Source of the DNA: Sphyrna mokarran
Lineage: Eukaryota
Direction: 5' to 3'
NCBI GenBank assembly: GCA_024679065.1
Contig: JAGIQG010000005.1
Location: 67,642,001-67,706,000, forward strand
Length of the DNA: 64,000 bases
Part shown: in pieces, positions 1 to 64,000 of the stretch
Position numbering within the stretch: position 1 is the first letter of the stretch
How the letters are laid out: every line of letters begins with the position of its first letter
Translations under genes and position numbers: made by a program
Notes under the pieces: generated by a model
Told to the model about the DNA's origin: nothing
The model's database searches: none
The model's input: only the letters and a program-made list of their open reading frames with translations

Positions 1-536
1 ATCTTTGCAGTTTCAATGGTTTAGTTGCAATAACCACACGAGAAAAAAAAACAGAGTTTTGTCCATTATTCATTTCCCCAGCACCACCCAAAAATAACCT
101 CTACTTTGTGACATACAGGCTGATGCTTGTTGCAATACAGTGAATGGCGAGGGAGGGAAACTCCAAGTGCCAACAGTCCACATGCTCAATGCAAGTGGAT
201 TGCATATTCATAATGCAGCATTTTAAGTTATTTGGGCTAAGTACAGGGCCAATACACCTGCACAAAAAGAAAACAGACACAAAAACTGGTTCATGACTCA
301 GAAGCAGGGAATCATTTCACAGAAGAATCTCAGGCAGGGAATAGGGAAAGATCAGAGTTAAGAAAGAGAAGCAGATTTCATTTCCAGACAGGAAAATCAC
401 TGCTGGCAAAGGTTCCACTATTTAGGGTTTGGGTAATCTTGAAGAGCTGAAAAGTTCCCTGGTTCCATGCGGAAAGGGGTTAGGACTTGGAAGAAGTCCT
501 GGGAGTCACATATAGAACTGGGTACAAGCCAACCGT

Positions 537-610
537 TAGAAGTCTCACAACATCAGGTTAAAGTCTAACAGGTTTATTTGATAGTAGAAGCTGAGAATTC
601 CTTATCAGGG
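537..610 (-). mobile_element. Penelope-like pseudo-LTR fragment
   Basis: 'agaagtctcacaacatcaggttaaagtctaacaggtttatttg' is nearly identical to 25848-25890 and is the reverse complement of 63416-63450. Both of those adjoin GIY-YIG C-terminal coding remnants. Confidence 0.75.
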
Positions 611-1347
611 GCCAAAAGTTTCAATGTGATTGGCTGAGCACAGCATTTATTGATGTCTGGGCAAGTTGCTGAAAAATCCATAGAATCGATTTTGGTTGCA
701 TCTGCCATACACTGTGGCATCTTCCACCACTGTCTACCTGTTAATTCACATGCACCTCACATTAATACTGTTATACGGAGATTGAAAATTGTTTTATCTT
801 TCTCACTTTGCAGAGTGAAATGTATTTTTGTTTGTTCAAGACATGAAAATTCTTGTGGTATATTCAATCAGCAGATACCTGGAATCTCAAACTTGGTCCA
901 CTTTAAACAAAACATTATTCATCCTAAACCGGATCTTATCAAAGACTGAAGGTTGTTTCAGATTCACAACATGCTCTGATGGACCACTCATGCTTTTTCA
1001 CAGCAGTTCAAAGTTCATAATCACAAATTTTGTCATAAATGCTGCACTCTCCAAGGTAGATCATAAATATCTAATGCAAACAGCACTTCTCTAACAAAAG
1101 ACAGTGCCCTGCACAATTCAACACTTAACCCAATAGAAATTGGATACAAAGTATGTGTAGATCATCAGCAGCCAATTGAAAAGTATTTCTGCAGCAAAAT
1201 GCTCTTCAGTTTTTATTCAAATCTGTACTCCTAGTCACATATCTACCACAGATATGACTGACCAAACACCAAAAATTGAAATACTCCCCTTCGAACCTGC
1301 ACATACAAAAATATAAATAACACTGCACATTTCATTGCACTCCTATT

Positions 1348-1417
1348 GTACTTCATCAACTGTAAAATGCTTTTGAGATGTCTAGAGGTGGTGAAAAGCA
1401 CGATGCAAGTTTTTCTT
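1348..1417 (+). mobile_element. Deu-type SINE (SacSINE1/AmnSINE-like) 3' tail fragment
   Basis: 'gtacttcatcaactgtaaaatgcttttgagatgtctagaggtggtgaaaagcacgatgcaagtttttctt' resembles the L2-derived tail of Deu-SINEs (recognised from memory). Confidence 0.55.
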
Positions 1418-2311
1418 TAATAATTCATTGATTGTTTTCATTGATTACAGCATTCCATTTTCTGCTGCTGTTTTGTATACACCCAAAACAAAACCAGTCG
1501 CACTACTAAAAAGACATTCTTAAAAAAGTCAATTTGGCAACGTGAAATGGAGAATCACATTACTCCTATATTTTTCAGCATAATTAGTGTCATCATCTGA
1601 GCAAACCAATTAGTTGAAGCTGTAAAATTGTCCTTGGCTGCAACTATTACTTAAAGAAACGATGAATATACATAAAACTGCATGATTCAAATAAAATTTG
1701 CCTTTGGCTGCATAAAACTTTTTTACCGCCTCAAGACAGGCGGGCATGAAACTACTATATGTGGAAACTTCAAACATTGTATTATGTATAAAGAGATTTA
1801 TCTTTTATGACTGGCCAATTTCCCTGACGTTGCACATGAGAAGCGAAGACCAAGTGCAGTTTTCAGATGAAAAGGGCCTTGGTATAATTGGACCAGGGGT
1901 GAGCAGGTGGTGTTCAGTCCCTAGTTTGAAGTTATACATTCCATCCTTTTGCCAAAATCCCCTGTAATTTGGGAGTCAAAGCAGTTGAGCAGGTTGTAGC
2001 ACAAACATTTCTTAGCAATGCAGGCAAAGGACCAGGAGATACAAAACAGAGATACTGAAACATAAATACTTGAGAAGGGATTTCATTCCAGCAATTAAAT
2101 GATTGTATAGGTAGCTTTGATTACAAACGTGATCACAAATTTAAAAAAAGTTAATTGCAAGTGTGCACATTTAAGCTGTTTGATGTATTTTATATCGCTC
2201 GTTAATAGTTTGTTCTCAGCCCATATTCAGCTGCATTTTGATTTTTATTAAAGTAAAATCAGGGGATTTGTTCTGTGTATTTTGATTCGATATTCCACCC
2301 ATTTGCTTCTG

Positions 2312-2490
2312 GATTGATTTGATTTATTATCACACATATTACTATACAGTGAAAGGTATTGTTTCTTGCACACTATACACACAAAACACACTGTTTATAG
2401 AGAAGGAATCGAGAGAGTGCAGAATGTAGTGTTACAGTCATAGCTTGGGTGTAGAGAAAAATCAACATAATGCAAAATAGGTCCTTTCAA
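2312..2490 (-). mobile_element. Rex1/Babar-like LINE 3' end
   Basis: Reverse complement of the 3' UTR and (AAATC)n tail of the element at 13460-13650. Confidence 0.65.
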
Positions 2491-2571
2491 CTCGATCCTA
2501 AACTGACCTTAAACCATTCTGATTTCCACACATTATACTTTAAAACTCATATCTTTCACCGCTTCTCCTTT

Positions 2572-2875
2572 CCCCTCTGGATGAAGAGTCTAGAACCAGA
2601 GGACATAAAATAAGGGGGATGCCACTTTGGAGTGAGATGAGAATTTCTTTTACTCAAGAGTATTGTGAATCTTTAGAATTCCTTACCACAAGGGACTGTG
2701 GAAGCTCGAACATGGAGTATGTTTGAAGTGAAGATTAACAGATTTTTAAATGTAATTGATGTAAAGGAATATGGGAGTAGTGTGGGGAAAGAAGACATTG
2801 AAGTGGATAATCAGCCACGATCATATTAAATGGTGCAGCAGCCTCAATGGAGTGAATGGCCTATTCATGGCTCCA
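2572..2875 (+). mobile_element. CR1 LINE 3' end, decayed
   Basis: 'tctagaaccagaggacat...gagatgagaatttctttt...gtgaatctttagaattccttacc' (SRTRGH/RNFF/VVNLWNSLP-like motifs), followed by the CR1 3' UTR 'aatggccta'. Confidence 0.8.
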
Positions 2876-3780
2876 AAGGCATCTCTCCAGCTTCATCCCT
2901 TCCCACAACGCAGCTCAATTTTACCTTATTACCTTAGAATGGTATCTATTTCAATCATGTATTTGAGAAGTGAATAGGATTGGTTACTGATTAAAAAAAA
3001 ATTCTGTGTGTAAGAAGACATTTTTACATTAATTCTTGCTATTGTACCACAAACCAAAGATGCAAGTTTGTGTCTGGGACAGAAGGAGTTTACAGTATAC
3101 AAAACATAATCTTGAATGAAAACATATGCCGGCTTTATTAAATATATAATCTGAATTGATTTTAGGATGCAGTATAGAACTATTTACAGACGTAAATGGC
3201 ATTTTGGCAATTTCCCCCAAACACATATTGGAGAAAGAGAAAGTAATAGGTACTACAAGCAGCTATTTAGAACATAATGTTTTTAATTTGCACTAGTTAC
3301 AAGAAACATTGTGATTCTGTAGTCCCACTGGTTATGATGCCAGCACGTCAGAGGCTGGTGTGTTATTTTGAATAATTTGTTATGACAGTATGTTCCTCCC
3401 AGTGACACAGAAGACACAGCAACAACTGCAGAGTTTGAAAGTCCCAAATGCAAAGTCTTTCTTAGATTTGTTCCTTCTACTGGATTTGCTTCATCATGAG
3501 GGTGAATGCACTGTAAGCAGAGGGTGACGCAAGTTTGGTTGCTGACATTGAGTGCCCTAATGCCCATTTTTAATCATAAACTCATTCAAGTATTGCATAA
3601 AATTATTTTGGTTGTTATTTTAACAAAAATATTGATTTACTCAAAATACATGGCTAATCAAAACAGATGTTCTGCTAAAACAGCAAAGAAATTTTATATC
3701 AATCTACTGAATTATTTATTACTGTTATGCAGAGTATAATTTTAATCCATTTATGTTGTTTAGCCTCCAGGGTTTACTGT

Positions 3781-3836
3781 TTTTCATTCTTTCATGGGAT
3801 GTAGGTGTTACTGGCTGGGGCCTAATTGCCCTTGAG
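3781..3836 (-). mobile_element. L2/CR1-clade LINE 3' terminus fragment
   Basis: 'ttcattctttcatgggatgtaggtgttactggctggg...cctaattgcccttgag' is reverse-complementary to the tail at 50485-50550. Confidence 0.55.
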
Positions 3837-3861
3837 TGTCAAAAATCAATCACGTGTAAAT

Positions 3862-5420
3862 ATAGAAAGTAATGGTAGGAATAAGCCATTCGACCCATTG
3901 AGCCTGCTCTGCTGCACTGATTGTGATCGTGGCTGATCATGCAACTCAGTAATCTGTTTTCTCTTTCCTATATCCACTCATTCCTGTAGCCCCGAGAGCT
4001 ATAACTAACTCTTCTTGAAAGCATACAACGTTTTGGCCTCAACCGTTTTCTGTGTTAGAGAATTCTACAGTTTATCACTTTCTGGATGAAGGAATTTTTC
4101 ATCTCAGTCCTAAATAGTTAATCCCACATCCTCAGACTGTGATCCTTGGTTCTGGATACCCCCACCACCCAGAACACAACCCTCTTGCATTACCTTGTCT
4201 AGTTCTGTTTAAATTTTATAAGTTACTATGAAGTCTCCCTTCATTCTTCCAAATATAATCCTAATTGATTCAATCTTTCCTCATATGTCAGCCCCATCAT
4301 TCCAGGAAGCAGTGTAGTAAATCTTTGCTGCATTTTCTCTATAGCAAGAATATTTTTTTTTATATCAGATACGGAAACCAAAACTGCACACAACATTCCC
4401 GATGTGATTGTACCAAGGCCCTGTATAACTATAGCAAGATATCTCTGCTCTTGTAATCAAATTCTCTCGCTATGAAGCCAACATATCATTTGTCTTCTTT
4501 ACCGTCTATTGTACCTGCATGCTTTCAGCAATTGGTTTATAAGGTCACACGGTCTCATTGCATATTCTCCTCTTTCAATTTACAGCTATTCAGATAATCT
4601 GCCTTTCTGTTTTTGCTCCCAACGTTGATAACCTCACTTATCCATCTTATACTACACCTGCCATGTATTTGCCAACTCAACTTGTGCAAATCACACTGAA
4701 CTATCTCTGCATTCTTCTATAGCTCACCCTCCTACCGAGCTTTGTGTCATTTGCAAATTTGGAGACATTATTTAATTCCCTCTTTTCATTAGCATAAATT
4801 GTGAATAGCTGGGGTCCTAACACTGATCTCTGCAGCGCCCCACTAGTCATTGCCTGTCATTTGGAAAAAGACTCATTATTCCTCCTCTTTGTTTCATGTC
4901 TGCCAACCAGTTTTTTTAATCCATCTCGAAGTACTAACTTCTGTCCTATTATGCACTTCAATTTTACTTGCTAATCTTCACATAGACTTTGTTGAAAGCC
5001 TTCTGAAAGTCCACTGGCTTGTCTTCATCAACTCTTTTAGTTATATCCTCAAAGAATTCAGTAGATGTATCAAGCATGATTTTCCTTTTGTAAATCTATG
5101 CGGACTCTGTCTGACCCTGCCACTGCTTTCCAAGTGCTCTCCTATTACAACTTTTATCATGCATTTTCTTCATTACCAATGTTAGGCTGACTGGTCTATA
5201 ATTCGCTGTTTTCTTTTAAATCATCGGGTTAAATTATTTTCCAATCTGTAGGAGCTGAGTCTGTAGAATCTCAAATGATGACCACCAACGCATCCATTAT
5301 TTCCAGGGCTACTTCCTTGAGTGCCCTGGTATGCAGATTATCAGGCTTTCGGGGCTTATCGGCCTTCAACCCAAATTTCCCTAACCCGATTCCCCTGCTA
5401 ATATTGATTTCCTTCATTTA
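3862..5420 (-). mobile_element. CR1 LINE, 5'-truncated (~1.55 kb of decayed RT ORF plus 3' UTR)
   Basis: The reverse strand shows RT-region remnants ('gtatcaagcatgattttccttt', 'aaagccttctgaaagtcca', 'tttgtgtcatttgcaaattt', 'aaaactgcacacaacattcc') and the CR1 tail 'aggaataagccattcgaccc'. Many stops and indels. Confidence 0.85.
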
Positions 5421-6039
5421 ACTCTCTCTCATCAAACCTGCCTCCCCAGAGAATTGCCTTGGGTCTCTGGAACACTAGTCCAGTGACATTACCAACGTTC
5501 CTGCCTCCCCTCACCCCCCTTTATACTTCCTCCTGCCTTATCACTGAAGGAACTGTAGTTTGCAGCAGGGAAAATGTTGAATAAAATTTTACATTAGATG
5601 AGTGGATTCTTCCCAATCATAAATTCTTACAAAATAGAGGTTTGTTTTTGTAGTTATCTTACTGTTAAAGCAACATACAACTTTGTAACTGACTCCATGC
5701 AGCAAGAAACAGATTATGTGCTTCTGAATCAAAACTTGAGAGTGAGTACCCATCTCCAATTGTCATGCTGCGTGACCCATTCTCTATAAACACTGATATT
5801 GTAAAGAAATCATAAAATTGAGTGAGAGATGGCCCACATTTACTAAATTGTGTCCTGTATCCTAATTTGACAGAAGGAAAGCATTGACTGCATCAATGCA
5901 GCCATCTAAATCCCTTAAATGAAGGAAAAGATTGCCAATAATCCCAAATGGAAATCAGCAGTGTAAATTGTAAAGAGAGATTTTGCTTTTCAATTTTTAA
6001 CAGCTCATGTAGCACAGGTGAACAGTTGTGATAAATGCT

Positions 6040-6260
6040 CGCATTTTTATGGCACGTTTAATGTAGAAAGAGTGCTTTTACAACAGACAAGTGTTGACAT
6101 CCATGGTGGAGGAGATATGAAGGGGGCCAGAGGTTGGCTGAAAGCTTAATCAAGGAAATTAATTTTAAGGAGGATATTAATGTAGTAGTAAGAAGTGGAC
6201 ACACACACACATGGGCCTTTAAGGATAAAATCCCAGATATTACAGCCTAAACTGTCCAAA
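6040..6260 (-). mobile_element. L2 LINE 3' end, old
   Basis: 'gcatttttatggcacgtttaatgtag...ggagatat...aaagcttaatcaaggaaattaattttaaggaggatattaa' resembles the reverse complement of an L2 terminus. Confidence 0.5.
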
Positions 6261-7757
6261 ACATAGCTGCAAATAAGAGGGGGGTGATGTGGATGGGAAT
6301 GGGAACAGGCGGCCAGAGAGGGGGAGGAGGATATGATATTGGTATATGATATTATGATATGTGATATTATGCAAGGAATATACTGGAATTTCGTTACTTT
6401 GATTTGATTGTATTTTAGCAAAACCATTCAAAACTGAAATTTATTCAGAGAGAACCCTGCCAGAAAAATGAAATCAAACATGAGACAGAAAGATTTAAAG
6501 GAGGTCAGCTCATGTGCAAAAATGAGATAAAAATCATTCTTATTCATCAACCTGAATTTGCTGGTTGATGTTGAGTTCTGGCAAAATTATCACTTTGGCA
6601 TTTTTTACTTCATTGGACTGACTGACTATAACAAAATATAATTTTGTTACCTGTGCACCCAGAGCAAATATTAACTTATTCTAACTTCTGATTGAATTTG
6701 TTCAATTCAGACGATTTATCTGGATGCAGAGTGCTACTGATAGCCACATTTTTAATTAGATTGCATTTTTGCCTCCATGAGAAATAAGTTCAAATTTTGA
6801 TTCAACATACCATTCTTCTCACTGTTTTGTGTGGAATTTCTTCCAAATTACAACGAAGGGATTCGAAACCAAGAATAGAAAGCTTACCCAAGGGAAGAGT
6901 CACATAATTTGGAATAAATTCCTGATGCTCCTGTTCTATACTCAGAGGGAAAATCAAACATTCAACTTCGCTGGTGCTGTCCATCTGTGCTGAAAAACTC
7001 AGCAAGTTAACCATGGCAACTACCACTGTCTTGGCAACCAGCTGCACCGTACAATCACAGCAATACAGCACATTTAGAATGAAAGGCAAAGACAACAGGA
7101 GGCTACGGTAGGCAACAATTGCTTGCTGGAAGATTCTTTACTCTGTTCAGTTAACAACTTTAGGCACCAACTAGTCCATTTAAAGCATATAAAACTCACC
7201 TGGGAAACAATATCATTGTCTCAATACCAAAATTCACAGAACATCCATGAGAGGTGGCCTATATTTTAAATTAGGATAGAGTTAAGCCCTTTTCAGCAAA
7301 TTCTGAGAAAACAGAACTTTCTTTAAAGGATGAGAAACATGGCCCATGTTTTTCCATAGTGTAACTGCAGGACATTAGTACAGCCTCATGAATGAAATAA
7401 AACAATGCCATATTAATTTTTAAAAATTGTCACGTTAACTAATGCATTGATGAATTCAATAGAGAACTATTCACATCGTAATATTTCAACAGATTAGCTG
7501 TTTTTTTTGAGAAGTCTTAAATGTGATCAGCTATTTAACCTGCTGTGCTGCTGAATGTCACAGAATCTGCATGGATAACACTGGAATGAAAAGATTGTTG
7601 GAAAACTTAAAATCCACACCACTGAGGTAGCTAAACCTTTGTGGGAATATTTTAAGGTCAGTAACAAGTATCATAACTTTGCTAATGATGGCAAAAATGT
7701 TTTCTTGTGATATTGTGGTTACAAAACTAAATGTAAAGAAATTGTTCAATCAAGAAC

Positions 7758-7876
7758 GGGGTGCAATTCTCTGATTTTGTCTGCGCCCGCGCCCGCCCCC
7801 GCTGAAAGTGAGAGTGGAGAATTTGGTATTCCAGAAAAACTCAATTAACTTTCAGTAGCACCAAAGAATTCCAGCC
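7758..7876. mobile_element. Short MITE-like element with imperfect TIRs
   Basis: Ends 'ggggtgcaattct' and 'agaattccagcc' are imperfect inverted repeats. GC/CpG-rich core in AT-rich DNA. Same terminal style as 30821-31613 and 48340-48821. Confidence 0.45.
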
Positions 7877-9380
7877 ATAAATGAGGATGAAAGTTTTCGG
7901 CTGTGGACTATAACACAAGTTGGCTGCTGATGAGTTCCATCTGAGACTGTCACGATGGCCAAATGAACGCTTTTATTGTTGGAACCACGCAGAAGCTGTG
8001 ATGCTCCAGAGAAAAATTGACCAATTTTTGCAGATGATGAGCGCAATGAATGTCAGTCTGAGATCCGGTGAGAGCGAACATCAAACTATACACCTTCACC
8101 ATATCAATGCACTGCAACCAGGGTTCTAACATAGTCAACAACTGCAGATCACTGAGGTGAACCTCCAAATTAGCTTGTTTACATAATTATGCCTCTTTCA
8201 GGAACCATATAAAAACAGAATGGGTTGCAATTTCATCATTAATTAAAGCATAAATTGCAATGAAAGGTTAACTTTGCAAATAATTACTGCTCCTCATATA
8301 TCATTCTCCTTTTTCAAAATCATCTTCAGTCTGATCAAAAAAAAATGCATTTGATTCATCAGTCCTCGCAAACTATTGCCTTATCTCCACCTTACCTTGG
8401 AACATTTTATCACTTTCTACATTCATGTCTATCTCTCCCTTATTTACATGCTCAGCTCTCTTCAATCAGTTTCCATCTCAACCCATAGCACTGAAACGAT
8501 GCCAACAAACACGACCAACAATATTCATCATTAGTGATCATGGGATATAATTTCTCCTTCACCCCTTTGCTTCTTGTGAGAAAGCTGATCACAACATCTT
8601 GTTCAAAAGCCTCTCCTCTGCTGTTTAACTCAGTGTAATGGCCCTCATTCAGTTTCACTCATATATCTGATTGTACCAGAGCCTGTCTACTGTTTAGGTG
8701 CTAGCAGATAAATTAAATGACATGCTGTCTTGAATAGACCACAATTTTCTTCAGCTGAACTTTGGGAAGACTGAAGTCCTTTTTAACCCATGCCAAAAGC
8801 TCTGCACACTTGCCATATTGCTTTCTCAATTGTTGGACTTATCCTATTCAAGTTTGAATTCAATCACATGATCGCCATAATACTGCCCACTCCTACCCGA
8901 GCTCAACTCCCTGGTGCTTAAGTGCATTTCCTCACCTTTGTCGCCTCCAGAATCATCTAACATGCCAATGCTCTTGCAGCCAATCTCTATCCTCCAGAAA
9001 ACATCTAACACTCTTGTTATTTCTTTTTACACATCCTTGAAGTGTCATGAAACATTTTTCTTCAACATTAAAGATTATTGAAAATTCCAAAACTCCAGCA
9101 CAAATGTATTTTTAAATATAGCCAATCTGATACTCGTCCCTAACCTTAATAATACCCCAGAAAATCAAACTAACCTGCATAAACGTGCCTGCAATTAATC
9201 ATTTCCCCACAAATTAAGATGCCATCTTTTTTCTAACCAAGATGCATTTTGCAGAGTGCTGTAAGAGCTGCACTAATAAATGAATGCATTTTTTAATTCA
9301 TAGAACATAAGTGAAAGTTTGCATTATGTAAACAAATTTTGCACTGTAATCACAGCAACCACATGAAATATAATTATTAC

Positions 9381-9680
9381 CATCTTCATCTGTTTGAATG
9401 ACAACCTCTTCACTCTCCTTCCTTCCTTCTGGATTTGTCAGAATCATCTTGATACTGATGTTTGTATAAGGTGGCAGGTGTTGAATAATAAGCTGAGGTG
9501 CTTTTTGATCCATTTCCATGCACTCTGCTTTGCTTTGGTTGTGACCGAAATAATGGTAGCACACTGTGACGTTGAATGTATGACACCTTGTGACATTGTA
9601 GCCCAAAGACTCCAATTCAACAGCAAGTTGTCTGGCATGTATCTCTGCAATTTTCAGGCTTTTTGGTGACCTCATTGGTT
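9381..9680 (-). CDS. PTPRK: Internal coding exon of receptor-type tyrosine-protein phosphatase kappa (fibronectin type III repeat; corresponds to human exon 8)
   Basis: Translation (E)[99 protein letters not shown](V) closely matches PTPRK as recalled ([44 protein letters not shown]...[24 protein letters not shown]). Acceptor 'ttattttccctgaatag|AACCAATG' (AG at 9682-9681) and donor 'GAAGATG|gtaataat' (GT at 9380-9379). 300 bp, phase 1-1. Confidence 0.95.
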
Positions 9681-10231
9681 CTATTCAGGGAAAATAAGAA
9701 ACAATTTTATAAATTGTAGATTGACATAAATTAAAATATTTTCACTATTGTAACATCTAACATACATTTTAACTGGCAAACGTAAAAATAAACTTAATCC
9801 TAGAAGCTGCTGAAGAAAGTCTTCTCCGAGAATCTCAGCAACTTGCTTGCACCCATAACAAAAACAGGAAAATATAAGGAAGCAATTTATCTAGAGGGAA
9901 ATGTATAAATCATAAAAATTATTCTTTCATCTGGTCTTTCCAGCACACAATGGTTCTAACAGACAAAGAACCTTGTGTAAGCATGTTCCCCATGAATGTT
10001 ACTTCCCACTGGACTGCCAGATTGAAGAATTACTATTATTGCATTTGAACATCTCATTAACAGACTGTAGTGACTTTGAAATTTGGAATTGTGCAGCTAA
10101 ACAGAATAGAATGGAATCAAACCCAAAGTGTTTTTCAATGAAATTTCATTGTAGAACCAACGTCATTAAGTTTAAAAAGAATGAAGGGGTTAAAATCAGT
10201 AAGGATAGGAGATTTTCCCTAAGAAATTTGT

Positions 10232-11054
10232 TGTGAAGTTTCTATGAAGTTCCCAGAGTTGCAGATGGGCTACACAAACATGCTGAAACAGGGACAAGAG
10301 AATGAGAACTTTGATCAACCACAAGGAGAAAAGCAATAATGACTAAGGTTTTGTCTGCAGGTGTGATGTTTGGAAAGGTTGGCAAGGGAGCACAGTGGTT
10401 AGCACTGCTGCTTCACAGCTCCAGGGACCTAAGTTCGATTCCTGGCTTGGGTCACTGTCTGTGTGGAGTTTGCACATTTTTCTTGTGTGTGTGGGTTTCC
10501 TCTGGGTGTTTCAGTTTCCTCCCACAGTCCAAAGATGTGTGGGTTAGGTTGATTGGCTATGCTAAATTGACTGTAGATGCATATGTTAGAAAGGATTAGT
10601 GGGTAAAATATGTAGCGATTGGGGATAGGGCCTAGGTGGGTTTGTGGTTGGTGCAGACTCAATAGGCTGAAGGGTCTCTCTCTGTACTGTAGGGTTTCTA
10701 TGATTCTATGAGGTAGCCATATAGATGTGCTTCATTAGTAATTGAATATTATAAGGAGACGTGCTTAGAGGTTGTAATTGGTTAACTCTATTCATGGACA
10801 TAATAATTAGTAATTAGAACTATCAGCTGTAATTGGGTTTCAACGATATCAGAACAAAGGTATATTCGTGATTGGTATATGCAAATGATTGGTAAGAAAA
10901 GCAAAGGCATAATTATTGTTGCAATGTATCATACATGAAATCCGTATGTCACTTCGTGGAGGTAGACTTCCCTACTATGCCTTAAATAAAGGTTAATTTA
11001 AACTCCAAAAATCATCAACTGGTCTCTCGAGGAGAATGAGGTTTGAGATAACTC
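10232..11054 (+). mobile_element. Possible solo LTR, interrupted by the HE1 SINE
   Basis: ATTGG/octamer module at 10870-10892, AATAAA at about 10985, and an LTR-like U5 end near 11050. Boundaries uncertain. Confidence 0.3.
10381..10710 (+). mobile_element. HE1-type V-SINE (tRNA-derived), near full length
   Basis: tRNA head with A/B-box-like 'cacagtggttagcactgctgc...aagttcgattcc', V domain 'tgtgtggagtttgcac...gggtttcctc...ttcctcccacagtccaaag', and CR1-derived tail ending 'ttctatgattctatg'. Confidence 0.9.
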
Positions 11055-11369
11055 AATGATGGATAAAGTTCCCTAATAAAGAACTGGGCACAACTATTGC
11101 ATTTTCTTTCCTGTTCAATAAATTTGTGTAAACATTTTGTTTGTGATTTCTTTGCAGCACTTCTACAATGGGCAATGCTATTTGAGTGCGGCTACAACCC
11201 CACGTGCTGTCTGCATTTTCTGTCCCATGCATTATTTTCTGCTTTGATATTATGTTGAAGTTTCAGCTATCATAAAGGAAACTTGTTGTGAAGGTCAAGC
11301 AACACAACTCTAGAACACTGCTTCAGGAATTTGTCATGGTATTGCCTCTGGCTGAAACATCATTAGCTC

Positions 11370-11570
11370 CTCATCAATGTCCTTCCCTCCAAAATGATGT
11401 CAGAAATGACAGTATTTCCGAATTACTCCATAATGTCCAGTACCACTTGCAATTCCTTGGATGCAGAAGAGAGCAATGACCTTCAATGACAGGTCATTGC
11501 TCATATGCAACGATGCCTGGACAATATTCAGGATAGGGCAAATTGGCAAGTAATATCCATACCAAACAAG
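11370..11570 (+). mobile_element. L2/CR1-clade LINE RT fragment
   Basis: 'tcatcaatgtccttccctcc...cctggacaatattcagg...aattggcaagtaatatcc' (FINDLP...DLDNIQ.W...WQV-like). Same family style as 37810-38290. Confidence 0.5.
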
Positions 11571-13279
11571 GACTCAACTAGACATGGCTTTAGGTGGTGC
11601 AGACCTGCCTAGTATCTACAAATATCACTCCACCCCGCCCCATTCCACCGCACCCACCCCCACCATCCCCCGCACTCCCCCCACCCTCCACAATCTTGAC
11701 CTTGCAGGCTGGAAAGAGCAGAACATATCTCATGCCAGTGAACATACATGCTTTGTCGTGCTAGTGAACACGTTTTATCTGTTGCAAGGCTGTCAAAACC
11801 AGATACTCTTATTTGCCTTTAGTCAGAACATAAGAAACTTATAAACACAAATTTGAAACTAATTACTACCCAAGAAAAGTTGAAGTAAGCCAACACATTT
11901 ATTTTTCTGTGTGAGACTGCCAAAATTAATAAGTGCATGGGCTATACCCCTCCATTTGCATTCAATCCGCAGGCATATTTAGTATGGATATATGCCTCAA
12001 ACAGTATGGGATTTCTGATCAAGTCAGGCTAGAAGTTAGTTTTGCTTAAATGAAAATGCATATCATTCAGAAAATTAGCAGCAGGTCTGGGAATATTCCA
12101 TGTATGCCAGCTGATTTCAGATGCTTGTAAACACAGTTGCATCCTGCTAGCATGGTGATGGCCAGATGTCAGCTAATACTGTGATGTCAACTAAAAATCT
12201 GCATCTGCCTATAATTCAGGGGAAAATGGATGACTTTTTAATGGAAATGTGTCAAAGTGGTACTGCATACGTTAGAGCTTTTATGGAGAAGAATAGCAGT
12301 GTAATGAAAATGATAAACAATAATTAATAATTTGCGTCAGTTTTGTAAGTGGCAGTTAAGTTGCACAATTAGTGTAATTAGTACCCAGTATGGCTAGCTG
12401 GCATGATAGATCACAATCCAGATTTTGTTGACTCTTTTCTAGTATGATGTATAGGGCAATTTAGCAGCTTTGAACATTTCACATGCAACAGCTGTGGCGG
12501 CCTCATGCTAGGTCTTTGGCATCTGTCAGCACAGTTTCAAAATGTTTAACGTTGATGGTGCTTTCAATTTGATTTTTTTTCCCCCTTCAGAGCTAATGAA
12601 TCTTGCTGAAGTATATATTAGTATGCTAGAGGCATATTATAAAAATATTTTGAAACTTGATGGAAATTAACTTAAAAAGTGGTAGCTTCTATATAGTTTC
12701 AAAAAAAAAATAATCACAACCATACTGCCATGTTTACTGCAATGTTAGTGCACTCAGATACCATCTTCAAAGGGACTTCTACATTAAAGGGACCCTGTTG
12801 TCAGGAAATTGTTCAATTTTCCAATGCTACCTTATTGGATAGACAATATTTCATAAGTAGCAAACTCATATGTGCCTCGGAGAAATTATTTCTGAGAGTA
12901 ACTTGAGAATTCTAGACATTTATTTTTAAGCAGTCAAGCTAGTTGGATGTAGTAAATGTTCAATCAGTGTTGTACAGTATTTTCACTATGACTTTTCATT
13001 TCTGTATTTCATTTTTATTATAAATTTGGGCTCACATTACTGTCATTGATAAAAATATTACATGCATAGCAAAATTACAGTTCCTACAAGTGATAGTCCA
13101 TATTGGGAATGTTTGACTGTGGAATCAGATCAAGTACTTCATCCTTTTCTTGGAAAGGTGATGATACAAAAAATATTTAATTTTGATACCTGAAGGTTAT
13201 TTAACTTAGCACATGATTACATGGACAGCAACATTTGAATGAACTGAAGTAATGCCTGTGGAAGGTTACAACAATGTAT

Positions 13280-13650
13280 CCCATTCCATCACTCAAACCA
13301 GCCTCTCATCCGTTGATTGTGTCTACACCTCCTGTTGCTTTGGAAAAGCAGCCACATAATTAAGGACCCACACACCCCTGGCATACTTTCTTCCACCAGG
13401 AAAAAGATTCAAAAGTCTGAGATTGCACACCAAGAACACCTTCTTCCCTGCTGCCATCAAACTTTTGAATTGGCCTACCATATATTATTAAATTGATCTT
13501 TCTCTTCATCTTAGTTATGACTTTAACGTGACATACTGCACTCTGCTTTCCTTATCCCATATGTACTCTATGCTTGATATGTTTTATCTGTATAACATGC
13601 AAGAAAACAATTTTCACTGTACACCATGTGATAATAATAAATCAAATCAA
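13280..13650 (+). mobile_element. Rex1/Babar-like LINE 3' end
   Basis: 'ggaaaagcagccacataattaaggacccacacacccctgg...aagaacaccttcttccctgctgccatcaaacttttgaat' (KA..IIKD..HP...NSFFP.AI.LLN-like Rex1 C-terminus) and tail 'aataataaatcaaatcaa'. Confidence 0.75.
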
Positions 13651-15349
13651 GAAGGCGGCCAACTAGGAATGTGGATGAGAGATTGAACATCAAGGTTATA
13701 AACCATATGCTTTTCAGCTTTAATGTGTTGGAAAGGGTTGTTGGGAAGGTTGTAGGGAAGGTTGTAAAAAACATAAAAGTTGGGGCTATTATAAAATTAA
13801 GAAAGTGGTTTGTGATGAAGCGGTGGAAGAAACTGACCTTTGAAGGTATGCTATGGTTCTACATTTCAAGCTAGACACTTGTGGCAGACTATAAGTTTCA
13901 GAGTCATAGCAGAGGTAAGTTAATCTGGCAGGTTGGCTTCAAGTTTGACAATATTGCAATGGGAGTACTTTTGGCTTATCCAGCTGTTGATGTCAATGAG
14001 TAAAGTGGAAAATGTAGCAAAAGGTTTCTCAATAGATAGGGGAGACAAATAGGTAGTATAGGTGACAGCAGATGAAACGTGGGAGTTAATTCTACACTTC
14101 CCACCAATGTCACCAAAAATGTAATATTTCAGCAAGCATCATTGAACGCTGTGCCAAATAGCAGGAATTGCAAAACTTTCTTGAACTAAGCAAAACACTG
14201 ACATTACATTCATTAGAACCACAGCTACTTTATCATTGTCTCAGGCCATCAGAATTTTACTCTGATTATTTGCAGTATTTTTGTTGCGATTATAGTATAT
14301 TAACATGATGAGCAGCCAAAGTCCACAGTGCCATATTAGACTGAAGGAATGTTACTCAAATTTTCTCAGGAAAGGAAGAGAAAACTCCTTGGATTTGCAA
14401 ACAAAAATCCAACAATAACCTTCATTTTAATAGTTAACATCCTGAAATAATTATAATTTTTGAGTTTTACTATCACTCTTTTATTAAATTGTCAACAGTT
14501 TGAACTAATATCTGAAATATTACTGTCAGTTATCACTTCAACTGGGAGCAATTAATCTTACCTTTTTTTTTGTAATTCATTTATGGGATGTAGGCAAGTG
14601 CTAGAAAGATCAGTATTGTTGGTATAATCCACTTACTTGCAGAAAAACAAATTACAAGTATGCATCTTCTCTCACTCAGCAACCAGTTTCACTTTATTCC
14701 ATTTATTGGGGCCCAAATGAGCCTACAGTTAATGATCATCACCCTTGTACAATTCATATCCAAAATAAAAGTATATATGCATGACCAAAATTTCAAAACA
14801 AATTAAATCAAAATTCTCCACAATCTGTAGAATTATTAGAACATCAAGGGTGTCCCTCCTTTCACATCCCCTAACAATTTCTTCATAAATGCACTCTTTT
14901 GGCAAAACAATTCAAAATTTCTTTGTCCTGCATTTATTTCAAGCCAGCTCGTTCAAGAGATAAGCTTTTCTCAATCATATTTTTAATACAATGTAATCAT
15001 ATCACAATGAACAATTATCTATATAAAAGTCTATTAGCTGGCGCTAATAATGAAAACATCACAGACTGAATCCTATTACAAGTTATTTATTTCTTTAAGG
15101 ATGAAACAAGTTTGTAACCACCATAAATCAGGGCTTCTAAGCTGGAAGAGGGTGAACTACAGTGGAAAGGAAATCCAGCCTGGGTGAAATGGATCCAGAG
15201 ATCGACAAGAAAAAACTATATTAGAGCCAACAGGTGTCTTTAAAACGTTTCAGGCACAGGGAGCTACATTTCAACAAGGTGAAAGGCATTGGAAACAAAA
15301 CTAAGGCTCATTGCATGTTGAGGGAGATGGGGAACATGAAGAAACAAAA

Positions 15350-17140
15350 ACAAAAGGTGATGCATAAAGCATGTCTGGTGAATTCATCACCAAGAACAGG
15401 GCCAAATAGAATGTGCTGAGAAGGGACGTGAAGAGGACAATGTAACTGATCAAGGCAGATTATGACAGTACAGTGGCAGATAAAATAAAAAGGAAACCTA
15501 AATTCTTCTAGTGGCTTGTAAATAGTAAACATGCAGTCGGAGATATTATGAGGTCTATTTGAGATATAGCAGCTCAGATTAAGACTAGAATACATAAGTA
15601 TTTTGCATTGGTGATGTTTAAGGAAGAGTATGTGATACAATAATCAGTCGAAGAGGAAATGTTAGAGGTAATGAATGGAATGAAAATGATAAGAAAAATG
15701 TTCTGGAAAGGCAGGCTGTGCTGCCTGATTCAAAAAGATTGCATCCCACATTGCTATAGGAAGTGAAATTGAAAATAGCAGAAGGAGTGGCCATAATTTT
15801 ATAACTTTCCCAAGATGTAGGGAGGTGACAGAGCATTGGGTTACAGTTGCAAATGCAACATTTTATCAAGAAAGGTCATCTATAGGCCAATTCTTTTAAC
15901 ATCAGTGGCAAATAAGGTTTGACAAACAATTGAGGCATTTGGAGAGATTTGAGCTAATCAAGGAGAACCAGCATGGATTATAAAGGGCACATCCTGCTTG
16001 ACTAACTGAATTTCTTGAAAAAGAAACAGAGAAGGTTGACAAAAGGAAAGCAATGGATATTGTCTTCATGTATTTTTTTCCGAAAGCTTCTGACAAAATA
16101 TCACATAAAAGACTGGTTAATAAAATTGAAGCTTTTGAAATAGGAGGGTCAATTTCAGCTTGGATAAAATGTTGGTTTATGAACAATAAACTGTCAGCTG
16201 TAGTGAATGGTTGTTTTTCAGATTGGAGGAAATTAGAATGTGATGCTCCCCAAAGATTAGGGCATCAACCATTATTTTTGGTATATAGATTTGATGTTGG
16301 AGTACAGAATAAAAAACATTTACCATTCATACCAAACTTGGCAGTGTAGCCAACAGTGAGGATGATATCAAAGAACTGCTGGAAGAATGAGCAGAGAAAT
16401 TTAATACAAAGAAATACGAAGTGATGTTTTTTGGTAGAAGAGATAGGCAATATAAACATAGTGGCACAGTTCTAATATGCAGAGGCAGGCACACTTCTAT
16501 GTGGATAGATTTTTGAAGGTGACAGGACATAGTGATATATTGAACCTTGGGATTCATACATAGAGGTATGAGTTTAAAAAAATGGAGAAGTTGTAAATCT
16601 TTCTAAAGATCTTACTTAGCCACAATTGAAGTATGGCATCCAGTTCTGGTCACTGTACTTTTGAAAGCATGTCCTCAAGATGATTTAGAGGAGATTCACC
16701 ACTATGTTTGAAGGAATAAGGGAATTTAGCGACAAGATTGGGGATGGAGAAGCTGGGGTTGTTCTGCTTGGAGCAAATGAGATTTAAGAGGTGATTTGAT
16801 AAGAGTTGTTCAATTTCATGACAGTTGCAGATGGATTAGATAAAAGAAGCTGATAGTAAAAGATTAGGGGGGCACAGATTTCAGGTTTTGGGCAAGGGTT
16901 GCAAAAGGTATGAAGGAGAATTTTTTTCCTATTGTGACAATATGTGGAGAACTCTCTGCCAATGAGGTGGTAGAAATGGAGATGATAAAGAGTTTCAGAT
17001 GAAATTGGATAGACAGGAGGGAAATAAGCTTACAGAACAAGAGAGTGAGAGCGGCATAATGGGACAAATTAAACTTACAGAGAGCTGGCATGGGATCAAT
17101 GAGACAAAAACTTCTTTACGCGTTGTTATGATACTATAAC
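15350..17140 (+). mobile_element. CR1 LINE fragment (~1.8 kb, decayed ORF2)
   Basis: ORF 16053-16349 (MDIVFMYFFPKASDKISHKRLVNKI...WI..W...VVNGCFSDW) is a degenerate CR1 RT. 'aaccagcatggatt' (NQHGF) and the CR1 C-terminus/3' UTR near 16900-17140 are also present. Confidence 0.85.
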
Positions 17141-18089
17141 AATCAATAAGTTTGCTATCCCCAGTCTGCCCAATACAATGGGTACTGAATCGCACTTGAC
17201 AAACAGAATCACCTGTCAGCTCTCGCTAAACCAGCCCATTTTTCTAGCAGCAAGAGGACCTTAAAACTACACTACTTTTCTTAGCTTCCCAAATTAAAGG
17301 ACATTTCCCACCCTCACTCCATGGAAATATGCTGAAACCTGCTGTTAATTGAATATTAATTGTATTTAATTGTATGCAGGTGTTGTGCATGAATTTGAAA
17401 TTCACTTAGGTCCATATGGAGAAAAGATTTCATTATTAACCTGTTTCATTCTCTCCCATTGCTACTGGGCTTCTAAAAATGACAGTGCCTAATAGGGCAA
17501 TGTTGAATAAAAGCAGGAACAGACAAGCAGGGGAAAGACTTGATGCCCCGCAGCCTCAGGCATGTTGTCTCTGAGCCCTTCCTTCCCACTGTTCAGGATA
17601 GATAGTCTGATCGCTATTAGGATCTCACAGCTGCTGTGAAAAACGGCAGCCTTTCTGTTTCCAGGTTCCTAGGGTTTGAGTGCTGTACTACTGCAGGGTG
17701 CTGTCAAATCTTTCCCTTACTGACATCCAAGTTGCAATCTGTGATTCTGCAGATGAAGTGTGTTTTTACTGGAAAGTGATATTTAGCCTCATCCAGTCGC
17801 TCATTTCTGATTTCTCTCTGCCAGCTGGACTCCAATTCTTCAGCATCAAAAGTAGTCACAATGTTCAAAGGTTAGCACCAGTGTGAACAATTAATTAACC
17901 TCTTGGTCATCACCACAACTTACTTTTTAACAACAAGTACCTAATGGCTATGCAGCAGCCCATTTTTGTTCTAATTTGTCCTTCAAGCATTTTAAAGCCT
18001 GCTATCTCAACAGATTTTTCATTCGCCATCCAAATGCCAATTCCTTGGTCTTTGAGCATTTAATGTGGTAGGAGTCTATTAAACCAAGG

Positions 18090-18922
18090 CTAGGGCCTAC
18101 TGTCAGTGCACTCAAATTGGCAGAATTGACAAATTCATACCAAGGGCCAACTCACATTCATGTCTGACTTAATCACTCATTTTTGTACCTTCCAAACCGT
18201 TTTTTGCTCATCTTTCAATCTTGGGATCATTGGGAGACTGAATATAAATCTGAAGGTAGGTTTTGGAATCTTGCAGAAGATCTCACATAACAATTCCTTG
18301 GGAATTGTCTGGAAAGTTTGAATTTTAGATGGGCAATTCCCCTGATCTCCAACAGAGCCTAAGACTTTCGACAGTTCTGATTTATTTTATGAAAAAGTTG
18401 CCCAGGCAACATCAGACAGAAAAATTCTAGTCCAACTTCTGAGTAACTACAAAACTGATCTCTCTGAACTCCTCCCTCAACCCCCAACTGCCCTCTTCGA
18501 TCCCCAACATTCTTCTCTGACCTGACAGGCAACCCCACCTGACAACTACTCCCAATTCATGTACCCACTCTGTCACTTGTCCATCCTCCTCATCTACTAC
18601 TCTCCCCATCTGCCCAATCACATCCCCACATATGCACTCATTCACAAACACGCTCAAAAGCTGTATAAAATGTCCCAAAGGTTTTCTGTGCAAGTGGGTA
18701 CTTACCAAATAAAGTAGTTAATGCCATAAGGGCATATGGTTTGCCTTTCTCACAACTATCCAGCACCATAAGGAAGGAGTTCAGTGGGAGACTAATCCAT
18801 ATTTGTTAAAAAGCCTGGATTTGAAGACCCAAGCGGAAATGCAGAGCTCCACTGCAGCACAGAAAAATCGGAGCACAGCAGCAATCTGACGATAATTGCT
18901 GCTTCTCTTAAGATTCGGGCCA
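18090..18922. mobile_element. Probable non-autonomous DNA transposon/MITE with C-rich interior
   Basis: Right end 'aagattcgggcc' resembles the other MITE termini here. The C-rich tract at 18470-18630 mirrors the G-rich tract of 30821-31613. Left boundary uncertain. Confidence 0.3.
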
Positions 18923-21900
18923 TTATATTCGACGTCAGCAATTAAATAATTCATTTAAAGCATAACTAAAGCTAAATTAAACCAAAGACAGGGTGACACA
19001 AAGCTGTGTTACTGATCATTAGGTAAAAGTGTAATAATGAAAGGGAGGTAACTGTAGTCTATTGCTTTCACATGGGTGACTTCATTGATTATGAAGGAAA
19101 GGACTGTGGGTTGTTATCATAATGACTTATTCCACCTTGGCAAAACTGCATGTTGGAGAAACTTAATTGCCTTTAATGAAATAAAATTGCCCAGCGTAAC
19201 AGTGGAGCTTTTTCTTCAAGACTTAAACCAGTTTCCAATTACATCTTCAGTATATTTATGCTCAGGTTGTTAAAATAACTGGGGAGTAATGTTCTATTCC
19301 AGTTTATTGTTACTACTAGATCTTACAGACAGACAGACAATAAACTAATGGTACACACTCGTTTTTGTATATTTAAATGCACATGGTTAATTTTAATTTA
19401 ACTCAGCCAGCATGAAAGAAATTGAAGTCAACGGAAAGTGACAGAGCACAAAAGAGGTCTTGATCCAACCTAATCAATTTATTACTGGGCAGGATGGGTT
19501 CAATATTTCATCTATATACTTTATATATATTATAGTATTTTATTTGAATTAAATAATTTTATTGAATTTGAGATCTTTGTAACAGTCCATAAGCATCAAA
19601 TGTTGTAAAATAATCCAGTACATTCTCACACAGCCATCAAAATATATGAAAAGTGGACACATTTATTTATTAATAATTTATTAGTGTGTTAGTTCAAATC
19701 TGATTAATAAATGCTCTTTAAATGAGGCAATGCATCACATGGGCTCCACCTATGGCACATCCACCTTCAATTCCATACATTTGTTTTGTATGTTCTTATA
19801 AATATTCTTTCTAGAAGTAATACTCTAGTATGAATAAAACACACTGTAATTAACATTGGGTATAATATCCATTCAGTAGCCAGACCCTTGTATGTTGCCT
19901 TGACAAAACTATCACTTTAAATTGGTGCCCAATCAATATCTCTCATTCACAGAACACTTCCCTGGAACCAGTATAATTTGGAAAGCTTCAATATACAGCA
20001 TACAAAATATACAGTATATCTGCAGCAAACACCACATTTTAATTAGTCTACAAGTCTCAAAATGCCATAAACATTGCCACACAAAGCTGTAAACAGGGGA
20101 GCAACATGCCCAGACAAGTTACAAGCAAGAAAGAGCAGAAGCTTAGATGGCACAGGATGGAATTTGATAGCCTGCAGTTATACTTTCTAACAACTTAAAT
20201 TGATTACACTAGTATGGATGGGAGAGCAATGGCAAGTTATCAAATTACTTGGATGCAATTTGCCTGTGAATCACAGCCAAAATCAAAAGCAAATGAACAT
20301 TTAACATCTCAATTGGAGAGTCTATTGGTTTCCACACAAAATACATAAAATCATCCAACTAGTTAGTGATACAGCATTAATGTACCTTCTTTATGAGAAA
20401 AGGAAAAATATAATCTGTACAGTTCCAGAATCTGCACTGTCACTGCAGCAAAACTTTATTTGCTACTGAATATTTCCGATCAGCGTATTCAGAAATGGAA
20501 TTAATATCACAGTAGTCCATGATCATGATGTATTTGGAAGTAATATTTAGGAAAAATATGCTCATTACTTTCAAACAATATTTCTTCCCAGGAATTTTAT
20601 TTATTGGCAATTGAAATTTCCTGTGACCTATTTCAACATTGCTCTGAAGCTCCATTCTTTGGCCCTCATTCTAGCTAATTAGAGAGCAATTCGCAGTGAA
20701 TAGTAAGACATCAATGCCAGCAGTAAGAATGTATGGCTGGAGAATTTGATCCCCACTGAAAACATTCAAATAGGAGTATTTAATCCATGATAAAACAAGT
20801 TTTACCTTCAAGCTTTTAAGAAAATAAAAAAATATGCACATTTTACAAAAAAACTTTACAAAGATTTAACCGGCTGTAAACAAAAACGTTAAACACCTTA
20901 TAGGCAAAAATAATTGATTCAATGATACTCTGATGATACAACATACTTCATTAATTCAGTCATCTAGAAGTTGATACTTTTAACAGAGATATGTTAATGT
21001 TTAGCAGAAAACTGTCAAAGTAGGTTGTTTAGTTGGTGTAGTGGCATGCTACTAATCAGTAGTCTACAGAGATAGAATTACTTTTACTCTTTTTAAATAC
21101 TGTGCAGTATTATTTATTGTGTTTGCTCTGTGTTGACTTAACAGTTTGTGCACTTGTCATACACAATCAATAGCTGTGAACGTTGACATTACATTCGTAG
21201 ATTTGACTGAGGGATTCCTCTATGGTAAATTCAGTTCATTTTAAAAGCTTAGTGCCTGAAACCCCTGATGCACTGAGTTTAAATTAAAAGATATATGGTG
21301 TCCAAGGAGAAGGAAGAGCAGTGAGATTATGCGGAATGACCTCTTTTAACTTGTGCCTCCAAGTGAATGACACGCATACTGATTTCAAAATGTAATTGAT
21401 GTGCCGAGTGTCATTAAAATAAAAAAAAACATGTCAGCTGCAAGAGAACGGATGAAAGAGAACTGGTATACCAAGTAATATTGACCCAAACCAGTCACTA
21501 AATTTGCACAAATGACTGCAGCATATGAGATAGATTGGCACAGTCTTGCTTCTAATCCTTACAGCACCGCATTAAACCCTTGTGGCACTTGGACCTGTAG
21601 TGTGTCACTTTTAATAAGTCATAAACAGTCACAAAACACATCAAATTTATCACAAATTGTAACAACTGGCAGCACTAAGCATGAAAGAGAATTCCATGCA
21701 GTATGAGAAAATAGCTTCCATAATGAACTCTGCTCAAAGTAAATTTCCAGAGCAAAGTCCTGATTAATGTCATTCTTAAACCATTCGCAGATTTTCATGT
21801 GTTTGCAAAAGTGATGTAAAAAAGTAAATGTGAACCAGTTATTAAACAGAAGATAAATGACTTGAAAGGTCAATATTTTTTAATAACTGAATGGGTCTCT

Positions 21901-22149
21901 AACATTGCACTACTACAATAGTGATTAAACTTTGAGAGACCATAATTTTATATACATAGTTCTCCAAATGATATTTAGTTCTTTCTAATTGTTGGATAGT
22001 TTACATTGGCATATCATTGGATGATAGATGAAGTTAAGAGGGCATAGGGAAGGTAGTGTGTGGATTTGCTGAAGGAAGCTTTGCAGAACAGAGGCGAGAA
22101 ACTCAGAGTATGGTATGGTACATGATCTGGGGTGTGCGTACAGGGAACT

Positions 22150-22920
22150 GAGCCATGGCAGGTACACTTGGTTTCAGGTAGATTGGGGCTCACAACAGAA
22201 AGTAATTTCTTGAACTTAGTGCCCTGGATAAACTCTGCATCACCAAATGTACTTTCAGGGAAAACACCACCACCATTTTGTTGCAACTCAAAATTTGGCA
22301 ATTGGCACCAGGTTGACCAGATTATCATAAGATGCAATCGGCGCAATGTTTTCCATACCCACAAATACATTGTGCAGACTGCTCCCCTATCAGCAAAGAA
22401 GCAACTGCAAATGTTTCAGAGCTCCAAACATGGCAGCTCACACACATTCCTGAAATTAAGCGAAATACTAACATATTGCATTGAGCGATTAGAGCCAATA
22501 AAGGTTTACCAGGAAATGCTGATGTTCAACACTGCTGAAGATTAGAAGTTGCTGGCTTTAATCATTCATGAAACAGAAGCAGCAACATTTGGTAAAGGTG
22601 AAACCCAGAACAAAGAATGGTTTGAGACCTACTCAGCAGAAATGGCACCTATTATCGAACCATAAAGCAAAGCCGATCTGATGCACAACATAAAGCCATG
22701 CATGACTTGAAAATAACCAACACATTCATGCAAAAGGCAAGGAGATGCTACACAATAAGCACTTGATCAACTGATATTAAGAAATCCAAACATCCCCTGA
22801 CAACAGAAAGCTACAAGCGATGTATAAAGGCTTAGGCCTACAATCACCAATAATTACCCATGAAACCAGCCAGAGATGAAATATTCACTGACAGAAATAA
22901 CCAGCAAGTTTAACACTACT
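22150..22920 (+). mobile_element. RTE-clade LINE, endonuclease-region fragment
   Basis: Frame-shifted motifs L-C-I-T...WHQVDQIII...NVFHTH...ADC and 'aaagaatggtttgag' (K.WF), typical of the RTE endonuclease/linker region. Confidence 0.6.
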
Positions 22921-23119
22921 GTGAGTTGTCCACCCTGTGGGAGTATATCTCTCAATTTGTATCAGAAGCCCCCTCCATCTCTCTACACTTCCTCCTCCAC
23001 CACCTTCATTTCTGCCAGGGGTCCCAATCATCAGCTTGTAATCCCTAGCTTCCCTTCTTTTAAAGCCCTTACATTTACTTTGTCTTCTGCACAGACATTG
23101 TTACATTATGTTTCTAATG

Positions 23120-24155
23120 AACAAAGAACAAAACAGCACAGAAAACAGGCCCTTTGGCCCAACGAGCCCACACCGCCACCTCGATGTTCCCACTTCTACC
23201 CATGACCCCTGTCCATGTTTATAGATCTATGGATTAAAAACCAAATTTGAGACAATTTAGGGAGAATCTGTTTTGCCAATCAGCTTAAGAGCACATCTTT
23301 GGGATGTGGGAGGAAACTGGAGCGCCCGCAGAAAACCCACGCAAGCACTTGGAGAATGCGCAAACTCCCACAGACACAGGCCCAAATCCACGTGTCTGCA
23401 CAGCACAGCAACAGTCACTGAACTGTCATGTTGCCCATCAAATGGTCCAGGTCAAGCATACACTAAGGACGTGAAGCACTAGGATACTCTCGAAAAAAAT
23501 CCAAGAGCAGCCCTCTCAGACCCATCGCTTGTATGCTCCAAGTTAGACAACAAGGCGGACTAAAGTGCATGTAGGATAAAACAAATACATCAATATCATT
23601 GACTATTTACACACTTCCCAGCGAACTCCCAAGGCTCATGATCCCTATTTTAAATCAGTTTTCTATATCCCTCCATTCCTATTCTGTTCATGTGCCCATC
23701 TAAGTATCTCTTAAATAACTCCAGAGTGCCTGCCTCCACCACTTTACTCGGCAGCGTGTTCTATATCCCCACCACCCTCTGTGAAAAAACTCCCTCTAGC
23801 ATCCAAATTATACCTTACCCCCCTCACCCTAAGCCCGTGACCCCTCGAGCTATTTGAGTCCATCCTAGGAAAAAGCTTAACCCTGTTTATTCTATCTCTA
23901 CCCCTCAATCTCGTACACTTCTATTAGATTTCCTCTAAGTCTACGTCTTTCTAAGGAAAACAGCCCCAATTTGCCTAACCTCTCCTCGTAACTCAGACCT
24001 TCCATACCAGGCAGCATCCTGGTAAACCTCCTCTACACTCTCTCCAGAGTCTCCACATCCTTCTAGTAGTAAGGCAACCGGAACTGGATGCAGTATTCCA
24101 TATGAGGTGTAACCAACGTGTTATACAACTGCAACATTAAAGGCCAGCTCTTGTA
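23120..24155 (-). mobile_element. 5'-truncated CR1 with a long 3' UTR containing a V-SINE (composite)
   Basis: CR1 ORF2 C-terminus at 24155-23655 (LMLQLYNTLV..HMEYCIQF...[19 protein letters not shown], with stops). Then ~220 nt of unique UTR, V-SINE head and V domain at 23436-23250, and a CR1-type tail ending 'ttgttctttgtt'. Flanked by CTAATG on both sides (23114-23119, 24156-24161). Confidence 0.75.
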
Positions 24156-24384
24156 CTAATGCTGAAGAAAGATCCTACTTTGAAATGGTGTTGGTAGCTT
24201 TTGTAAATTCTCTCAACCTTCCCACACCTTGATAGACTTTCCTCTGTTTCTGTGGGTAATTCTTTCTGGAACAGGTTGCTAGTCTGTCATAAGGGACTTA
24301 GAGCTTGAGAGGCACCAGGCCACATTTGTGTGCACACACACAAGTGAGCATGGCCAACCCACCATGAGAAAACCCATGCAGGCA

Positions 24385-25525
24385 TGGGATCATTTGGCCC
24401 ATTGTGCCTACATTGGATCGCCATAGGAGCAATTTATCTAATGCCATTCTGCTGCCTTCACTTTCTAGTCCTGAATATTCTTCACTTTCATATAATAATC
24501 CAATTCTCTTTTGGATGCCTCAATTGAATGTTCTCGTCACACTCAGATAGTGCATTCCAGGTCCTTACCACTTGCTGCATAAAAAAAAGTTTTGCTCCAT
24601 GTTTCTTTTAGCAATCAGCTTAGATTCATGCCCTGTTGGTCTTGATTCTTCCACAATGGGAATGTTTTCCCCATCTTAGCTTGTCCAGACCAATCATGAT
24701 TTTGACGACCCTCCGTCAAATCTCCTCTCGACCTTCTCTTCCCAAGTAAAACAGTCTCAACTTCTTCAATCTACAGATGCAACTGAAGTCCCTCATCCTA
24801 GAAATAATTCTTTACACTTTAATGCCATCATACCTTTCCTATAGTGTCGCGTCCAGAACTGGGTGCAATAATCCAGTTGAGGCTGAACCAGCGTTCTGTT
24901 CAAGTTTAACACAACATACTTGCCTTCATACACCTGGACTCTACTAATAAAGTGCAGAATTGCTGCATGGTTTATTAACCACACTCTTAACCTGGCCTGC
25001 CACCTTTAATAATTTATGCATTTATTTCCCAAGGTCCCTCTTCTTCTTTTAAAATTATAGCTTTTTTTTTATCATCTCTCTGCATTCTTCCGCCTAAACT
25101 GAATTACTTCATATTTATCTGCTTCCACCAAAAGGTTTATATCCTTTTGAAGTGCTTCACTATCGTCCTCTCAGTTCCTCTCAGTTCACAATGCTTCCAA
25201 GTTTCACAGCTTTCAAACATTTTGAAACCGTGTCTTGGTTTACGCCCTTAATAGACATCAGGAAGAGCAAGGATCCCAACACCAAACCCTGCAACTCCTG
25301 ACAAACATTTGTCCAGTTCAAAAAAAAATCCATTAACCACTTCTCTGTTTCCAATCACTCAACTAACTTCGTATCCTTGCTTTTGCTGCTCCTTTTATTC
25401 TATGAGTTATAACTTTGACAAATCTGTTACACAGCACCCTATCAAATGCCTTCTGAAACTCCAAGTATACCATACCAACTGGATTATCCTCATCAACCCT
25501 CACTGTTGGCTCTTAAAAAAACCTC
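24385..25525 (-). mobile_element. CR1 LINE fragment
   Basis: ORF 24793-24984 (LNLNRTLVQPQLDYCTQFW) and 'tcaaatgccttctgaaactccaagtatac' (reverse complement of VYLEFQKAFD). Confidence 0.85.
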
Positions 25526-25842
25526 TAGCAATTTGGGCCCTAATTGACCTGTCTGGCAGGTTTTAAGACAGGCCTTTCACCATAGCTCTGCATGATTCAT
25601 TATGGGATATGTGGTAAGATATGGGACAGTGAAAAATAATAAATACACGATTGAGAAATGAGACAAGAGATAGGAGAGAATATTAGTATTTGTAATGTTA
25701 TTTGACTGTGCCTAAGGACCATTGTGACAGACTCAGCTTTTAAACCAGCACATTGCTTTGGTGTGAATGTATACTTCATTTATGTAGCTGACTTAAAAAT
25801 CTTCAATTGGGGATTTGTCCAATCCTGTCTGAATTTACATTA

Positions 25843-26464
25843 CAGTAAGAAGTCTCACAGCACCAGGTTAAAGTCCAACAATTTTATTTGGTAGTAATCG
25901 CCACTAGCATTCAGGGTTTGCCCTTTTGTCAGGTGAGTGGGAGTTCTGATCACAAATAGGGCATATAAAAATACACACAGTTTACAGAATACTGATTAGA
26001 ATGAGAGTCTTTACAGCTAACCAAGTCTTAAAGATGCAGACAATGTGAGTGCAGATAGCATTAAGCATAAGTTAAAGAGATGTGTATTGTCTCCAGACAG
26101 GAGAGTAAATGGGATGTTATAAGCACAGGTAAGTCAGGGATTACAGATAGTGTGTCATGAACCCAAGATCCCAGTTGAGGCCATCCTCATGTGTGCGGAA
26201 CTTGGCTATCAGTTTGTGCTCAGCGACTCTGCGCTGTTGTGTGTCATGAAGGTCGCCTTGGAGAATGTTTACCCAAACATCAAAGGCCAAATGCCCACGA
26301 CCGCTGAAGTGTTCGCCAACAGGAAGGGAGCAGTCGTGCCTGGTTATTGTCGAGCTGTGTCCATTCATCCATTGTCGTAGCATCTGCATGGTCTCTCTAA
26401 CGTACCATTGATGAAGACTTCTTACTGAGTTTACCCCAGCCCAATGCCGGCATCTCACATCATG
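25843..26464 (-). mobile_element. Penelope-like element 3' end (GIY-YIG C-terminus plus pseudo-LTR) with a short inverted pLTR piece
   Basis: ORF 26141-26458 reads LRQWMNGH...SLPVGEHFS..GH......ILQG.L.DTQQRRVAEHKLIAKFRTHEDGLN.D.GF, the Penelope GIY-YIG C-terminus. pLTR at 25843-25950. 'agacttcttactg' at 26415-26427 is the exact reverse complement of 25843-25855. Confidence 0.85.
25902..25935 (-). ncRNA. Minimal type I hammerhead ribozyme motif (degenerate) in Penelope pLTR
   Basis: The minus strand reads CAC-CTGACAA-A-AGGG-caaa-CCCT-GAAT-GC-TA-GTG: stem I CAC/GTG and a perfect 4-bp stem II. The core has two substitutions relative to CUGANGA/GAAA. Confidence 0.6.
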
Positions 26465-27859
26465 AGCTTGTATTAGCCCATGTTGACAGTGCTGAAATAG
26501 TTAACTGGCAGGTACACGAGTTGTCAAAACTTGTGGTCAACTCTTAATAGACTAACCAGTTAATTATTTTGTTAACATAATTGTATGCACATGCATGCCA
26601 CTTAAGTGTTAGCCGCTCACTTATCTGTACAGCACCTGCACTAACATAAGCACGAAAACAACACAGTCGCAGCATTAGGAGATCAGTGAACACATAAATT
26701 ATCATTCAAAGCAGAGATGAACAAATAAACTTCCGTTTAGAGAATCAATTTGATCCCTTCCAGTTTTTCTCCCCCACAGTTGAGCGAACCAATGAACCCC
26801 TGCCTCCCGCCATCTGCACACATTTTAATTTCTGACTACTTCCGTAATTTCCTGCTGAAAATGAAATACTGGCACTCAGAGTTTAATCTTGCAGCTCAAT
26901 AGCACTGCATTTCGGAAAAGAACCATTAGTGATAATTCTGATTATGCATCCACTACAATTATCATCACTGTTACATTACATTGGAAAAAAAAGTTAAATC
27001 TACTACTATCACCACTCATTAATTGAAGTTTCTCCATGCAGTTTAAGAGATGGAACTCAAAATGCAATCCACAGGTAACTTTCACTCCACTCATTTCTGA
27101 AATATCTCACAGCTACCCTTCACATAAATGAAGGGGTTCTCTTATAACCCAGACAAATCCAATTGGGTATAACCCTTTCCAAGATAGAATTCATTTGGTG
27201 AGCCACTGCAAAAATGGCCTAAAATCAATGTTTCAGTTGACATATTCTTAAAGTATGAATTAAACCCGTGCTCATCAACTCAGTTGGTGCTTCCAGGTCA
27301 TCTAGGTTAGCCAATGTAGGTTAACCCGAACAGATATCAGCCAATGTCTCAAGAGACTATTTACAAACAGAATAATCACAGTTCAAGCCAAAGGTTTCAT
27401 TGTCATCATCACCCTGAGAAATGTGTTGGTGAAAAAAAATTACAAAGTCTGAGATCACACGTGTACCTTACTATGAAATAGATCAACTGTCACAGTACAA
27501 TATAGATTCTGCCTAAACTAAGATTTACGGTAAAAACAATTTTTGGATTACTAGTATGATCTGACATTACCCCCTAAATTCCTATCTTATATATACTTCA
27601 GACATTGCATCTTGTGATCTTTTGGGGTGGATGTATTCTTAACTCTTATTCCACCACTCCCTTAGCTTCCTGAGCTTGAGGGAATTTAACACACATGATC
27701 AAGGAGCAGAGTGCTAAAGAGAAAGAGAAACAGAACAGGAATAAAAGAAAGAACAGTAAAACACAAAAATGGTAAACAGAATAATCAAGGGCAAAAGGCA
27801 AATAGGGTCACAGTACAAAGAAAATACAGGATGATTAAAGTTGACAAAAAGGCAAGCCT

Positions 27860-29135
27860 AATGGCTTTGTATCTTAAATCATGAAGTATTTGGACTAAGT
27901 TAACCAACTGACAGCACAAATCGAGGTAAACAGATATGATTTATTGCCATGATGGAGACATGGTTAATAGGAGATTAAAACTGGGGGCTTAATATCCAGA
28001 GATACTTTGGAAAGGCGGGAAGGAAAGAAAAAGTAACAGAATAGCAGAGAAGAGATTACAAGGTCAGCTATAAGAGGTGATCCAGGCTTGAATGATATGG
28101 AACTCATTTGGGTGAAGATAATACAGCAAGGGAAAGAAGACATTGGTAGGAAGGGTGTACAGATCCCCAAACAGTTGCCACACTGTAGGAAAGAGTATAA
28201 TTCAACAAATAATAGGAGCATGTAAAAAAAGGGCAATAATTTATAGGTTACTTTAATCTTCATGTTGATTGGGTTGATAAAGTTAGAAAGGGTAGCTATG
28301 ACAACAAAATCAGAGTGCATAATGGATAGTTTCCTTGAGCAATGTGCCATGGAGCCAACTAAACAGACCATCTTGGATCTAGCGATGAAGTAGGTTTAAT
28401 AAATGACCTCAACTATAAAAGATCTCCCAGGAAATGGTGATTGTAACATGAAAGAATTTAATATTCAGTTTGAGTGTGAGAAACTTGGGTCAAAGACAAC
28501 TGTATTTAACATAAATAAAGAGAATCGCAATGAAACAAAGATAGAATTAGCTGAAGTGGATTGGGTGGATAGATTAGCAGGAAAGACAGTAAGCAAGCAG
28601 TGGCAGACATTACAGGAATTAATTCATGATTCTCAGCAAAAATGTATCCCAGTAAGGAGGAAAGATTTTAAGAAAGGGATAAATCAACCAAGGCTAACCA
28701 AGTCAAGGAGAGTATTAAGTTGAAAGAAAGAGTATACAATGAGGTAGAAGTTTGTGATAGCCTCAAAGGCTGGGATAAATTCAGAATCGAGTAAAAAAGG
28801 ATTAAAAGATGAGAGAAAATATAAACTACATGCTGATAGAGTGTTGGCCCTCATGGGAGCAACCAGAAGGATTAATCTCAGAATAAAGACCAAGATGAGA
28901 AGGAATTTCTTCTCTCAGAGGGCTGAGTGTCTTTGGACCCCCTTGCCATAGAGAATTGCAGGGACAGAGCCCTTGTGTATTTTTTAAGGCTGAGATAGAT
29001 AGATTTGTGACTAGTAAGGAAATCAGTGATTACAAAGAAAGGCCAAGAAAGTCAGCATGAGGGATACTGGATTAGCCTACTGAATAGTGCAGCAAGCACA
29101 AGGGACTGAACAGTCCACTCCTTTTCCTATGGTTT
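27860..29135 (+). mobile_element. CR1 LINE with endonuclease region joined to the 3' end (internal deletion)
   Basis: EN motifs ('gatatgatttattgccatgatggagacatggtta', 'gtgtacagatccccaaacagt', 'ccatcttggatcta') run to about 28830, then jump to 'ttggccctcatgggagcaaccagaagg...aggaatttcttctctcagagg' and the 3' UTR. Confidence 0.8.
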
Positions 29136-30599
29136 TATTATGCCTTCGTGTCAACCAATGTGTAGATTAGGTGAGTTATCCATCGTAATTATGTGGGGTT
29201 ACTGGAAATATGGCTCAGGGATGGGCTTCCTGTATAATGGTATCAGTCAGTTAAACCACCTATCCTATAGCCACCACTCTCATCCAAACAAGCTGAGAAT
29301 ATCTCAAACCTATTGAAGTATTGACAACTGAGATTCTGTTCTTCTGTCCTCAGTCTCTTTTTCTGCTTCACTAGCAAGGTCACAGTGTCTTGTTCATGAA
29401 CAAATCAAAAGACCCTGTTCTGAGAGATATTAGTATTTTTCATCTTGTTCTCCATCTGCATGCTGATTGCCTTCTAGAGCAAATAATTCCCTCCCTTATG
29501 TATCTCAGTATCTTGTAGTTCGGCCTCAAGCTCAAACTCTGAGCAAAAACTATTCAAATTACAAACGCTTTCCGCAGACGTTTGCCTTGGATCACGTTGG
29601 CATCCAGGAGCTCCCGCATGCTGCAGCCATAGCACAATACCTGTACTGCCATAATATGTTCCAATTAATTATTAAATTCAATTTTATGTTCTACTTTTGT
29701 TTTTCTATAATCACACAAATTATTCCAAATTCATATTTAGCCAACATCTTTCACCTCAGTCACTATCGTGCAGGACTAGAACATCCCTTGAAATGCAAGC
29801 TCTCAAAACTAAACACACAACCCCAAATAAGATCTAAACTACTAAGTCATGCTTCAGGATATATAACTGAAGATTAATTTATATATTTATAACTTTTGGT
29901 GAATCTCAGCATTTCATGAGTATTTTTCATTGTGTTTTACATCTGCATGTTTGACTTTTAATGGGTTATGCAACTAGATCATCAATTCCCTTTTCAACCA
30001 CATTCCAAATGCTGGGCTCTGGTACGTAAAAACAAATCAAACAGACTTCAAAAGAGAAAACTGCAAATTATACATGATTGTGGAATTTTACAGCACAAGT
30101 AGTGACATCTGACTCTGTGTCTGCAACAATTGTCTGAAAGTTATCCATTTCTTTCAGACAGTGTTCCATCATTCAAATATATATCTCCTTTGTTTTCAAA
30201 ATGTTCTTTGTATCTGCTTCCACAACTGTTTCAAGTAGGGTAATCTGTAACCTAACAAACCTGCACATCGAAATATTCTCATACACTCTTTTGTTGTGTG
30301 GATGATTCTATATTTATATTCTTTAATTATTTACTTATTTAAGTAATCAAAAATTTTCATAATTCAGATATCACCTTAACTGTCACAACAAAGTAGAAGC
30401 CACAAGATGTTATGAAGCAGTTCTGGGGAAAACACATGACCTAAAAATGTTCACTTGTTATTTCCAACATTTTCTGTCTTTATCAGAAGTTGATTTGGTC
30501 ACTCATCATAACAAGACTAAGTCCTTCCCGGTTAACATTTCAGTTTCATACCTATGATCTTAGTAAACTTCCTAAGGTGGACAGCCTAAACAATACTGA

Positions 30600-33410
30600 T
30601 GGCAAAGTCCCTAGTTGGAGTGGACTAGGGCAAAGTATTCAAGAATAAATAGAGTGCTTACAATAAAACAGCAACAATAATTGTGGATAATTTCAACCTA
30701 CACATAAACTGGAGAAATTAGATTGGCAATAGTAGACTGGATAAGTTCACAAATTGATCTTGAGATGGTTTTCAGAGCAACATATTCTGGAACCAACCAC
30801 AGCAGGTAATTTTAGATTTAGGATCTGATTTTAACATCGGGTTGTGCCTGTTTTCGGGTATAAAAGCTTGGTAAAGTTAAGAATGAAGCGAGTAGCACAA
30901 TCCGCACCTGCCTCCATGTCAGTCCTCCCTTTACCAAGGCCTGAAAATGGCCGCGATTGGGACCATTAAATGCATTTAAATTGACTTAATGGGCTGTAGG
31001 GCCAACCTTACTGCACTTCCCCCTTTAACACCATATTTGTCCATCAGAATCGGTGCAAAAGAGACATGCTCTACGAAAGTCCAAAGTCCAGTTTGGGCAC
31101 TCCAGTTAGTGAGGAGGTAAGTGCCAAGCATCCAACTGTTTGACTCAGGAGGGGTTGGTAGTGGGTGGGTGTGTGTGAGGTGGGGGGGGAACGGTTGGGG
31201 TCCACTGCCACTCTGCCTGAGATCAATGAGGGGGAAAGGGGAGAGACCACAATTGGTCTGGGTGGCAGAGGGGGTGGGGGGGATAAAGGGTTCAGTAATT
31301 TTGTAGAGATGGGGCAATGTTTGTGAGGGCTGAGGGGAGGCGTTATCCAGTCCAGAAGTGATGTACCAAGGGAGTCATCTTCTATCACTTGCTTTTCTAT
31401 ACGTGTGCAGTTGGAGGCACCAATTGAAGCTACAGGATTTCAGACATATTAAGCCCCACATACAGGCTTCTGCAGCGTGATTTGGAATTGCTAATATCTT
31501 TTCAGGCAGAGTGCATATGGGGGCGCCTAAGAACAGATTTCAAAGTCGGATCTGAAACACTCCACATTTGAAAGTCGTCCAGTACTTAGAACCAAAATGG
31601 TAAAATAGGGCCCTTGGACATCTGTAATGTGCAGGATTAATTTAATGACCTCAGGATATAGACACTTCTAAGTAGCAGCAACCACAATAGGATTGAAATT
31701 TACATCCAGGTTGAAATGGAGAAGAGTAAGTCTAAGACTAGTATTTTAAACTTCAACAAGGGCAACTGTGTGTGCATGAAAGGTAAGCTAGCTGGAGTGA
31801 ACTGGCTAGAGGATTAGATCAATAGGGAAACAACGGAAGGCATTTAAGGAGATACGTAATTAGCATACATATATTCCCACTATAAACAAACATTCTAAAG
31901 GAAGGAGCCACTGTCCGTGATTAGCTAAAGTACTTGAGGAAAGCATCAAACTTAAGAGGGAAAGAAAGGATATAATTGCACTAAGATGAGTGGCAGGTCA
32001 GATGATTAGCAGGAATATAAAGAACAGCAGAGAATGCCAAAAAAGTTAATCAGAAGAAAGAAATTAAAGTACAAGAGGAAGTTAGCGAGAAATATAAAAA
32101 CAGATAGCAAGAGTTTCTGCAGGTATCTAGAAAGGAAAAAAAGAATAAGTGAAATGTGTGCTGATCCTCTGGAGAGCTAAGACGGAGAGTAAATGGTAGA
32201 CTATAAGGAAATGGTAAATTAAATCAACAGATACTTTGCATTTGTATTCACTACAGAGAATACAAAAAATCTCTATTAACAGAAAATTGGGAGATGGGAA
32301 GGTGAGAGAAACTTGGTGAAATTACAATCACTAGGAAAGCTATAATGAGCAAAGTGATAGAACTGCATGCGGGCTGACAAGTCTCTGGACTTGTCAGCCT
32401 AGGGTCTTTAAAAATGTGGTTTAATGAGTTTATATAAGCGTGGTATTAATTTTCCAAAATTCATTTGTTTCTTGAATGAATCCCTTACATTGGAAAGTAG
32501 TAAATCTAATCCTGTATTCAAGAAGAGAGTGAAGCAGGAAACAGTAAATTAATGGCCAGGTAGCTTGACATCTGTTGAAGGCAGGTTTTGAAATTTATCA
32601 TTAAAGAGGTTATGGCTGGGTGCTTATCTAAGCTCATTGGAAAGAATCAGCATGATTTTATGAAAGGTAAATCATGGTTAATCAATTTACTCAAATTTTC
32701 CGAGAGTAACATGTTGTAGATAGAGGAAAGCCAGCAGACGTACTGTACTTGGATTTCCAGAAAGTATTTGCTAAGGTGTCAAATGCAAGATTATTGCAAA
32801 AGATAAAAGCTTTGTGGTGTAGGGGGTAATATATTAGCCTGGACTGAAGATTGGCTTGCTGACAGCAAACAAAAATGCAAAAGTGAGTTTTTTTCCTGAT
32901 ATGGCGAGTGGCGTCCTGCAGGTTATATGTTGGGACCTCAACTTTTTACACTATACATCAATGACTTAGATGAGGGGAGTGAAGGTATGGTAACTAAATT
33001 TTCAGATGACACAAAGATAGGTAAATAGGAAAGCATGTTGTGAAGAAGGCAGCTGGAACTTGTAGAAAGACATAGGTTGAGTGAGGGGGAAAAATCTGTC
33101 AGATGGAGCTTAATATGGGAAAATGTAAAATTGTTCGCTTTAGCAGGAAGAATAAAAAAAAATCATTACTTAAGTGAAGAATGACTGCAGAATTCTGAGG
33201 TGCAGTGATTTAGGTGGTCTTGAGCATGACTAACAAAAAGTTAGTATGTAACTACAGCATGTAATCAAGAAGGCTAATGGAATGCTATCCTTTATTAAGT
33301 GATGAATTCAACTTAAAAGTAAGAATGTTGTGCTTCAGTCATACAGGATATTGTTGAGATTTCATCTCAAATACTGCATGCAGTTTTGGTCTCCTTATTT
33401 CAGAGGAGTT
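30600..33410 (+). mobile_element. CR1 LINE, long decayed ORF2 fragment (EN to RT), split by a MITE
   Basis: 'gataatttcaaccta' (GDFN-like), 'aatcagcatgatttt', 'tacttggatttccagaaagtatttg', 'tacatcaatgacttagatga...aaattttcagatgacacaaag' (YINDLD...KFSDDTK), 'cagttttggtctccttat'. Confidence 0.85.
30821..31613. mobile_element. MITE/non-autonomous DNA transposon inserted into CR1
   Basis: Termini 'ggatctgattttaac' and 'gtaaaatagggccc' are imperfect inverted repeats. CR1 sequence resumes on both sides. G-rich interior. Confidence 0.6.
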
Positions 33411-33559
33411 TTAGTAAATTGTGTAGCCTGATAGGTATTCATAAAGACATCAGTAAAATCTGTGGGAGCAGCAAAGAACAGGATATGCAACCTTGGAACA
33501 AACGTAGGGAGTGATTAGAAAGTGGCTGTTGCTATGCCTTAAACAGACGATGATTAAAA

Positions 33560-33845
33560 TCCCTATGCTGCAGAGGAAGACCAATCAGCCCAGCGAGTCG
33601 CGTGGACCCTCCAAAAGAGCATTCTACCTAGCCCCACTCCCTGCCCTATCTCTATAATCCCATGCATTGATCATGGTCAATGCACGTAGCCTGCACATCA
33701 GTGGACAATGAGGGGAAACCCAGTGGAAATTCATACAAACGTGGCAGAACATGTGAACTTCACACAGATAGTTATCAGAGGCTGGAATCGAACCTGGGTC
33801 CCTGGTGCAGTGAGACAGCAGCATGAACCACTGTGCCACTGTGAT
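33560..33845 (-). mobile_element. HE1-type V-SINE
   Basis: 'gctggaatcgaacctgggtccctggtgcagtgagacagcagcatgaaccactgtgccac' is the reverse complement of the tRNA head. V domain and tail are present. Confidence 0.85.
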
Positions 33846-34334
33846 TGAACACAGATCCCTATACATTGTGTCCCTGAGAGAATTACAAACCCCTGACAGA
33901 GGCAAGACTCTCAGTATTCATGACCAAAAATATAATGATTTGTCTTTGGAGTATCTAACTGGAAAAACGATCAGTACCAATAGGATCGCTATAATGAGAA
34001 GAGACATATCGGCAGCAGTAATTTGGGATTAATCACTGTAGAAGCAAAACTTAGATATCAGAATGAAACTTAGTAGCAAGGAATCTGATCAGTTTGGATA
34101 TTTTATGAAGTTTGATACCTTTTGAATACCTGTTTGTATAAGGGAGTGGGTCAAAGCTTGGTGACTTTGTAACAAAGTCAGTCAGAGATTAGTTATTTTG
34201 TATGTAAAGACAAAGGTCAAATAGCAGAAACATGACTTACGCAGTTTAATGATTTTTTTAAATTCTTCCTGCCAAAGAGAACAAATTTACATTTTCTCAT
34301 ATTCTGCACCAAATCTCTGACAGAGCTTCTTACC

Positions 34335-34558
34335 CAGGCCCTATAGCTCCAACCCTACGTATTTATCCCACTAATTCCTCAGCTTATAAATGTTGGGAGA
34401 CCAAGGGACAATTCAGCATACCAATCCACCTAACCATTACATCTTTGGACTGTGGGAAGAAACCAAAGCATCCAGAAGAGAATGTGCAGACTCCACACAG
34501 GCCAGAATTGAACTTAGGCCCTTGGAGCTGTAGTGCAGCAGTGGTAACCACTGTGGCT
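34335..34558 (-). mobile_element. HE1-type V-SINE, decayed
   Basis: 'ccaatccacctaacc...atctttggactgtgggaagaaacc...gaatgtgcagactccacacag...agaattgaac...gtaaccactgtg'. Confidence 0.85.
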
Positions 34559-35007
34559 ATTCATGCAGCTTTCCAGAACTGAAGAAAACTTCGAAATTGA
34601 AGGATATTTGATGTATAATTTTATCTGATAAGAGGCCGTATCTGTGCCATGGAGATGTGAGGAGTTTGACGAGATTCTTCATTTTGATTTCAGTGAATTC
34701 AGTTAGGGTATAATAAACTGATAAGACTGGTTGAGTGAAGCAGCAAAGAGACTGTAACAGCTTTGCATCTGAAGTAGCTTGTAGCTTTCTGGATGGTTCA
34801 TAGCTTCTTAGTAATCAAGTAGTAAAGTCAGAGCTGAACCTGAAAATAAGTATATGGTAGATCTATCATCCACAAGGCAGTCTGAGATTAGGAACTGGTA
34901 TTCAGCACATGATCAAGTTGGCAAGGGGAAGAATAACTAGCTGTATGGAAAAAAAGGACATTTGCATTAATCTTCTGATAGTACAGAATTGAGAATTCCT
35001 AACAGAT

Positions 35008-35139
35008 TTGTCAAAACTTCCTATCTTGCATTCATCAGAAAACTTTGCAAGAATACCAGCATCAGCTCCATAAACTATTTTCCTCTTATCGCTACTCTTG
35101 CAAGATGTCCTGATGAGTGCAAGGAGAAAAACTTCAACA
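35008..35139. repeat. Fold-back mini-element: ~50-bp inverted arms each carrying a hammerhead-like motif
   Basis: Left arm 35008-35057 reverse-complements to 'ggtattcttgcaaagttttCTGATGAatgcaagataggaagttttgacaa'. Right arm 35091-35139 reads 'gctactcttgcaagatgtcCTGATGAgtgcaaggaGAAAaacTTCaaca'. Confidence 0.75.
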
Positions 35140-37174
35140 GGCTTTTTCAGCAATATTCAGTTAATATTGTTGAAATTCTGGAAACAATAAACTTGTTTGC
35201 AGCTTGAAATCATAGCAGCTTTTGAATTTGAAAACCAAAGGGATTTTCTGATGTTTTAAGCAACAATGCAGAAGTTGCAAGGAAACTCATACTTGAGTTA
35301 TGTAATTCAGAGTCTTAAGGTCAATAGAGAAATTGGAAGGTTGCCGAGCCAAAAGTTAATGGAAAGAGCACAATGAAATCTCATACCCAATCTAATGGCT
35401 GAAACAATGAAGGGAAATAAGCAGTCTGGAATTTTTTGAGTCACTGGGAATGGGGTATGATGTTTGAGTCAATCCCAGGAAAAATAAGTGAAACTTAAAG
35501 ATTTCAAAAGGAATGAAAAATCTTCGTGGGAAATAGAAAATAGAGCTGAGTTATAGCAAAAGTTTTTATAGAGTGTCAAGTTAAGAGTGATTATTTAATT
35601 ATTTTTACATATATAATAAATTTTCCTTTGGTTTAAAAATGTGAATTCTTATGGTGTGGTTCTCTCAGTTAATTGTTGGGTGTTTTGGTTTCTTCTTTAC
35701 AGTTTCGTGGTCCCTAATAGGGTTGCAACAGTACATAAACCAGCAGACTGTGTGTCATAGTATATTGATTTATGTTGTGTGACATACGATATATTAGCAT
35801 GGCCATTGTCATGACAAGTAAATAAAGCAAACTGTGTCAGCAATATATTAGATTGAGTTACTTACACACTTGTAAATCAGGCGACACAATTACATAATAA
35901 ATTCTATTTATTTCCCTATTTAAAGCCCAGAAGATGCAGATCGGAGGACAGTAGGGAAGACAAATTGCAAAAGCTACATGTGTTATTAGTTGGATAAATG
36001 GGGGCCAGTGGACTAAATAGTAATTTGGAGGATTGAATTTGAAAGCAGGAACCAGAGTAAGAGAATAATGCAGATACAACCATCTCCAAGGAGGAGGAAA
36101 AGATTGCAGGATGCTAACATATTTGTAACGACTGACCCTGGTGTTTGTGAGCACTGGGAATGGGGTACCATGTTTGTTAATGGGGGATTGCAATTCCAGA
36201 TAGAAACAATGCTGGACATGAGGTCGGAAAGATGCAGGACAAATCAAAAGATCGTAATACTGGAAGGAAGGTGACATTAACAATGCAATTGCTAGGGAGG
36301 CAGAAACACGAATGCTTTAGCAGTTACTTATGGAAGAAACAGAGTGAAATGTCTTGACTAACTGGAGTGCGTCCTGTCATGGTGGTGGCTGGTCCACATT
36401 TCATTCCTTTTCACCTCGAGAATTTAAGATTAAGAGAAAGTTGTAAAGGAAATAAACAAAATGTCATGTCTTTATACTTGGCCAAAGAATTACAACTTCT
36501 GATTTATCTTCATTATTCATAGCCACCTTAGCTTAATATTAAACAGCAACAAGAAAGTATTTTCAACGTGAAAGGGAATCTCTTATTAACTCTTTGCTTC
36601 ATGCAAATAGAGAATCTTTTCCTTCCAGTTTTAGTTTGCGAGGAGAGGGCCAAAACCAACTGCTTAAAATGCTGAACAGCAAGAATAATTAGAATTTTCT
36701 CTTTGTAATACTGGAGTAATTGGTGACCCCAGCTTTGAACAACAACTGTTATTTATTTAAATAACTATACATATATACAGAGTGCTGGGATCTGCTCTGA
36801 ACTTTTACAACTCCAGGATTGATTTTGTCTGGGAATGCCTGAGCTCAGCGCTTCTGGATTTACACAACCTTTCAAAATTTCACCCCTTCAAGGGGCTTGC
36901 ATACACTTTTGTTTTCTAAAGCAAGTCATGCAATCAAGCTTCTCTGTGAAGTGAATTCTTAGTTGCTTCTCCTCTCTGCTATTTATGCTAGGTTCCCATG
37001 CCAAAGGCATGAGCAGCCCTGTATTTCCCTGTTTAAAGGATCATTCTTTAAGTGTGAGCTTCCATAGTAAATGTTGATAAACCATTCAAATATCACAGGC
37101 AACACAGCCAGAACTGATCTGTCCTTACCAGATGTGGAGAGGTGAATCATTCAGTTTATATGCAGAACTGGAGA

Positions 37175-37745
37175 TGCATATCCAGAGTCGTGGGTTTCTG
37201 CCACTATTACCATTTAGGCACCAAGTTGCAGACTCCCATAACCCTCTGGATGTAAGAAATATTTCCTCACGTCCTCCTAATCTTTCAACCAATCACTTTA
37301 AATCTATGACTCTTTGTCTTTGGCTTCTCTTTTAGGTCCTTCTCATCTACTCTATTCAAGTCCTTCACAATTTTGTTGACCTCACTCAAATTTCCTCTCA
37401 ACCTCTTCTGTTACAAGAGGAACCAACCACAGTATATCCAACCCCTTTGCCATAGTTGGCATTTTCCAGTCCGAGCAATATCCCTGTAGATCTCCTTTAT
37501 AACCACCTTTTTCTAAGTCAGTGGCCCAAAACTCCACACAATACTCATGTTGTGACCTAACTAATGTTTTGTGATAGTTCGAGCCTAACCTCTCTATCTT
37601 TTTATTTTATGCCTTAGTTAACAAGCAAAAGGATTCCATATGCCTTCTTGACCAATCTGTCCTGCTACCTTCAAGGATCTGTGGAAATTCACTCCAAGGC
37701 TTGTCATAGCCTTTATGTCTCTCAATATCCTCCCAGTTATTACAT
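37175..37745 (-). mobile_element. CR1 LINE fragment
   Basis: 'aaatttcctctcaacctcttctgttacaag', 'ggcccaaaactccacacaatactc', 'cctgctaccttcaaggatctgtgg' are reverse complements of the CR1 ORF2 C-terminal region. Confidence 0.8.
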
Positions 37746-37809
37746 GCTACGAGCTGTTATGATGGTTTTCTTGTTGCATTTAAAACCACCCTTCCCTTCA
37801 AGTAGCCTC

Positions 37810-38290
37810 CATTGAATCCCCCACCAGCAACATCATAGGGAATTAGTTACCGTTGACCAGAAACTGAAGTAACTAGCCATATAAATACTGTGGTTGTAGG
37901 AGTCAGTCAGAGGCCAGGATTCCTAAGGAAAGTAACTCACCTCTTGACTCCCCAGAGCCTCTCCATCATCTACAAGGAACAAGTCTGGAGTGTGATAGAA
38001 CACTGTCACCTGGATGAATGCTGCTCTAATGACTCCAAAGAAGCTGATACCATCCAGGACAAGGCAGCTTGTTTGAGTGTTTGTGGAAGAGAGCCATTCA
38101 TTTTCTCAATGACTTATGATGCACAGTAGCTGCAGTGTGCACCATCTACAACTTACACGAGAGTAACCCACTAAGGTTCTTTCAGCAGTACTTTCTAAAG
38201 CCATGATCTCTGCCATGAAGAAGAATAACAGCAGCAACTACCACTATCTGCAAATTCTCCTCTGAGCCACTCACCAACCTTACTTTCCTT
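37810..38290 (+). mobile_element. L2/CR1-clade LINE, ORF2 C-terminal fragment
   Basis: TVDQKL..TSHINTV...SQRPGFLRKVTHLLTPQSLSIIYKEQVWSVIEH (ORF 37890-38129). Confidence 0.75.
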
Positions 38291-41200
38291 CCCTCACTCT
38301 TTTGAGTTTTATATTTTTCTAAGTAGCTGGTGTTCAAATGGAGTTGGCCTTCGCTTTACTTACTAAAAATTGAAGGCAGAGGTTCTTCATTGATGTGAAA
38401 CAGACAATTTCAGGTCAATAATTTGCAATGAGAAATTTGATGTCATACAGTTTGACAACATCTTGTATCATCGTACATAAGCACACTATACAAGTAAACC
38501 AGCTCCCAGAAATGTCAACTGAAGCATCTAAATTTAATATGGATTAGTAATTAGGCGGTTAAACAAGATGACTAAATGAATATAGTATGCAAGAAATCAG
38601 ATTGACAGCATTCTTAGTTTGCATGAAACAACTACCCATGAGCCTAACTTAGAAACATTGTGAAGTGATTGAACTTCACGTCCAAACTTAAGCACCTAAC
38701 ATGATACTCATTTAGCACTGAACGTAAAAAGATTAATCTAGCTCTGTACCATAGTGCACCAATGCTGTAATGCATATATTCCACAGAATGCCTTTCATGA
38801 CCATGTGTTATTTGACTCTCGCTCACTTACATTCCTTTGTAAGCTTCAGTCCAATTCAGATGGTCATTTCTTTGAACTTCCTGTTCACTCATAGCTGTCT
38901 TTCTTTTCATTTTTTACACAGCATGAATAACCAAAGAGCAACACTACCCATTACTGTAGTTGCCAGCCACAGAAAGGGACTGGCATATTAATTAATATTT
39001 TGTATATTGATCTGAAATGGGGTTTCAGTCCAAAAACAATTATTAAGAAAAAGGATAAATGAACAATCAATGAACCAAAATCAGGGTACATGAAATCAGC
39101 TTTCAATCTCTGAAGACATAGCTAATTGCAGAAAAGCTCTGACAATGTTTTGACAACAATAACTAACCTCAGAAATTATTCAGCAGTTAAGCTAATGCAA
39201 ATGCAAATTAATATGCTTGATTAGGAAGATGCTTCAATCATGGATTAGATAAAAAGGCAGTTTTTCACTAAACAGCTAGAGATGATTTTTGGAACCTACT
39301 CATCTGTATCGTGGAGATGACCTGCTAATGCATTCTTTACAGATACACAAACTTGGTTGTTTAAAAAAAATTGTCACTGGCCTAAACATGGAAAAGCCAA
39401 TTACAGAAATCTAATACTCCTAAAATGATAGATATCGAATCATTTAGATATGTAACTGTTTTCTCTCGATTAAGAAGTGAAATTCTACTAAATATAAACA
39501 TCTGTTCAACATATGACAGGTTACTGTTTCTGTTGGGGCTGAAAACAAAGAAATGCCCCTTTTTGGAGAAAAGATGAGAGGCTGGAGGAAAAGATCCTCC
39601 AATTGTCAAGAAAAAGTTAATTTGTTGCATCAGTGTACTGCCTGTTACAGAAGCAGAAATCTAATAAACAAAGCAAGTGTGAAGATGAAAAAAATAAAGA
39701 GAAAATAGGGCACAGGTAATAAGGTCTGACATGTTTGATACACAAAATGAGATTGACCAGAAAAGGTGGGTGTAGTTACTTGAAACAAGAAGGTGAGAAA
39801 AGATGACTTTAAAAAAGCTGCCCTCCTGGGTCAAGAGCCATTTATCTGCCAACACTCTGTCCTGATGAAGAGTTTGTATCCAAAAGTGACACTGACAACC
39901 ACTTTCATGGAAGTGGAAAATACAGTTATTGAAACAAACATTTAGACACAAGGGCCAAAGGAGGCCGAAGGAGAAGATGAGATAATGTTCCTGAATCTTG
40001 CATTGTGCTTACTTGAACAAAATAGGGCAGAGTCTTCAGATTAGGAATTGTAATGAGATACAGACTTCGCACTGCGACAGGTTCAGCAAAGCGTTTACAT
40101 AATGTCCATTTCATCTCATCAAATTTGAGATATCAGTTGCGATTAAACACAATGTCCATCTCACTCTCCACTGCTTATTTTCTACCATAGCCGCTAATAC
40201 TGTTTACAAGCTGAACATGAATTCCCAATTATTAAAACTGTAAATGGTAGTTTTAATTAGGAAATCTCTAATCCAGACTGTTTCATAGATTTTAAAATGC
40301 ATTCTTTGGTTTCTTATCACCTAATTTTGACTGCACATCCATAGGGAAACATTCAACTGCTTGAAATCTAGCAAACCTTGGGTCAATGTGACAGAGCTTG
40401 CAGAGTCCAACATTATAAAGAATTTGTATAAATCCATTGGGATTTATCAGCTGAAATGGTGCAACTTACCAGGAAACTTTTTGAGGTTGACCCTTGTCTT
40501 GTTAAAAAAATGTTAACATTTCTGTCATTGAGAAAAATGGAAATTAATTACCCAACCAAAACCAGAAAAACAATTGGAAACTCTTTAAATTTAGTTTTGC
40601 AATCACATCAGCAAAGATACACTTTGGGCTTGGTATAGCGTACTCTATTTCTCTGGCATACAGTACAGAAATCTGTGTATTTGATACTGATAATGATGGA
40701 GGTTCAGGGTGAACAGAATTTTTAAGATATATTTGCAATTTTCACAGGATAAAATGAATATAAATAAAATGTTGCTTAAACAATTTGTTTTACAACAAAG
40801 CACATTTTTGAACTCAGTATAAATCAAGGAAAATGTAATAATAACTGTACTCAAAATTTCTCCCAACCATTATTTTTATTACAAAACATCCTTTCATGAA
40901 CGAATGTGCACTACAAGCTCTGCATGAGCACCCCATTTGCAAAGCACAACATGCAAACCTTTTAATGATTTCAAGTTACTAAAGCAGCATGATTTGGTAT
41001 TAATGATGAAAGGGAGAAATTACACAAGTGGGTTTACATGGTTGCTGAGTCACCACTAAAGATTGCACTGCAGAAAGCAATCTATTAAATATTGTGCTTT
41101 ACCAAATGTAACGCAAGACAGTCCACAGACCATCAATCTGTTTCAAGCCAAATACAAACTTAATCCTTGCACAAAATGGCAAAAATTCAATGAATATACT

Positions 41201-42859
41201 CAAAAAGCTCAGATCCAGTAGGTCTTTGAAATAAAAAACCAGGTATTTAATCCAATTGAGAATAAATTCTTAAAAATGAATTTTCTGCTTGCGTTATTGC
41301 TGCCAATTAGATTCAAGTGTTGCCAAGCACAGTTTCTTAGACCAGGAATCTAGATTGATGTCTGTTGTAAATGGTCCCTTGATTTATTTAAGTTGGTATT
41401 GATTACAATATTAATGCTTCTACAACAGCTAACATTTAATGCACAAATATTTATGCAATAAAAGCAACATCTGCATCAGTGTAAGAAAAATTGCAGAAAC
41501 TGAGAGCAGCAGCAAAGTTTATCAGGTCCACTGCAAAAAAAAAGTCCTGAAATATGATCTGTGAAGCATCTCCAACAACATCAGTGTCCAGACCACACAG
41601 GTTTCAACTACAAACTGCATATTAATTAATACTTGATGCTGCATGGTGTAATAAAAAACAACCTGAACACACATTTTTAATATTTTAAACATGATGAAAC
41701 AAGGTTTGACAGGCTAAGCTGAAAACTCAATATATACTGCAATGGGATACCAAACAGGCCAATGAGCAAAGTGAATCGGTTTCACAGATTTTAATTCAGC
41801 AGGGAGTCAATTAGCACAGGAAAAAGGAACACCTGCAGCCAACCTGCACCATTGGGCTAACTAATAAGGCAAGGTTACCCACTTGTGCAACTATTTCTCC
41901 GAATATATGAAACTATGCACCTACAATAAACTTCACTTTATTTTCTCCCACTGGATGCCACCAAAGCATGGTGTTAACAGAATGCAACAACACAGTGGCC
42001 CAGCAGTGCTGCAAGTCCCAAAGGATAGGGTATTTGCAATCAATCAGCAGGATTTCAACTCCTCCACTACTTGCATTTATCTATCCTCAGACTGTACGTG
42101 CACTATCAGATATCCTCAAGTTCATGAATAGTATCCTCTGAAATTTGTGTAGCTCTTGTGTGTAAAAGTTGGTGAGCTGGGTGCAGAATTTTATTCCGCT
42201 GGCCCAGTATCAGTTGATTTGTTGCCAACCCAACTATTTGGCATTTTCCTTCCACAGGAAATGCAGCATAACAGCATGTTCATCAGTTTATATGACATAT
42301 TCTATTATGTACAACTTTAATTCCAGGGCACAGTTGTATTGACATTGATTTTGTGTGTGAAGACATTGTTTTTGAAAAGTATGATGACACGTTTGCGAGC
42401 TTTGTGATTTGTTGCACATTAGATGATGGCAGATTGTCAAGTGACAGAGAAAGAGAAGCAGAGGAAAATTTAAAGTGGCCTAATATGATAGTCAAAAGAA
42501 AAATTCATCTGAATGTCAAATGAATGTCTTTGTAACGAGAATCCATTTTAACCAAGTGCTGCTCACAGCAGCATTCCTCCTGCAGTAGTATGTTTATAAG
42601 GCAAAGTTGTCCCACAAATAACTCACCATCATGATCCTCAGGACACCAATAAGACAGTGGGTGAAACCTTACCAAAAAATGGAAGAGTATTGTTTCTGGC
42701 GAGAAAACCAACCTGTTTCTCTTCAGTGGTTTTCTCTCCAGATCTTACAACATTGACAAACAAATTTAAGGGGGCATGTTTCACACTAACAAACGGGGTC
42801 AGTGCCTCAACACACAAGATTGCTCAATTCATGGCTGGAGAGTATGATGTCCATTCAAT

Positions 42860-43373
42860 CAAGGGTGACACAGGCAGGGTCTACAAAATTTCAGGGTCAA
42901 CAATTCGGGGGGTGTGGGTGCTGCTTTCCCACCTGACAACAGTAGCATGACATGACAAAATGGAAGCTCTCTCTGGAACTCTTTCAAATCAAAGAATTAA
43001 ATTAAGCAATCAGGCCACTACTTTGAGGAAGGAGAAGGGAGAGAACACCTTGATGGTGTGGCCTGCAGCTGCTTGGAGTGCTGGCTATCCAGTCTGCTGC
43101 CAGGAGGGCAACTCCACGCAGATGTATTTTCCCCCAAAGATGTGGGAGCTGGAAGATGGCTGGAAAATTCCAGTCAACCTCCAACAATAGCCATTAATTG
43201 GCTGCATTGTTTACATGGTACTTTTGAATAGGGGAGCTTTGCCACCCACCCCATCTTTTGAGAAATGCCCAGGAACAACTTGTGAGTTGGGGACCAACTT
43301 GTCATCTGAAAGCAACAACTTTAGCACCCACCCACCTCTGCTCTCAGCTTGGTGAGGTCTAAACATTCTGCCT
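42860..43373. mobile_element. Probable MITE-like repeat
   Basis: GC-richer block with 'attaaattaagcaatcaggccac', 'gccattaattggc' and right end 'aacattctgcct', similar to other MITE ends. Left boundary unclear. Confidence 0.3.
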
Positions 43374-44179
43374 AAAGCTTTTGCCGAACTTAGGTGTAGC
43401 TGTTAGAAGTTTTAAGCATGCTTCTGGATTTTTGTTCTCCCTAACGTCTAACTGTCCATTTCGCACAGGTGAGAACATAATCTAAAAAGGGACCGGGTTG
43501 CAAGAAACAATGGTTGAAATGAGATGGGTATCAAACTCAATGGGAGATCTAGTAGGATTTCACCTTGTCCCATTTTTTGAGTTTGGCTCACATAACATGT
43601 GCCACTAGAATGGGCTAACAATGGAGAAAATTTAAGCCATCTGCTCTTTCCTTTTATGCCTTGAAAGTATTGGCTAACCCAGATTATTTTTAAAGTGTGG
43701 AAAAATGCTGTTGAAACATCAACTAAATTGTAACACAAGATACAATAGTGGATACAAAATCTGATTTCTAACTATCAGATGTTTGAGGCAAGAACAGTTC
43801 TCACATTTTTCAAAAATATGAACATTTTCAAAAATCCACAAGAAAATGTTTAACATTATATTTTTCAGTTAAAAACTGGGTAATGCCTTGCAGTGAAAAG
43901 AAGATAATTGTCTTCCATTACCTTTCTGATACACAATAGCAACTTCATTTGCAAAGAATTCTATTTCTTCAGCATAGATTAAACTGGTTGCCAAATGTCC
44001 CGAGCACTGCAAATTAAAATACATGGCTGATCTATTGCACATATTAAAAAACACTAAAACTACTTTCCTTGGTTAAGAGTATCTCATGTATCCAGCCATT
44101 AATCATCTCAAATTAACAAAATATTACATGTACCACCGAATATTCTGGTACAATTAAAAAGTGCTATGGTCTCTACAGA

Positions 44180-44490
44180 GACATAGGACATTACAGCACA
44201 ATACAGGCCCTTCAGTCCTTGATGTTGTGCCAAACTGTGAAACCAATCTAAAGCCCATCTAACCTATACTATTCCAATATCATACATTTGCTTATTCAAT
44301 GACCATTTAAACACCCTTAATGTTGGTGAGTCCACTACTGTTGCAGACAGGACATTCCACATCCTTACTCTCTCTGTGTAAAGAATCTAACTCCGACATT
44401 TATCTAATGTCTATCACCCCTCAATTTAAAGCTATGTCTTCTCTTGCTAACCATCCCCACTGAGGAAAAAGGTTCACACTGTCTACCCTA
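44180..44490 (-). mobile_element. CR1 3' end
   Basis: 'acattacagcacaatacaggcccttcagtccttgatgttgtgccaa' is the near reverse complement of the young CR1 tail at 52653-52700. 'tttaaagctatgtcttctcttgcta' matches reverse-strand ASTRGHSFK. Confidence 0.85.
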
Positions 44491-44799
44491 AACAGCAGGC
44501 TTTCTCTTGCTACTTTTAGCAATAATGGCCCATGGAAGAAATATTGTCAGTCATTTAGATTTCACCAAATGACTTAAATATGAAGGTAGTGTGAACTGTG
44601 TGTGCAGATCTGAACTAAGTTAATGGTTGTACGTTAAATTGTCAACAAAAATGAACAGAGTTGGAATTAAGTGGATAAAGTTTTTGACTGGGGAGAAAAT
44701 AAGAGGCATTATCTTTTCACTGGGTAGGATGAACACAAATAAGTGTCTGTACAAAAAGAGACGCAGACTGGCAATGGAATGAAAACAAAGAGGGAATAC

Positions 44800-44997
44800 T
44801 TGTATCTACATCATACTTCACATCATCAACAATACTTCAAGAAATGAATGACGCACTGTGATTTCTGTCATCCAAGTTTATCCTTTTAATGTCAGCATGA
44901 CCAAGAGATGAATATTGGTTTGGACATCTAGAGAACTCGCTGCCTTTCCTTCAATACTGTTGTGGGGCTTTTAATGTTAACATGAACAGACAGATGA
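44800..44997 (-). mobile_element. Deu-type SINE fragment
   Basis: 'gatgaatattggtttggacatctagagaactcgctgcctttccttcaatactgttgtggggcttttaatgttaacatgaacagacagatg' resembles the reverse complement of the Deu domain. Confidence 0.5.
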
Positions 44998-46299
44998 AGA
45001 CTAAGAAAGACTGAAGACAGGGATTGGACTAGAGGCAACTATTTAAAGACGTGAGGAGGCTTGGGATGGCAGTCCATTGAGTGGAGCATCAGATCAAATA
45101 TGGCAGAGATAAAATTGGTTGTCAGTCATAATAGTAGCACAGGGCTACAGAGAAACTCTTTTTCAAGATTAAGTTATAATTCAGAATTCATACAGAGAGC
45201 AAAATCTAAATGACTTACATTTTTCCTTCCATCCTCCATTATTCTTACAAATAACAAAGAAAAAGCCTGATCTTTGACAGATAGTTCCTATCAAACAATT
45301 CTTTAGTGATTTTTTTCTTCTCAATTTTGGTGTGCTTTTAATTGAGAACACCAAGGTTTGGTGACCTTGCTTCAATTCTCTTCTCCACTCCCTGCCATCA
45401 TGAATTCATTCAGTGTTATCGTCAAGCAAGTCTTAAATGTACATTATAGATTTGTATGAAAATGATATCAATCTGTAAATAAAGATGGATAACCATGTCA
45501 TCTCATGTATCCTGTGAATGTTGGTGGCTCATATTGAATCACGATTGTACTTTTAATTAATGCAAATGCAATAAAATTTCAACATACAGATGCTGAAGCC
45601 AATACAGGGTTTGACTTAATTAACTTTGAAACTCACCCACACTAATTTTATTGCTAAACTATGAGCATATATCAGTGATTGTAATATCATAACATTTATA
45701 CCTATGTCTATCCAATGCAGCGGCCTGAACATAAGTTATCCACAGCTACTACACATTTCCTGCATAAACTAACTGTTCCTGCTTACACTGAAATGAGGAG
45801 CATTGCTTCAAATGTAAAATAATGAGTTACATGTTACCCACAGGCCTGAGCGCATGCCGAACAATTATTTGTATGTGATATGCAGAATCTGGCCAACACG
45901 AGATAATATTATTTCATGCATCTTACTCTAACTGCGCCCAAGTTAGAAGGTGATTGATGTCACCTGTTGAGCCTGACAAATACATTTTTGAAAGGTACAT
46001 CAATAATTGGTAATTTTCTGAGTGCACACTGGTGGAAGTCTTCCCTGAAAATATTCCAAAATGGAAAAATGCTCCCAGAATTTTCTAATATGTGCTTTGG
46101 TAGGCATCATACTATCTTAATCGCACATGATCCAAAAATTGGTCTCCTATTCTTTATGGTAGAAAGAAAATAGCATTTTTTCCAATATTCATGTGGCATA
46201 CTGTGAAGCAGGCTTGTGTATGTGCGCGCACATGTACGTGCAAGACTAATTTAATTAAATTGCAGTCAGCCTGCAAGGCTTAAATCTTCAAAAGGATGT

Positions 46300-47115
46300 A
46301 AAAGCAAGCATTTGAATTGTTAGGTGAGCAAAGCCAAGATGGGATACCAATAAATAACCTGGATGAAAATTTCCATGAGGAGATAGAGAATTTGTGTTTA
46401 CTTATTGAATTTCAGAGAGAAATCAAAGATAGATTTACAATTGGCAAAAATAATAAATGAATAAAGAAGTTATTATTTTTGCCTAGAAGTAGTGAAGATA
46501 AAGACAATGTGAAAGATTTTTATATTCCAAAAAAGGCAACTTCCAAACAAGGCTGAGAATAATGGGATTGCAATGAAAGAGAAAAAACATATTTTAGAAC
46601 AAATTGAAAGCTGTATGAGAAGAAATCAGATGACATTCTCAAGAATGTCTGAGGAGTAAGCAGCCTCTAGTCAGCCCAGAAGACTTTGTTTCAGAAAGCA
46701 AGACTACGTCACAAGCCTTGAATTTCCATTGTTGCATGAGGAAAGAAATCCTGTGAGATATTGTCCCTAAAGCAATGGTGGGTGCCTTCTGGTAAAGCTA
46801 CTGGAATTATTATACATCAAGGATCTGTAGGGACTGTTGCCTGTAGAAGAGCATTTATTTGAAACTCTAACCAAATAGAAATCTTTTGGGAAATGTTTGT
46901 AAAACTAATTTTACCTATGAAACTGTAACCTTGTAAGTTTAAGTTTTTTTAAATATATGCTCTAATTTAATAATTAGCATTGGAAAGTGATTAGAATCTT
47001 TACTTCTGCTGTGACTACATATACCTTCTCATAATAAACACAAATTATAACTTGTTGTGATAGCTTGGTCAAGTTTCCCTTTTGGGATCTGGTCAGCCCA
47101 GCAATTACTTACTGC
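46300..47115 (+). mobile_element. Probable solo LTR
   Basis: Purine-rich U3-like part, then an AT-rich part ending 'aagtttcccttttgggatctggtcagccc'. Similar architecture to 33860-35730. Confidence 0.3.
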
Positions 47116-48339
47116 TATAGCACAAAATTACACCACAGTCTGAAAAACTTCTCCAAACATCTTGCTGTAAGTGGATCGTCTGCCAGAGGAGGCTTACTAA
47201 CTATTTTCAGAATAGTAAATATTTTATTTTGCAAAGCTGTAACAGGCCTTCTGTTATTCCACTTTCAGCACCAACTACTTGTTGCCTAGCATACTGAGAT
47301 AGAGAATCAATAAATTTAAAGTAGTCCAACAGAAGATGGTTTAAATATTTAAATGAGCTAAATGAATCAAACGTAACCTGTGACACAATTTAAATTATAC
47401 TTTTTGTTTATGCAGAGGCAATAATCAAGGAAATGCCATTAAAAAATTGCCATGCTTAATGGAGCTTTGGAATCTAAGTGATTTGAGAGAGTTAGCTGGA
47501 GATGAACTCGAACAGTGATGTGGCATTGACAAATTGATTGCCTGAAGTGTTTTTCATCTCCGGCTTCTTTTCCTCTTTTTTAAAGAATATATTTCAAGTT
47601 TGAGACGATTTCAGAAAAAGCTTTGACATAAATTAGGGAACGTCAGCTGCTAAGAAATTACTTAACACATTAGAAGTGTTTTAGTACTGCAAACGTATCA
47701 CGTAAAACATAAACCAAATTTACAAACAGATATTTGAAGAAATATAACAGAAGTCACAAATTAAGTCCATAGTACTGAGAACAGAAGCTCCCATACTGGT
47801 GGAATGATGATGATTATCAGGGTGAGAACAATTATATTATTTACCTATAGGCCTATCACATCATCTGCCTTGTTGCCTCACTCATATTGTTGGCTGAAAT
47901 CTATTTGCTACTCACTCGTCTTTCAGTAACATTTTTGAGGGGTTTCTTGCCAGTTTTTATGGACTTAGAACTGGCTGGCAGCCTCCATATTGTGAGGTTT
48001 TCACCACAGTACATTGTCATATTGTTTGACAGTGAATATGAAGTGTCCAGGATTGTCTTACAATTGAGCAAGGTGAGCTTCATTCATGCACTGCCAGACT
48101 GAAATGTCATAATAAGTGAGGTTAATGGTATTCATTGTTACCAGAGCACAGCAACTTCAAGCAATGGCTGGCCCCAGTTAAACACAGAAATTCAAAAGTG
48201 GCTGTCTGAGATGCTTTGCAAAAACAGCCACAATTTTCTGGCTGTGTCATGCCTGTGGCCAAACCTTGTCAGTACCTTCCCAATCATTGTTCCCAGACAT
48301 ATTCTGGATCCCGCCCTTAAATATATTGTGTTCATTCAT

Positions 48340-48821
48340 GGCTGGATTTTCACATCCTCTGGCTCGGCAACAGCCCGGCAAGAATCACTGCTGCTCCCCA
48401 CTAACGCAGATTGATAGCCACTGCCATGACAGAGTCAGGAGAGTGGAGTCATGGGGAGAGGGGAGGGCGGGGTGTCACCAAAGAGGATCATAAATGGGAT
48501 CCACTGGTAGGGCCACAATGCCGGTGACCTTTGTTTTGGGAGGCAAGGGATGGTGGACGCAAGGGTGTGGAAACATTCCTTAAATGAGAAAGGGTGGTGG
48601 GAGGTGAATCCGCAATTTTAATTTGAGATCAGATATCTTTTAAAAATGTCTGATCTCTGTGAAGTGGGCTTACCACGGTGTTTAGACTCTGCTCCTCACA
48701 GAATCGATGCAAAACCCACTCTCCCAAAAAACCATAGTGATCTGATTGGTGCCCGCATGAACTGCACGAATTACATTAGTTTGCTTGCCAAAATTACAGT
48801 TTTTTTGAGGAAATTCCACCC
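48340..48821. mobile_element. MITE-like element
   Basis: Imperfect TIRs 'ggctggattttc' and 'gaaattccaccc', with a G-rich interior. Confidence 0.5.
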
Positions 48822-50211
48822 AATTCTTGTTTTCTGACTCCTCGTTCAAATACATTGGACAGCGTAAAGCTCCTGTACTTAGATGATAGATACAAACCAC
48901 ACACAGCTAGGGCTTGTCCATTTCAAGGACACGCTAAGTCTTAATCACAGTCAAATAACCTGACACAAAGTAAATTTATACAAGAGAGGAATTTCATTGC
49001 TCGTCGTGTAAAACATGTTGACTGTACTTTCTCTTACATTTTGTCTTTTATCCCCTGTCTAAATGCAATCTTTCTTTCCCCCTCTTCATTTTATTTGATG
49101 TACCATTATAATTAACATTTTCTTCTTCAGACGCTCCATTTTATTAACAATCCTTCAGATTATAGTACTGTTCATATATGTCACAAATGCAGGCACTGTG
49201 TCATATATAAACATTCCGGAATTTAAACTGGCTAGGCCAAGTCTAATGATAGATTAAATTTTGGCCTAAGTAATTATTTGATTTGAGCAAAGCATCAACA
49301 TCCTTTTGAACCACCTTCTTCACCATGCTACAGGAGTTAGTGAATGGTATCCAAGTCACATACAGCAGAAGATAATGCAAGAGAGTTAGAAAGGGGAAAT
49401 CTATTACTGATTGTGATAAATTGTATCATGATTTGATTAGTTTTAAAACAATTTGGATGAAATACTGCCTTCCAATAGCAAGCTGTTTTATGAATACAAA
49501 ATAGAGCAAAAAGGACTTTCCATGACAACTGTCAATGCCTTCCATTTCAGGGACATTGAAATATGACTAAAAGGCTTATTTTATTCAACCTGAAATGGTC
49601 AGTTTTTCTCAAGATATAATTTACATGCAATTAAATTACAAAATCTTTGAAGCCTACAAAGACATCCAGAGGACTTCAGAAACTACAAGAATATGGAGAC
49701 TGATTTACAGTAGGTTCAATCTAAAAATCAAACTTTGATTCTGCAATGTGTGCCTGCAGCAAGCAGGCTCTTCCAATTCACTGAGATAAAGGGTGAGTCA
49801 TCAAGTGTTCTTTTCATGTTCAAGTTGATTCAGTAGTGTAGAATTGACACCACACTATTTTATACTGCTTTCTGACTTAATCAAGATGATACTTTGGCCA
49901 AAAGACTTAGAATGTCCTTGAAATGGATAAGCCCTAGCTGTGTGTGGTTTGTATCTGAGTACAGGAGCTTTATGCTATCTGATGTATTTGAACGAGGAGC
50001 CAGGAAACAAAATTTGGATGGAATTTCCTCAAAAAACTGCAATTTCGGTGAGCAAACTGACCTAATTCATGCAGTTCATGCTGGAATCAATCAGATCACT
50101 ACGTTTTTTTTAAGGAAGTGAGTTTTGCATTGATTCTCTGAGGGGTGAGGTCTAAACACAGTGGTAAGCCCACTTCACAGAGATCAGACATCATTTTTAA
50201 AAGATATCTGA
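48629..50211. repeat. Inverted repeat: arms 48629-48942 and 49902-50211 (~310 bp), spacer ~960 bp
   Basis: The arms align by eye along their length, e.g. 'tgtctgatctctgtgaagtgggcttaccac' vs 'gtggtaagcccacttcacagagatcagaca'. ORFs 48646(+) and 50099(-) share MSDLCEVGLP. Confidence 0.95.
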
Positions 50212-50380
50212 ATAACAGAATGACGCAACCATTTAGTCCATTGTCCCTGCACTGACTTTTGGGCAGAATTCTCCAAGTAGTCAAATTCTCCTCTTCTTTC
50301 CCTCTAAACCTAATTTTATTTCCCGTTTGAAGTTACTAAGGCATCTGCATTACCCTTCCAAATAATATATCACCATTCTT

Positions 50381-50560
50381 TCACTGTCATTGGTCAAAGT
50401 CCTGGAGCTCCCTTCTGAATTGCATTATGGGTGGACCAATTCAGGATGGCCTGCAATGGTTCAAAGTAACAGCTCATCCTGTCTTCACAAGGACAATTAG
50501 GGATGGGCAGTAAATGCTGGCCAAGCCAGTGATGCTCATTCCAAGTGAAATAGTTCCAAA
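50381..50560 (+). mobile_element. L2/CR1-clade LINE 3' end
   Basis: 'ttcactgtcattggtcaaagtcctggagctcccttc...ggacaattagggatgggcagtaaatgctggccaagccagtgatgctcattcc'. Confidence 0.7.
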
Positions 50561-50710
50561 AAATTCCAGCTCTCAATTCTGTACTTTCTTGATATTTAAG
50601 ATTGTCCTACATAGTTGCCTTCTTTTCTACACTATTCCTTCATTTTCTCACTTGACAGGTATTTCAATATTTTTCCTACCAACAATGTTAAAGTACCCTA
50701 AGTTCCACTT

Positions 50711-51690
50711 TCTTCTTCTTAGACAGTCTCCTGAAATCAAGGATAACAAACCTCCACTCCAACATGATGGATTCAGATGGCTGATGATGTGTCCAATGTT
50801 TGATCTGCCGACACAGGCAAAATTAAGGCAAGTGGAGGTTGAAGGATTGGGTAAATGGGTTGCACGGAGGTTTCTGCCTTTGCTTTGACATCTCTCCATA
50901 TCCCTGATGAAGTCTTTCAACATGTTTGGTGATTTTCCAAACGTAACTTTTCTGTATCAGTTGGATATGTTCAACCTCTTCAGGATTGATTTGAGGACAT
51001 CGCTGCAGTGTTTCTGCCTTCTTTATGGGAGTCTCCTATTGTGATTCAGATCCAAGTAGAGAATTGCTTCATGAGTATAGCGTCAAGTGTACAAATGACA
51101 TGTTTCACTTTAAGAAGCTGGTTTGAACGATTAGTGGTTCAATACTGGAAAAGCTTGGGAGAGAATACTGCTATTGAACTGCCTTTTCCGCCACCAGATT
51201 TTGGGGATCTTGAAGTTACTGCTAGTGGTACACCTCCAGTTTCTGTGAGATATCCACTATAGCAATCCAAATTGCTGAAGCATATAGGAGACCGAGAATT
51301 ACTGCTGCCTTGTATGCCATGACCTTGGTCTCAGATTTGTCAGCTGGTCCTCAAATAACATGCAGATCATCGACAGGAATGGCAGGAAACAGTTCAAACT
51401 AACACACTCCAAATTGAGTCACAGAACTTTGGTATGTAGATTCTGCATGTGAGCTCACTCAGAAACTGAGCTCCAGATCACTTGCAACTCCTCCAAAGCA
51501 TATGAAAAAAACAGTCCTATTCCTAAATACCCTGAAAATTAAGGCCCTTTTCCAACTAACTTCCATAGCAAAACATATTTTCCATATTTTGGTAGCCTCC
51601 GCCTAAGGAAGGCAGACATAGATGACAATGTTCTTTATCATTGCTCCAATGTGCCATCTCAGCCTTCGGCTAATGGAGGGAAAGAATATC
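50711..51690 (-). mobile_element. RTE LINE 3' part with inverted 5' segment
   Basis: Minus piece 51360-50711 reads FED...TKVMAYKAAVILGLLYAS..W and ends in a (GAA)n tail ('tcttcttcttagacagtc'). Plus piece ~51370-51690 encodes the immediately upstream region (FPYFGS...KADIDD....QCA.SAFG...R.R). Confidence 0.7.
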
Positions 51691-51880
51691 CTATGGTGAG
51701 GTGACCAGAACTGCACACACAGATCACTGATCAGTGATTTATGTAACCAGAGCAAAGTTTTTTTCCTCATAAGTATTATAACTCATTAGTTCCAAATGTT
51801 AGTATCCCATTAAAAAAATAGAAAATGCTGGAAAATCTCAGCAGGTCTGACAGCATCTGTGGAGAAAGAATAGAGCCGAC

Positions 51881-52708
51881 TTGGACAAGTTGCAGAGCTG
51901 GGCCGAGAGGTGGCAAATGGAGTTTAATGTGGAAAAGTGTGAGGTAATTCACTTTGGCAGGAATAACAAATGTGTCGAGTATAGGGCTAATGGTAGGACT
52001 CTTAATAGTGTTGATGAACAGAGGGATCTTGGTGTATGTGTGCATAGATCCCTGAAAGTTGGCAATCAAGTCGATAAGGTTGTTAAGAAGGCATACGGAG
52101 TCTTAGCTTTTATTGGTAGGGGGATTGAATTTCGGAGCCGCAACGTCATGTTGCAACTGTACAAAACTCTAGTGCGGCCGCACTTGGAGTATTGTGTGCA
52201 GTTCTGGTCCCCACATTATAAGAAAGATGTGGAGGCATTGGAGAGGGTACAGAGGAGGTTTACCAGGATGTTGCCTGGTATGGAGGGCAGGTCTTATGAA
52301 GAGAGGCTGAGGGATTTGAGGTTGTTTTCGTTAGAAAGAAGGCGGCTAAGAGGAGACCTTATTGAAACATATAAGATGATTAGAGGTTTAGATAGGGTGG
52401 ACAGTGATAGCCTTTTTCCTAGGATGGAGAAAGCTAGCACGAGGGGACATAGCTTTAAATTAAGGGGTGGTGGTTTTAGGACAGATGTCAGAGGTAGGTT
52501 CTTTACGCAGAGGGTGGTAAGGGTATGGAATGCCTTGCCTGCGTCAGTTGTAGATGCGCCAAGTTTGGTGGCGTATACGAGGTTAGTAGATAAGTTTATG
52601 GATGAAAGGGGAATGGTTTAGGTTAGAGGGTCACTGCTTGTTCCTAATTGGTTGGCGCAACATCAAAGGCTGAAGGGCCTGTTCTGCGCTGTAATGTTCT
52701 ATGTTCTA
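51881..52708 (+). mobile_element. Young 5'-truncated CR1 LINE with intact ORF2 C-terminus (246 aa)
   Basis: Uninterrupted ORF 51881-52621 (WAERWQMEFNVEKCEVIHFG...YKTLVRPHLEYCVQFWSPHY...RVWNALP), retained CpGs, 3' UTR with (ATGTTCT)n tail, and AC duplicated at both ends. Confidence 0.95.
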
Positions 52709-52742
52709 ACGTTTCCGGTCAGGAAAACCCTTCATCAGAGCT
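52709..52742 (-). ncRNA. Minimal type I hammerhead motif with intact core, interrupted by the CR1 insertion
   Basis: The minus strand reads AGCT-CTGATGA-A-GGGT-tttcctg-ACCG-GAAA-CG-T. The remainder (C-GGCT) lies at 51878-51874, on the other side of the CR1. Confidence 0.65.
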
Positions 52743-53462
52743 AAATGCAAAAAGAATCAGCAGAGATTTATACAACGGGGGGAGTGCTGTGAAATGGGAT
52801 AAAGAGTATGTAAATAAGGATATAGAAGGCTGAGATGGTGCTAAAAATGTCCAGTAAGTGATCAGAATGCATGAATGGTAGAACTGAGACACAGATGAAT
52901 GAGGAACAGCCTTGTGATTATGACAGTTACTTTGAAAGGGGGGAGGCAGGGGAGGAGAGAGGTGATGATTGGGGCAGGGGAAGGACAGCTGAAATGGAGA
53001 AGTGGAAAAAGAGGTGAGAAAGAAGGATGATAAAATGGTTGATTGAGATGAACCAAGCTGAAATAAATGGAAATGAAGTGAAGGTGGAGGAGAGAGTTTG
53101 TGCTCTGAAGTTGTTCAGTCTAGAAGACTGTGAAGTTCAATACTGAATTCAACAACTTCAGATCATGAACTCTCTCCTCCATTATCTGATTTATTTTATT
53201 TCATCTGATTCCTCCATTTTCTAATCTTGCTTTCTCACTTCCATTTTTTCACTTCTTTCCTCATTCTCCCTTTCTCCCTCCCTTCCAGGGCAACTGCCAT
53301 ATTCCCCAGGCAGTCCCTTATCCAACTGTATCTCTGTTCTGCCATTCGCGCATTCTGATCATTTAATGGACACTTTTAGCACTTTTCTCAGCCTTGCATA
53401 TCCCCATTTAATTCCTTTTATCCCATTCCACCAGCCTACACTCAATGATTCTGTTTGCACTC

Positions 53463-53501
53463 AGTTCTAAAGAAGAGTAACCTAGACTCGAAACATTAGC
53501 T
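53463..53501 (+). ncRNA. Minimal type I hammerhead motif (degenerate)
   Basis: AGTT-CTAAAGA-A-GAGT-aacctag-ACTC-GAAA-CA-TT-AGCT: stems I and II pair, with one core substitution (CTA for CTG). Confidence 0.6.
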
Positions 53502-54323
53502 CCATTCTCTCCCCACAGAGTCTGTCAGACCTGCTGAGAATTTCCAGCATTCATGTTTTTGTTTCATAATACAGCATCTGCAGTATTCTGCTTTTATCTT
53601 AATATTCTATTAGTCATTCTGATTAATTTTGGAGTTGGCTACCATATTTTAGTGATTGGATAATGTGGACCCCCTAAATATGTTTGCACCTTCAATATTT
53701 CCTAGCTTTTCATCCCTTAAAATATATTGGATCTAACCTCTTTAGGGTCAAAATGGACAATCCCAGGTTCATCTGTGTTCAAATCCATCATTCATAATTT
53801 TACTCAATCACGTGATATATCAATGAGTCTTTGTAATGTTATGATAAATATGCCAGGCTGTACAGTCATTACAAAGAAAAAGAAGATTGAATAATGAGAG
53901 AGGGGGAAGAAAGGCAATTACTGGAGTAGAAAGAAATGATTTCAGTAAAGGTGATCAGACATTGGAAGCATTATGAGATTAAACAAGACAAATGGTAATT
54001 CTACAGATGTCAAACTTTGAACTACAGTGAAACCAAGACAACAATTTAAATAACTAGACTTTTCCCACCTTGCAATTTTAGAACAATCTATTTTACAAAG
54101 GAGGCAATTTAATTGCATTTCTCCACCATTTACGAATTGGCATTTCTAGCTCTGTCAAGAAATGCCAAAAATTGATAAAATGTTAATTGGATTTAAATAC
54201 TTGTTGTCTGGATATATTATTTTGTAAGAATTACATTTCGCTGTCTAGACAGTGCTCTGTAGCACTGTTGTATTTGCATATTGGATATGAATTAAATCCT
54301 CTGCAAACATTTAAGATTAGCAA

Positions 54324-54760
54324 GGTAGAAATGTCCATTTAGTGCGGTGGCAAATGATAATCAAACTCTCTGGTAGCAATAAAACAAGAATGGAATTTCA
54401 TTCCTTCAGGTCGTGAATTGCTTTTGTAGAATGCAAAATATCAAATTTAAATTGCTTAACTTTTCCTGTGTCTTTCTTTTCAAATCTCTCCATTTAATCA
54501 TTATTTTCTTTATATATCTGCTTTGTCATTCAGTTCTTCCCCATAACTAAGTTTCTCAGCACTTCCACTGTTCATTTTCCAAGTCTTCAATCTATTAGTT
54601 CTCCTGTTCACTTGGATTCTAATGCCCTGCATTCCTTGCTCTGCCATCAGTTTGCACTTTTAGCGACTTAGCAAGCAAAATAGTTAAGTTGAAGGGTGCT
54701 GAAGCAAATCTTAGCTAATGGCAGACACTGTTAGATGCCAGACTGCAGCAAATGCTGACC
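54324..54760. mobile_element. Probable MITE-like repeat
   Basis: Starts 'ggtagaaatgtcc' and ends 'cagcaaatgctgacc', with a pyrimidine-rich interior. A similar-looking fragment lies at about 48970-49150. Confidence 0.3.
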
Positions 54761-55712
54761 TACTTATTATGTTTCACAGCAGCAGAACATTACATAACAG
54801 AAAATGTCAATACTGGTTTGAGTTTCCTAAGCTTATTCTTTCAGTAGGATATGCATTGTTTACACTTCATTTTACAATACACTGGGGGTTTCAGCCTACA
54901 AACTGTCATCTTTCACTCCCATACACTAGTGATGCATCAATTTGTCATCTTTCAAGGGCTTTAGAACACAACTTTTCTGCCAGTTTTCGTGGAATTTAAC
55001 ATGCATCATGTTTTTATTAACTTATTCAAAGGGGTTGCTATTCTTCACATGAACAGAAGAAATATTGGCATCGTCTAGTTTGCAATTCTTAGATTGTCAA
55101 ATTTTTCTGCTGTATCTTAGTAAACACTAGCATATTCCTTCCTCCTTTATAGTAAATCCACAAATTTCAAAAATCATGGGAAAACACTTTTTGGAGCTAA
55201 GGTTCCTACTTAATTTTTATGTAAAGATCAATTTAACAATTAAAACACAAATACAAAGCAAAACTATTGCTGCTTTATATTTGTATTGTAAACTCAATTG
55301 CAGAAAAAACTTCTACTTCGGAAAGCAAATCACCAATTCTTGCTCAAGTTCTTGTGCACAAATAGATCTGCCACCAAACCTTTTCTTGGGGGTTCCTGGT
55401 AGTTTGAAGACCAATGCATGCTGCAGGCACAAGTGAAAGTTTGCCAAATGGGAATTTGGGCACAACAGCATTTCTACACAGAGAATTCCCCATAACAGTT
55501 AACACAATCTAATGACAATGTTTATAAATAAACGTCCATCATTGTATCATTTTCTATTTTTTTTCAAGTCAAATTTGCTTTGCTGAGCTGGAATCCATTT
55601 CAGTTTAATTGAAGTCCTTTCTGAAACCCTCTCTCAAGGTGGCAGAAAGTCTCTCAGAGCATTTTGTAAATTGACAGTAACACATGCGCACGAGAGATTT
55701 TTCGGAGCTGTT

Positions 55713-56012
55713 CATAGAATCACAGAATCCCTTCAGTGCAGGAGGTGGACATTTAGATCATCTAGTCTGTACCAACGACAATCCCACACAGGCTCTATTC
55801 CTGTAACCTCCTGCTAGTCCGCTGCCATAAGTGGCAGTTTAGTGCAGCTAATTCACCTAACCCGCACATCTTTGGACTATGGGAGGAAACCAGAGCATCC
55901 AGAGGAAACCCACACAGGGAGAGAATGTGCAAACTCGACACAGACTGAAAACTGGAATTGAACCTGGGTCCCTGGCATTGAGGGGCAACAATGCTATCTG
56001 TGGCACTGTCGT
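55713..56012 (-). mobile_element. HE1-type V-SINE
   Basis: Tail 'catagaatcacagaatccc', V domain 'cacatctttggactatgggaggaaaccagagc', head 'ctggaattgaacctgggtccctggc'. Confidence 0.9.
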
Positions 56013-57394
56013 TCCTTCTGACACATCACACCAAATTAATATCTTGTGATTGCAACAAAAACATAAAATCTCAAACCTAGGTTAAAATGAAAAGCTGATA
56101 GAGAACTTAAATCGCCTCAAAAAAAATGGATCCATGACCATTACAAGTAGTGGCAACAAAACTTTCCTTTTTAGAACCATTAAGTATAGAGAGCATATCG
56201 TGCTGCACAATGGAATCGAATAGAGACCATATCATCCAACTACCAGCAGGAAACCATTCAAGTCCAACAATGGTGACAGAGTGAATAGTACAAAGAGGCT
56301 ATGCCACAACAGCCAGTTTTTTTTATTTAGTGACACAGACATGGATCAGGATTCAGATAGAACAAAAGAAGCACAAAACCAGTAGCAAGTATGACACAAG
56401 AGGGAAGATGTAGCAAAAAATAACTAGCTGCCTGGATGAAGACACAGGCTCTCAAGGAGGCAGTGATGTAACTCACAGTTAGAATCAAATCCTATCTCCA
56501 TAAGCACGACACCCATGAAGGTTTATCACTGTCTTCAATTTTACCCCTCAAGGGATTTGCCAGACTGTTAAAACAGTTAAGACTGTTTAGATTTGGACAA
56601 GTGATGCTTCCCCTTCTGCAAAAAGGAATAGAAGGCTACACAAAATGTTTATAGAGAATTAAATTTGATAAGCATAGGAATGTTTATAGTTTACACGATC
56701 GATATGTTATGCATTTTATTTTGCATTGCTTTGTATGTACTGCTAACTGGCAGTTTCCTAAATACATGGTCAGAAACTACGAAACCAATTGTTGAAACAC
56801 CTTGCATGATCCATTAACCTTAAGAAAACAAAAGGAGAGTTTCATCTATTTTGCATAAAATTCAAAGCAATAAAAATATTTGCTTGAATTTGACCTTGGG
56901 GAAAAGGTAAATGTTTAAGCTAAATACCACTTTGGTAATTTCAAATGTCAATTTGAAACAATTATTCAATAATTGGGGGAGATAAAATTAAACTTCAAAC
57001 ATTCAGCTCCATTGTGACAATTCACCTTTTGGCAGAAGAGAGTTATTGAGTTATCAGGGACTTTAAGTTGTAAAACATGAGAAATTTTTAAGCTAACATA
57101 ACTCCTATTTCTGTAGCTCAGTAGTTACTGATCATTTTCCACATATTCCATGCATGGCTGTTATGGAATTTAAAATGTATGATTTTGATGCAATTTAACT
57201 GCTCAACGTGGGAATCCTCAGCATCCAGTTCTGTTAGCAGAAAATGAAATGTGTTATAAGATGACCAGGATCTGTTGGCTATGGGTACCAAGCATTTACT
57301 GACTCTATTTATTTGGTTATTTACTTGGTTGAGGAACCAACAAGGCTAGCAGGCCATCTCAGACTGGGAATTGCCAACTAATCCTTCCTCATGC

Positions 57395-58700
57395 ACAATC
57401 TAGCTGAGAGAGAACCTTAGGGGATGAGTGATCATAATATGGTTGAATTCTTTGTCAAAGTGGATAATGATGCCATCGATTCTGAGACCAGGGTGCTGAA
57501 TTTCAATGAAGGTAACAGTGATGTTATGAGATATAAATTGGCTATTATGGACTGGAAACAATTACTGAAATGAAAGACAGGGGATAGGCAATGGCATAGA
57601 TTTATAAGATAAATAGGTAAACTCCAGAAGTTGTTTTTCCTGTTTGGCACAAGAGTGGCAAGGGAATTGTTGGCAAACTATGGCTTATAAGAGAAATTAG
57701 AGATAATATCAGATTCAAGGAAGGTACATACAAATTCACAAGAAAAAAAACAATAGGCCTGACGATTGGGAGCAGTTTAAAATTCAGCAAAGGAAGACCA
57801 AGAGATTGATTAAGAAAGGAAAAATAGAGTACGAAAGTAACCCAGCAAGGAACGTAAAAACTGACTGCAAAAGATTCTATAGATATGTAAAGAGAAAAAC
57901 ATTGACAAAACAAATGTAGGCCCCTTACAATCAGGAACGGAAGAATTCATAATGGGGAATAAAGAAATAGCAGAGGAATTAAATTTAAATGTTGCTTCAG
58001 TCTTCACAAGGGAAGACATGAATAATGTACAAGAAGTGCTTACAAAAATATGTTTTAGTGAGTAGCTGAAGGAAATCAGAATTAGTCAAGAAATGGTTTT
58101 GGGGAAATTTGGGGATTGAACGTGGATAAATCTGTAGGTCTTGATAATATTAAACACAGCATATTAAGGAAGTGGCCCCGGAAACAGTAGATCCAATAAT
58201 GATTATTTTCCAAAATCCTTTGGACTCTGGAACAGTTCCTACAGATTGAAGGGTAGCTAATGTAAGTTCACTATTCAAAAAGGGAGGAAGCGAGAAAACA
58301 ATGAGTTACAAACCAGTGAGCCTAACATTGGTATAGGGAAGTTGCTAGAGTCTATCATCAAGGATTTCATAACTCGTTATTTGAAAGGATGTAGTATAAT
58401 CCAATAAAATCAGCATGGATTTAGAAAAGAGAAATCATGCTTAACGAATCTATTGGAATTTTTTGAGGATCGAATTAGTAGAGTTGATGGAGGAGGACCA
58501 ATGGATGTGGTTTATTTAGACTTTTGGAGAAATTAGCTATAGCTCTTGGGGCTAAAGGAATCAAGGGATATGGTGGGAGGGAGGGGGGGGGAAGAGAAAT
58601 CAGAATATAGAATTCAATTATCAGCCATAATCAGAATGGATAGTGGAGTAGACTAAAAGGACCGAATGGCTTATTCCTCTTCTGGTTACTATGTTTCTAT
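57395..58700 (+). mobile_element. CR1 LINE fragment with internal deletion
   Basis: 'agtgatcataatatggttgaattc' (SDHNMVEF), 'aatcagcatggattt', 'gatgtggtttatttagacttt' (DVVYLDF), then an abrupt jump to the 3' UTR and tail 'ttactatgtttctat'. Confidence 0.85.
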
Positions 58701-58989
58701 TGCCTGAACCTAACCACTCTGGTACCCACAGAAACTGCAAATAAATTGGGCAAAAAAAAACTTACCTCAGAATTATGAAACAAACAGGCATTCCAAAACA
58801 ATATAAACCTGAGCTCTAAGTATGCTACTTACATCTGCGCACCTAATATTTTGCCTGAGGGATTCTCTAACCAAGGCCTTGGCCTTTTGAACTTGGTATT
58901 AGCTGAAAGTGAGATGACTTCGTGAATAAAATTTTGTATTTCTTATTTTGTAAAATGCTCTGAGTTCTTGTTTAAGGTTTTAAGCATAT

Positions 58990-59277
58990 TTATTAGTGTC
59001 ACAAATAACCTTATATTACATGCAATAAAGTTACTGTGGGAATATCTCCTAGTCATCACGCTCCAACATCTATTCGGGTACACTAAGGGAGAATTTAGCA
59101 TGACCAATGCATCTAACCAGCAAGTGTTTTGAACTCTGGGAGGAAACCGGAGCACCCGGAGGAAATCCGCAAACTGGGAGTGCGTGCATACTCCACATAG
59201 ATAGTGACTCCAGCCACGAGTTAAACCCAAATCTCTGGTGTCGTCAGGCAGCAATGCTAACCACTGTGCCATGGTGC
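58990..59277 (-). mobile_element. V-SINE with a non-CR1 tail
   Basis: HE1-like head and V domain (59090-59277), but the tail reads '...cacagtaactttattgcatgtaatataaggttatttgtgacactaataaa'. Confidence 0.8.
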
Positions 59278-62219
59278 TGATTGTGTTGGGACAGTTGCAT
59301 CATTTCTTTGTGTATCTAAGGGGACGTGCAATGTAACAGCAGGTCTTTTGATATGTTTCAGAAAACGTGTATTTTGTAGCAATCTGATTTTTTATGCCTG
59401 CAATGTAACTGATTTGATCGTATCACTTAAATATGGCAAGTTAAAGTTGCTATACGAATGACACTAGACTAGGTATTGAACAGTTTTTAGAGATGAATTA
59501 AATCCCATCACCAATAAAATCCCTAAATAACAGGTTATCCAAAGCCTTTCTTAGTTCCCATAAATGAGTTGCATCAATTACACATTACACGTCATAATAT
59601 CCTCTTAGCAAAACAGCCTATTTCAGATTCACTGTGAGCAATACCCTGGGAGACTCTCAAAACAAAATTTACAATCTATTTAGGCTACATCAAGGAAGCT
59701 AGACCACATATTCCATGGCAGATCTGGCAAATGACTTTTTTTCATTCTGACAGGGGAAAATTGGCTCTCTTTTTTTTTTACTGAGTTGCTCTGAAATGTC
59801 CTTTGACAGTGAAGATCCATACTAAGCATCAATAAATATTAGTTGATAAAGTCACCAAAAGACTGAACAGAAAAAAATTGCTCTAAGTTTTGACCATAGA
59901 TACCATAATGGACCCCATCAATAGCATTGATAACCAATCCATCTGCTTTAATATGCCTTACAGTTTAACCTACAAAATGTGCATTCGAACTAAAGTCTCT
60001 GCTAAGGGAAAACACATTAAGTTTACAAAAACATAGTTTTCCTGATGGAATGTACTTGTATATAGAAATGTATTAAATTATGTGCCATGGTACTATGAAT
60101 GCTAATCAATCTCAATGAATCAGATTCAATCTGCAAACAGCGCTGGCAAGTATCACTGAAACTATATCACGGTGCACTCTTATCATGCCAAAGCACAGAA
60201 GGAACACAGCGTGTAACTTCAACAGCTGGCACAATGCATTCAGCTTCAGTTTGAAATTCAAATTAACCAGCATGTGGAGGAGCTGATAAGCAGTGTAGTA
60301 AAGTGGAAAAATGAGGTAGCCTACACCCGACTAACCAACACAGGTGGATTTTGTGTAATGAAGCAAATAGCATAAGTAATAACAGTATGTACAAATTTAT
60401 CATACCATACTGGGAAGAAAACAATGGCACGCATAAGCAGGTTTAAAAAGTGAATCAAAAGCACAATAAAGGGCATTCATTGAAACAAGTGCCTTTCAGC
60501 TAAAAGCAAAAGCTTCAGCTGATTCTGCTGACAACAGATATAAACTGGGTTCTTCATAAGTTCGATTTCAAGTGCACAATACAATTTTGGTCAAGGTTTT
60601 CTTTTATATAATCCCGTAAAAATAATTAAAGGCAGCTTAAACTCAACATATTATTTAGCAAATAAAAATATCTTGAATACTTTTCACAACTGGCAACACA
60701 ATTCTGCTGACATCAGTCCAATCATTTAGGCGCGGATCAAAGGATTACCGGCCTCAACTTCACATACTTCAAACCACAAATTTAGCTTTTTCATTTTTCC
60801 ATGGAGCCCATGTGGTCTCAGATTTTAATAACTTCCACATTCTCTCCTGCCACCTGACCCCCTCGGCCCTGCAAGTAACAAATTTGATTCTGTTAAAGTT
60901 ATCATACAATGAAAAGCTTAGAAGTTCCTAAAACTACATCTCATCATTAAGTTAACAGTAACTAATAAATAATTGACTAATTACAAAAGTAGTCAAAACT
61001 GTGTGATGTTTAAATGGAATTTCAAAAAACAAATCAAAATTAAGAAATGACAGCATTGTACAAACAGTAATTGAAAATAATGGGTAGTTTGCAAGATATT
61101 AGGGGTTGGGGGGGTGGGGGGGGAAGCGGAGATGAAGGAATTAAGAACATCATTATGCACAATCATAACTACAGATTCAATGCTGACTTCTATTTTCCTG
61201 CTCCTTGATGGTCAGCCTGTAGAATCTGCCATTTAGCAGGGATTTTGAAGTAAAAATGCCAACAGATGCAAAATGTCTTTGGAGAGTTACACCAGTTTCG
61301 TGTTATGCTGTCAATGCAAAGTTTACAATGTGTGCACAGTTACAATGAAATGTCCTCAAGCCACAGTTCCCCAAGCTACAGATGTGGCAACCTGGTTTGG
61401 TTTCAAGATGTAGGTGGGAAAGAAGACATCTCTGACTTTCCACTTTTTTGCGATGTCGCCAGAGGAAAGTAGCTAACCTGCAAAAAGTTTAGCACTTGAA
61501 AGAGAATCAGCAAAAATGACCACTACCATCTTATATCAAGAGACTGCCAAAACACAAATTTGAAAGTGTCTGCTTCTCAGGACAATACTTAACTTCAGCA
61601 GGGGTCAAAACGTGATACAGTGGATTCACATCTTTCTAAAGTCATTAGTCTTGTATGGGTAGTAAAATTAGATAATCAGATTTAGTCAATCTCTGTTGAT
61701 TGATTTAGGTTAGCAATATCCTGACGTGTCTTCCTCTCTCGCCCTTCAGATAATAATTCCTTCTATACCTGTCTCTTCCATTTTCACCATTTTTTAATTT
61801 TTGTCTTTTATCAGATGGAATTCACAAATTACAACAGCATACATCCTGCATTGGTTATTAAGGGAAGAAGTACTTCACAATTTTTCTTTCCATTATGTTA
61901 TGCATGCTTCCACTCACCTTTCCTCCCCTTTCCCTTACTCATTCACCTTTCTATTAACTCCTCCATTTTCATTTCCAACATCCTCTGATTGATTCCTTTC
62001 TTATTCCTCCTCAACTCCTGAGGTTTTAATTCAAATTCAGTATTTTTTATTTTTGCTGTCATTTGACCTGCAAAATCACTCCATTGCCATTCATCCCAAG
62101 TACATTATGAAAAGTCCAAGATTCCTCAATCAACTTTAGATGCCCCCCTCTTCCTTCTTCCATTGCTTGTTTTTGCTTTCAAACATGAACAAAATCAAAT
62201 TGCAGTCAGGAAAATCACT

Positions 62220-62305
62220 CTATGCTTCTGGAGGTACTTAACACTCAGTCTCTCAGAAGTATAAACTTTTGTAAGACTGAGTGTTAAATACCTTTAGAAG
62301 CATAG
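62220..62305. repeat. 86-bp near-perfect palindrome/hairpin (40-bp arms)
   Basis: ctatgcttctggaggtacttaacactcagtctctcagaag-tataaa-cttttgtaagactgagtgttaaatacctttagaagcatag. Confidence 0.9.
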
Positions 62306-62836
62306 TTTATCCTTCTGTAAGTACTAAAGAATCAGAACAGTGTGACCTTATCCCCATTGTCTCTCACATACACATGGACCCCTTTAAATTTAATAAATTT
62401 ACAAGTGAAAAAGAAAAAAACATTCATAAACAGAAATAGATCAAATTAATTTTAATAATGAAATTGTGAAAGGAACAGTTTTTTAACTTTTCTTTAAAGC
62501 CCTTTTGGTCATTTTTAATTTCAACTACTCAGAAGTAATCGTTGAAAATGCATTATTTCAGAAAGTATATTCACTAACTACGGGCAACGATACTCTGTTT
62601 GGTGTTGAGGGAGAGTTTCACTAATCCACTCTTCAAATTAAGACGAGAGTGTTCATTGAAGTGCCACCCAGTGGCATGGCAGTGAATATTAGCAGTCATG
62701 TGGATTTTTTACACTGGAATTCTCAGGTGAAATGTTCATCTATCAGTTTTCAAGGGAGAAAGAAGCTCTCTCTTCATGTCCTGGCTTTGAGGAAGTCAAG
62801 ATCAAATAGGGTCTTCAGGCTAATCACATGAATAAC

Positions 62837-63450
62837 AAGCGGCCAAGAGCATTCAGCCTCCAACCTTCGAGTAATCATTCTTCAAGGCGGCCTTCAAGAT
62901 ATAAAACAAAGCAGAATCACCAAGCAAAAGCTAATATACACGTTCTGGACTCATGATGAAGGCATTAACCATAATCTTAGGTCTATGTAACTCCATCACA
63001 CTATTTGGTGCGGGAAAAATCTCCGACTGTTCTGTTTTCACCCCATACTTACCTTGCCTGTGGGTGATAATCTCTCTACCTGAATTAGTTTGTGTTGTGT
63101 TCAACAACATCTCATTGATTGTTTGTAATTATCTTTCTTCTTAAATTTTCAGTTATAAGCCCATCCCTTCACTTGTTATACAGCCTGTCGACATTTCACA
63201 TGGTGATTCTACTTAATTGCCTGCAATTCGCTATTTCGCGATTACTTGTAAAGACTGGTTATTTCAGCCGGCCTATATTGTTTGCACTTAATCTTTGACA
63301 CTCATGGTTACCTGTTAGTGTTGAGCTTCTGTCACTCCACTTATATATTCTGTGCCTGTGCACTTTACTCTACTTCACCCGACAAAGGAACAGGGCTTCA
63401 AAAACGTGAGATTTTAAATAAACCTGTTGGACTATAACCTGGTGTTGTGT
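62837..63450 (+). mobile_element. Penelope-like element 3' end (GIY-YIG C-terminus plus pLTR with decayed hammerhead)
   Basis: SGQEHSASNLRVIILQGGLQDIKQSRITKQKLIYTFWTHDEGIN parallels ORF 26141-26458. pLTR 'cacccgacaaaggaacagggcttcaaaaacgtg...aaataaacctgttggactataacctggtgttgtg'. Confidence 0.8.
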
Positions 63451-63479
63451 GTTCCTATCGTAAACACAGGGTTAAACTG

Positions 63480-64000
63480 AAAATGCAGTAAGTGTAAGAC
63501 AAACCAACTTTTACGGCAGTTGTACAGAGCTTTGAGAAACTACATCTGGAGAACTTTGTAATTTTGGACTCCTTTTTAAAAAATCATATAATTGCATTAG
63601 AAGTGATTCAGGAAAGAGTCACACAACTCTTTCCTGGGATGAAAGGCTCATCTTATGATGGAAGGTTGAACCTTTACCCATTGGTGTTTAAAAGTATAAG
63701 GTGTGATCTTATGGAAACATATTAATCCTGAAGGGGATTGACAAGATGGATATGGGAAGGGGGTTTCCTCTTATGCAAGCAGCTGGATCTGAGGATAGGG
63801 TTTAAGACAGTGATGAGGAGAATTCATTTCTCTCAGGATGTTGATACTCTATGGAATTTTCTTCCCCAGAGAGAACTGGAGGTCGCACTATTGAATTCAT
63901 CATAGACTGAGTTAGATAGACAAAGGGTTATGAGGGGCTGGCAGTGAAGATGAAACCACCATCAGATCAGCCATATCATTTTATTAGTGGCACAGCAGAC
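63480..64000 (+). mobile_element. CR1 LINE 3' part, decayed
   Basis: 'ttgtacagagctttg...catctggag', 'gatcttatggaaacatatt', 'gatgaggagaattcatttctctcagg', 'atcagatcagccat'. Confidence 0.8.

Follow-up and report, generated by a model that had tools for sequence, protein, structure and literature searches.

The inverted repeat at positions 35008-35140 of the window, by which we mean the whole 64,000-nucleotide stretch of Sphyrna mokarran DNA analysed here, is probably what remains of a single Penelope-like (PLE) retrotransposition in a cartilaginous-fish intron, its pieces joined head to head. The element extends over approximately 34976-35162 (~187 bp), is asymmetric and has a linker of ~11 nt. 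It appears to be composed of two unequal, 5'-truncated ends of one repeat family, placed head to head with their 3' ends outward. We have good confidence that this family behaves as a PLE end, and it probably belongs to an autonomous PLE family.

In the proposed course of events, the parent would be a dispersed repeat whose last ~100 nt hold a TATA-like box, a minimal hammerhead and a 3' stretch of ~45 nt, arranged as in a pseudo-LTR. The parent hammerhead would have a stem I of 4-5 bp, a stem II of 2 bp and an AAGCUU palindrome pairing between two RNA copies. The PLE reverse transcriptase/GIY-YIG endonuclease would nick the target, and only the final 80-95 nt of the RNA would be copied, twice over, either once per target strand or by self-priming; the truncated cDNAs would then be joined 5' to 5' via a short linker. 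The palindrome would be a by-product of integration, formed anew at each site, and not a replicating unit. In the parent, multimeric or read-through RNA is most likely processed by the ribozyme acting as a dimer of two copies of the same sense, and both ribozymes here would have decayed neutrally after insertion. We infer the PLE enzymes, the priming route, the promoter, the cleavage activity and the autonomy of the parent. Priming on both target strands is proposed because the anole PLE protein cleaves and extends both strands (PMC11167929); the purified protein is further described there as starting at two internal sites, with ribozyme cleavage unneeded in vitro. The literature offers self-priming on an antisense template as the alternative (PMC3846280).

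Many PLE insertions include a 5'-truncated copy in inverted orientation, together with a tail on one side only (PMC8557442, PMC3846280, PMC8969392), and head-to-head is described as their most frequent arrangement (PMC3846280). In the accounts of complex EN+ PLE insertions (Arkhipova et al. 2013, PMC3846280; Craig et al. 2021, PMC8557442), we find the same head-to-head arms with 3' ends outward, the same unequal 5' truncation, one longer 3' arm, and a hammerhead with a TATA-like box. In contrast, the pieces here are <100 nt, without an ORF and without a visible TSD, and their 3' ends differ by ~13 nt, compared with a described tail of 30-40 nt (PMC8557442, PMC3846280). The kinship with PLEs suggested in the preliminary description agrees with both the form of the ribozyme and the head-to-head truncated arms. 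Alone, the locus matters little, since this copy is dead and the architecture has already been described for PLEs. The family's very short head-to-head insertions, in their hundreds, would reveal the start points of PLE reverse transcription and the way in which inverted junctions form, which the literature still leaves open (PMC8557442, PMC11167929).

Structure and ends of the element

The two arms, 35008-35055 read on the minus strand and 35093-35140 on the plus strand, are identical at 32 of 48 positions without gaps, and each carries a CTGATGA box (35038, minus; 35110, plus). Their score was reached by 6 of 2000 dinucleotide shuffles and at 3 of 1276 window positions, namely the element itself and two other hairpins. 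The predicted fold had a z-score of -3.13 on the plus strand (1 of 200 shuffles) and -3.41 on the minus strand (0 of 200). These statistics rule out chance; the two inverted arms described earlier, each with its CTGATGA, are real, and the right-arm string and left-arm ending quoted there are exact to the letter. The 33-bp spacer does not hold: the gap between the matching arms is 37 nt and mostly family sequence, and both arms extend further outward.

Between the arms, 14 differences are transitions and 2 are transversions, and strand bias is absent (9 versus 5, p 0.42); as expected, the pattern fits neutral decay. On the minus strand, the RNA is predicted to form one long stem by way of G-U pairs (-45.2 kcal/mol), and the host exon lies on this strand as well. 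The hairpin might have been retained because its intronic RNA has a function, for instance in giving rise to small RNAs or in being edited. We regard this as barely credible: the G-U bias is not significant by the same comparison of arm differences, the left half is less conserved than the flanks across orthologs, and an Rfam search of the window (E up to 5) gave six matches, none at the palindrome and none a hammerhead.

The extent of the element was read from its relatives. Contigs of four runs (X1, X2, X3 and X7, of 12 runs listed) were aligned to 34601-35500 at 80% likeness; X1 may be the window's own source, and the independent runs are X2, X3 and X7. No RNA data set was listed as carrying the sequence, which is uninformative about expression. 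According to the position map and the relatives' departures, the left arm (35008-35058, minus), a dead hammerhead with its leader, is 5'-truncated at 35058. Among the loose ends listed, 26-31 contigs in each run depart behind 35058 into a common continuation, and 31-51 contigs per run depart before 35096, where they carry that continuation in reverse complement (compared by eye). Since relatives leave at 35058 into a shared interior, most of the supposed spacer is explained. Downstream of the ribozyme, the left arm has a 3' extension (34976-35007, minus) that is ~9 nt shorter than in relatives on a partly by-eye comparison. A 17-nt motif seen behind 35159 in relatives has a single match in the window, at 34974-34990 (minus) with 3 mismatches; 0.34 such matches are expected by chance window-wide, and the position is the telling part.

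Homology of the right arm begins at 35070-35078, compared with the left arm's end at 35058. By exclusion, a junction linker of ~11 nt (35059-35069), whose bounds are uncertain by several bases, would join the two 5' ends. The 5' part of the right arm (35070-35105, plus) appears to be decayed family interior with a U-rich leader, and a TATA-like remnant lies near 35070-35074. Ungapped paralog pieces cover it: those at 35078-35134 (X2 record 11, X3 record 18) have 10 differences in 57 positions and no gaps, and that at 35082-35139 (X7 record 26) begins within the supposed spacer. Among the loose ends listed, the consensus has TTTATA on the plus strand in three of the four runs, and this TATA-like box is a putative promoter.

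The decayed minimal type I hammerhead of the right arm (35106-35139, plus) was delimited by the position map and the depth of relatives. It is followed by a 3' extension with small deletions (35140-35162, plus), in which similarity to relatives ends ~13 nt sooner than in the left arm. Paralog pieces reach 35154-35163 with 0-7 gap letters, and the loose ends listed lie behind 35139, 35140 and 35159. The family sequence continues ~45 nt downstream of the cleavage site, after which relatives diverge. Overall, the right arm is the longer one on the 5' side and the left arm on the 3' side, with inner ends at different points of the family sequence.

At the right-hand junction lies a small terminal hairpin (35145-35175) with a 13-bp stem and one mismatch, a structure of which 64 kb holds six distinct examples. 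It may be a fold-back of the end or chance, and its stem is weakened in orthologs because they have C at 35165. A search for TSDs, which are optional in PLEs, gave three weak candidates, none of them at the inferred ends; the insertion is old, and no empty site was seen. This bears on whether the locus is a MITE or another DNA-transposon relic whose terminal inverted repeats resemble a hammerhead by accident. Such a relic would likewise be short, non-coding, present in high copy number and built of inverted arms. However, the ends are asymmetric, no TSD is seen, relatives have no fixed two-armed interior in common, and the part most shared among them is the ribozyme core with palindrome and stem I. 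A DNA-transposon origin is accordingly very improbable.

The repeat family and its hammerhead

Between 559 and 848 records aligned per run, from 10.6-27.9 million, nearly all of them on the arms. In X1, summed depth over 35111-35140 was 28099 compared with 15.3 in the flanks, a depth that is not a copy number. The arms are covered by hundreds of distinct contigs, indicating a multi-copy family. Relatives carry G at 35131 in 59-63% of the depth in all four runs (A>G, 74-90 contigs per run), the other ~40% being not G. Left-arm loose ends that precede 35023 terminate with AAGCTTTTC (plus strand) in the three runs listed, X1, X3 and X7 (22-27 contigs each), and show both decay products of the CpG at 35012-35013. 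The contig pile-up, the G at 35131 and these loose ends bear out the earlier proposal of a multi-copy family with a minimal type I hammerhead and a palindromic stem III.

The same data support a putative ancestor with GAAA, the AAGCTT palindrome, a UUC triplet and the GACA strand of stem I. The reconstructed consensus has the CUGANGA and GAAA boxes, U16.1-H17 and stem I, and its segment 15.1-16.1 is palindromic (AAGCTT). In the ancestral sequence proposed in the preliminary description, GAAA-AGCTTC-GACA is recovered from relatives, whereas the 2-bp stem II with C11.1 stays conjectural. This stem rests on the comparison of arm with arm, because positions 11.1-11.2 are not among the rows listed; pair 10.1/11.1 is G/A in the right arm and A/T in the left, and CpG decay would account for an original C11.1. 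If confirmed, a hammerhead with an apparent 2-bp stem II would offer a cheap test of the minimum size of a dimer-dependent ribozyme.

The preliminary description had viewed the locus as a 130-bp ORF-less fold-back element with its own spacer, transcribed and mobilised whole and carrying a ribozyme on each strand. The motif does occur in both arms, no ORF link to the family was found, and vertebrates have non-autonomous hammerhead repeats derived from pLTRs (bioRxiv 10.64898/2026.07.22.740005). Three single contigs from two runs are indeed two-armed. However, all three join left to right arm at different places (35038>35107, 35055>35098 and 35057>35106), the linker is not common to relatives, which exit at 35058, and the arms are unequal at both ends. 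Two-armed copies amount to at least these three contigs; short contigs break in repeats, so under-counting is possible. Relatives also pass the outer ends into unrelated flank, and the repeated unit appears to be a single arm rather than the 130-bp palindrome. We consider mobilisation as a two-armed unit improbable.

The predicted folds also argue against such a unit. On both strands, each ribozyme core is predicted to pair with the opposite arm. In either transcript, one sense ribozyme would be paired to the antisense arm, so that fold-back would be expected to suppress cleavage. A dimer needs two same-sense copies, and an inverted pair could therefore not supply a cis dimer under the dimer model outlined in PMC4209133. 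This predicted pairing, which would lock each ribozyme to the other arm, does not support a fold-back that serves cleavage.

Judged from their letters, both ribozymes of this copy are broken, in agreement with the earlier view of a decayed copy. In the right arm, the 5' strand of stem I (35106-35109), the core (35110-35116), GAAA (35126-35129) and a cleavage site after 35135 can be placed, and stem II has 2 bp with a GCAAG loop. Its lesions are a G10.1 opposite A, a stem III palindrome broken at 35131 and an A-C at pair 1.1-2.1. In the left arm, the core (35038-35032) is intact; AGGA stands at 12-15.1 instead of GAAA, 10.1 is A, 17 is T, stem I retains three of four pairs and stem III is non-palindromic. 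A descriptor scan of the window found no intact minimal hammerhead.

The hammerheads found in pseudo-LTRs of PLEs (Cervera and de la Pena 2014, PMC4209133) resemble the present ones in their CUGAUGA and GAAA boxes, in a short stem I, in a palindromic stem III suited to dimers and in a U-rich leader; most occur singly, and some form opposite-strand pairs. Such pairs of minimal hammerheads are reported 100-700 bp apart (PMC4209133), and an opposite-strand ribozyme copy at the 5' end of an element is described (PMC4209133 and supplement). The consensus given in that supplement comprises a U-rich leader, CUGANGA and GAAAN-palindrome-NUH. Stem II has 2 bp here, compared with 3-8 bp in rows of the supplementary table, and the extra base after A9 that is common in that table is absent. 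Stems II of 2 bp are common among other natural hammerheads (PMC3088659).

Non-LTR retrozymes of metazoans (Cervera and de la Pena 2020, PMC7229834; Li et al. 2026, 10.64898/2026.07.22.740005) are, like this locus, non-coding, bear a type I hammerhead and show kinship to PLE pLTRs; they are reported in a chondrichthyan genome. The retrozymes described there are direct tandem repeats, which yield circular RNA (PMC7229834, PMC6765202, PMC6155905). In contrast, this locus holds an inverted pair only, with no direct tandem hammerhead repeats, a difference that also weighs against the two-armed unit.

The hammerhead lies in the terminal repeat of the family and is oriented to its 3' end. A tblastn search with 271 PLE-like proteins, many of them N-terminally incomplete and all found via a sister family, detected no PLE ORF remnant near the palindrome, in line with the earlier statement that none is adjacent. 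The ATG after stem I was considered as a PLE ORF start; its peptide occurs in 0 of the 271 proteins, which is a weak test. A shark PLE protein used as query matched three distant plant-metagenome loci and none in viral contigs. Exact-pattern scans of viral, metagenome and prokaryote collections gave no matches, as expected for shark DNA. The family might instead have no autonomous parent and be an old ORF-less cartilaginous-fish ribozyme retroelement that uses PLE enzymes, with a dimer-active hammerhead that would be among the smallest natural ones of vertebrates (~34 nt), a 2-bp stem II and a 6-bp intermolecular stem III, some two-armed copies perhaps being re-mobilised. We think this unlikely; if it is true that no ORF-bearing parent exists, the family would be a SINE-like PLE partner in sharks.

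Lunse et al. (PMC5785218) reportedly studied minimal type I hammerheads of PLE pseudo-LTRs. We found no account of the present family in the literature searched; Lunse et al. or the supplements of the preprint 10.64898/2026.07.22.740005 may list it.

Orthologous site and host intron

The site is occupied in three other runs (X2, X3 and X7). Their orthologous flanks differ by ~4-9% and continue on one side into the left arm, over its outer 25 nt, and on the other into the right arm. As the orthologs carry parts of the insertion, it predates the splits among X2, X3 and X7. At the 80% threshold, the ortholog alignment halts at 35000 in all three runs and resumes at 35070, 35088 and 35099; X7 has 97 letters where the window has 98. 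The mismatch over 35001-35069, for which local hypermutation, a template switch or replacement may be considered, is unexplained. An inversion between the arms is an unlikely cause, as no reverse-strand piece is among those listed for X7 record 25.

This pattern is relevant to a stepwise origin, in which one arm was inserted first and its mirror was added afterwards, whether through template switching, through an inverted duplication or through a second insertion next to the first. PLEs tend to insert beside earlier copies (PMC6765202), and the inner left arm fails to align to the three orthologs while the flanks align, which would fit an event in one lineage. However, 3 of 3 orthologs contain the left arm's outer 25 nt. 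The left arm also keeps the family letter at 35017 and 35012, where the right arm is mutated (35131 and 35136), and outruns the right arm's end by ~13 nt. The family letters and this overhang show that the left arm was not copied from the decayed right arm. We regard a stepwise origin as decidedly improbable and favor a single PLE insertion.

In the host sequence, a frame at 9370-9600 (minus) resembles receptor tyrosine phosphatase mu (E 1.6e-21), within an exon at 9298-9684 (minus). We take this exon to be that of the paralogue PTPRK. The palindrome probably sits in an intron upstream of this minus-strand exon. A search for more host exons matched 0 of 21 minus-strand frames to Pfam, an insensitive test that also missed the phosphatase exon itself.

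Other relics in the window

The relic at 25842-26460 (minus) is a 5'-truncated Penelope with a GIY-YIG end and a pLTR that has a decayed hammerhead before its 3' end. Its GIY-YIG remnant (26144-26410, minus) gave 12 hits among 24 candidates, 11 of the 12 at 62-76% identity, and the named hits are shark proteins (66-76% identity). At the 5' break, 26415-26427, stands a 13-nt inverted copy of the relic's own 3' end, telling by position only (E 0.33 alone). By eye, the relic has a 10-nt motif in common with the 3' end of the palindrome family. Residues 1-15 of protein P0001 match an antisense frame of the GIY-YIG region (26189-26233, plus), which suggests that P0001 may have been called across an inverted junction of this Penelope family.

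Two further relics, at 62838-63449 and 532-602, have the same Penelope 3' end, and the former includes a GIY-YIG remnant at 62838-62987. Kinship between 34976-35000 and 579-602 was considered: 21 of 25 positions match, as in 11 of 20000 random draws, and the same test fails at the other two of three tails. Part of the match may derive from a collapsed ribozyme that belongs to the other family, and we take it as a hint only.

At 51824-53551, a LINE interrupts a longer fold-back whose hammerhead relics point outward. The orientation of its inverted hammerhead-bearing ends is the same as in the present element, whose ribozyme sequence differs and whose arms are much shorter; comparison thus upholds the preliminary remark that the palindrome is unlike the other hammerhead relics of the window. 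The LINE piece, presumably CR1, has an open frame of 256 aa at ~51877-52700. Within the same relic, a central hairpin at 53085-53181 has sub-threshold Rfam microRNA matches.

Further inverted structures were observed. The one at 48629-50211 is DNA-transposon-like, with inverted arms of ~315 bp at 84% identity, and that at 62220-62305 has 41-bp arms, 85% complementary, around a 4-nt loop, with no hammerhead box seen. Pairs of inverted 65-78-bp sequences, separated by 0.7-1.1 kb, occur at 33095-34324, 44490-45275 and 2804-3943; the pair at 33095-34324 brackets LINE sequence and may represent two opposite LINE fragments.
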